DNA from: Amoeboaphelidium protococcarum X5
Lineage: Eukaryota; Fungi; Aphelidiomycota
DNA: 64,000 nucleotides
Assembly (NCBI GenBank): GCA_023515725.1
Contig: JALDTO010000179.1
Coordinates: 392,053-456,052 of the forward strand
Reading direction: 5' to 3'
Both the position numbers and the translations under genes were made by a program. Below the pieces are notes generated by a model. The model was given only the letters and a program-made list of their open reading frames with translations, made no database searches and was not told the DNA's origin. This document shows, piece by piece, positions 1 through 64,000 of the stretch (positions are counted from its first letter, which is position 1; every line of letters begins with the position of its first letter).

Positions 1-1133
<1,133 letters not shown>

Positions 1134-1574
1134 AATAAACTGAAATCTTAAGTAACTCGAAAACGAAAGTTTATTCCAAAACCAGTAGATATATAGAGTT
1201 TAGATTTAAAATAACAACAACCTTCTGCTAGCTCAAGTCAACTTGCTGAGAGAGAAAGAGAAAGCACGAGAGAGTTTTGACGAAAGAGCGACCGCTTAAC
1301 ACAACTGCAGAGAGAGCGCGCTATTTTGATAGTGTGAGCTAACAGACGAACATGCGAGCAGTAGAAAGGACAGGAGTGTCTTACAGTAAAGTATATACTA
1401 GTTTACTGGTGGATTTACTGCATTACAAAAAGATCGTTCGCTTTGGCGGCAGTATACTGAAGTTGAATAAATAGATAGTCGTGTACCGAATATAGTATAA
1501 AACGGATCATAAAGTTAAAGATTACAAATGCAACTTAACTGACTTTATACCCCACATTAGAAAGCAATTGTGAA

Positions 1575-3002
1575 TCAATCATCCTCTTCATCTTCGCGGA
1601 CATCCTCTGCACCAGTGCCTTTAATAACTTTCGTGACCACCTTGACAATCAGCAAAAACCAGTATATGAGAAGAGACTGCAATAGTACAAACAGTGTCAG
1701 AAAGAAGATCCATGTGCCAACAGAGAAATATGCGCCAGGCTTACTATGGTCAATCTTTGATGATGATGATGACTGCTGATCAATTGCAAACATTGCTCTA
1801 ACCAAGTACGGGTTCCATTCGACATTCTTCAAGATATCAACAGCATCTACGTAGATCGATCGCACTATGAAGTAGTATAGAATATGCCTGGTCACTAGCC
1901 ATACAACGGTGAACAAGCCAAATAGAATATCACAAATAAACTGATACTTTTTATCTAGTAGATACTTTAGCGACTTGGCAGCACAGAGAAAGACATCCGC
2001 TGCATCCATGACTATAAGTACAACATTCCCGATACGCGTAAAGTGGAATAGATATGAACTAAGGACAAGCATAGACGTAATACCATGATGCGCTGTCATG
2101 GCCCAGTGATCCTTTCTACGCTCATGTCTCTCTGTGAAAAATAGAAATTAAGACAACTACTGCAGCCAAAACGATGCTTGCACCAAATAGTACCACTTTA
2201 TCAAGCTAGGCAACTAATACACCGGGTAATCAGTCCAGCACTCTCGCAAGTTGAATGGATAATATTTTTCACGAGACCATATGTACAAGCCCATAGATAG
2301 GGAACATACATAATAAATAAACAAATAAGACTATTCAGCAAATCGACTTGCCATGGCTGATCTAACAGAGACTTGAGCTTTTAGTAACTCATTCTACATC
2401 ACAGATGATGCCTTTTAAGGACTTGCATCACTCGAAGCCACTTTGACACGATGGAAAGCAAACGTGTACAGTCCGAGCGTCAGGGTCTTTTATATCACCG
2501 TCATAATAGCAATCCAGCCCAGCACGAACAAGATGTCATAAGGACCTTTCTAAAACAACACGCCTTGATCATCCAAGTTATAATTATATGATTAATCAGC
2601 GATGGTATTAGGCACTGGGTAGGATAGAGAGATGAATTACTTCAGCGAAATACGTGCAGATTAAATATTTTAGCAAATGGGATTCGGATTTCCCACGGCG
2701 CAGTAATTCTGCTTTACATACTTTACACAGTTGACGGCGAACATGACAATCAGGATGGCATACAGATACTTTCTCACCATATTTCCACTTTTCTATTCTT
2801 ACTTTACGCTATTCACAACCTCATCCACAGTAGCTTTAAACTATTACTATTACTACTATTACTAAGCTGGTAACTAATCACGAGATGTCTGCGCCAAATC
2901 GTTGTCATTCTACTAGTAATTCGAGCTCTTCTCTACTCTCGTTTCCTACTTCTATTGAGGTAATACCTGCAAATCTCCCAGGCCCTTCTTTTACAGAGTC
3001 AT
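1575..3002 (-). CDS. Ceramide synthase, LAG1/LAC1 (TLC domain)
   Basis: ATG 3002 is in frame with track ORF 1575..2099. Lag1-motif-like RKDHWAMTAHHGITSMLVLSSY..RIGNVVLIVMDAADVFL..AK, and C-terminal DVREDEEDD then TGA. The N-terminal polyQ is TAG/TAA-coded. Confidence 0.9.
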
Positions 3003-3670
3003 CCACGGAATAATAATAAGAATAATGTCAAATGTGAATAGAATTAATAAAATTATATGAATCTGAATAAGGACAACAAGAATGAAAGGTATATTTTATT
3101 TCGATAATAAAAGCCGAGATTCACAAAGCTGGCCTGTCTCCTTATAACGTGACAGCCGGCCGTGCGAAGAATTAAAATGCGAAGAGATGGCGCACTCGCG
3201 CGTCCCCGTTGATGAGATTCAATGACCGCTCTTTTATGATGCATGGTGCCCTGTTTTAAAGTAAAGACTTGACAAAATTTTCAATCAAATTTAACACAAA
3301 GATGCGACGGGTAGTTTCAACCGTGAGAGAGATAAAGAGAGCGGCGGCTAGAAAGTTGGGTGTAGTGATTCCAAATTGGGCTAACGCCATGATCTGCAAA
3401 CATATTCAATCTCTAAGTGAAATAGCTTCATGTTTTAGAAGGCCTTCTTATTTATTTCATAACAACCTTCGACAATACTAATATTATATCTTGTCCCATC
3501 ATATCGGCAATCTAATATACCGTTTATTTTGAACTTTTATTACTCTTACTTGATCTCAACAGGAGTCGTGTTTGCTCGTAGCAATCTATCTTGCCGAACT
3601 CTTCTCTCTTTCTGTCTAATCAACTTGTCAACTTAAACGTTTATCTTTATAGTGTGAATATAGCATTAAA

Positions 3671-4870
3671 ATGCTGGCTTCACTTTTTCTACCATCGCAT
3701 GTTACGGAAAGTCTTTAGCTATTGAAAGACCAGCGACTGCTCGAGAGATAAGTTGCCACTGGACAGTTGCCGACACTGCCTGAAAGTAGTCCAGTTTGGA
3801 AGCATGTGAAAGACATTTCTAGTTTTATGGCTGAGAATAAACAAGTTCTGGATCTGTTGGGAGACATCACTTTTCACTTTGGGGTGCCATGTGAGACAAT
3901 TTATGATTGCGCTGTGGTAGTTCTTGGTAATGCTATGAGTTCGCTGCTTGTTGACGCGTCTCTGTTGTATGACATTTACGAGCAGGGCATCATCGCGGCT
4001 CTAAGATGCTATTAGCTAGGCAGTGGAAGCGGTGATGAAAAGTATTATAAGTAGGCTAGCAAGTGGCTATAAGTGCTGGAATCAAAGTTCTCAGCCGGCA
4101 GTGTTCGCGTAAAGTTGCTTAAAGTCAAGTTGTACGAGTCAAAGCAGTAATGGAGTGAGGCTTACGCTATTTATGATTCTATAATTAAAACCAAGACTGT
4201 CACTCAGAATTCTCAAAGTACCAAGAGCAAAGCGAAATAGTCATAGTAGGACAAATAAGTGTTGACGTTTGATTTAGATTAGTCTTTGCATATTCCTGTT
4301 CATTTAGTGCAGCAGGCGATGAAGTAGAGAAGTTAGTGTGGCGATACAGACTCTGCGATTTAGTTGTTGGTGTCGATGCTGGACATTTTCCCATCTGATC
4401 CAGAGATTTGGATGTTATTGTGTTCCCTCTATTGTAAGAAGGTGCTGGGTGGTGGTGATTAATCGACTGCGGATAGTATATCTTTTATCGACCTGGCAAT
4501 GTATTGTGTGGAAGAGTTGATTGTGCTGAGGCCTTTGAATTACCTGTTCAGCACTCTATATGGTGAATTGTTACGTAAGAAGGCTGATTTAATTGTTGAA
4601 TCCTAGCCTGATGGTACATTGAGTGATACTAAAGTGGCACAGACTTACTGTGATACCCTCTCGTTAAGCCGCAAGTACTTTGCATCAACTTTGGAACTGA
4701 ATCCTGCGTTCTTACATGCCGCCGAGTAGGTATGTGCTCTGTAAAAGTAAATCAAGACTGTCCAGGCGCAGTTTAAGTTGACTTTAGATGCATCAGCGAA
4801 ATCCTCTGCTCAGGTAGATGAACTGGTCGCGTTATTATAAGGGCAAAGACTAACCTCTAGTGCTGCTTGA
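3671..4870 (+). CDS. ER membrane complex subunit 2 (EMC2/TTC35)-like TPR protein
   Basis: Continuous 400 codons. Motifs YEQGIIAAL, KFSAGSVRVKLL, FPSDPEIWMLLCSLY, AMYCVEELIVLRPLN and SRKYFA match EMC2 hallmarks. Confidence 0.75.
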
Positions 4871-4971
4871 ACTTGATACTGTAACATCTTTAGTATTGAA
4901 AATGTCACAATCATACACCTTACTATTTCCATAAACATATATATATTTTTCACTTATTAAGGTATTACTAT

Positions 4972-5511
4972 TCATAACTCCTAACCTTTCGCTAGTAGAA
5001 TAGGCACTTGTGCCTCTTATAGAATCTTTTGGGAGACACTTCCAATCTGCTGCCTCTTGGCCGCGTTCTGACCATGACTACCTACTACGACCACGGAGAA
5101 CTTGTGAGAACTGTATCCGCCACCATTCTCTGTATTTATCAATTTAATCAAAGCCGCTGCAGGATTATGCTCAATTTCGACTACATATTACACGTTAATC
5201 TTCAGACCCACCGGGTTGCCTTGAGAATCACATAGTTTCCCCAATTGATACTCGTACAGCTCTTGCATCCGCTTAATAGCCAACTTCTCTTCATGCAATG
5301 CATCAAACATATCTGAGCCTCCAATATGTCTTTCATTCTGCGGTGGCTAGATAATGTGCACCAGCGTCAGTACTTCATGATGTTGGGCATCTGGATGGGA
5401 CTCCTTCTTGTCTTAACATGCATTGTTAATGAGAAGCTGTTCCATGGCAATCCTTAAAGCATATCGAGAGCACGATGAAAAATCAGTAGCCACCAATATA
5501 TTCCTAGTCAT
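4972..5511 (-). CDS. Universal stress protein (USP domain)
   Basis: MTRNILVATDFSSCSRYAL...LTLVHI...VVVVGHG...IGSVSQKILQEAQVPILLAK; 180 codons ending TGA. Confidence 0.9.
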
Positions 5512-5720
5512 ATTGTCTATTACTTATTTTTTTGAAGGCAAATGAACTACAGTATATAACTGAATGTTGAAATTGTTATTATGAAATCCTTTGCTGATGA
5601 AAGGACGGCCGCGAAGTGTAAGTTGTTCAGTATCACAATTCAGGATCAAATTCTCTAAACAATAAATAATGTATAACTACAAGTTATTTAGAGATTAGTA
5701 AGAATAATATATATTTAGTT

Positions 5721-6479
5721 TCATTATAAAGTTTCTGCTTTGGATCTGAGTACTCTTTAAAGTGCATCGTGGCCTTGAAGAAGTTCCTGATGAATGAACA
5801 AGTGCTACACTTTACCGCTGACAAAATCCGTATACTCGTACGTGACAAATGGCATCAACGTGGAGTGAGACTTTGGCCGCAGTTAGCTTACATGGAGCAT
5901 CATACTGCTAGGCCTTGACCAGAAATCCAAGCGCGTAACTTTAAGTGGAATATCTTCAATGGACGCGTAAGATTCCGTATCCACTGGAGCCTCTAATTAG
6001 ATCACGTACGATCTCAATAGAAGGGATAACAAAGCAGTACTACTCCATCCAGTGGCAATCACCATTGTTGATACCGCGACAGTGAGTGGACTGATTTAAG
6101 GTATAATTGAGGCAGCGGTCTCTGCTATAGCAGCAGTTGATTGAGGAGATGACGATAGCTGCTCTGATGCCGCCATCTATGCAGCAGCAGATACACTAAC
6201 TTTGCGCGTAGGATTAAGCACAAAGAAGGGCACGCAAGCAGTAGCGATAAAGGCAGTACTCAACGATATTTTTTTTAACAATTTCAATGGGCCGATATAT
6301 GGGCTCTTATATATCTACTTCCACTCTTTGACTTTGTGCTGTACGTTAAGATTCAATTAATTCTATGATACACGCGTCTACGTGTCATTCACTTTAACAT
6401 TCAGCGACGAGCTATGTCTTATCAGATATGCAGTCTTGATATGTCTCTAGTTGCTTAACTTGACAATATTAATTGTCAT
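5721..6479 (-). CDS. TMEM70-like mitochondrial membrane protein
   Basis: Basic presequence-like N-terminus, then IYKSPYIGPLKLLKKISLSTAFIATACVPFF, second TM ...STALLSLLLRSYVIQL, and PFVTY; 253 codons. Confidence 0.65.
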
Positions 6480-7021
6480 TTAATTTGAAAACTTCCAAAT
6501 CATCGCCATCTAATTATTTATTTATTTCCCCACTTTTTAATAGAAGCGATAAGGCTGAAGCGAAATCAGTCTCGAACCATTGTTGAAATCGTATAGAGTC
6601 TCTTCATTGAGTTACAAAACTCTGATCATGCTAAAGTAATACGTGAATAGTGGACTGACAAATTTAATTTAGATAATTTGTGAGTTATTAGTAAATGCTT
6701 ACGAAGAACATTCGTTATGATAGTGAGTGGATGGACTTTTTCAATGGAACAATGCCACATGTTCCTAAGTTATGATTTGGCCGCGCTCTTTTACTCTCTC
6801 TCTATCTCTCACTAACTCACTCGCTCGCTCTCTTTCGACTCCTCGCTTATTCCTTCATCAATCAATCAATCACCTACTGAGTGCATTAACTTATTAACAC
6901 CTGAAATACTAAAGTTTTAACTTGTTTGCATTGTGTCTCTGTATCTCTGTCTAAAGTATATCATCAAAGTTTACATATCCTTTGGATCAGTATTATCACA
7001 TAAGTAGTAGAAATTACAATA

Positions 7022-9211
7022 ATGTCGTCTTAGAATCCAGAAAATCATCCTGTGGTTGTCCAGTTGGAATAAATGCTGCAATCGTACTATAGTAATAATA
7101 ATCAATCAGAGTAGTAGTAATAGTAGTCATCTTCATCATCCAGTTCTGGAGTATCAGCTAGTAAGATCTAAGGCGTCACTAAGCATGCTATAAAGAATGC
7201 ACACATGTACAAAATGATTGTCTGGGCGGTGGAGAGATATCTGGCCAAGTGTCCCGTCAACTACAGAATCTATGGAATATACACGGTGGACTCGATATGT
7301 CGCGCATTGAAGAAGGATTTTGATAGCGTTGGTCGTAAAGGTAATGGGTCTTCATCGTCATCATCATCATCATCTTTGAAGTATAAAGAATCTTTACAGG
7401 CGCGTATTTCATCTAAGCTATAGGAAATCTTCTCATTTCTGGTGAAGAAGAGTAGTAGTGGTAGCAATGAGAGCGTTAATAGTTCTGAATCTTCAAATAC
7501 TATATCTCGTACAGATGAGGCTAAAGTTTGCAAGCTGATTAGTATGTGGTAGAAGAGTGGTATATTTGAAGGCACTGTAATACGTGATTTGCTTCAAAAA
7601 TATCCGCAGTTTTAAGAGAAAGAAGGTGGTGAATAAGAAGAGCAAGAGGTGGATGTTGAGTAAGATGTCAATGACGAAGATAGTATTGCAAGTGGTGGTG
7701 ATGGAGTTGCATAAAAATCGTCTTTGGCACAAGGCAATTAGAGTGATGCTTAAATGTCATCTGTGGCTCCCATCAGTCAGCCGCATACATCTTCTGATAC
7801 AATGTCATTGCCAACCAGCTCATCATTACCTTTGCAAGTAACTACTCCACGAACTCAAGTCGACAATCCCCTGCAGTTTGACTATGGAGATGAAGAATAT
7901 AAGCCCATGGTGGTGACAAATGGTGGCCCGGTGACTTCTGTTGGTGGAGATGGAAATAATACTTAGCAGGTGGTTTTGGATTAATAAGGCGCGATGCAGA
8001 ATAGTTTGTAGACTCAGGTGATACTATAGATATCGTAGTACTTGCAGTAGTCTATCGGTGCATAGTAGTAGAAACCGCAGCAGTAGTAGTAGTAGTATCC
8101 ATAGGTATAATAATAATATATGCCGTAGTATTAGATGTAGCAGCCGTAGTAATAATCACAGAATCCCGCGCCAATGCCTTTCAGTCTACCTGATCCAGAT
8201 GTTCTTGCCAGTTTAGCTGCTAATTTTAACATTCCATCTCCTGCTGCATCATAGTAATATTAATAGTAATACCTTGCTAATAATTAGGTAGCTTTAGAAC
8301 AAAATAGTTATCCGGTTGTTGGTAATAGTAACTAGTAATAGTTTGAAAACGATTCCCAGTTTAAACGTCGTAAAACAGATGCGTATTAAGCCACAAACTA
8401 CGCTTAAGCTCCATCATAATAATATAATTTTAATCAGTAATACTAGCAAGCGGAACAATAGCAGTAGTAAACTTATTAGCGGCGGTAGCATTCGATTACT
8501 CAGCCTGTAGATGGTAGTTAGAAATGGCTCCAAAGAGTTCAACCATTCCCGTCTAATCCCAATCGGACCATGTATGCTGATCAGGCGGTCCCTTTGGACG
8601 AAGTTCATGTCCTCACCAGGACTGTTTACTTGGGAGATTTACCATCTCATATGGTTGATGCTCAGAGCATTGCACCCCTGGTTGCGTAGTTCAATGCTGA
8701 AGTTATCACCTTGGTTAAGAGTAAGATGGAAGCGTTTGTCAAGTTTAGCTCCCGGCAAGATGCGGAATACTTCCGTCAGTATTGTACTGATAATGCCGGC
8801 AATCAGCAGTTATAAATTCCCGCAATAATAGATTGGGCATGTGGATTTAGTTTGAGAGAGTACTTTGATAAAGCGGATGGAGTCTCGGTATTGAAGATTT
8901 CGGAATTGCAGGAGAAGGATGTGAGTAAAATTTGTATTGCTCTCGGTATGTCGTTCTTGCAGTAATATTGGCAGCAGGTGTACACATCGGGTAGATTACA
9001 GTAAAATGTTTAGAGTGGCGGTGGTATATTATCTGCAGATATTGAAAGAGCTCAATCTCTCGGTGGAATTTGGTTGGGCGGCCTGGTGGTTGAGGAGCCC
9101 GACGCGTACATCAATCCGCCTAAAAGTCCAAATGTAGATGTTCTAGTGCTTGATTAGAAGCTAGGAAGTCCTCAAACCACTTCCACGTAGAAAAGATCGA
9201 GATATAGTTGA
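7022..9211 (+). CDS. Nrd1/Seb1-like Pol II CTD-interacting (CID) + RRM protein
   Basis: CID (GVSASKIQGVT...YRIYGIYTVDSICRA), Q-rich linker, split RRM (VHVLTRTVYLG...EAFVKF...WACGF...GLVVEEPD); 730 codons. Confidence 0.85.
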
Positions 9212-9412
9212 AGTGGAGTAGTTGATGATCTTTATTGCTTCGAACACTCTTTCCATTTGATAATAACGAAGCAACTGGCAAAGGCGGTTATCGCGACCGT
9301 AAAAAGTAGTTACTAGAACGTTTAATTACAATTTTATCGCCCTTAATATCAAGCGTAGTACCTATTGCGACGTAAATGCTTTAAATTGATTTAAATTTAA
9401 ATGTTCAATAAA

Positions 9413-10531
9413 TCAACATGACATTGATTTTAAAATGTCTAATATCCATGGGTTGAGGGGACCATCACCTGCAATCACAATGTCGAAAGTCTTAAAATAG
9501 AGATCTACAAAGTGCAGAATCTCCGCGTACGACAGGGATTCATTACCAACACACTTCCAGCGATTGGAATCTTTATCCATAATAAATCTGTTCATCAGAC
9601 CAATTGTGATCACATCTTCCATATCGAGGCCATGCACCATTTGAATGTCACTCAATGAATCGCCGAGGAGCAGAACGTGTTTCCTCACAGTGACAATCTC
9701 TACGTGTTTCGCTGAGGCATTTGGAATCTCCTTGGCAGGAGCCTGGACACCATTACCTTCCGCTGGGTGACAAGGATCATCAGGGTATCTATTGAAGCCA
9801 TTCTTCAACATTGATGCAAACTCATTCTTGTTGAATACGTGAACGGTAGGCTCGTAGAAACCCACATTTATGCCAGTGTTCTAATCAAAGATCATTCTAT
9901 TGGATATGACGTGCATTTGATCCGTATACAAATCGCTAAACTTGAGCATAGTCTCGATTACATCAGTGATACCTGCAGAGAACACCAGCACGGGCACATT
10001 CTACTGCCTAGTGAATTCCACCAGGTGATCAAAGCCTTCGCGGAACCATACACCTTGCTCAGCTGTCATCTCCTCTAAATGCCCACGCGTGAACTACAGC
10101 GACAAGATCTACTCATGAGCCTCTTTCCACCACTGCACCATGTGTGGAATCTTCTGCTCCATGGTCATCTTGGTGGAAATCTCAATGGGGAAGTACTTGT
10201 CAAAGGTCGCCTATGACGCAATTCTGTACGACTCCGGAGTTTTGCTGTAATGATGGAACATGCCATGTGAGCTCATATTTCTCTTCCCATTAACCCAGTT
10301 CTTTGTCAACGTCATATCGAAATCTACACTATACTCCGAAAGTAAGTTATTAGCGAATAACATAGTGAGATGAATTTAAATCTTACCAGCGACGATATGC
10401 AGTTGATCTAGACCAGCGTCAATCAATCGCTACAACTTGGACTATACTTTGGGCACATCGTGCATGTACAAGTTTGGCTAAAGACTCAATGTCTTGATTA
10501 ATACTTAACTCTTGGTCGCGCTTTTGGTCAT
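9413..10531 (-). CDS. Cytosolic pyrimidine 5'-nucleotidase III (NT5C3, HAD family); intron 10324..10386
   Basis: Splicing GTAAGA..GTGTAG restores LHIVADFDMTLTK. Also KIPHMVQWW, LVFSAGI, VLLLGDSLSDIQM. Confidence 0.92.
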
Positions 10532-10979
10532 GTGGTTGTAATTGTTTTAATTCCCTGTTATTTAGATAGATGATGAAATGAAATCGATCGAAATCGCGAT
10601 TCTTCAGGTGTGATAAGTATACACCCGAAGGAGAATTGAAGATTTTTCACAATAGAAACAGTATCCTGAAATTAGAAGTTACACAGCGAATAATTAAAGA
10701 AAGACTATAGTACAATATATTCCATTGAAACTATTCGCCATTACGTGTTTAAAGGTGGAACGAGCAGTCCCACCCAGAGAAGTTGAGCGATGGACTGAAG
10801 AATCTTTAATCTCTCGCCTGTCCCGCTCTACTGTATGTGCTGTTTCATTTCATTTCTCATTTCAATTTTGGTTAACTACTGTAATTCGCGAACTAAAATT
10901 CCACATAATCTCTTGTAGCTTATTTTCGCTCTAAGAATTGTTGATCTTGAAAGGTTTTCTATATAGCTTATACTGAAAT

Positions 10980-12230
10980 ATGGAATTTTTCGCTCATCAT
11001 GAAGAGTCTGACCATATAAAAGATAACTGCTAGAAAGCTCTGGCGTTTATGGAACATCAAAAGTCACTGGGACGTAAGATTGTGCTGTTAACTGTAAGAA
11101 CATAACTTATTGATATTATACGCGCAAGTCCCATCTATAAACTTACTAATGTGTAGAGCGGCGGTACATAAGTTCCACTGGAGAAGAACATGGTGAGATT
11201 TATTGACAACTTTTCGCTGGGAACTCGAGGTGCTGCATCTGCAGAGTACTTCCTCAGACTTGGATATGCTGTGATCTTTATGCATCGCGAGGGCAGTCTG
11301 TAGCCATTCATCAGACACTGGTAGCAGTCTCATAAGAAGCACGGTGAAGTTGCTCGTGCCTTTCCAGAAGGATTTGCATTCCCGTGGCTGGATATCTCTT
11401 CTGATGGTCAAGTCGCTATCAAACCGGAAGATTTACGCAAGATGTCCGCCAGTCTGTCGGAGTTGTAACACTTTCACTCATAAAAGTAGATTCTACTTTT
11501 GGATTACATCACAGTGCATGACTACTTGTTCATGTTGAGATCTGTCAGTAGATCTTTGGGATCGATGTTAGGCAAGAATGCGTTATGGTATCTCGCTGCA
11601 GCAGTCAGCGACTTTTGTATTCCATCTTCAGACTTGGTATGTCTCATATTATGCTAGTTTTGATTGTTGATTATGTTTATATTCACTGTACTTGTGTAAG
11701 TGTAGGCCACGCATAAGATCTAGAGTGCCGATGGATCGCTGACTCTGAAGATGGAGCAGGTGCCCAAGATTTTGAAGCCGCTCGTGTCTGAATGGGCATC
11801 CAGAGGCTTTATAGTGTCTTTCAAGTTGGAAACTGATCCGCAATTGTTGTCTATAAAATCCACCAATGCTCTGAAGAATTATGGCCATCAGGTGGTGATT
11901 GGCAACATCCTGTCCACTAGAAAGTCTCAAGTTGTGTTCTATTCTCGGAAGCATCTAATGTCTCCATAGTAGTTGTAGTACAATTCCAGTAACAACCATA
12001 CACCATCATCGTCTGGTAGGTAAACGCCTTCTGTAGACGGCCAATTGCCTGTTACGTCTAATGAAAACCACATTTAAGTGCCGCCTCATTCTACTGCAGT
12101 CACTGATGCATTTCAGGTCACCTCGATCACTATGGATTAATCTGAACTAGATGGTGGAGGTGAGATTGAAGAGAAGATTGTATAAAACATATCCAATATG
12201 CACGATGAATGGATATCCTTGAGGGATTGA
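10980..12230 (+). CDS. CAB2: Phosphopantothenate-cysteine ligase (PPCS/Cab2); introns 11094..11156 and 11637..11705
   Basis: Spliced product has [47 protein letters not shown] (Q=TAG), [16 protein letters not shown]. Confidence 0.95.
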
Positions 12231-12419
12231 TAAATTACTTAACTTTAAATTATCCGACTTTCTAGTTTAGTCAATTTTTAGTGTTCAATTGTAAAATGAT
12301 GATATCGGAGGGGAGGTGACAGTTTTAAGTCAAATGAAATCAATTATAAATAAAGAGAATACTACACAATAACATGAGTTCAATACGCTAGACAGCGGTA
12401 TATAAATAGTCAGCAGTTC

Positions 12420-13139
12420 TCAAGCAATATTGACAAGGTGATCTTTAATCTCACCAAGAGTCAGCTTTCGGAACTTGCCAGCATGTGGACCGGAATCTTG
12501 AACGACGCCAATCTCAAGTCCATCTTCACTAACACCACCTTCCATACCTTCCTTCAGGGTCAGAATGGCAACATGGATCGCATCCTCCAACTCCAATTCA
12601 TCATTGTAACGCTTCTCCAGGAACGTCTTGGCATTGATCTAATTCTTACCAATTGCCGTAGCCTTCCATGGGAAGTATGAACCAGATGGGTCAACCTGGT
12701 ACAGCATATGCCCCTACTCATTGTCATAGCCAACGATCAGCAGCGATACACCAAACGGGCGAACACCACCACTCTAAGTGAACTCTTACATGACTGCGGC
12801 AACTTCGCGCACCAACACAATGGTGGAAGGACACTCTCCATACACTTGCTTATACTTGCTAGCACTCTTTCTAGCCTTGCTAACTAGAACACGGCTATCC
12901 GGACCCATACCGCTGTAAACCAGTCCAATATTGTCGCAAATGGTGTATACCTTGGTAAGCACAGAGTCATCCACTAACGAGGACGGAGCCTTCTTCTCCG
13001 TGGCAATGACACACCCATTCTTGGCCTTTATTCCAATGCTGGTCATTCCCTGAGCGACTGCATTCAGAGCATACTCAATCTGTACCAGCTTTCCACTAGG
13101 CGAGAATGTAGTCAATGAGAAACTGTATCTATCAGACAT
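12420..13139 (-). CDS. PRE8: Proteasome 20S subunit alpha type-2
   Basis: [21 protein letters not shown]; [14 protein letters not shown] with both conserved Gln coded TAA/TAG; 240 codons. Confidence 0.97.
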
Positions 13140-14000
13140 TATTTATCTATACAATGTAACTTTAACTTGATTTCTTGTGTAGTGTACTGTAGTCGCGCTA
13201 GATGATTTACTCTCGAAAAGAACAGCGAAGAACGAAAGCTGGACGAAACGCAGCGACGCCAACATACGGACACGTTGTCCTTATTGCCTCAGTATAATAT
13301 TTTTCGTGCCAGAGCATTCAAAACTACTTTCAATCTATGGCGAATGATGTATTTCATGGTCGCTCCAAGTTTTACGCCGTCAAACCGAGTTGTGGTGAAG
13401 TAAAGTCGAAATAATTTAATACACCTAGTGCGCAAACGGTCAGTGAGCTGATCAATGAGAGTGTGCAGTAGAGGAGACTGCTGTGAAATGAAATGATTAT
13501 CGCCAACTTTGGAGAATAAGTTAACCGATTAAGTCTTGCACGTATTGCAAAATTTCTGGAAATAGAGTGTTGTCGAGATTGAGGAAACCGCCTTCATCTG
13601 TCTCGAAGTTTACAGAGAGCCGGCGTGAGTAGTAGTGTCTAATGTTTCGACTGAGAAAAGACGTGTAATTTCTACTCTAGATTAGGAGTATGCAAAAGAA
13701 CATTTCTTTATGATATAGCCTTTATACCAAATTCCTCTGCAGGTAAGTATCGCGCTTGTGCTCGTTCTTGATAGTTAAAGCTCGCACTATCGCTCTAAAA
13801 CGTTCTTGTTTCAACAACTTTGTTCCTTCTTTCATTTCTCGTTCTTCAGCACAGTCTCAAGTTATACTGTAAGTACTGCAGTAGCTGTTCCTAATTGATT
13901 AGTCGCGTTGACTATAGTTCTGCACCATCCATTTCTAGCTGGTCTTGTATTCTTCTAGTATTCATTGAACTGTGATTACCATTTATTGAAGTTTAAAAGA

Positions 14001-15542
14001 ATGGTGAAGAGTCTTGATGCAATCAGGAATAGGTAAAAGCTGAGAAAGAAAGAGTAGCAGTAGCAGGGAGTGTAGTAGTAAAGTTTGTCTCATCCGGATG
14101 CTCATCTGCCACTCTAACATCAGTAATAACTACCAAGTATTGCTTTGAATTAGAAACTGCCCAAGAGCTCTCAATAATCTTAGCAACATCATCTTTAATC
14201 TTAAAATATAGAAAATGGATAGTTGGATGTGGAAGAGCCAAATGAGAGTGTGCTTGGTGTGCCCAATGTGTTTCAACGGATTTCAAACAGTTCTCAGCAG
14301 AGTAACAATTGCTGGACTTTTGTACCTCTGCGTGATGATGTTGATTAAAACTATCACAGAATTACCTCAATCGAATCGAGTGATGATGAGTAAGTAATAG
14401 ATGGCTCTATTGAGAACGATCGTGAATCTGCTCCGATTGAAGATGATTATGATATATAGCCTACTGTGAAGATCGATGCGTTTATAGCACATTAGAATAT
14501 AAATGTCGAACGAAAGAGACGTTATTCAGAAGATGCGTATAATAATTCTGATTAAGCGTAGAAAGGGTATGATGACTAAGATCTAGATGATAATTAATAG
14601 TGGACGTATTAACCTCATGATTATAGTAAATCTCTTGCTGTTAAATCGGCAAATGCCAAATAGGATAACACTGTGAGTCTACATCATATATCTGCGTGCT
14701 AAAGGATTGTGTCCCGCATGGTGTTAAGTTCTGATTCTCAATCATCTTTAGATTTACTCCACCAGTCGCTTAGAGAAAGTCGAATGTTTCTCAGTAATTT
14801 GCGGTCAAAAATTATGCCTTCTTGTTGGTAATTTAGCAGTTAAAGTGATTATGAGTAATGGTGTGTGGCTTTTAAATCGTTATAGGAGCAGGTTACTCTG
14901 CGAGATGTTTAGTATGCTTCAGTGTACAACAGAGAACTGACGTTGTCTTTTGATGGTCAGAGGTGGTAGTTATATCCTGTTAATTCACATGTCTTTGCTA
15001 GTCTTAAAAAGTCTGCAGCCGGTCATGGATTTCATTTAGTGCTTGTACGGCTACGTGATAATATATTTTCTTTGAATTGTAACCGTTAGACTGGCTCCGA
15101 CGATGATTCTGATGATCTTGATGAAAAAAGCAAATGCACAGTTGTTATGGATAATGATGTTCTACTATTGCTAATAGAAAGCTTCCTTAATCTATTTAGA
15201 GGTGGAATATCATACTATGGGCGCCCGAAGAATTTACTGCTTTCTGTTCCTCACATATTATCTGATGGTCTATTTGAGTACGCGCAATTGGTATCTTGTC
15301 AATTGTCAGAAGTCTGTGCTAGTAAATAGCTGGTCAATGGTAAATTTCACGACAAGTATGAATTCACCTTGGATGGCGTAATCCTCCCGTATTAATATCA
15401 TCGAATATTGCAATTATTGCCTGGGCATAGACTGACAATAAATATGTCCTTTATGAAAGATGTGAACATTGGGTAACGGCTACAAGATGATGAACATTAA
15501 TTAGCATCGAAGCAAGAAGTGATTGTTCAATTAAGTGGGTGA
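14001..15542 (+). CDS. DONSON-like DNA replication factor (divergent)
   Basis: 514 codons with a disordered Q/acidic N-terminus. YEQWCVAFKSL, VPHILSDGLFEYAQL and YEFTLDGVILPYQYHRILQLL resemble DONSON blocks (W..SF.SLY; PTLLSPVAF; SLEITGPIMP) in the right order. Confidence 0.55.
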
Positions 15543-15592
15543 ATTGAATAATACCGTAGTAAAATGACAATGTACAGTATATTCGAGACAGT

Positions 15593-16210
15593 TCACAATT
15601 TAGCACCAAATACAACACCAACTGCTGCAGCGATTCCAATAAGAATAATCATAATGATAGCGATTATCAAATACATGTTACGTCTCCTTCTATTCATGAT
15701 CTTTACAGACTGCTCACCCAATGTCAACTTCTCATTGGCAATTTCTAGCTACTTTTGAGCGCGTTTCAATCCCATAGATTACATTTACAGAGCATCTAAA
15801 GTTTACGCACCCATAGATTCAGACTCTAGCGATATCTAGAACGATCTATTAAGAATTTCACCCTGTGCATCAATTTTCGTGGCATTCGCATACAACTAAT
15901 CTCTCTACTTTGGCTATCTATCGGTAAACGGCGGAAGATTAGACGCGACTGAGATGCTATTGGCTCGACTCGATTAGATATTACTTAGCTTGATCTTATA
16001 CTTTTTCAACTGTATTCGAAGAGGCACCACAGATTTTATCACATCTGAGCTTTCGGTGGATATAGACACAATCATATTTTCAGTGTCTTGTAGTAATCTA
16101 TCCGCTTTCATTCGATCAAAGGAGCCATCTGGAACAGAGAATACGGTATCAAGCGTATCGAGATTCTATTGAATCTATTAGATTTGATTATACTAGTCTT
16201 CAAACGACAT
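15593..16210 (-). CDS. Qb-SNARE, Vti1-like, C-terminal TM anchor
   Basis: Helical N-domain, SNARE motif (LNRSFQISLESESMGAQTLDALQMQ...), basic RRRR then a hydrophobic C-terminal TM; 206 codons. Confidence 0.75.
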
Positions 16211-16960
16211 TATTATTGGCGAATTATTCAGATATTTTACTTTTTATTCATGAAGATTAAGTGATCTGACCCCTAGACTTGAAGCTACAGTCTTGATCAA
16301 ACTTTAACGCGAGCTCCTCCGCCGGTCACTCTTTTCTTCCTGATTAAAGCCTCCTCAGTCAGCGTTAAGATTCGATGTTAATGAATCTAACGCTTCCTTT
16401 GATAGGAGGCTATAACAACAACAAAATCAATCTTGGGCGCCATCACTATAGACTGTATGTGATAGTGATGGAATCAAGGCGATTACATTAATTTACTCTA
16501 ATTGTCAACCCTAAAACTTGATTTTCGATTTTATTTTCCACTTTTCGCGCTTTATAACCTTAGCAGGAGTCAACTTCTTCTTTTCTTCTTCCATTATCGA
16601 AGAAATATGCAAACAATTCACACGCATCTTGAGATTATTGTCAACTCTCTTTGTGCGCCAGTAATTGTTGAGATTAACGCAGCATAGGAACCATTATTGC
16701 ATCTCTGTGCTTTGAATGGGCCATTTCGTTGCAACATTTACACCTTTGTATTTAGATTTCACCAACTCGACTCTTTTCATTTTGAATGATTTTCAAGTAG
16801 ACGTTTCTTTGTTTAACTCAGTTAAGATTTAGCACTCATAACTGCTTCAGCCTACTGTACTCAGTATGTCTAATATCAAACTGTGATAAAGAAAAGTATA
16901 AATATAAACCTATAACAGCCTCTAAAGATGATTGATATATATATTCAGTCCTAACACACT

Positions 16961-18340
16961 TCAGTCTGCTCTTTTGTATTTCAAAGACTTTTTGGTGTTT
17001 TCAATGTCGCGTTCGCGTTTTTTACTGGCAGAGGTAGAGCGCGGATTATAAGCACCCAACTTGGCCAAATCGGAGAAGACTTTGGGAAATACACCATCTT
17101 CCCTGAGATAAGCCCAGCTAGTTGGATATCTCTTGATACATTGAAGCCATTTCATGTAGACGCGCTACTCTTCTTCCACCTTGTAAATCTCTTCATAGAT
17201 CCACTAATCTTTAAACTTCCGGATTTCCTCTTCATACGGCTCAAAAGTGACCGGCTAAGCACTCATAAGCACCTATTACTTGGCAGTCTCCGCAATGATC
17301 TTGTTATATGAATTATACACTGGCCTATCGAGAAAGAGACCAAGAGCTGGCATCTTTGGAACATTGACGCGAACTTCCCCACACAAGGTGTCAAATAATT
17401 ACTATGCCGGGAAACCAATTCTCATAGCCAGCACTGCAAATGCCACCATTTTTCTAATCTGATGCAGCATGAACGAGTGACCATGCAGTTTAATAGCTAC
17501 CCATTCAGTCTAGCCTTTTACAAATGGCTCAGATGCAGTAACGGATAACATGTGACGATTGGAAGACTAGTCCCAGAATGGTCTGCCTACTGTAAAGTTA
17601 TGAAAATTGTGAGTACCTAGATAGCAGCTCAAAATATTACGAAATTATTCTAGTCGATCAGCCGATATTCTATACTCTCTGCACTTCTTATCAAGATCAT
17701 CAGGTACTTGTAACTCGCCATTAGAATCATTCTAGTCTCTATCTTGGCCATCTAACAGATCTTCCTCTTATGATTGTTATTAACCGCTAAAAATCTCCTT
17801 CATATGAGCAATCTCGTCCTCAGTCAGCTCTTGTCCGTACCACTTGCGCTCTTCATCATCAGCCTACTAGAGCATAAACGTGGGCAAGAGATACTCATAC
17901 ATACGACTCTGGCAATTATTTTTAGCATGAAAATTACCACGTACGCGTACAATATCCCAGACTTTGATCTGTGCCGGGAGAGCTTGATTTAACGCGTCAA
18001 CCGTGGTCTTGACACCATCATTCTCCCCATCCTGAGGGAGTAATAACTTTAGCGATACCACCTGACCAGCAGCATGAACACCTTTATCAGTTCTGGCGGC
18101 ACGATTAAAAGCAACCTTGCCCAGATTTAACAGATTCTCTGGTCTGACACAGCCAACAGCAGCGAAAGCTTTCTACAGCTCAGATTCTATTGTCGCCACA
18201 CCAGGATTATTCTACATCCCGCAATATCCAGTGCCGCAATATCCCATTAAAATGGCCACCTTTTTCTTCACACGCTTCACACCATTATTCGCTAGCATTT
18301 AATCTTCCTTAGTATATGCGGTATTATCCTGTGTCTCCAT
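16961..18340 (-). CDS. PUS1: tRNA pseudouridine synthase Pus1 (TruA family)
   Basis: [60 protein letters not shown]; 460 codons. Confidence 0.93.
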
Positions 18341-18444
18341 ATCAATTTCTGTCAAGCGTATTGTTAAAAGAGGTTTGAGTGATATTAGGTCGACAAATTG
18401 AGAAAAAGGAGAAAATTCCATTCAATAGCGCGCGTCGATGATGA

Positions 18445-20250
18445 TCAAATTCTATTAAGTATCAAGTATGACGATGAGGCGGCGATAGAGAGTAGCAGAT
18501 TATCATTTTGCGACGAGCATCCTTCAATCAGAGCTATGATGGCTGATGTTATTATGATGTGCGACATAGTTGTGAAGGAGCACTCACACCCAGGAGTGAC
18601 GATTATAACCGCAGATGTTGACACAAAGATACTGAGGAAACATCCAATAGAGCCTTCTATTGACTTGTTGGATAGTTTAGACCATTTATGTCGACCATAT
18701 CGTTTACCAACCAGAGCCGCGAACGTATCGCCAATACCCAAGGAAATAATGCCAGCAGTACTAGCAAGAACACGAGCATTCAGATTACCAGAAGTCAAAG
18801 TGGGAATAAATATTGTGATAAACAGAGGTAATGAACATCCAATAAGTAGATAGAGATGTGACAAGATCATAGGCCCCGAGTCCCAACTTCGTATATGAAT
18901 AAGATTGATTAGATCGGCCGAGCTTAGTCTACGTAGACGTATCTTGCCAGGTTCAACTTTGGGCTTCTGGTTGTAATCTTACGGTGATTAATTGGGCATT
19001 ACTACAGGCTATTCGATAAATTAAAGCATAAACTTATCAATTTGCACTGGATCTATCCATGGAATCCAAATCCGAAATATCCTAATATACTCCAACATTA
19101 TGAACGCGGCAAAAGCCAATGCAAACGAGAGAGTCATTAGATGTGGAGTAAGAATCGTGCCTGGTATGAACATGATTACTGCAATGAAGTGGAACCACTT
19201 TCGGCGCATTTCAAGTCCACCTGGACCCAAATCAATCAAATGCTTAGTCCCCATCAGCATAATTACTAAGCATGTAATCCACCAAACAAGGATGATTATA
19301 TTTGCAATTTTGTCAAACATCAAATTTAAACCAAAAGCTATAGGATTACTGCCCAGAGTAGAAAATTGCGTATCATACTTTACGCAAAGATACAGATAAA
19401 GCTTTAAAATTACAATTGAGAAAGCCATATAAAATATTAGAGTAAGCAAATAATATCTCCAATTATAGAGCTAGGTGGAATAGGATTGACGGGTCAGGCT
19501 CATTATAGGATACGCAATGATACCAAAGCCGAGAATGCCAATTATTGCTGCCTAGCTCATTAGGTAGACTCTGTAATCAACACCATCAATGACAGCAATA
19601 CCATATTCGGATATATAGTTATGCAAAAAGTCTATTCCGTACAGGGAGAAAAGACTTGTTAGAACAAATGCTTCAGACAGAGCAAAGTTCCCTTAAGCCA
19701 GGGAGGATATACATCTAAAAAGACCATGTAGAATGAAACAGGCACTGAAGATAACCCAACTATGATACTCTGTAAATGAATAGTATCCGCTTAGTATTGA
19801 TATAGTGCATATCAAAAGATCTGTCGTATAATGTTGAGCAGATCCTCTAACAGTTGAGCATAAAATCACGTCAAAGCAGAGTGCAGCGGATGAACAGAAG
19901 GCCACAGATGAGATGAGGTCTAGTTTATGAGAGTATTCACTACTATTATAAGCGCGCAATACATTAATTAGAATCAGCGGCGCCAAAACAGACATGAATA
20001 GACCACCGCCAGACGTTAGTCTCCATTATACTGGTGAAGTCAGCGAAATCGAGACAGTTTTACTAGTATTATATTGCTTATTGAGAACATGAAGCAGTTA
20101 GGCACAGCACAGCAAAACAATCACGACGATTGATTGTAAAATACTCTGTCGCAGTGGTAATTAACTCCCAAAATATATTATTGTCAATAATCCAGGCTCT
20201 ACTAATTAAGGCGCATTACTGCAAATCTTTCTGATAAATATAAACGACAT
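18445..20250 (-). CDS. SEC59: Dolichol kinase (Sec59/DOLK)
   Basis: Polytopic protein joining three track ORFs in one frame: RRKWFHFIAVIMFIPG, ILSHLYLLIGC, LGIGDTFAALVGKRYG, KSIEGS, QNDNL. Confidence 0.92.
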
Positions 20251-20489
20251 TTTTTAGACAAACTACTACCATTCGCTCGCTTGTCAATCCGAAAAGAAAG
20301 CTGATCAGCCATTTTCCTTTTTTTAAGGAAACTATATCTACTGCACTTTTATACTGAAAATACGCGACAGTTACATCTTATCAGAACAAAGCAATAGTTG
20401 CAGGAAACTTGAAAATGAAAATTATCATTTATTACCATTCATTTGTCTAATCACTCCTAAATCGCATAAGTGTTAAGTCGATCATCCAC

Positions 20490-21383
20490 TCAGTATTCTT
20501 GATCAAAAGAATCAAAATTAACTTGAGTTCCTTGATCGCGACTTGCTGGGCGTTTATAGCCGCCATACTGCTACTCACCATCGTTCTTTTTGTGTCCATA
20601 ATCGAGACAGCGGCCCATCAGAGTAGGCTTTCCTTTGTGCTAAGTAATGACTTGGTACCCCTGTCTGCCTAACTTCTCGATACTCTGCCCAAGCATGGAC
20701 ACCTTTTTAAAATCCCAATCTAGACACTCTGCATATTTGTCCGGACGCTGCGCAATGGAAGCGCGCTTTTAAGCATACTTGGCCTCCTTCTTGTCAGTCT
20801 TATCTTGCTTATATTTCTTGTATCTTGAAGAGATTTCGCTCGGCGCCTGTTTCACCTTTTACCAGCCGCGACTCATTGCGGACATTGTGGACATTGATGA
20901 TGAGCCAACTTCGGAAGCAGAGCCACCCAAGCTCTGATAGCGCTGCATCATTTCCTAATCATCTAATGACTGATCTTCAGGAATAGTGGGTTCACGACGA
21001 GGGCCGCGTTCATTATTCAAAAGGTGCGTGCCAGTTGGTCCATCCCTTACCGCATTGATATCATCGAAGCCTGACATTTGCAAAGTTCTCTCCTACCCCT
21101 TATTCCTGCCAAAGAATTTCTTCATCTTTGAGCCAAAACCAGGCTTCTTCTACTGCATAGACCAAGGATCCTCAAATTGGTCTTCCTCAGGCAGCATGAT
21201 CTCATCAGCACCACCGATTTCATTACCATTGCCCATCTATTGACGCGACTATTAGCTTCTGCGCCCGCCTTGGCTTGAAACAGAATCTCGACCGCTCTTG
21301 AAACGATCAAAAATACCAGCATCTGCGGTCAGCGCAATGCACAGGATGATCACATTCAGAATCAGCAAATTTAGTTTAATCAT
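20490..21383 (-). CDS. Secreted hypothetical protein (signal peptide, no recognisable domain)
   Basis: 298 codons. MIKLNLLILNVIILCIALTADA|GIFDRFK is a typical signal peptide; the remainder is hydrophilic and K/R-rich. Confidence 0.8.
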
Positions 21384-21799
21384 TATTATTCAGCGCAGGT
21401 AAATATATAGTTGATGTTTTACAATAATTGTATAGAAAGAAAGAAAGAGAGGTAAAAGTACAATTAAATGCCTTTCATCTCGTTACTGACAGGTAAACCA
21501 CGGGTAATGTGAAACGTGATGGCAACGTTGCACCAACGATCGTCCTTGAATTTGCCAGCGAGACATCACACAGACACAAGATACACTTCACGAGTTTCCA
21601 CCTATGGTATTTCTCTAAATTGGGAATGCATTAAAAGAACGTAGCAATATCTACCATAAATATTTGGATATCGATTTTATCATCAGAGATGTGTATGACT
21701 ATATCGCCTTTACTTACATCCCATCATGTTTCTTTTTCTCTTCAAACAAGTGATCAAAGATTCAATCGCCCGCACCGGTAAGGAACGAACAAATTGACG

Positions 21800-23014
21800 A
21801 TGATGATGAAAAAGTTCTCACGATGTATATCAGGCTAGAGCTTGGCTCCGCTGAGGCATGCCAGTTTGAAAATCTAGAAGACGGAATAGCCCAAGTAACT
21901 GGTGCCTAATAAGGAGCTTGTATTCGGCAAGTTTTTCACTGACCATATGTTAATCGCTGATCATGATAAGGAGAGCGGTTGGTCTGATCCTAAGATTGTT
22001 CCCTATGGCAAAATCAGCCTTGATCCGTCTGCTTGTGTATTCCACTACGGCATGGAGTGCTTTGAAGGGATGAAGGCTTACAAGGACAAGTAGGGGTAGA
22101 TTAGAATGTTCAGACCGGATATGAACATGAAGCGATTGAAGAGATCTGCTGCTCGATTAACGTTGCCAGACTTTGATGGAGATTAGTTGCTGAGTTGCAT
22201 CAAGGACCTTGTCAAGTTGGAGGCTCGTCATATTCCATCTGAGCGTGGGTACTCTCTTTACATCAGACCGGCTATGATTGCCACTCAAGAATCGCTTGGC
22301 GTTGGTCCTTCTGGTAGGAGTAAGCTGTTCACTATCTGCTCCCCTGTTGGTCCGTATTATAGAACGGGATTTAATGCAGTCTCGCTACTGGCAAATCCGG
22401 CGAATATTAGAGCATGGCCTGGTGGAGTTGGTGATTGTAAAGTGGGTGGTAACTATGCACCATCTATCTTGACGCAAAGCAGCGCTGCTAAAGAGGGATT
22501 TTAGCAGGTGCTATGGTTGTTCCCTATCGAGAATGGAAAAGATTTCTAATTGACGGAGGTGGGCACTATGAACTTATTTGTCGTGTTGAAAGATAAATAG
22601 AGCGGGCAGGTTGAGTTGGCCACACCTGCACTGGACGGTACTATCTTGCCTGGTGTGACGAGAGATTCAATCTTGAAATTGGCAAAGTAAAAGATTCTGA
22701 AGTGTCATTTGAAAGCTCCTTTTGACACATCAAGTCTTAAAGTGTCCGAGCGTGTTATCACAATGAGCGAGCTATTGGCTGCCAGCAAGGAAGGTCGCCT
22801 TATGGAGATGTTTGGTGCTGGCACTGCTGCTATCGTATCCCCGGTGAAGTAGATTCGTTTTGATCACAATGGCAAGAGTTAGGACTTGAATATTCCACTG
22901 GATTCTAATAACAAGGAAGCTCAGGCTGGTCCATTTGCAAAGTATTTCAATGATTTGATCATGGGCATTCAGTACGGCGAAGTTGAACATGAATTTTCCT
23001 CCATCGTTCATTGA
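21800..23014 (+). CDS. BAT1: Branched-chain amino acid aminotransferase
   Basis: [41 protein letters not shown] (PLP Lys), [27 protein letters not shown]. Confidence 0.96.
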
Positions 23015-23109
23015 TACTATCAGGATATTGTAACTAAAGAAAATAAAGTACGATTGATCATATTTCGGCCTTCTATATAGACTCACTCATCTTTAAGTCT
23101 CATGAAAAT

Positions 23110-24288
23110 TCATTGACCAGCTAACAGCCTGTCCTAGCGTACGTATTCACCGTCTGATATAGTAACATCAGTGTATGAACCCTCCTCCAATTCACCGGCA
23201 GTCTATGCCTAATCAGGATTCACCTTCCATGGCACTACGCAGTTTAAAAGGTACCACACCAGAGGACTCTTCTCTTCGATCTCGATCCAATTTAAACACA
23301 GCAATCTTGGCGCTCGCTGTTATTATTATTATTAAGAGCTTAAAGAGGTGATCATGACATTGCTAGATACAAGAAAGCCACGAATTCCAAACTTAAATCT
23401 ATTCATAAACTCCTACTTGGATGTGATTTATCCAAGTGGAAGTCGTTGCAATTATTAAAGTTGGCACTCAGTGGTGACTCGACCCAGCGCAGAGTAACTG
23501 ATTTCATTCTATCTTCCTAATTTAAACATGTTCATCATTCGACCGATGATAGATCCAAATGGATATGATGAAAGTGTTTGAATCTGCAGAGTGGAATAGT
23601 AGAGCATGTCCATGCACAGACTTCGTTGCACATTAGACAACTACGGCCAGATGGCAAGTGCGGACTTTGGTATCTCATCACGATATCGCGCCACTTCAGC
23701 CAGCATTGCTCGCTTTGCAACAACAGCAACTGAAGCATTACCAGCATCTTTACCAGGCACAACAGAGGACTGCCTAATACCGAGAGCTTACCGAAGCGCT
23801 GTGTCTGCAACAGACAAATCCCTTTCTAGATGCTGCAACTGATGTCGGCTCAAAGATTAGGAAGATGACTACAACTTTCCCGCCTAACCACTATAGATCT
23901 CCATCATAACGTCCGTAGTTGGTACTTTAATACTCAGACGCGTCACATAACTCCCGCTTAAACGATAAGCATAGAACGCGCTGATAGATGTAATTGCCAA
24001 AGCTGCCAATGATGGAAGATACAATTCAGTCCATAGATTAACATTCTATCGATTCTATCGCTAATTTGTTTGTCTTATCAACTGATACTATTACAGAGTC
24101 TATATAGTTTATTCTTGTATTCTCTTCAATAGAGGGTGTTCGCCATCTCCATTAGCCTTTTGTAGATCAACCTGTAGCAATCGATATAGAAAAGTTCCGG
24201 TGGGGAACGCAATAGTGCCTATCAAAAGAGATCCTCTAATTATACTAATCGCTGGAGTAAGCGGACTCTAATATATCTACGTAAACAT
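23110..24288 (-). CDS. Hypothetical membrane protein, weak TMEM70/TMEM186-family resemblance
   Basis: 393 open codons. IYQSPLTPAISIIRGSLLIGTIAFP and a second TM followed by GSYVTRLSI echo the gene at 5721..6479. Confidence 0.6.
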
Positions 24289-24556
24289 TCCCTATAATAA
24301 AAAGATATAGTATTGATGCTTAAAGAGTGAAGAAATAATGTAAGGTAGAGTAAAGGGACTCTCTATGAGCGCGCGACTCGTCTTCTTTATCTCTATTCCT
24401 CTCTATTCCTCTCCGTTGTTCAGCGAAGGAAATTTAACGTCGCTCTTCCTTGTTGTTTCTTCACTGGCATAAATAACTACAGACTGTAAATATCGAGTGG
24501 TTTATTTGTTCGCTTGCATTCTAGATATTACTAAAACAATAATTAAGAGTTTCAAT

Positions 24557-25717
24557 ATGGATAAAATAGTAGACTTGTTGGAGGAGCATTCAGCGTATGT
24601 TACTTATACCTTTATTCTGTTGGCTGCAGTGTTTCCCATCTACTTTGGCTCTTTCGCTTCTATCAAGTATAAGGTGTAAGATACAGCTGGTGGTAAAAGC
24701 AGCAAGTCATCAAAAGATGAGAGCGATGATGAAGATGAAGATGTGGAGAGTGAAGCGATCACTAGCGAAGATGCCATGTGGTTCCCAATCATTGGAAGTG
24801 GTGTGCTGTTTTCGCTGTACCTGGTGTTCAGATTCTTCAGTAAAGAGTACATCAACTACCTGCTGACTGCCTATTTTGGATTCCTGGGCTGTCTTGCCCT
24901 GGCCAAGATGATTGATGCTATTGGTAACTTTACCATCTTGAGCAGTAATGGGCTGCTGCACTTGGAAAAGTTCAAGATTAGAATAACAAAGCACAAGGGC
25001 AAAGAACTGATATTCAAGTACTCTTTCACCTACTTTACTATAGCCGCTCTGGTTGTGGCTATTCTATGCACCGCCTACTATGTGGTGACCAAGAACTGGA
25101 TCGTGAGTAATTTGTTTGGTTGGGCATTCAGCTCGTCCGCTATTCAACTCCTAGATCTGGACGACTTTAAGACGGGAATGTTGCTTCTATCCGGTCTATT
25201 TGTGTATGATATATTCTGGGTGTTTGGTACTGAGGTGATGGTTAGTGTGGCCAAGAATTTTGATGCTCCTATCAAGCTACTATTCCCTAGAAACTTTGCC
25301 GCCTGGGCCAGAGGAGAGAAGGTACCATTCTCAATGCTCGGCCTGGGTGATATAGTCATTCCGGGTATCTTTGTGGCTCTGTGTCTGCGATATGATTACT
25401 ATAGATATGCCGCATCATTGAAGAATGGTAAAGGTGCGACTAAAACTAGATCATTTCCAAAGCCATACTTTATTGGATGTATGATTGCTTACATCATTGG
25501 TTTAGTCATCACAATGGCTGTGATGCATGTGTTCCAAGCTGCGCAACCGGCGCTCCTTTACTTGTCTCCTGCATGTATTCTGTCAGTGTTGTTGGTGGCT
25601 CTGGTACGTGGAGAGTTATCTCAAGTATTTGCGTACAAGAGCGAATCTGCCTCTAAATTGCTGGCGAATGGCTCTGCTGCATCAGGTGATTAGAAGAATG
25701 ACAAGAAGAAGAAATGA
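24557..25717 (+). CDS. Signal peptide peptidase (SPP/HM13, aspartic A22B)
   Basis: YDIFWVFGT, LGLGD and QPALLYL motifs. Reading TAG 25691 as Gln gives a C-terminal KKKK ER-retrieval signal before TGA. Confidence 0.96.
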
Positions 25718-25814
25718 TTCCTGTTATTGACTAAATTGATTTTTACTTTATTTCTTGGTATTGCATTAACATTCTCAAAGCGTATTTAAAATACTATTAC
25801 AGGATGTTCTTAAA

Positions 25815-26580
25815 TCATGGAGTTAACACCAGACGCGTCGCGTTGGCTTGGCAATGAGAAATATCGCTAGGAGGGAGGATATAACTTTGATCAAATTCGG
25901 TGCTGAATGACTGGACATATTTCATATCTTCATGCAACACTGTATTATGGTCATCGTCATCCCGATCATAGTAGCTCTCGAATATAGCGATTATGTTATC
26001 TGTGCCATATTCAATCCACATGTTAGCATAATACTCATAAGCCAACTGCACCTGATACATTGAGCATACTTGATCACCCAAAAACTTGTAATCAATAAAT
26101 TCAAAATATCTGTCATCATACCAAGGATCTTTCCACTCAAATGGGTGAACTTGGCACTCTGACTCTCCATTAGCGGTGCGTGTAATGCTATAAGCCTTAC
26201 CTTGATCCTACACATCTCAAGCGAATGATCTAGAGTGCATATTGAATTACGCGGTCAGTAATAGATATACTTACACCAATAAAGTAAAAATCAACTTTGG
26301 CGCCATCTTTCTAGAATATAGTCTTGCGCATCAATTACTTTTAAAGGTCTAGAGCATACTCATACGTATACTACTCACCGATAGATGGCTCAACGCGCAT
26401 CTTGACGCGTCTTCTAAAAGGCAGTACAATCTTGGGCTAGCGATGCAAGACTGAGCCATCAGAATCGCTGTCTTATGTCGTCTACAACACTAAGCTCTAA
26501 TCCACAGGCGTACACCATACCATCAGCATTGATGCAAGGACTACTACCACCAAGGTAACAAAATTACTGCGCATGAACAT
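25815..26580 (-). CDS. Secreted/lysosomal protein, ependymin-related (EPDR)-like; intron 26208..26274
   Basis: Signal peptide MFMRSNFVTLVVVVLASMLMVWC. Aromatic beta-rich body (YEYALDLQKQLMR..DFYFIG|DQGKAY..C..PW..F..G..C..Y) and C-terminal YILPP..C. The family call is by pattern only. Confidence 0.6.
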
Positions 26581-26748
26581 CTTCACAAAATCGTGTCTCT
26601 CTATAGTTATTGTCAAAAGTTCAAGGGGTGCCCACGTAAAGAATGGCGCGGTAACAATTACATAGTTAAAATCTAATACTGAAGCAATAAGTTCGTATCA
26701 ATTACAAATAGTTTCTACGACAAATTAATAAAGCATAAACAAATTATT

Positions 26749-29211
26749 TCACTATAAAGCTACAGGTGCGTGAGATTAATAAGCACCTTTCTTGTTACCA
26801 CTATTGCTGAACAGCAAAATTGCCTTCTGCTTCTTCTTCTTTTTCCCCTTCTGCTACTGCTACTACTACTCCTACTACTACTGATGATCTTGGTCTTGAC
26901 CAGTTGCGTTATCACCAACATTAGCGTTAACCTCTGCTGCTGCAAGATTACTATGTGACTAGGATGATTACTGGGCCATCATGGCATATTCAACATGTAG
27001 ATTCTCGTCTTTGCCTTCATTGCAATTATTCAACCCGGTAATTGACGCAAAAGACTTATTCTTACGGCTGGATCCGTGCTTAGGTGGACTCATACCATTT
27101 GAAGGTGGCGTGAGACCAACATCCATCTACGGGAACAGCTCATTATAAGAGCGCGGACGAGCCTTCTTTGCGTATGAGTTGGATTAAATCATACTACTAC
27201 TACTACTATTATTGTTGCTGTTGCTATAACTATTATTTACATTTTTTTAATTTTTCTTATCATTGCCAAAATTAACACTAGACTAATTCCATACCAGAGG
27301 ACCACCAGACTTACTAGATTGCGATACTGGGCTCAATGGAAGAGGCTACCATGCACTTTCATCGTCAAAATCAAACATTTCCACATGAGTCCTGGCACTA
27401 CCAATGCCACCCTCAAATCTCGTCAGCTCATCCAAATTCACAGAATCATTAGATTTAGACTATTGCTTCTTGTTCTTTCTAGCAGATTACTCCTCCTTCC
27501 TCTTTTTCTATTCATGACGATTCTGACGACTATCCAGTTCAGACTACCAATGGCTAATCTATTCATCAGTCAAAATTGGCGTCAATTCATCACTAATATC
27601 TCCTGCAAGATACTTTTCAGTGTACACTCCACTTTAATTATCGTTCTTCATCAACTATTACCTGCATAGAACAGGCTTCTTCCAATCGAGTTCTATGAAT
27701 GATACATCACATCCTAGGGGAAGATGTCCCAGATAACGATATTTCTTTCGAACTTCCTCAGTCATTGTGGTCTCAGTCACCACACTGATTGTGGCATAAA
27801 TCTCATGCGGAAAGTCTTGATACTCGCCAAAGGCACTTTTGATAATTTTAATATCCAACGGGTGAAGAAATGAATATTGACCATCAGAGCATTGGTAGAA
27901 ATAATAAGTACCATCTAAAGGACCCTTTGATGCATTGATGCCGTACTTAAATCCTTGACTACTCAACTACTTCTACTCACCTGACAATACAACGCTTTTA
28001 CGACTCGACAGAGATGACGTGGACGCACCATCCGATAATGACTATGCGCCGCCAGAACTGCCAGTCTCCACCTACTCCTGAATACTGCTCTCTATATCCG
28101 CAAAAGGATCCTCCATCACCGAGGCCTTGATCGTTATACTGGCCGAAGGTGGTAATTGTAAATCCTCCAAAACTGGAGCATTAGATGGCAGAGATGAGCT
28201 CAGTTGGCGAACATCTAGCATAGACGACATCTTTGCGTTATGATGATCAGTTTGTGAGAGCAGTGCTGGCGAATGCTGCAGCAAAACTCTCTCCCTCTCC
28301 TTCTGCTCACTGATAGCCATCTCCAGGTACATCGCCTCATCGTTCTCATTAGCACTCTATGCCTCATGCAGCAAAAACTCCAATTACACAATCTCCGGCA
28401 TAATGATGTGATGTAAAATGACACTGGGGTACGCGACCAACACCTTTGACCACTTTATCAAATTCATATCCCAATCCTGCTGCAGCTTTGGCATACTAGA
28501 GTTAGCCCACTTGGAGTAATTAAACTTTGGCAGAGTGGTAATACTAGCATTCGATCGCTGCATCAAAGTCATTGCCACCACTGGCTACCTACTAATGCCA
28601 TCAATCTTTTGCGTCTTGCTGTAATCACTGCATTGAATCACCTGACAAGATTTCAAATCTTTACTGCAAACTGAGTCATGACAGAGGGGACACTTTACAC
28701 GCATAGAATCAACAATGGACAGATAATGCAGAATGCAACTATAGCAAAATACATGACCACACTTTCCCATCTTTGGCACTGAGGGCGGGCACAGACAGAT
28801 GGGACACTGAATATCATCAGGCTGAGCAGCCAGCTGTAAGACCAATTCCACATTGCTCCAAGTGACCAATTGATCAGGATTCATATCCTTACCAAATTCA
28901 TCAGTTTTCACCACAAACCGGTAATTGGCATTAACAAATCTCTCCTTCACATACGGCTAGTGATTAACTTTCTTATGGTTATTATGTCTACCGGAATTAA
29001 ACTACTGAGAATGACTTGGCTAACGTGGAGGCAGAGTGAAATTGAGCAGATGATTAGCGGAGATACCCTTCTTGGACGGAGTGGATGAAGACTACAGCTG
29101 ACCACCAGAATTTCTCACCTCACCGTGAGAGCCATCACCCTTCTACTCTCTCGCCGCTTAAACACTACCATTATTATTCGGTAACTGTGACTACTTTTTA
29201 CTTTGCGGCAT
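26749..29211 (-). CDS. RING E3 ubiquitin ligase RNF10/Mag2
   Basis: NHLLNFTLPPR, KERFVNANYRFVV, C3HC4 RING (CPIC..CGHVFCYSC..CPLC), YYFYQCSDGQYSFLHPLD, KKYRYLGHLP, C-terminal KKQKAILLFSNSG; 821 codons. Confidence 0.93.
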
Positions 29212-29852
29212 TGATAAAATGACAGCAACTATGCAAATCCTATGTGATAAGCGACCGATAACGATGGACGGGGGAGATGATGACAGATGGATAGAGCAAT
29301 GATAGATAGAATGGGATGACCAATCTATCAAGATCAATGGAATTAGAGGGGACTGCTGGAAAACAATAATAGGTGGGGTTTACCGGATGGCAAACGTATA
29401 GTAGTAATAAAAGGGAAAAGAGAAACAAAGCTTGGTGATGATCATAAGCTTCTGTGATTGTTTTTTTTTCGTTTCTCGTCGTTGCTGATCAGCTGACGTT
29501 CTCGCTGTAGGCCATCACAACGGTGCTTAGCGCGATGATAAAAATAAACTTTGGCTAGGTACATGGGTTTCGGTACTCAATTTAATCACAACAATAATGA
29601 AGATAATTGTATAAAAGCCACTATGAATTCTGTCCCATTGAGCAAGTCTTGAAATGAAATGAATATGGAAATCAATTGGCAGTCTGTGTGTCCATTCTAT
29701 CGGTCTTTTGTTGGTTGTTTCATGTGATATAAACCAGGAGCAGAATTGTATGATACGAAACGAATATACATAGTCCATTCAACAACTGATAATATTATAT
29801 ATATTTGAATGAGTCGTGAATATGAAGTGTTAACCGACAACGCAGCTATTGA

Positions 29853-30640
29853 TCAGATTACATTAAGCTTGGATATCAGGTTGAGCTGTTCTTCAGTGTT
29901 GTCGCAGTCAGCAAAAGAATAGGAATTCTCTTATCTACCTGTATCATCAACGTCTGAGCCGGAGTCACTTCTGGCAGTATCGTCTTGGGCATCACTTTTA
30001 ACGTCAATAGCTTCGCAACTGCTTTTTTAAATGAGCATCGATATTGTACATTCCTACAAACTTACAACAATTAAGACAGCATCCTTAGGACCTATCGCGA
30101 GCAAGTGAATTGTGAATAGCAATCAGATCACAAGAAGGCCTAGATTCCGAATTGCCAGACAAATCAATCTTCGTTATATCATTCTTGTGTATCCATCACT
30201 CATACTGGACAATGACGCGTCCAGCATCATCAAACATCCACTAAAATAAATCATAACTTTGATTCAAGTCTTTCCGCAATAAAATGCCATTCTTTGGAGA
30301 ATACTCGAGATCGCGACTTATGAGCTGTAATTAAGATAAGGGCACTATGTGCGTTGCAACCAATTAGTTAAGATCACTTTCTCCAGATGCAACACAACAT
30401 CCGTCTCGTTTGATCAACGCGTCTCTCATCTTTGAAATGACCTTCTTCTAACGATTTACGTGCCGACCTGTAGATCAAACGCCGCTTTAGGAAAATGAAC
30501 GACAAGAACTTTTTGGTGATACAGAAATATCCAATGATTCTACACTAATAAATTGAAATTAAAACTTGATAATGCAATTGAAACTTACCGCTAGAGTTGG
30601 CAGAGGGAATCTGTGATACCCGTCGACTTTGCGTTTCCAT
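29853..30640 (-). pseudogene. HNH endonuclease (HNH_2-type) pseudogene with C-terminal C2HC finger; intron 30540..30588
   Basis: RDGCCVASG..LVATHIVP..SPKNGILLRKDL..YD..W...RPS..LIAIH. In-frame TGA at 30475-30477 and 30196-30198, plus an apparent frameshift in the A-run near 30025. Confidence 0.75.
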
Positions 30641-31163
30641 CTTGAGTTTTATTATCTCCGTAAGATCATGCTGAGCTTATGCAAGTCTGTTTTCGACAGA
30701 TAATAGAAGTAATTTACTCGTGTCAAACATAAATTTAAAGCATCTATGGTTTATTCAGGCTATCTATCTTTGATAGCAATCAATAATTTTTTTTAGCTTC
30801 AGTCAACTATACTCTGGCTTAAATTCTATCTTACTTAATGTCTGTTATAAGAGCCTTTAAGTAATCCACGTCCTGTTCCAACCCCATTGTTTAAACGAGA
30901 TTAAACGTTTTGACTTTTTCAAATGTGTAGAGAGTTTTTCTGTTAAGAGATGAACATATGAAACAAATTGTAATATAATCAAATCTCACATAAGTTGAAA
31001 ATGCAGCTATTGATCCATTTCCATCGTCCAATCAGACCGTTTCAAATCAGATTCGATCGCGTTTCACAAACAGCCAACATTAATTTCAACCTTCTTCTAC
31101 CATTCTGCCGTTTAATCCGCTCATCAAGTCATAATATCTGCAACTGTTATTCTCTTATGAAAT

Positions 31164-33992
31164 ATGGACAATCACAGTAAGAGAAAGGGATAGTATATTA
31201 AAAGTTCAAGCAACACCAAGCAAGGGGATCAGATTAGTAGTGATACAGTGGCGCGTATTCGTCAAATGTCGCGTATCAATGCAGGTAATGTGGAAAAGGC
31301 TGCTCAGCTACGGGAGAAAGGTAATCAGAATGTATCTACCGGATAAAATTCATCCACCTCCTCTCTCAAGAAACGATACTCATAGTTTCAGGATAGCAAC
31401 AAGCACGTCGTGTCTCCACTGAATCACCCAGATTGTCATGATGGTGATGAAGATGACGAGGAAGTAGATTATTAGTCTGTGGTTGAGACATACGAGGAAA
31501 TGGACCAGTCATAATAAGAGCCTGAGAGGCAGAATAATGTCAGATAATCCGACATGTCAAATTAACGCAGAGGCAACGATACATCTCAGCCAAAAAAGTC
31601 TAATCTGAGAAAGCTATTCACACGGCAAGAGTCTACAGAGACTGCGTATAATTCCAATAGTCGTCCTTCTGGTGGTGGCGAACGCGAAAAGTAATCGCGA
31701 GATTTGAAACAGAAACCGAGCGTGACTTTTGCCCCTCCTGAAGATGATTCTGATGAAGACTCTGAAGATGATGCTCTGTCAGTAATTCTGGATTAGGCCG
31801 AGTCTAATGAGTAAGTTAACCGAGAGCTGTTTGCTCGCAAGCAAAAGACTTTGAATGAACAAGGATGGACGAAGTTGATTTTGTCCTGGTTGTGGAAGTT
31901 TTTCAAGTATGCATTCGTCAGCTTATTGATTCTATCCCCTGGCACAGTGTGCTTCCTATTAAATGAAGAGCGTTGCAACATTATGGAGGTTAGTCTTCTA
32001 AGATGGTGTTTTCTGATTGTTTCATTGGTGTTTGGATACTTTATCGCTGATTTCGCCGTGTTTCTGGCCATGATGATCATCAAGAGAACTCCTGTTGTGG
32101 GTACGTAATACTTTTATTTCATCAGCAAAGTTTCTACTCCGGCAAAGTTATGGCTGACTCAAGTGTTTGTATCCACCGCGTATCAGATTCTGTTTACTGG
32201 TACCATCTTGAAGGAACCTGGCTCTAAGTATCAGTACGAAGCAAAGATTATTGAGTCTATCATCACGTGTGCTCTGGTCAGCTCTATCGCGTTTCTGATC
32301 AAGTCTCTGCTTAGTCGCTTCATTGCTATCAATTTCCATCGTGGTGCGTATTATCGGCGTATTAAGAATGCGCTGCTGTCAGAATATGTCATTATGTCTC
32401 TGCTCAAACCAGATGAAAAGAAGCGTGGATTTAATTTTTATGATAATGTTAAATCGCTTATCAAAAATGAGGCCCAAGTTCTGGCTCGTGCGATTAATCA
32501 ACTACCCAAAGGTGGGAAGGAGGATGTCGATCTGGTGACCAATCGCCTTCCTATTACGGAAGAGCAACTTCTGGACAAGACTCCCTTCACGAATATTAAG
32601 CTCGCCGCCTATGTTGAGTTTATCAAACGTAATGAGTTGAATCTGAAGGAGGGAATCTTTAAGAAGATAATCCTTAAAGAGTACACTGACAGCGGTCGCC
32701 ATATACTTGATGAATTCATCGACGGTTAGCCAACAAGCACCGTCAATTACGAAAGGGTGCTGGAGAATCTGACCAATGGTTAATGTACCCGACTCGTCGC
32801 CAAGATGCTGTACGGAAGACTACTACCAGAGAAGGCTCATGTGGTAATCCTGGCAGATTTCTACAGAATGCTAAATCCTGAGGTGGCTCAGAATGCATTC
32901 CAGCAGTTTGACGGCAATTGGAATAATGAGCTGACTGAACGCGATTTTATCAGTACTTTGCACAAAATCTGTCGTGAGAGAACAGCTTTACGTTCTGCAT
33001 TGAATGATGCTGAAACTGCCATAAGCAAGCTGGACAATGCAATAACTGGTTTCCTGATGCTAGTCCTTTTAATTGTATATTTCATTATATTTGGAAGTAA
33101 TCCGCAGACAGTTCTCACCACAGTCTCGTCTTTCTTGTTGGCCAGTGCATTCGCTATTGGTAATTCCGCAAAAGTGCTACTGGATAGTATCGTGTTCCTC
33201 TTTGTCACTCATCCTTTCGATATTGGCGACCGAGTGGTGATTAATGATGTCACCTTCACCGTTGTTAAAATGTCTCTGCTCACCTGCCAGTTCAGAAGAT
33301 TCGATAATACCATCGTCTTCTTTTCCAACGCTGTGTTGTCGCAACTGCCAATCTGTAATTTGAGAAGATCTCCTGATCAGTTTGATGTCATCAAGATTCA
33401 AGTGGCCATCACTACACCCACGTCAGTACTGCGTCAATTTGAGTCCAAGATTGGTGCTTACCTGGATAAGAATCCTTCCCATTTCTACAAAAAGTTTGAG
33501 ATTGAATACCGCGAGGTGGAGAATACTAACCGCTTGCTCATGAGACTGTGGGTTCAACATCGCTCCAACTTTCAGAATGTCAGGCGTTACAGGGAAAGGC
33601 ATGGTAGACTGATACTGAGAATCAAGAGAGCCTGTCAGAATTTGGGCATTGATTACGAACTACCTGCTCAAACTGTAACTCATCAAATGCATCCAACTCT
33701 GGCAGATGTCATTGTCAGTGGGACTCCAATGAGCAATGATGCTGCGTACAATGCTCAGAGAAACTTACAACAGGATGATATTACATCTATGAAGATTCCG
33801 AAAGCCAAAAAGTTGACTGATATCTCATCATCTGGTAACAGATCTTCCTCTCAAGGTCCCGATAATGTAGGCGATGTGTACGGTGAACCAAGTCCTATCA
33901 CGGCCTTCAGCTCTGCATTGCAACCTCCACCTCCTCTGATGAAGCGATTCTCTGTTCCAAGCACCCTGAACAATGGCAACAAGAAGCCTTGA
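31164..33992 (+). CDS. MscS-like mechanosensitive channel (Msy1/Msy2-type, EF-hand-like motif)
   Basis: 943 codons: acidic disordered N-terminus, TM helices, AFQQFDGNWNNELTERDF, FLFVTHPFDIGDRVVI, NLRRS. Confidence 0.92.
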
Positions 33993-34355
33993 TGCTTTAT
34001 TTATCTAAATTAATGTACATAGTGAAATATCAAATATCACTATTGAGAAATGTTTAATATAATATTAATGTTTTTATAACGCGTTAAGATGATCTAGCAT
34101 GAATACTTGTTCTTGACATACATGTATTGCCCTATCAACTACAGCATCAAAATCTTTAAGTATATTAATTACTGAGTATCTAGCCTTAAACAACTAGACT
34201 ATATCTGGACTCAGTGCAAAATCGAATGTATAAAAGATGAGACAACAACTACTAGTGGCCGAATCATCGCTGTCCATTGATCATTTGCCCCTTTTAGATA
34301 AAATGTAATGCTGAAATTATACTCATCTCTTCCTCTCTCAAGATCATCCAATCAC

Positions 34356-35582
34356 ATGCAGAAAATGACCATTAAAAGATTAAAAGTGAAATCATTTGAA
34401 TAAAGGGTGGATTACAAGAATAAACCATATATATCTTATCAGATTGAAGTTATTACAGAGACTAAATTATGGGTTGTCTGGCATCGATACAGCGAGTTTG
34501 ATCAGCTGGCACGAGTGTTATCTGCCGATTTCGGACCATTATCTAATGCTTCTCTACCTCCCAAATCATCGATATTATCCCCATTCTCTGGCACTAGCAA
34601 TAGATTGAATGAAAAGAGTCGTGATCAATTAGAAAGGCGGCGCGTCTGCTTGGATGAATGGCTCTAGTACATTGCTCTCTATAAAGATGATCCAATTGCG
34701 ACACGGTGGCGAGATAGCGAAAGGTGGAAAGATTTTATTGGACTGAACTAGAATGAGCATTATGGTATCTAGTAGTAATCCACTTCTTCTAGTGTTAAGC
34801 GAAAGGCGGATGCAACTGGGGACAATTACAGAGATGATATGGACGATTTTGCAGATGCACTGAATGAGATATAAAAGACTCTGGCTTCATTAGAGCGATA
34901 AGTTGCTGAGAAGTAAGAGAATACTCAAGCAGATACTCAGGGTGTCGTCGCGTCATCTCTCCCCATGTCCATCAGGTCTTATATTCCATAGTTGAATAGT
35001 AGTTAAAGCGGCGATCTGTAATAATCTTCCATGATCTCAAGGTAATTAAACGATTGCAGAAAGAACCTTCTCAGCATTGGTCACCGGTTAAAGTAGATTG
35101 ATTATCACCTCCAGGATGTTACATATATCGAGCAGTAGAAGCTCTCTGATAAAGAAGTTATACGGCGATTGGACGTGATTTAGAACTTGAATCGATAGAA
35201 AGATTCTCTCCTGGAATAAGTTTCTTCTATCAGGTCTCTAGTCAACAATGCATCTGGAGATTAAAGTGCTGAAAGACGCGAACTACTCGACGTATCATCA
35301 TCTTATGCTCCATCATCTGTTCGGATATTTGGTAAAAGCGCCGCGGAAATTGAAAAGATGGACAATAGAGACCTGTAGGATCATAGCGTGCAAGTCATCG
35401 CAAGTCAAGATTAGTAGTTGGATGTCTTGCTTTAATCCATCAGGCGATAAAAGCAGGTTGGAATCGCAATTTCAGATGAATTAGACGTTCAAAAGGCCAT
35501 GATTGATGATCTCGATGCTGGCGTCGATAGAACTCAAGCCCGTGTCTCTGGCATATCTACTCAGATTAAAAAGTTATTGTGA
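34356..35582 (+). CDS. VAM7: Vam7-like PX-domain Qc-SNARE without TM anchor
   Basis: N-terminal PX (YISYQIEV..VWHRYSEFDQL..LPPK..LERRRVCLDEWL) and C-terminal Qc SNARE (QDQQLDVLLQSIRRQKQVGIAISDELDVQ), no TM; 409 codons. Confidence 0.88.
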
Positions 35583-35662
35583 ATTTTGACATAAATTGGA
35601 GGTTTTTTATTGTTCGATACATTTAAAAGGACGAGTGAATTCAATAGAATATTACAGTTTAT

Positions 35663-36689
35663 TCACAAGTCAACAATGTCAGTTATATCGGTACGAACTA
35701 CGCGTTTTTGTAGAGTATCGCTGCTACCTCCTTAAGCACTATTAGAGTTGGATCCAGAGATTGAATTTCCCTTCTACTATGAACTATTCTACGACGTGAC
35801 TTGCTCAAGTAGATCATCCCTTCGCTGAGTCCATTCCTTAACTTGCTCTTTCACCTTCTCTAACGCCCGATTAAGCTAATCTTATTCCATATCCTCAGTC
35901 CGTTCATTAATTCCCGACTGAATACATTTCAACCTCTTCACATCTCTTAGATCACCACCACCGTCTTTCTATTGTTCCGATTCTTCAGGTGGATCAACAA
36001 ACACCAATTCTTCGTATCGCTCATACAGTACATCTGTGGATTATTACTATTACTATTATTATTCAAGATCTGTACTATTTTATCCCGCTTAAGTGCCACC
36101 ATCCATCGCTGTTGCCGCCAACTACTTCCCTGTCTGCTAATCAAACTGATACAACTTTAGCAGATGCGGCAACTTTACACTCTTCAGCCTCTTGTCTTTG
36201 AAATGCAATTCTATTATAGATTCAAACTCTCCCTACATATACAAGTAATGCAATGTTAGAGGTCAGATGCCTATAAGCATCAATGAATAGTCTTACCCAT
36301 CCAGATTCAATAACTTCAAAGGGAGGATTAGTAATGACGCGCTTGGGCTAATTAAATGATGGGTGTAGATGAAATGTGACATGGGATATGTATCCAAAAT
36401 GGTCATCATCTTCATGCGGCTGTATAAACAACTTCCACTTGTGCGTATGACCGTCAGGAACGTCTGATTTCAGCACAATATTCTTCTATTTCACATCTTT
36501 ATTATTATTATCATGAGACTATATATTCTTCTATGAATCAATCTTTTAAGAGAATGAGCCATAGATTATCTTTTTAATATTCTGCGACTTTCTTAATAAT
36601 GAACTTGACACTGGTGGTGGGATGGATGACTTTCTACCTCTTGGTGCTCCCACAGACTTTCGCTTCTTTTGCTAAGCAGATTCTTCCAT
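35663..36689 (-). CDS. YAF9: YEATS-domain protein Yaf9/GAS41-like; intron 36233..36296
   Basis: [54 protein letters not shown], C-terminal coiled coil. Confidence 0.88.
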
Positions 36690-36995
36690 ACTTGCAGTAA
36701 TAATTAACAAGTTTTATAATTGAGATTAGAGTGTAAGAGAACGAATCTTGTTTTATAAAATTGTATAGCTGAAGAAAGGCAAAGAGTAAGAGAATCCTCT
36801 GGTTAAGGAAGAGTCAAGGCGTGTGGCCCCTATTGAACTTTCCTCTCTTCAACACACGTTTACGAACAGAGCGCTCCTTCTTCTTCTTCACTTCTTTAGC
36901 TTCTCCTTCTTTACCTTCGCACGCGTTGCATCGGAATATTGATAATATTGTAATCTTTATACAAAGTACACCCTACTCTATTATAGATCAAAGAA

Positions 36996-38624
36996 ATGAC
37001 AGTGACGCACTAGAAGCGAAAGTACAATATTGATAAGCGTAAGTCTTTAATATGTCATCGTTATCATTCACTCCATACATGTTTTAATCATTCATTTAAA
37101 TGTGTAGCGGAGCTGGGTGGTATCAAGTATCATTGTGACTCTTGTAAGAGGGATATTACTAATACGGTGCGGGTGAAGTGCGGCGAGTGTACAGAGGTAG
37201 ATTTTGATTTATGTGTGGATTGCTTCAGGAGAGGAGTCGAGATTGGAGATCATAAGAAGCATCATGACTATCGGCTATTTGATCGCTACTCCTACCCGGT
37301 GCTGGATGCCTAATGGGGTGCCGATGAGGAGTGGTTGCTCGTGGAAGGTATCATTCAGTATGGTCTTGGTAATTGGGCGGATATTGCTGATCATGTTGGT
37401 ACTAAAAGTCTTGAACAATGCCGTGATCATTATCTGAAATTCTATATCAAATCCAGTAGATATCCGCTGCCTAATTTTGATATTGAATTAAATCAGAAGC
37501 GCGTTGATGCCATCCATAAGTAGCGGATGAACTCTATTGCTGAGCAGGTGCGTAAGTAGCAGATGAATGTCATCCCTCCTATGAAGCCAAAGGTTGCACC
37601 TAGTCAGCCGGCTAATCATGAGATTCAAGGTTATATGGCTGGGCGGCGAGAGTTTGATGTGGAGCCAGAGAATGACGCAGAATAAATTATGAAGGATATG
37701 GTGTTCAATGACGATGATATGGCTGTGGAAGTTGAATTGAAGCTGGCGATATTGGATATTTACAACAGCAGGATTGAGAAGAGGGTGGACCGGAAGGCTT
37801 TCATATTTAAACATGGTCTTTTGTAGTTTAAAGCACATCAGGCTGCTGAGAAAAAGAAGTCTAAAGAGGAGAAGGAGATTAGTGGAAAGACTAAGCTATT
37901 TGCACCTTTGATGAGTCTATCTGATTATTAGTCTTTGAATGAAGGACTCTTGATTGAATAGCAGTTAAGAGAGAGGATCGCGGTGCTGTAAGAGTATAGA
38001 AAAATGGGTATCAGGACATTTTAAGATGCCGATTAATATGAATTTGAGAAGAAACATAGATCGAGGTCTTCATCTATTGGAATCTTGCCAGGTGCGGCAT
38101 CGCTTTAATCTAAAGGTATGAGCTCAGGTGGATTAAAGAGTAGCAGTAGTCGCCTGAGTATTAGGACGTCGATGGAGCCTCCCTAGTAGTCTGGTTAAAT
38201 GATGGATATTGATACGCCAATATAATCAACAAGCGGTCAGTTTGGCTCGAAATCTCCAAATGCTGCATCTTATCCAAATGATTAGAAGGCAGGCGGTGGT
38301 GGTGGTGGTAAAAGTTCTGGTAAATCTCTATCCAAACCGTAATCTTCCAGTTCTCCGTTTTGCGTCACTAAACTTGATGGTTATGAGCTTTTGACTCTCA
38401 GCGAGCAGGAGTTATGTGAGCAATTACGTATCTCGCCCAAGGATTACATGGTGATTAAGCATAATATACTTCGCGAATGTGAGCGGAGAGGTGGACTTAA
38501 ACTCGCCGACGCTTAGGATATCCTGCGGATTGATGTCAATAAGATTGGACGCGTCTTTGATTTCTTTAAATGCAAAGGCTGGCTCTATGAACCGCAAGGA
38601 AGTTCTTCTATTGTAAGTTTATGA
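36996..38624 (+). CDS. ADA2: Transcriptional adaptor Ada2 (ZZ, SANT, SWIRM); intron 37039..37107
   Basis: [59 protein letters not shown] ([13 protein letters not shown]). Confidence 0.95.
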
Positions 38625-38707
38625 GAATGTCTGTATTATAAAGCACTCAATATTATTGTATTTCTAAATAGTCAATAGTCGTCTTAGCCATTAGAAAATC
38701 AAGTTCT

Positions 38708-40939
38708 TCAACCATACTTCATGAGAACCTTCTTTTTCTTTTTACTACTACCATCTTCACTATTTTGAAGTTGTTCAATCTACCGCTCGATAATCTCAGT
38801 TTGAGTAAGCATCGTCTACTCACCATTTAATCGAGATGCCGCCGAACCATCCCAAGCGTTCTATGGTTAAGATTTAACAGGCTTGACAGGAAATCTATTC
38901 TTTTTCGGTGGAGCTGCAGGTAGATCAGGGAAATCAGAGGATGATTATTTGGCTTACGACTTCTTTGACGCGGGCTTTGAATATGACACCGATGAGATAC
39001 TCGACGACGAAGACTGTCTGGTATTATTATTATAACTGCTACTGCCATTAGAGCCAAGTGCAGGAAATGATTCAGCAGTAAACTTTTGGCTCTACTATAC
39101 CCGAGAGGACATGGGTGGAGACGATGCACGATCAACTCTATTTCCATTACTAGCAGATGTCGGAGATTATTTGGAACCATTAGTAACAGGTTTATTAGTG
39201 GTCAGAGGAATAGCTATTTTAACTTTGGTTCCAATGGAATCCCTCTTCTCAGTCCCATCAGGATTAAATCTAGCAGGAGAAATGTTGCTCGTAGTAGAAG
39301 GTTATTTCTTTCCCCAAACTGAAGTTGCAGCTGAACTTTACTTATTTCTGCCTTTATTAGAAGAAGCTGACCCGACATGAGAGCTTTTAATGCTCAAAAT
39401 CTTGGCTCTCTGTATGGCGTTCAATCCAAGATCCTGCATAGTTTACACTAAATTACTATCATCTCCATTAACCGCGCGCTTATTGCCAGTCCTAAGATCA
39501 GAATCGGCTTAATTCAATCTGGCACGTTTATCATTGTATAAACTTTGCAAATCCGCTCTAAGCCTTGCATGTTCCGGAAACAATTAGATAACCTTCTTGA
39601 ACAAAGACAAGACTTTGTCTTCCACCTTTGAATCCCCGCTTTTGGATCTTAAAGCTGCGGCTGTCTCTAATTGAGAATAAATTTTATCAGGCAACACAAC
39701 ACCTTTCAAATAATTGATGCAATTACTTTTGAACAATTACCACTGATGGGGATCATTGCCCAGCATTTCCACAATCTATGGTACTACCGATTCCTCTTAC
39801 TATTTGATTTTAGAACTCTAAACTAAACGTCTAAAACTGGGCTCCAAAAGTTCTTCGTCCCACAACTTTTTTACTCCTAACGAAGGTTATTGCCTCTACT
39901 ACTCGGATAAACTTTCAGCACTACCATTCCGACTAGAACTGTCACCTCCATTTCCAGTTGATTATGGCGCAGCTGTAGACAACTATCCACCAAAAGACGT
40001 TGGTGCATTCCTAGGCACATTTTGCTACTGATTCTAATGCTAAGACTGCAATGCTTGGGCAGCATTGAAAGCTCTCGGGCCACCCGCTCCTCTACCACGC
40101 CCATCTCTGCCAGAACTAGAATAAGACTAGGATGACTATTATTATTAATCTCCAGCATACTGATAGTCCATATCCAACTTCAAAATTCTTTTAGCCTCAC
40201 TCTTTGACGTTGCATGACACTCGGCAAAGTGAGCCCGTAGATCTATTTCACTTTCAAACACTACAAACTTCTACTCCAGACAAAACTTTTATTTGCACAG
40301 ATAATGCTCAGTGCCAAAATGCTTCTCCAGCTCATCGTAATCACGGAAATACTCGTGCATTATACCGCGCTTCTTACAAATATGACACTACTCATGTCTA
40401 CTGCGACAGTGCTCATACAGTTCATCGGAGGAGTAAAAGTACTTCTAGCAGAACTTACAGAAAGGATGAGTATCTCTCAGATGGTTCTATAAATCTCTGG
40501 GTGAGTAGAGAGTGTGTTCATGAGCAAACACTTTCTTATTCCTGACACAAATTTCACATAAAGACTATCCATGATGTCTCTTGCAGTGCTGCATCAGATC
40601 CAACCAACCATTAGCATCAGTGCCGGCACAATCCACAGCCGGACAGTTGAAATGGAGCAGGAGTAGAATCTCATCACGTATATCTTCATTCTCAAAACAG
40701 ACGCCCAACTTTTAATCCCTAATAAGAGTGTCCAACTTATATCCACTAAACTACTTATCTTCATTACTGGTCCGCGTGTAAATCAAGGCCGATATCTCAG
40801 TCTTGCACAATGCACACTAGTTGTTCTTATAAAGAGCACGCAATCTAAGAGAGCACAAGTGACACACTTCATGATTACACTCTCCAAAAGAGTAAATCTA
40901 AATATCCTCTGTGCAAATTGGGCATAAATCACCACTCAT
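38708..40939 (-). CDS. HEL2: RING E3 ubiquitin ligase Hel2/ZNF598 (ribosome quality control)
   Basis: CPICTE..GECNHEVCHLCSLRLRALY..CALCK followed by C2H2 fingers; C-terminal KKKKVLMKYG; 744 codons. Confidence 0.92.
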
Positions 40940-41227
40940 TTCTATCTATCTAAAAATACGCTTCTAAATGATAATTCAAGTATATTACGTATGACTAACA
41001 GACTAATGAAGAAAGAAGGACAAAGGGCTTGGGTCTTTGAGGAGAAACGCGAAAAAATGTCTCAGCGATCAACATTCTCTCTGAACGGACATTCACGGGC
41101 CATTTACAGCATAAGTACTGCGACTGCAGATCTGCTTATTTCTGTTTGCTATAAAAACGGGGACTCTGAAATAGAATGTAAAATATAGTATAGAGCTATA
41201 ATAAACGCGTTTTTATACGTGCTAAAT

Positions 41228-42277
41228 TCATTTCTTGGTCAAAATATTTAAGCGAGGATGATGACGATTGAGGAACGATACGGCGAGTCTGCATACAGAT
41301 CCTCCGTACTTGTGTAAAACCAAGCTTGATACCAGGATGATACTACTCCATACAACAACTCCAGTCCAACCGGTGGTCATATACGTCTTGGCAATGGAAT
41401 ACGAACTGAAACTGAACGGGTATGGCAGGACGGCGTACTTGAAAGACTCCCTCTTCTTGAATTGCTTCAAATAACTATGCGTTAGCTGATTTCTACCAAT
41501 CCAGAAATCTGTACATCCCAACTCTTCCAATCTATACAGGAAAGAGATGGCTGCCAGATCGGACATGGTGAGTTGACTTCCAAACAGACAATGCTGATTA
41601 TGGCCAGTATTCTCACTCAGCTGCCCTTCAATTGCATCAACCACAGCTCTGACACGCTGTTCCAGTTCCATGGCCTACTTTTAATCATTCATGGCGTCTA
41701 GGAGTAGAGCATTCTTCTTCAACTTATCTTTCCATAAACTGGCACCGGTTGCATCACCAACCTTCTAAGCTATGGCCAGCTGTCTATCACACTCTTGCAT
41801 TCTATCCTCTAACTGAGACTTGACCATCTCACGGGTGACCACCGACATTTTGTTCATCCTAGCGTAAGTGAAGACATCCAGAGGAAATTCAATAATGTCC
41901 TTTAGAAATTACTAGTGAGCACTTTTAACCTCAGGACTACCAAACCACGGATGACCTTAACGTTGTTATGCGATCCATTCCAGAATACTTAAAGTGTTGC
42001 CCAGAACTGCAACTGGATCTTGATTGCGTTACTATGAACTTGAACTCCTGTTTCCATCAGCACCATCACTTTTAAATACAACTAAAGTGGGGACAGTAAA
42101 TTTAGGATTATACTTTAGCAGCTCATTGCCTTGCAGTGTCATACCATTGTTCATGTTCACCTCGACGCCTTCATATTTTATATCACACTCGGATAACGCC
42201 AATCTCACCACTCTACTGTAGAACGACGGACCTTAGTGAAATAGCTTGACTTTAAACTCGCCCTTAGACTGTGACAT
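41228..42277 (-). CDS. GDAP1-like glutathione S-transferase-fold protein with C-terminal TM
   Basis: LFHQGPSFYSRVVRLALSE, NPKFTVPTL, long helical insert, CLFGSQLTMSDL..LYRL, C-terminal hydrophobic segment; 350 codons. Confidence 0.75.
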
Positions 42278-42725
42278 GATTCTATATTGATACTGATATG
42301 GGGGGATCAAAATCAAAAGATATGCAATTAGTAAATAGTCTGTGCCCTATTTCTGTGTGTGTGGAAAGAGTATTACTCAGCGCCACTGAGTGAATCGAGA
42401 CGACTCGATTAGGAAGTGAATCACATGAAGGGCGATCAGTCACACATTCTTCACTGCGATTAGGTTGACGCTAGGCTCGAACAATCAACTCGCAACTATG
42501 AGCATCCAACTTCCTCGCTCCTGGCAGTATACATTTGATCAAGTCTAGCTAACTTTTAAACTTTCAGGATAATGGTGTAAACAAAAACTCGGTAAAATGT
42601 GATAAAATATCATGAAATTTTCTTACTAAAATGAATTCACCAATGAAATATTCGTATCATGGAGTTGCAGGAGAGCACTGGGAACGAAGTGGTTAGTACC
42701 AATGCTTTCAATCAGGGACAGTGGG

Positions 42726-44245
42726 TCACTTGGAAGACGCTCCGATAGTCTCAACGTGAAAGCCCAGCTCTCTCAACTTGCTAGCGTTCATGATCAAGCG
42801 ACCATCAAACAGGAAAGCTGGTTTGTTCATACTAGAGTACACCTTCTTGTAATCCAGATCCTTAAATTCATCCCATTCAGTGGCAATAACGACGGCATCG
42901 GCATTTTGAGCAGCTTCGTACGCACTGGAACAAATGCTGACAGAAGAATCCAAATCCTACACTTTGTACTCATTCAGTGACGACACGCTACCGTGTTTAC
43001 GCATTGATCCATTCCCACGATCCAGACTAGGCATCAAACTTGGCTCAGACAAATCCATGACGATTTGTGCTCTCTTCACCTTGGGATCATAAATTTTCAC
43101 ATGAGCACCTTCTTGCAACAGAAACTTGGCCAAATAGATAGACGCACTCTCACGGGTGTCGCCAGTGTTCTTCTTAAAAGCAAAACCAAATAGAGCAATA
43201 GTCTTGTTGCTCACAGTGTTGAAGAGACACTTGACAATGCGCTCACAAAATCTACGCTTCTACCACTCATTCATTTCAACAACCTGAGCCCAGTAGTCAG
43301 CGACCTCCTTCAAATTCAAAGATTCGCACAGCCATATGATATTCAGCAGATCTTTAGTGAAACATGATCCACCAAATCCAACAGATGCTTTCAGAAATTT
43401 GTCACCGATACGAGAATCTTTACCAATAGCATATCCAACCTCATCAATACTGGCTCCAGTAGCCTCACACACAGCACTCAGAGCATTGATACTGCTAATT
43501 CTCTGGGCCAGAAAAGCATTGGCAGCTAGTTTAGATAGCTCACTAGACCAGACATTAGTAGTGATTATACGTTCACGTGGAACCCAGTGCGCATAGACTG
43601 AAACCAGCTTCTCTTACGCAGCTAATCCCTCAGCAGTCTACTAAGCACCGATCAACACACGGTCAGGCTTCAGCAAATCAGAGATAGCGGTACCTTCAGC
43701 CAAAAATTCTGGATTAGACAGAATATCGAATCGGATACCAGGCTTACAGTTGGCATCTAAAATAGCACGCATTGACTCTGCAGTGCGGCAAGGGACAGTT
43801 GACTTTTCAATAACAATCTTACTAGTTTTACTCACCTCAGCGATGCGTCTGGTAGCAGATTCAATGTACTTCAGATCGGCAGCCATTCCACCACCATAAC
43901 CAGCCTTCTTTGTCGGAGTATTGACACTGACAAAAATCAAGTCTGCATCCTGAATAGCCTGGTCGACATTGCTGGTAAAGAAGAGATTCTTTCCACGGCA
44001 TTGAAACACAATCTCGTCCAGTCCAGGTTCATAGATGGGCAAATTATTAGAATTCCAGGCGTCGATTCTGGCCTCAGAAATATCGCAAATGGTCACTTGT
44101 ATATCAGGACAATTTAAAGCAATCACAGCACACCTACACTCAAAAAGGATCAATATGATATAATCAATATACACTACAACTACAGCTGGTAAACTTACGT
44201 TGGTCCTCCTACATAACCAGCACCAATACAGCAGATCTTGAGCAT
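42726..44245 (-). CDS. UGDH: UDP-glucose 6-dehydrogenase; intron 44134..44198
   Basis: Splicing restores [21 protein letters not shown]. Also [47 protein letters not shown]. Confidence 0.97.
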
Positions 44246-44780
44246 AGTTTAAGTCATTTATGTTTATAGACCAGGTGTACAGCGGACTATAAGGTACGAA
44301 TTCAACGCAAATCGAGAATAATAATACCAATAAGAGCTCAGAGTGTCTGTAAAAGGAAGAAGGCGGGGAGAGTTGAGAGTATTTATGATCGAAACAGGAA
44401 ATTCTACACGCGATTTACACTGTGGATTACGTCACCTGTGCTCCGTGAAACAATTCCAATCAGGAAGTTTCAAACTGCGACACGCGTGACGCGACTTTCT
44501 GAGCAAGCCCATCATGGTTCATCGCTAACTCTATGCTTTTTTTTGTTGTTTGAGTCTTTCATAGTCATTAAGTGTCTATGAATTTTTCTGATCAGAACAC
44601 CTTTCCTTTTTTAAACTCTTTCTATATATATTTATTAATGAATTAAAGACGACAGAGAGAGAGAGAGAAAAGTTCTTACTGTTTACTATGCGATGGTTCA
44701 ACCGTGTTTCTTTCATTGAGTTTTCGTTCCGAGCATCGTCGATAGTCCGCGTTTATGTTTTCTGGTCAGCAGCATTGGAA

Positions 44781-45662
44781 ATGACTGAAGATCGACATTA
44801 CAGATACATAGTGAAGAGTGCTTTGCTCTTGTAAATTTTAGTAAAGCCTGTGCACCTCTAGCTGGACCGACGAAATGTCAAGTAGTTTGATAGAATATCC
44901 GCGCAGGCTCTGGAAGTGTTGGTTGATTTGTACCTCTTATTCATTCAGCGGATGGGTCTCACTTGTAAACGGTTGTCCGACCTGAGTCATAGATAACTCT
45001 CTTCTATATTAGATATTCGTCATGCACTCACGTCTGTTAATTAAAAGTGTTAGACTTAAACTTTTTTATAATAACAATAATAGTAATATGGACAAGGCGT
45101 TGCTCATAATGCTGTAAGTTCTTCGTCTGAATTGCATAATGCTTTATTTGACTTGGAAGAATTGCTAGACTTTACTGCCGAATTATAAATGTATTCAAAA
45201 GATTAAATAAATTAGATTTTATAGAAAAGTAGCTAATCTGGAAATGATGCTGAATAATCATTGCATGATGTTAATGGTCCTAATCAAAAGTAGCTGATGG
45301 ATGAGAGAGAGCTCACCTCGTTGCAGTAATCATTTGGATTGTGCTGGTTACCAGATATTCCACCAAAGAACGATACTCTCTAGGCTTTGTATGCGAATAC
45401 AGCAGTCAATACCGATTCATAACGCGTGGAACAAGATGGACCTTAGCTATAAGGTAGTTAGAACGTGAGCTAATCGATTTTGAAGAATATTGATAAAAAG
45501 TTGCAAGCTTTACTATTTAACGAAGATGATAGTAATATACAGACAGTCCAAAGTCTATTATAACGCCCATAGATGGACGTGATTGTTCAACATGACGACA
45601 GCGGTCCTTTGCGGCATTTACCACTTTAAAGTGACGCAGCGTCTGGAAATACACAACAATGA
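44781..45662 (+). CDS. Bromo_TP histone-fold protein (TAF8/TAF3-like)
   Basis: FDRISAQALEVLVDLYLLFIQRMGLTCKRLSDLSHR..ILDIRHAL, later WLPDIPP; 294 codons. Confidence 0.7.
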
Positions 45663-45762
45663 ATGAATAAATTAATATTGTAGATAAAGAATTGCATTTC
45701 ACTATTTAATTTCATTTTCACTTATAAACATTTATCTTAAACTAACTATCACTGATTGAAAA

Positions 45763-46137
45763 TCACTGCTTGGAATTTTAAACAGTTCCCACAATGGGAT
45801 ACCTCTTCTTGAAATATTCCATCCAATCATCCAACACTTTCAGTTAATCCACAGTCAACTCGGAGTAATCAGCTTTCACGTCCTCGGGCTTGAGAGAACT
45901 TTTACCAAGAGCACATGACGCATCTTTGCCTGCAAATACATTATAGCCTCTACCCTTTCCATACATCTCCCGCTTGCTACTCACATCGAAGACTATACCC
46001 TTGATCGCCACGTAGATCTTGCCTGTGTCTTGAATTCCATCGTACTTGGCCAATTCATCAACACTAATCTAGTTGTCATACTGTGGTGGAGGAATACTAG
46101 TTGGATCCGGTACTTGAAAAGGTTCTTCTGAAGTCAT
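45763..46137 (-). CDS. Cytochrome b5-like heme/steroid-binding protein (MAPR family)
   Basis: ELAKYDG..IYVAIKGIVFDVS..YG..GYNVFAGKDASCAL..LDDW..YFKKRYPIVG. Confidence 0.92.
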
Positions 46138-46325
46138 ATACTGTAAGTGTCACTGTTATCGATTTGACGAATCAATTTGACGCAAAAAGTAATAGCAAAT
46201 GGAACAACCAAACAAAAGTATGATTGACAAAGCAATTCATTTTAAAAAGAAGTATGGGCGTCGTTCGAGGGAGTTATATTGGAGTTTCTTTAGTCCTCCA
46301 GCCAAAAAAAAACAATTTCAAAAAA

Positions 46326-47111
46326 ATGTCTCAAAAGATTTGGGTATAGCACAAGACAGCAAGTAAGACTTATGGTCCGACCAAAATCACTATCGATGGA
46401 CTCAATGATGTGGATGATCTTATCAAGGATATCAAGAGGGAAACCCAACTCAATATCCCTCGAAACGCGTTAATCACCGTCTATCAAGCTGATGGAAAGA
46501 CTAAAATTGATGTCAGAGATTCCCCCTTCAAGCATTTGGAAGGAAATTCTAGACTTAATCCTCTCTTCGTATAGACTGCCTTAGTTCTGGCATCCAGCCG
46601 TCAAGTAACCATCAGGAGAACGAGTGTAGAGGCTTCTTGCCGCAAATACTTGGATGCCATTGCCAAAAGACTTGCGGATTTTTATGATTTTAGTTATCGG
46701 TTCACCAGTGGCGCGACCATTGGAGACGTGTTAGAAGCTAAGGATGGCGTGGAAGGAGAAGATTGGGACATCCGCAAAGCCAGAAAGACTCGACATCAAG
46801 TGGACGTTGATGGCGACGTTGTTTTGATTAGTAAAGGACAACCATTGACGGAAACAAAACTTCCTGATGTTTATACGGCAGAAGAGTGGGGAAGAATCAG
46901 CAAGTTGAACGAAAAATTATCAGCTCGCGTTCATAACGGCACTTTGTATTCGACTTCAGATGGCAAAGCATTCATTGTCATCCCTCACGCTGAATTCACT
47001 GAAGAAATGATATAGTTCCTTAAAAATATTGGCGTTAAGGCCTCACTGTTTTCCAGTCCTGATGATTTGGAAGTTAAAGATGAATATTTTCTATGTGACT
47101 ATTCATGTTGA
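46326..47111 (+). CDS. Crinkler (CRN)-like protein: ubiquitin-like header + unknown C-terminal domain
   Basis: MSQKIWVQH..GPTKITIDGLNDVDDLIKDIK..ITVY..GNSRLNPLFV resembles CRN header domains of zoosporic fungi; 262 codons. Confidence 0.65.
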
Positions 47112-47417
47112 AGTCTGACTTGATTGATGCTTATGAGCTATATAGCGTGCTAGAATATGATACAGCAGTGCGGGCGAAGAGTAATGATCAATAAAATTGG
47201 AATCATAATAGACATCCCATCTCTAGGAATCATTAAGAATTTGCATTGATTGAATCCGATTGATTTGGTACTTTAGAGGTCTCGTTTGAGTTTTGTCTAG
47301 TTGTCACTGTGACTTGATCGGTGGAATGCAATGACGCGCTGGTGAGAGCTACAAAGCCGTGACTAAACTCATTGCGACATTTGCAATATCCTACTGTAAA
47401 TTTCAAGATTGCGAATA

Positions 47418-48801
47418 ATGCTGTGGTTAATATGTGCAGTGTGTGTTATGACATTGAATGTCATAGACTCCGCCAGAATATTTGAGTGTGACAATGTGGC
47501 ACTCTCCCTGTTGAATGGTATACTTCCTGATATTGTTTCGGTCAAGATTGCTGACATGGCCTTCTTATTGCTGCCTGATGAAATCGCGAATTTCGCTGCA
47601 CCCGCTATGTCTCTATTGAAACAATGCACTCTGCATGAAGACGTGAAAATGCGCGCCTACTCTTCTAATAATGTTACAGTTCAAAAAGATCCTCCCAACT
47701 GGCCTCTTCGCGCAATTGATACTAGACAGCAAGAGCTTACTGCGGACTATACATTTCCGGAATCAGCGGGTAATGGTTCTTACATTTACATAGTTGACTC
47801 AGGTATAACCACCAACCACGTTGAATTTCTATCACCAAACAATTGTTCTGAATCTAGAGCTTCATTTGGCGCGTCTTTTATCGCTGATCCATCCAGAGGT
47901 AAGTTGTTTATAGTTTAATATTCACCCAAAATGAGTGCATATTTACCAAATATTAAGTGTAGATGATGTGAATGGACACGGAACTATAGTTGCAGGAATG
48001 GCAATAGGAAATACAGTGGGCGTCGCTAAATAAGCTTAAGCTATTGGAGTGCAAGTTCTGGATCAGAATGGAGAGGCTAACGTATCAGTAATTCTGAGAG
48101 GACTTGAATGGGCCTACGATGACGCAGTATCCCGCAATCTATCTCGAGGATCTGCAGTTATTAATTTGTCGCTGGGTGGCTTTTATAGCAGTGCGTTGAA
48201 TCGCGCCGTTAATCGCATCTCTGACGAGGGAGTTCCCATTGTGGCAGCAGCTGGGAATGAAGGCATATCAGCTTGTCTATTCAGTCCTGCCTCTGCCGGG
48301 GAGGCTATCACTGTGGGAAGTTTCAATCAAGACTTTCGAATATCCACGTTTTCAAATACTGGACGCTGTGTGGATATCTACGCTGGTGGGGAGGACATCT
48401 ACTCGTCAGTTTTTGAGAATGCGCCAATATCTGAACTGTCCGGTATCAGGAAGGTGAGTACGCAGTGTTCTAACGATTCAACTTATATTGAGCAGAGCGG
48501 AACATCATTTTCTGCTCCGGTGGTAAGTGGAATATTGGCAATCTATCAGTCTCATTTTAAAATTAATTAGACAGATGCAATCGATCCTGACAGTTATTCG
48601 TCTGATCTAAAGGAGCTCTTGATTGATCAATCCACTTCTCAACGTCTGGGAAGATCCCAAGTCTAAGTTGCTTACGTATATCCTCCTCAGTTTTAAACTC
48701 CTAATGTATCAAACAGCCAATCCTCTGCCAGTCCAATTTCGCTCCGGAAGTTGCTACCAGTAATCATTGCAATTTCAATTGTCTTGATGAGTGTCAGTTG
48801 A
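47418..48801 (+). CDS. Secreted subtilisin (S8, proteinase K-like) with GPI/TM-like C-terminus; intron 47899..47962
   Basis: Signal peptide, prodomain, catalytic triad YIVDSG / NGHGT (restored by splicing) / SGTSFSAP, AAGN, then Ser-rich spacer and hydrophobic tail LLPVIIAISIVLMSVS. Confidence 0.92.
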
Positions 48802-48902
48802 TCTGAGTTTATCTAGAATATAGTGAGCATCTTAATTAGCAGATCCACGCGTTAGATAATACTTACGCTCTTGTGTATTTTGGTATAAATGCATAATGAA
48901 TA

Positions 48903-49017
48903 TGAATAAACTAGCTTTTATTTCTTTGTCTACTGTCCGTGTTTAATCGTTGCTTCAAACAAAACATTGATTTAGATTCAGGCTCTGAAGGCTGAAACGA
49001 CCCTTACATAAATCATG
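48903..49017 (+). repeat. Degenerate direct repeat, copy A
   Basis: Collinear blocks tgaataaa..tagctttt / ccgtgtttaa / aaacaaa / ttagattcag.c.ctgaagg.tgaa.cg / ccctta..catg are shared with 50387..50555. Confidence 0.65.
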
Positions 49018-50386
49018 TAGTCCTGCTTTCTACCAAAGTAATGGTCAAAAGTACTCGTGTCGTGCTGCGCAGCTCACAAGAACTCGTAATTGGAGCTTTC
49101 GTTCGCGTTCTTTTTTTCCTCCGTTGCAAAGGACGAACAGAAAACGAAAAATATAGTCTGATCCGCCATCCTCTCGAATGCAGCTAAGATCAGTGCAGCT
49201 GTCACAATGGAGGTAAGATATATTGAGAGGCTTTGAGATTTTTAAAAATTATTGGAAGACGACTGAAAGTCTGAAATGGCTCTAGTGAAGGACGATCATG
49301 GTGTCTTTCTGTATGCAAAAGCATTATGCGCGGTAAAAGCAAGAGACACCACAGAATTCCATGGTCCGCATCAATTAGTATCCTTCGTGTCATAGACGGT
49401 TAGGAAGGCGAAATTAATGGTACCTACCCTGCCAATGAGTATGTTCCACCTGAAGACATTGTATCTGGTTCTGATCTTGAAGATGCGACTGTGTGGAATT
49501 CAAGATTAATGATTTACATAATCCTCATGGTGCTTAAGTATCCGCCAAGGGGGGGGGGGGCAGAAATTGAAATTGAAATTGGCCCGCGGGCGATGTCGAA
49601 CGATTGTTGTTAAAGGAGAGATGGGCTAAAATTTCGACGTTGAGGAGACTTTATTTGATAAGTTCGTCGCAGAAAATCTGGAATGGTTTTCTAGAAGAGC
49701 TATATTGTATTGGGCGACTATGATTTACTCAAGGACAAGTCACATGCAAGCGCCAGTAATTCTTCAGCATTATCTCAGTCGCCATGTTTTCCGATAATGC
49801 CGTTCCGAAGCTTGATATGGATGTTTACTTGAAGAATCACATGCCTGCGGAGATTTGAAACGCCATATTTGGTATAATTAGGGATGCTATTTTAAAAGCG
49901 TTTCTTAAAACGATCTTGGTCCAGGATCCTGTGCCTTTCGATTCGCACTAGGCAAAACATGATCTCGAATCGCCTTTGGGCCGGTTTTGGGCCTGATTTC
50001 GCTGTTATTGCTCACCCGTTGACTGAATTGTTAAAAGATGGCGTATCTACTGCTTTAATTTTTGAGTTCAGTGATGAGAAGGATTTTAATTCTAATTCGT
50101 TGAAACCATATTGGTACGCTGAAAATCAAATCAACCGGACACCACGCAATGCTGATTGTTGGTGTCAGGAAACAGGAAATGGTGTTGGATACTTTTAAAG
50201 ATCTTGTGGAGTAAGAAACCGTTCGTTGACTCTGATTACTTGGGGAATCATGCAAAGCTATCGTTCACTTTGTCTAAACTGCACAAGATCGAATTTCCAA
50301 CTAACAGCCATGATCATGTCGAATGCGAAATTCTCGATGTTGAAGAAACATTCGATCCCGAAATGTTGCACCGGTCGTTGTAAGAT

Positions 50387-50555
50387 TGAATAAATGTAGC
50401 TTTTCCATGACTCTCCATATAGTCATCTTTTTACTCTGTAATTCATTTCATTGTCATAAGCCCGTGTTTAAGTGCTCCTTAAACAAACTCTAAACGTATT
50501 GATCTTAGATTCAGCCCCTGAAGGTTGAAGCGGCGGCGCCCACCCTTAAACCATG
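50387..50555 (+). repeat. Degenerate direct repeat, copy B
   Basis: Same blocks in the same order as 48903..49017, with indels. Confidence 0.65.
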
Positions 50556-50607
50556 AGATCATTTTCCTAATAAGTAAAATTTAAACAATATAATCTGGAA
50601 TTTACAT

Positions 50608-51939
50608 ATGAAAACACTTTTGAATTTGACACTAGCTGCTTCCATAATCGTCGGATTGTCCATCAATTCTGTGATTGCTATCAATATTGGCGCGTTGTTT
50701 GGGCGTCATGATATCAATAGCCGCGAATTTGAGAATTTTAGTTAGATGCCATTTGGTTAAAAGGACCTGGTGCTATTTCCATCGTATGGTGTATTGAAGT
50801 ATTAGCTGCCGTGCACTTCTGAACGTGCATGTCCAAGAGTTTACTCTGTGCATGTATAAGCCGTTGCTTTGCAGTATACAGACGAGGCTGGAAATTTTGC
50901 CAGATTCCAATCTTTCGTCGACATTGACAATGATGATTATGGCCCTGATTCTTACCTCCCTCCGCTGGAAAAGACATTGCAGTTCAACAATTTTAAACAC
51001 TTTTTCGCGGATGATCTGAATAACCGCTCTGTCCGCTTAGACTTGAGCTCTAACATCAATGATCGCAAGTCTGTGCGAATACTGAATGCCACCTCTTCCG
51101 TTGCTGATAATCTGGTCGTCTCATACAACACGACAGCTGTTGAGGCAATTACTGGTTAAGATGGATTCATTGAGCTTGATCTTCTAGTAGAAGTAAATGG
51201 ATATTACGATGGATCATAGCTGACTGTCAATGGTGAATTTGAAGGTGTAAGTACCAGTGCTGAATTATTTCTGCACGGTTAGAAAGGCCTTACTGTTGTA
51301 TTTGATGTCGACGAAACTCTTAAGCTTTATGGTAGAGGTTTGGAAGCCATCAAATCTCTCTTATTCCGCAAATACGTCCCCGTACCTGGCGTTGTCCCAC
51401 AGGTCCAGAAATGGTATAATGATAGCATTCCTCGCTCTGGCGATAATTTTAGTATGCCAATGTTCTACTTCTTGAGTGCTGGTCCATGGCCGATGGCATC
51501 TGCTAATCTCGCTTTTGTCAAGAATTTCAGTATTCCGTTTGGTCCTGTCGCTGTAAACAAATTCTCTGTGAATATTGACTCTCCTGCAGAGTTATCCAAG
51601 ACGCTATCTATTGTGAATTCTTAACAATTGAAAACTGACGCGTTCGCAAAGTTGTTCAGAAGAATGCCTAACAGAACTTATATCCTGAGTGGTGACAGCG
51701 TCATGAAGGACCCAGAGTTCTAGACTGGCATTATGTAGAACCCGGAATTTGCTTCGTAAATTGCTATGCAGACTATTCGCATTTCGCCGGCTGTCGGTTG
51801 GATAAAGAATCGTCAAGGTCGCTTCAACAAAGTTCTGAAGGATCTTCCTGAAAGCAAGTATTTGCTGTTTAGGAATATCACTGAAATGTCTCTAATAGAC
51901 ACGCGTCAGATTTTAATTAACAATGGTGCGAACAATTGA
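50608..51939 (+). CDS. Secreted App1-like phosphatidate phosphatase (HAD-like, DUF2183)
   Basis: Signal peptide MKTLLNLTLAASIIVGLSINSVIA; VVFDVDETLK (DxDxT), VPG, FYFLSAGPW, MPNRTYILSGDSVMKDPE; 444 codons. Confidence 0.82.
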
Positions 51940-52189
51940 AAATCTCGTAGAATAGAATATGGTTAGTAAGTACGTAGTTTAAGTTACTTATCTTTTTCAT
52001 AACATTCAGTTGTTGTGCTTATTACACATGACCTGTTCAAAACAAAATACGATCGATCGAAAGGTCAAGTTGACTTCAGAGGGTATTTTTAGACATTTCA
52101 ATATCAAATTAATGACTTGATAAGTGAGGCCCCCGCTTTTCATCATCATTCATAACAACAACTCAAAATAAACACAAACCATCAAGAAA

Positions 52190-53216
52190 ATGTATTAGAA
52201 TTAATAAAGTGTAAATTAAACCACGACTTACTGCACAAAATGTCAGCAGTAATGCGAAGATGAAGCCTTCATAGCGTTGCGAGATGGCACATCGTTTCAC
52301 CGTCAGTGTTTCACTTGTGACATTTGTTAAAATGAGATGCCATTGAAATTCGCCTTTAAAAATGGGAAATATTATCATACAGAGGTAAGGCACTACGTTA
52401 TCAATATTGTTATATTAAATCTCTATATTTATTAAAGTTGCCGTATGTAGTGTTATGCCAATGCCAAAGCAACGGCGCCTAAATGTTTCAAGTGCGAAGG
52501 GCCAATAATCGGTAGCGAAGTGAGCGTTGTGCTGGGAAATGATATGAAATTTCACGCAAGATGCTTCGTCTGCGATGGATGTGGCCAGTAATTATCCGAC
52601 AGATTTTATTAAAATAATAGCTTGTTTTATCATCAAGAGGTAATGTTAAATGCTTATTGCAAATATCACATAATAAATATTTTCTAATCGAATGTAGTGC
52701 GTGATTTGCTCCCTCTGCAACAGCAATCTGAATGGTCTCAATTTCAGTCAATTACAAGACGGCGGCTACGTGTGCGATCCGTGTCTCTATCAGTAGATGC
52801 GGCAAGAAGAAAAGATCACGGCTGTTAATGGACAACACGACTCTAATCCGGATCCAGTCCCATTACAACAGTAATATTATGGATAACCGGCAATGGCATA
52901 GCCGAGATAGCAGCCATTTGTATAGGCACAGGATCAATACGCTAATGCTGCCTACTTTCAATAATAACAACCACAATATGTGCAGCAAAATCAGTATGGG
53001 TATCAAGTGCCGCAGAATTATGTGCCACAGTAGGGTGTGCCTCAAAGAGCGCCGACAGCTCAGAGTGCCCTTTTAAACAGTCACAATAACTATGGATCTC
53101 AAGGCTCACTAGCTCATCAGGCGCAAATTGTCAATGGCGGCTAGTATTATCAACAGTAGTAGCAGTAGGTCTATCAGCAATAATAATAACAGTTTCGGAA
53201 TCAGTACGCTCGCTGA
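52190..53216 (+). CDS. LIM-type zinc-finger protein with Q/Y-rich tail; introns 52385..52450 and 52640..52697
   Basis: Spliced product has five fingers (CTKC..HRQC, CDIC..HTEC, CFKC..HARC, CDGC..HQEC, CSLC..CDPC), then a Q/Y/P-rich region and TGA. Confidence 0.88.
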
Positions 53217-53434
53217 AACCGAGTGTTTGAATGCGCGCGCGGCAGATCGATTGAGGTTTCACCTGTTTCAGCGCAATGATGAAATGCTATAAATAGATTA
53301 ATTACCTTTCAATCAATCTCTTTCACTGAGCACTCATTATTTCCCCTCATATTATTATTATTATTGCATCCAAGTTGCCTGTCTTCTTTAGATATTTATA
53401 TACTTTGTAAATTTGTAAATTGATAAGGATTTTG

Positions 53435-55687
53435 ATGTTTAAAAAGAAGAAGGAAGTAGTTGCAGGATAAAGTTTCAGCACGTTACCATAGAGTCCATCT
53501 ACGTAGGGCGGCTACATGGCGGGTGGATAGTAGAATGGTTATAATATGGTTGGTAATCAGCATCCAGCTTTGGCTCTGGCTTAGATGAGTGCCAATTAAC
53601 AATATGCTGGATAGTAGTAACAGATGCAGAATTATAACAATCCCGGTGGATATGGAGTCAACGCTATGGCTGGACTGCCGTTATAACAGTAGTAATAGCA
53701 AATGATGATGATGCAACAAGGATCCCCTGCTGTACCGCGCCAGACACCTCAAGGTTATGGTCAAGGTGCGGCACTGCAAAATCCTATGGCACAGTAAAAT
53801 TAGATGCAGTAACAGCAGATGTTGTAGCAACAGCAAGGTGCTGGAATGTATTCGTATCAACCTCAGTAGTAGAATGTTGCATAGAATCAGCAGAATCCGA
53901 TGGCAATGGGCCAAGTTGCTGGTAATAACTATGGCGCAATGTAATCTGGATAGAGGCCGTAGTAGTAGTTATAATAGCAATAGTTTCCACCTTAGATGCA
54001 GATGCAGCAATAGATGTAGTAGCCTCAAATGCTCTAGTAATAGCAGATGCAGAAACAACAATAGCAGATGTAATATCAGTAACAGCAGCAACAAAACTTT
54101 TAACCTCAGGGACCGCCTTGTCTTAAATGCTCTAAGGCTTGTGATCAAAGGAATGGATTTATAGGCTTAAAAGATGGTTCAAACTTTCATAAGGAATGCT
54201 TTACTTGTGGACTCTGTGACTAGGTGTTGCCTCTGAAATTTGTCCACAAGCGTAAAAAGTATTTCCACACTGAATGCTATGATCACATTAAAGCTACACT
54301 TCCTGCCTGTGCTCATTGCAAGATTCAGCTACTTCCCATGGAGCCAACTCTATAATTGCCTACTGGGTCCACGTATCACGAAGAGTGCTTCGTTTGTGAT
54401 CAGTGTACTAAGCCTCTGGGATAAATTGTGTTGCCATTTGGGGAGTTGCTATTCCACCAAGAGTGTATGGGATGTTTTAATTGTAATAGATCTCTGGCCG
54501 GTGTGTAGTATGATCAATTGCCTGAGGGATATTACGCGTGCATCAACTGTCTATCGTCAATATGGCCTGAGCTGTATGCTACGAGTAACCCAATCTCTAA
54601 GATTGCAACCCCGCTTAACTAAAGCAATAATACTTTACCACAGCTCCAAGGAAGTTAAAGCCCTCTGCCAAGTGGTTAGAATTCTGTACGCGTCAATACT
54701 TAGACAAGATCTTAGTCTAACACTTAGACTTTTGGGACTGTGCGGGCAAGCTCTAGTTCACCAAATACACAGGTGGAGTCCATCACTCCATAGAATTTTT
54801 CCGACTATGGAGATTATAGTCAGACACTGCCATCAAAAATGGCAAAGATGCACTTACAAAGTGTGTAATCTGGTGGTACTAATAGTCCTAGTGGATAGGC
54901 TCTGAATAAGCCTCCATCTATTAATCATTTGTAGTAGGCTTTTGGTGTGCCATCACAATAGTCTATTCCGGACATCAAGTCCCTGCCACCACCAATATCT
55001 ACTCCATCCAAATCCAATACTCCCCGATAGAGTGTGGCGATCAATAACCTACCTCCACCTGCATAAATCCCACCACTTGGCACACTTCCCACTCAGTTGC
55101 CGCCACCAGCTTCTCTACCAAATGGATTACCTCCACCTCCATCATTGCCTAAGAATAAGCCGCAGCTGCCATCAACTCTGCCGATACTGCCCGAGAGAAG
55201 TCACAGTCTGACAGATTCGATGAGAGCATAGCTACCTTTGCCTCCTTAGTAGTCGTCAGCTTCATCTTTACCTGCCCCACCTCAACCTCCGTCTTCATAA
55301 TAATCCACAGCGTCTGCACCGCCACCGGTTGTTCACTCCAGCACGGAGCCATTGCCCGAAAGTAAGGGAGATTTGTTGTCTCAAATTCGTAAGGCGTCAG
55401 TTCAGAATCTCAAAAAAGTTGATAATGTCGTGGGAAATGGAGCAATATCTGCGCAAGGTAAAGGTGTGGCCGCCGGAGCTGGAGGTAAAGTGTCTGCAAG
55501 TGCTTTTGGTAAGAGTGGCTTGTAATCTGCTCTGGCTCAGTCTCTGAATAAGATGAAGGCTAAAGTTGCCGTTGAAGAGGAAGACGATGGACCGGAAGAG
55601 GCGGTCATCAATATCTCGTCACATCTGAACAATAGGAGAAAGCATATTGAAGAGGGAGGCAATGAGGCTGACGATGATTGGGATTGA
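53435..55687 (+). CDS. LIM + proline-rich + WH2-C-A (WCA) protein; candidate Arp2/3 nucleation-promoting factor
   Basis: 751 open codons: Q/M-rich N-terminus, five LIM-type fingers (about 54119-54550), polyproline region, WH2 GDLLSQIRKASVQNLKKV (55367-55420), C motif GLQSALAQSLNKMKAKV, end EEGGNEADDDWD. Confidence 0.88.
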
Positions 55688-55844
55688 TTTTGTCTATGTA
55701 AGTGCTGTGACTTTATTATGGTGCTGCTGATAAGAGCATTGGCATACAAGTAAAGAGAAAGACAGATAGAGAGAGATAGAACCATTTAGTGCATGAATTT
55801 AGCTGTCATAAGTATAGAATTTTATAAAAATTCCGCCAAACCTT

Positions 55845-57407
55845 TCACCAATCGTCCTTGTCAGCAGATACTCGTTCAGGTGAAGTTTCTCTCATTGCGA
55901 GTCTTTTAGAGCTTAATGAACGCTACAACTCACTTTATAGATCATCGCCACTCGATGCCAAATTCATTTTACTTAAAGATTTGGACAATGATGTCTTTAG
56001 ACCAGAAGGTTAATTAGAACTAGACTCTTCTCTTAAGAATGATGGAGTTGAAGCATCTCTCACATCATCCACCTTGTTTAGTTTTTCAATCGAAGATTTT
56101 CTAATCTGATCCAGAAGATTGGTTGGCAGAGCACTAGAGCTAGATGACTTTCTCAAAGGCGTCTACTCCTAAGATGATACAACTTGTTCAGGAGCTTTGG
56201 GAGCAGGAGGGACAACTTTACTCTAACCAGGAGTTTCTTTAGTAGAGCTGTTAGCAGTGTTGCTTTACTTTGGAATAGCTTTATTTTCACCAATAGAAAC
56301 TTTAGTTTACTCAGTAGATTTAAACTGTTCTCCAATGACAGCCTTACCAGTATTTGAGACACCAGGCCCTGTAACATTCTAGTTAGAGTCCATTTTACCC
56401 ACACTGCTTTATAAAGACTACTAAGACGGTATAAACGTGTTCATTGGTTTACTAGGCTAAGACTGACCCATAGGCTTGCTGTTATTGTAACTATCAGCAG
56501 GCTTTAATTATTCAGTAGGTTTGATAGAAGCTTGTGAAGGAGGCACTTTCAAAGGCACAGACGAATTACTTTAAGAAGATGCCGGAATTTGACTGTTCAA
56601 TTTGGACAGCAAGTCTTTAGTTTTATTACTTGCGTTAGGTACTTCAGTCTTGGCCTAAAGATTCTTATTCGTCACACCTTATACATTCTAGCTCTTACTA
56701 GAGGCAATAGGCGCGCCATAAGTGACTCCAAATTTATCAAAAACATCACTGTTACCGATACCAGCTTTCGCTTCCCGTCTAGCCAACTCAGACTCTCTAT
56801 TAACGGGATCGTAACGCTTCTCTATGCATTTACCGCAAGTGAACACACCATCAATCTCTTTGAATCGGACGCCTCTATCACCGCTACTACTATCACTCAA
56901 GAGACCGGATTTACACACACTACATTTAGGGAAGCAATCGATATGGTACTTTTCACTCTGGTACGTGGTGTACTTGTCATTAGTTAGAATGGCTCGCTTA
57001 CAGGTGCTACACTTGGGACTAAATACGTCCATATAGCACGCCTCATCATACCATACACCTTAATCTTCAAAATACTAACCACCGGCTATTGTCTTATTGC
57101 ATTTACTACATTTGAGACAGTCGGCGTGCATCAGCTGACCATTTATGCGAACAGCTTTACCGCCGGGAAGTAATGGCTTCTTACACTTGATACAACCATC
57201 GCCAGAGGAGGTCTAATTGCTAGCGATCGCTTTATCCACACATTACAAATGATACAACTTCTAATCATGCATAGTATATTCTGCCGGGAGGGGCAATTTA
57301 CAGTGATTACAATTGAAACATCGAGCATGTACATTCACACCATCATCCAGTTGAGCATACGATTCTCCGCCAGCAATAGTCTTTCCGCAAGTATTACACA
57401 CTGGCAT
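55845..57407 (-). CDS. Second LIM + WH2-C-A protein (paralog, convergent)
   Basis: 521 open codons: three LIM-type domains from residue 4, S/P-rich linker, WH2 NLLDQIRKSSIEKLNKVDDVRDASTP, GLKTSLSKSLSKMN, DLQSELQRSLSSKRLAM, end ADKDDW. Confidence 0.88.
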
Positions 57408-57739
57408 CTTTTATATTTCTACTCAATGATGTTGTTCTGAGAGAATAAATTTTACTATACTGATTAAAAATGTCCAGCGATAATATATTAACTTTGATAA
57501 AAAGCCAAGTTATACCGTAATATACAGAGTTGTTTGAAGTTTACGGTAAAGGAGAAAAGTTACGATCAACTTCCAACGCTATTCCGTTCGCGTAAGTGAA
57601 CATTTAAAAAGTAAATTTAATAGTGAGACAAAGAGGATGAGCGTAATGTATACTTATATTGACCGCTAGTCACATAATCCATGTCAAGTGTAGATAGTAG
57701 CCAATTAGCAACAAAAGCGCCAGTGACAAACTTCATGTA

Positions 57740-59650
57740 TCAAAAGATACAGCCAACATCGCGAGAAGATCGACCGGCGGCAGTGGATTATGATGCTTAT
57801 GATGATGGAATAGGCTTGGTGGAGGATCCCTGCTTGACACCAACTTGCTGCTTTTGCTGCTATTACTTTTTAAATATTCCCTTCAGATTATCCTCAAATG
57901 AACCAGACTTGATCTATACATTACCGCCATTCATATTACTAGTAGAATTAGAAGAGTAGCGAGCTTGACTACTTTTTGCACCACCAGCAGTAGATGATGA
58001 TGATGACCCGACAAAGTTACCGCTACCTTACGCACCAACACCTGATTACAACTGCTACTATAAACGCTACCTAGCCTCCACCGAATTCCTGATATGATTC
58101 AATAGCTCAGCAGGAGGTACTGGGCATGCGCGATTGTTCTTGAACTTGGCATAAGATCCATTTAAAAGAGGATTCTTATCAGCCTCAGAGCCAAACAGAA
58201 ATAGTCCAGTAGGCTCATGCTTCTTCTTAATTAACGGATTATCATTGATGATATTCTATACACCACCATGAGACTATTGAGTAAGAGATTTAAAGTCACG
58301 CTGCGCCTATGCCTATTACTCAATCTGATCGCTTATAGACTATTTAGCAGCTTCGGTCAATTTCTTCAATTTAAGATTCTCCTCATACACAATCTGATAA
58401 TCTTCATCCAATAACTAATTAGTCTTCTTGACCATTGTTTTATCTAACTAAAATAATTATTATTTATACTACTGCTATTACTGTTTGGCACTCAACTAGT
58501 TTGCATTATTATGATTTCTGTTTTTTGGTACATGGTCACCATTGATATTAAACCCACCAAAGACCATTCCAAACTTTTTATCTAGTTCAGTGAGGCTACC
58601 ATGTTTATGATGTCGAGACTAAGGCTTCACCTGAGTAACTTTAAACTGATATGGAGACTACGCCTTCAGTGTACCTTTCGTAGATAATGATGATGATGAC
58701 GAAATACCAATTTAGCGCTGCATATCATCTTTAAACTACTCCATGGATTAAGAAAACATCTCCTGGATCTTGTCATTAAGGATAAAGTCTGGCAATTGAG
58801 CACCATCTTAATTTCTCCCCGTAGAGCTTTTAGAACTGACACCAGATTTCTTACTACCACCACCACCACCACCACTTGCAGCTTATTAAATATCAGGCGC
58901 AGAGAGTGGAATTTACGTACCATCTTGCTCATTGACAAATACATTCTTATCCACATCAAATGTGAACGATGGTCCAGGCAGATGTTGAAATCCTAAGTCT
59001 TTCATCATCTTGAGCATAGTCTCCCTGGTGGGAAATTCAAAGTTGGCCTCTTCAAAATCTTCTTCATCGAAACTCGAATAGTCCTCCTCCTCATCTTCAT
59101 CATCTTATACCTATTTACCAGCATCTTTATCCGCTTGTACGCTATCCTTAGTGATAGAATCAGTGGAAAATGGCATCTTTGTGACAGTTGCGATAGAAGA
59201 TAGAGCATCCTGAGAATTATGCCGGTTCAACTCTGCATTCAGTTAAGCTTTGAGGGGACGCGTCAGATTGTGTAATGTCATTTTGTCCATATCCAATTCT
59301 AGCTCCTCTACCACTTCATCATCATCATCATCATCTATGTCAAGGTCATCTAAAAGATGAATCCCTTCAGCATCGAAATCTTAAACGTCATCCAGTATGG
59401 TAGGTACAATGGCAGATGATTACACCTTTTGCGGCTCTTTCACAGTAAGCTTAATATTTCCCACAGAAAGACTAAACTGCTGATCTCCCTAAATCAAATG
59501 TCCCTTCTCATGAGCCTCAGCAATAAGCCGGAGCACATTGGCCACCTCTTGCTTTGACCGTTAGAAAGGCCAGTGAAGGAGGATATGGATAATCTCCTAA
59601 TACTGCTCATAGTCAGTCTCCATCACAGTCTATATCTACGAGACTGTCAT
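57740..59650 (-). CDS. Hypothetical protein (acidic, G/S- and Q-rich low-complexity)
   Basis: 637 codons with no TGA under table 6; no domain recognised. Confidence 0.75.
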
Positions 59651-60046
59651 TCTTGCACACTTGAATTGTACACACAGACAGGCGGGCAGGCAGGCAGACT
59701 GAATCCGTAAATTTAATAGTGTAAGCGCAGCAATAGATATTATATGACTATAGACACTGAATAGTAACAACTGGGAATTACCTCAAATGCGCGCGCCTTT
59801 TAGAGAAGAAAGAAATTCAGAGAAAAAAACCATCAACTCGTTCCATTTGCGAAACGGCTGCCAGGTGGAAAGTTTCAGTCAAAAGGGAAAACGCGAAAGG
59901 AAAGCTCTCTCTTTCTCTCTCTTCCTCAATCCATCGCCTATTCTATTCGTCGTCGTTGCTCTGTAACAGATTTCACTATACTATAACACTGTAGCATCGC
60001 GACTATATCTATTATAAAAATAGGAAACCTTTAATTGGATATAAAT

Positions 60047-60805
60047 ATGGATCTTTTAGAGTTTATAGATGTGGAGCATGTAAAGTTTTTGAATGTTAGA
60101 GATTAGGATAGAGCGAGGTCCGTGTTTAAATCTTTAGATTAGTACAATGTATTCCATAATAATGAACTTCAAATTGATAATACCCAATAGACGGAGAATG
60201 GATAATGTGTCTGTGTTAGCGATACTGATACTGCGACATTTGATGAGTATGATGAGTCTATAATCATGGTGGTTCCGTTCACACAGAGCGTCAAGATTTA
60301 GAGTATATCACTCAACACTGATCCATAGAGGTATCCACTGAATGCACCCAGTCGAATGGTTCTATTTGCGAATAAAAGCGTCGACTTTAATGATGTTGAG
60401 TCCATGTGGAGTCCTGATAATCATGTTCATAATGGCCAGTGTGGGTGTACTTCGTAAATAAACTCCAGTGGACAGGTTAGTCAGGAATTTGATCTAATCA
60501 ATCCATCTTCTACTGGTGATCGTATAAGCTATGAGCTGCTTCCCTTCAAGTTTAGCAATGTGACTCTACTATCTATATACTTTCCATGGAACTTTAAGAC
60601 GCGATAAATGATGTTAAATCCATAAGCTGCTAACAATGTCAGCGAGGATATATATGGACTTGCTACGATGATTGACTTTGTTGGATTCACTGGCACTTGT
60701 AACGGTCCTGTTAATAACTTGCGCGTTGTGAAAGCTGTCTATGAGACTAAACCAAATGTCTCTGATCATCCTCAGGTTGAAGTCACTAATAGAATGGGTA
60801 TGTGA
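60047..60805 (+). CDS. PITH-domain protein (PITHD1-like)
   Basis: LLEFIDVEHVKFLN, IIMVVPFTQSVKIQSI, APSRMVLFAN..DFNDV, KFSNVTLLSIYF, VYETKPNVSDH. Confidence 0.88.
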
Positions 60806-60870
60806 TATTGTATTTCGGAATAAAAATACTGAACATGAAGCCATTTAATGTGATAATTTAATTTAAAAGT

Positions 60871-61932
60871 TCAACATTTTGTCACATCATAGACACCGAG
60901 CGCCCTATCTCTTTACGTAGCCGAGTCATCCATTAGTATCACAGTTGTATCGTTTACAATTCGGTGGTGCAGTCCAACCACTTGATATGCATTCTTTCTA
61001 GATAGCCAAGTCAAGTCTTTCAGTAACTACGGAGGCAACTGAGCTTACTGACCATTTCGCCTTGTGGCAGCCTTGGAAAGTTTCTATTGAATGGCAGAGG
61101 TGGACCAACCAGGATCCAGAACAACCAATAACACATCGCAAGCTTAAACTTATAACTGTTATTGACTCAGTGATGATAATCGTCGCACAAGTACGCCAAC
61201 TATAGTGATACTATGACCGTCAAATTAGAGATACAGCGGAGGCTTATCTTACAGATTTTCATTAATATGATCAGTTTACACGGTCAAAAACTATCTTTAA
61301 CTGTGTAAAAGTCGCGTATCGAGACTGTTGAAATAGGCGCAACAGTATCGTATCAGCTTAGACGCAGCAGAACCATCAAATGAATCAACAAAATCCACTA
61401 CATATGCAGAGTAATGGTAGCGAGAGTAAAGGATAGTCAACACCTCAACGGCACCAATCCACTACTAAGATCCTTGCACAGAGTATCCGTAATGACGCGC
61501 ACCGTCAGGATCAAATTAGTTCTGGAACGCCGCAGTAAGAAATCGCTACAAATTTTCAATCAACGGTACCTCTTAGTTATTACTTCTATTGAGCTGACTG
61601 GAGAGCAGCATTTATAAATTTCTATATCCACAACCAAATCTTGCATCATCCTGATTTCTCTGCGAATAGTGGCGGACCAAAGGCGTACACAGACTGAATG
61701 AGGAGATGGCAGTTTAGTTGCTCAGACACTGGCGAATCTTTTCTATTAACGAATGTTCATCTAAGTTGACTCGTGAGGAATTTAGCGTAGTAATTGCTCT
61801 TGTTGTTGTCGTCGTTGGTGATACTTCATTAGACTATTGCAAAGACAGTTAAAGTGCCTAGTGAAGATTCAGATGATCAACCAGATCGTCCTATTCCACA
61901 AAATCACCACATAAATCACACTCCACCAACAT
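60871..61932 (-). CDS. ZUP1/ZUFSP (Mug105)-family deubiquitinase, peptidase C78, with N-terminal C2H2 finger
   Basis: CDLC..HLNLH finger; FGCGYRNLQMLLS (catalytic Cys), FDPDGA, WIGAVE, PPLYLQFDGHSITIVG, VLDPG. Confidence 0.88.
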
Positions 61933-62041
61933 TAGGCTCAATTAAAATTAAGACGCTTTTAGTATTCCACGAAAAAAGAGTAATAAATAGAACTTATAAA
62001 ATTTTAAGGTATACATCTCTTTCATAATTATCTCAATAAAA

Positions 62042-62761
62042 TCATTAATTATGAATTAACCAGTTTCTGAAATTACTCCAAACGTTGGAATCATTGTATA
62101 GATACTGCATGGACGCTTGCAGAGATGATTGTAATGAGAAGCGTTCCCACTTGAACAAGTACATCACAACACCCCAGACGACGGCAGCAAATACAGGGAA
62201 GACTTTGTCTTCATACAGACCGGCACTTAATGGAGCAGACTTGCCAGATACCGACGTGGATGTAGATGCAGTGCTGAGTCTAGCAGAGGCACGTCGACCA
62301 CCCTTGAAATCTTCAGAGGGTATCAAACCAATGAGTTTAAACACGTTTCTTGCATATAACACCTTGATTGCACCCACCATAATTCTACTGAATAGATACA
62401 ACACAATCTACTGGTTGATATTGTTATCTTTACCGAATACAATGTAGCCACCAATCAACCCACTTATGAAACTGTGCCACTGCTCCTCCTTCTGCTAACC
62501 GTTGGTGGATTTGAGGAGTAAAAGTAGCGACTTATAAATACCAACAAATGTACCCAAGTTCTTGCTATGCTACCAGGTTGCTTCCAATATGGCTTTAATC
62601 TTCTATCTGAAAGTCAACTAGTCTCTAAACAGGAAGGTCATAACGAACGCATGAGGCAGTCGAATCTTGGCTCCATACACCAAACCATTCCTTATACCCT
62701 TCAGAATTGACAAAATTCCATGATTCTTGGGATCCAGAAGAAACTAATTGACAGAATCCAT
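62042..62761 (-). CDS. PXMP4: Peroxisomal membrane protein 4 (PXMP4/PMP24)
   Basis: KGIRNGLVYGAKIRLPHAFVMTFLF, INQQIVLYLFSR, FAAVVWGVVMYLF, LQSSLQASMQYLY. Confidence 0.93.
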
Positions 62762-63009
62762 AATGAGTAAAAGTTATATTAGTTTTAGATCTACAAAGCG
62801 AGACTACAAATAGAATTACAGTAAATATGAAGAGGTGCAGTGGTTGTTTTACAGGGTGGGTGAGAATGGATCGGAACAAAGTCAAGCGATGAATTTCTGT
62901 TTGAGCGATCTCGTTCTTTTGACGAAGATGGCGACGACGGGTTTGTTCATTTTTCTCAGCGTGAATAAGATCTATTAACGTTATATCATTTCAAACAAAG
63001 GTGGTGGAG

Positions 63010-64000
63010 ATGAGTGGTAATAGTAATTTGAGTCCTGAATAGAAGGCGCGAATTGAAAGAAATAAGCGTGATGCTTTGGAGCGTAGGGCTAAGGCGAACG
63101 TTGTAGCACCACCGAGTTAGTCCAAGTAGAACATTGATGAGCATACTACTACACGCGATTTAAGTAATAGTAAAAAATCAATGAAAGATTGGGCACCAAA
63201 GAAAAAGTATGTGGATTACGATCTGTCACAAATTAAAGATTCTAAAGGTGGATTCTTGGTTGAAACTGATGGTAGCGCGGGTAGTATTAACGCCCAACAA
63301 CAAAAGAAGAAGAAAAACGTCATATATGAGCATTTGATGATACCGGCGAACGTGCCACTCACAACGTCGTTTTCAGATTCTGTGATGCAAAATGAATTGA
63401 GCCTGCAGTTGGAATGCGCGGAATGCCAGTCTGCAAATGTGAATATGAATTACTTAACTCATTATCTCTACATGGTGTGTAATGATTGTATCAGCCGAGT
63501 ACCGGAAAAGTATACGCTGCTGACCAAGACTGAGATTATTGAAGATTACTTGATTACAGATGAAGAAATCAAGTCTGTCAGTGAAAGCAGTCTCACTAAG
63601 CCTTTCAGTTATGAATTATTGCTTGCGTAATAGAGAAAGTCCAGTTTAAGTAATCAAGATAAAAGTGCTGAAACTCCATCTCAACAGAATGAAGTCCGAT
63701 CGAATAAAGTCGTTGGCAAAGTTCTTCGGTATTGGGAGAAACCGAATCCGCATAGAAGTACATACGCCAAAATGCATCTATTTCTGCGATGTTAAGTGGA
63801 GGATTACGTGTTCAAGCATGTGTGGAAGAGTGAAGAGGAGCTGGATGCAGAGTTTGAGAGGCGCGATGAACTTAAACGTAAACGTGCCGAGTCAAAGCGA
63901 AAGAGCAATTTGCGTGACATGAAGAAACGCGTCAGAACTAGTCTGCTCAATGAATAAGGAAACAACAGAACGGCACAGGAGTCTTCTGATTCTAGAAAGC
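63010..64000 (+). CDS. RAD14: DNA damage recognition protein XPA/Rad14 (runs off the window end)
   Basis: LSPEQKARIERNK, YVDYDLSQIKDSKGGFL, C4 finger (CAEC..CNDC), KYTLLTKTE..DYLITDEE, KPNPH..MHLFLRCQVE. Confidence 0.94.

Follow-up and report, generated by a model that had tools for sequence, protein, structure and literature searches.

The locus analysed here raises the question of what kind of protein is encoded by two convergent genes, designated A and B, in which LIM-type zinc fingers precede a C-terminal tail resembling the WH2, C and acidic (WCA) segments of the WASP family. The organism, Amoeboaphelidium protococcarum, is a phagotrophic, amoeboid parasite of algae and belongs to the sister group of fungi. 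Taken together, the data suggest that A and B are probably lineage-specific paralogous class I activators of the Arp2/3 complex, which would be targeted by their LIM fingers.

Gene models under a reassigned genetic code

The genome of A. protococcarum comprises 23.6 Mb, most of it duplicated, and TAA and TAG are reported to be read as glutamine in this species (PMC6299283). This code is confirmed locally in the window, i.e. the whole stretch of 64,000 nucleotides analysed, where ORFs of at least 300 aa number 31 under table 6 and two under table 11, and by the exchange of TAR for CAR codons between homeologs, with nine swaps in gene A and five in gene B. As the sequence-only reading of this DNA had recognised, both genes are open only when TAA and TAG are translated as Gln, each of them then forming a single frame (Table 1). 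The translation of gene A is identical to NCBI protein P0007, and the products of both genes appear at NCBI as 'hypothetical protein', unnamed and with a LIM match.

Table 1. Features of genes A, B and C in window coordinates
Feature	Position	Strand	Evidence or remarks
Gene A, LIM-WCA protein, 750 aa	53435–55687	+	Single intronless table-6 ORF, TGA stop, 64 TAR codons
A, Gln/Met/Gly/Asn-rich low-complexity N-terminus, aa 1–226, 35% Gln	53435–54112	+	dN/dS 0.08
A, five zinc fingers (2.5 LIM): LIM1 aa 229–281, 10-aa linker, three more aa 292–372	54119–54550	+	Pfam LIM 50.7 bits; PDB LIM matches; dN/dS 0.01
A, region rich in proline (26% Pro) with five PPP runs	54932–55354	+	Composition; predicted disordered
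A, WH2, aa 645–662, perfect match to Kollmar's pattern	55367–55420	+	Pattern and profile
A, amphipathic helix C1, aa 696–711, three spaced hydrophobes, Met for usual Arg	55520–55567	+	Invariant in 4 copies
A, amphipathic helix C2, aa 723–738, with basic cluster and Ile at its end, Trp 26 aa away	55601–55648	+	Invariant in 4 copies
A, acidic end, penultimate Trp 749, then TGA	55649–55687	+	Sequence
Gene B, LIM-WCA protein, 520 aa	55845–57407	-	Single intronless table-6 ORF, TGA stop, 23 TAR codons; 520-aa entry for the contig: P0010
B, three LIM domains (six fingers), aa 4–56, 72–124, 133–194, linkers 15 and 8 aa	56826–57398	-	Pfam LIM 75.2 bits
B, conserved helical segment following LIM3, aa 198–232	56712–56816	-	Variable in 1 of 37 columns; helices predicted; retained in partial duplicate P0009
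B, WH2, aa 430–446, one mismatch (Asn for Lys in LKKV box)	56070–56120	-	Pattern and profile; invariant in 4 copies
B, amphipathic helix C1, aa 470–485	55953–56000	-	Sequence
B, helix C2, aa 490–505, agreeing in full with the C motif of Kollmar, Trp 30 aa away	55893–55940	-	Invariant in 4 copies
B, weakly acidic end, terminal Trp 520, then TGA	55845–55892	-	5 acidic, 3 basic residues before Trp
Gene C, LIM paralog of A with five fingers and a tail rich in Gln and Tyr, WCA absent	52190–53216	+	LIM matches per exon; spliced model
Gene C introns	52385–52450 and 52640–52697	+	GT..AG joints in RNA contigs

By sequence comparison, A and B are paralogs located next to a third, WCA-less LIM gene. The alignment between them spans both the LIM region and the tail (E 5e-19; p 0.0003 for the tails alone, which share ~34% identity), and this extension across both parts points to a single fusion event followed by duplication. 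Gene C, the upstream neighbour of A, encodes in its spliced model a protein of 300 aa with 43% identity to A across 133 aa. This length, the identity and the count of five fingers depend on the spliced model, whereas the introns and the LIM matches per exon are independent of it. A single gene composed of C and A was ruled out, as RNA joints between them are absent and one run gave no coverage of the intervening sequence.

The WCA tail and its predicted activity

The WH2 motif, amphipathic helix and acidic Trp end quoted in the sequence-only reading are all present in both genes. When examined against the WASP-family patterns for WH2 and the C motif (Kollmar 2012, PMC3298513), the WH2 of A was free of mismatches and that of B showed one, the same number found in the genome's own WASP and in its SCAR. 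In the proposed check, translation with table 6 followed by Pfam, LIM scored over the cut-off in both proteins, and WH2 was detected at 20.3 bits in A and 15.3 bits in B, below its threshold of 23.1. A Pfam search with the tail of B alone gave no match at E 0.05, and a sequence search of the PDB with the tails of A and B matched no solved VCA. Shuffling each of the two proteins 200,000 times never produced the order WH2, C, acidic Trp, and both tails show similarity to that of the aphelid WASP (p 0.015 for A, 0.003 for B), which gave the best local match of the two NPFs of the genome that were compared. The Atlas clusters nearest to the tail of A carry WH2, and one of them is named WHAMM-like (score 0.83), which we take as a lead only.

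The C motif, defined according to Kollmar by three spaced hydrophobes, a Lys/Arg doublet and a closing hydrophobe, is represented in its strict form by C2 of B. Gene A fails the strict pattern because its C1 is devoid of the Arg and its C2 of the first large hydrophobe; C1 of A fits the relaxed pattern only, as the aphelid WASP does, and the genome's own WASP and SCAR likewise fail the strict one. The distance between C2 and the Trp (Table 1) falls close to those of the C helix in the aphelid WASP (33 aa) and SCAR (28 aa), while C1 lies 50–53 aa away with Lys-Met at the usual Arg site, and hence C2 corresponds to the positional C motif and C1 to an addition. The Las17-like C motif previously pointed out does exist as helix C1, but Met replaces its conserved Arg and the positional C is the second helix. 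Between both helices, A contains a short acidic stretch without Trp. In an AlphaFold model of the A tail, of low confidence (mean pLDDT 44), helices appeared at WH2, C1 and C2 and the rest was disordered.

Other features of the tails differ in their proximity to WASP. Acidic and basic residues at the C-terminus number 7 and 3 in A and 5 and 3 in B, compared with 9 and 0 in the aphelid WASP and 11 and 0 in SCAR. The Pro/Ser-rich linker attributed earlier to both proteins holds for A, whose Pro content before the VCA is comparable to that of the aphelid WASP (29%), but not for B, where a fast-evolving Ser-rich linker contains 12% Pro and no run of three prolines. Throughout the genome, the pattern [DE][DE]W[DE]-stop gave 9 matches versus none in the control, four of the nine being the A and SCAR pairs and none of the remaining five lying at a myosin-I TH1 locus. 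The looser [DE][DE]W-stop occurred at chance level (90 versus 92 in the control), and among 30 of its sites read, the only ORFs longer than 250 aa with such an end were gene B and WASP.

The terminal acidic Trp is known to play a role in Arp2/3 engagement (PMC7274804). From the motifs described above, activation of the Arp2/3 complex by the tail of A seems quite probable, and for B the chances lie slightly on the favourable side; both are most likely class I activators, A being the stronger and B the weaker candidate. As could be expected from WASP-family biochemistry, WH2 would carry an actin monomer, and a branch would be initiated through contacts of C2 and the acidic Trp with Arp2/ArpC1 and Arp3. 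The proline runs of A might in addition recruit profilin-actin or SH3 partners, and C1, an extra helix, may occupy a second actin or Arp cleft or else keep the tail closed.

These segments could also act on actin independently of Arp2/3. In this reading, WH2 and the C-like helices might bind several monomers in tandem and nucleate, elongate or sequester actin, in the manner of tandem-WH2 proteins, the Trp tail being secondary. The cleft of actin can likewise be bound by C helices, and both paralogs have the extra, Arg-less helix C1 between WH2 and C2. We consider this improbable, given that each protein contains a single LKKV-type box and that the acidic Trp end has been retained in both paralogs despite the low identity of their tails. 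No more credible is an Arpin-like brake, mainly exerted by B, that would compete for Arp2/3 and be placed by the LIM fingers where branching needs damping. The weak acidic region of B, the Asn in its LKKV box and its lack of polyproline are compatible with such a role, as are the atypical C helices of both proteins; however, neither WH2 nor the full C pattern varies between copies, and Arpin-type inhibitors, which have the acidic Trp, are not known to combine it with WH2-C. By description, Spire, Cobl and JMY share with A and B several actin-binding-type helices in a row, and Arpin-type inhibitors share the acidic Trp end. In contrast to tandem-WH2 nucleators and Arpin types, A and B display a C motif and an acidic segment behind a single true WH2, the order of an NPF.

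Copies, selection and transcription

The cluster containing A and B is repeated at 90% nucleotide identity in a homeologous region on contig C135, and the gene set was also found in identical order in a second strain, X5. Comparison of the duplicated copies reveals strong purifying selection on both the LIM and the WCA parts, with dN/dS values of 0.01 (LIM) and 0.02 (WCA) for A, and 0.06 (LIM), 0.08 (WCA) and 0.55 (linker) for B, the values for the tails being taken at dS 0.25–0.32. Helix C2 is invariant in four copies of A and in four of B. In strain X5, one copy of B has no stop, and hence the position of the terminal Trp is lost, and a tail-less partial duplicate of B (P0009) is also present. 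Together with gene C, a LIM array without the tail, these copies could suggest that A and B are LIM adaptors whose WASP-derived tail is decaying and nonfunctional, a reading rendered very improbable by the constraint on the tails, similar to that on the LIM domains (dN/dS 0.02–0.08).

Since contigs of two public runs carry the spliced joints of gene C, they derive from RNA, and such contigs cover A and B free of joints; the reads were mapped over 5,601 nucleotides. In the X5 run, gene A is covered by contigs 53388–54588 and 54642–55824. The possibility, considered in the sequence-only reading, that LIM and WCA parts belong to separate transcripts is opposed by this joint-free RNA over both genes, but no single contig extends from LIM to WCA; a single transcript is thus well supported rather than directly shown. 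This missing bridge could be taken as a sign of an artefact due to wrong code, misassembly or chance motifs, which we practically discard on account of the identical gene order in the second homeologous region and the second strain, the joint-free RNA and the outcome of the shuffles. Contig depth, which does not equal expression, varied between runs far more for B than for A.

LIM fingers and position among known families

Pfam analysis of full-length A and B returned LIM and a weak WH2 only, and WH1/CRIB, SHD, WAHD, WMD and IMD domains are absent. Given that no other folded domain such as WH1, CRIB, SHD or IMD accompanies the tail, LIM appears as the targeting module; the fingers of the putative activators might, more tentatively, localise them through an interaction with cortical F-actin or with another protein. 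The best PDB matches of the LIM regions were FHL, paxillin and PINCH, and a model of the B N-terminus (pLDDT 77) retrieved with Foldseek PINCH1 LIM4-5 at E 1e-9, as well as LMO and FHL LIM structures. The fifth zinc finger of gene A is odd.

Strain-sensing LIM proteins possess at least three tandem LIMs, linkers of 7–8 aa and a conserved Phe (Winkelman 2020, Sun 2020; 10.1101/2020.03.06.980649; 10.1101/2020.03.06.979245). With respect to these traits, 2.5 LIMs and a linker of 10 aa are counted in A, while B has three LIMs with linkers of 15 and 8 aa. At the Phe position, placed via FHL2 and paxillin alignments on FHL2 numbering, A shows Phe, Val and Tyr, and B Tyr, Tyr (with Phe adjacent) and Phe, so that a strict Phe occurs in two of six cases and an aromatic residue in five. 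The force targeting envisaged at the outset is only weakly supported: B has three tandem LIMs and one linker of 8 aa, but A has 2.5 LIMs, the other linkers measure 10 and 15 aa, and the strict Phe is scarce. Specific binding of the LIM fingers to strained filaments is accordingly possible but rather unlikely, and the combined view, in which the array would bind strained F-actin directly and the tail activate Arp2/3, is less likely still. If true, such a mechanosensitive NPF would turn filament tension into branched-actin nucleation within one polypeptide. The roles in amoeboid crawling, host penetration or phagocytosis proposed in the sequence-only reading are conceivable for these putative activators.

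Tandem LIM folds and a disordered region are common to A, B and the zyxin/LPP/TRIP6, paxillin/Hic-5/Pxl1, FHL and testin/prickle proteins. Unlike in the strain-sensing members, the LIMs of A and B are N-terminal or central, and several of their second fingers close with His-x2-Cys or Asp-x2-Cys. Zyxin, a recruiter of Ena/VASP, is not known to contain an Arp2/3 activator.

No relative was recovered outside A. protococcarum. A WH2-piece profile, built on two sequences, gave only A and B as genuine among 1.84 billion representatives, P0003 and P0004 being rejected as repeat noise; word-indexed protein searches (32–1437 candidates, low sensitivity) and metagenome scans found none outside the species, and no LIM+WH2 cluster appeared among the sets listed for 30 Atlas matches. 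These searches are of limited sensitivity, in databases that may not include other aphelid proteomes. Within the genome, none of the other LIM-containing ORFs read has a WCA end, a count that leaves aside four loci without an ORF by the pattern used and the last exons of intron-split genes.

What distinguishes the subfamilies of the WASP family is the module that directs the VCA, and according to Kollmar et al. (PMC3298513) a VCA joined to another kind of N-terminal domain should count as a new subfamily. LIM is absent from the N-terminal domains of that survey and of a 2023 review (PMC10330494), and no LIM-WCA description was found in the literature searched, whose scope leaves out most subscription papers. 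Following that rule, A and B would form a new WASP subfamily, in agreement with the earlier claim that their architecture, while fitting the sequence definition of class I NPFs, matches no named family. The term 'new class' is justified inasmuch as no named subfamily fits, but overstates the breadth of the finding because the architecture is so far confined to one species. This narrow range, and an activity predicted from sequence, limit the weight of a fusion that would direct Arp2/3 by a new route, one that needs neither a Rho-GTPase-binding nor a WAVE/WASH-complex module. A and B nonetheless offer test objects for asking if branched nucleation can be triggered by strain-binding domains and what effect a doubled C helix has.

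SCAR/WAVE, WASH, WHAMM/JMY, WAWH, WAML and WHIMP share with A and B a C-terminal VCA behind a subfamily-specific N-terminus (PMC3298513, PMC10330494); LIM is undescribed in them in both sources, and their N-terminal domains are absent in A and B. A search for WASH gave no match, an outcome that carries no information. Closer likeness is found with WASP/Las17/Wsp1, including the genome's own WASP, which have in common with both proteins the WH2, C helix and acidic Trp, and with A also the proline-rich region. In contrast to these, A and B have LIM fingers instead of WH1 or CRIB/GBD, an extra C-like helix and a far less acidic A region. WASP itself (G000:C264 and C135), a WIP-like gene and SCAR are encoded elsewhere in the same genome, as are the Arp2/3 subunits ARPC2 and ARPC4, a myosin-I gene and a myosin II-type tail gene; the standard set of WASP, SCAR, WIP, Arp2/3 subunits and myosin II being present, the LIM-WCA genes A and B come in addition to it.

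Gene C and the helical segment of gene B

Gene C, which also carries LIM fingers, is interrupted by two introns, whereas genes A and B have none. Both introns are located directly 5' of the final Cys in a His-x2-Cys ligand pair, in fingers 2 and 4 respectively. In gene B, the conserved helices following LIM3 constitute a candidate autoinhibitory or partner-binding element.

Aberrant copies of gene B in strain X5

One copy, MP228_005508, contains an 8-nt deletion across the stop codon that results in a read-on of 76 aa, and its NCBI model is 493 aa long; the deletion could be either a real allele or an assembly error. The partial duplicate MP228_007243 retains LIM3 and the post-LIM helices but lacks the WCA module, and the gene caller fused an unrelated N-terminus onto this fragment. 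No third copy of its LIM part was found in the assembly searched (G000).

Acidic-Trp ends and LIM genes elsewhere in the genome

The acidic-Trp-acidic-stop pattern was matched nine times in the assembly, versus none in the control. Five of these nine sites, besides those of the A and SCAR pairs and none of them at a myosin-I TH1 locus, may mark the ends of more Arp2/3-binding proteins. The other LIM genes of odd architecture include two single LIMs far apart and LIMs inside ORFs of ~900-1000 aa; none of the LIM-containing ORFs read there has a WCA end.

Neighbours of the LIM cluster

The 637-aa ORF occupies the matching place in both strains, and its X5 counterpart has no recorded Pfam match. 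In yeast, App1 is an actin-patch protein; the adjacency of the APP1 gene to the cluster may be due to chance. The order of the APP1 and subtilisin genes is identical in strain X5.

Features in the window and in the genome (L, individual loci; C followed by a number, contigs of G000)
Feature	Position	Strand	Source
Strongly conserved helical segment, 3' of LIM3, gene B	56712-56816	-	window
Gene C, LIM paralog of A without WCA, Gln/Tyr-rich tail	52190-53216	+	window
637-aa ORF adjoining gene B	57740-59650	-	window
APP1 catalytic-domain gene	50608-51939	+	window, upstream of LIM cluster
Subtilisin (S8) gene	about 47346-48801	+	window, upstream of LIM cluster
Gene B copy, altered stop	L066 about 8419		strain X5, MP228_005508
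Gene B partial duplicate	L035 6001-7543		strain X5, MP228_007243
Further LIM genes of odd architecture	L018/L019, L024/L025, L023		genome
Five further acidic-Trp-acidic-stop sites	C98:282316, C98:959345, C146:263612, C154:554667, C207:783196		G000
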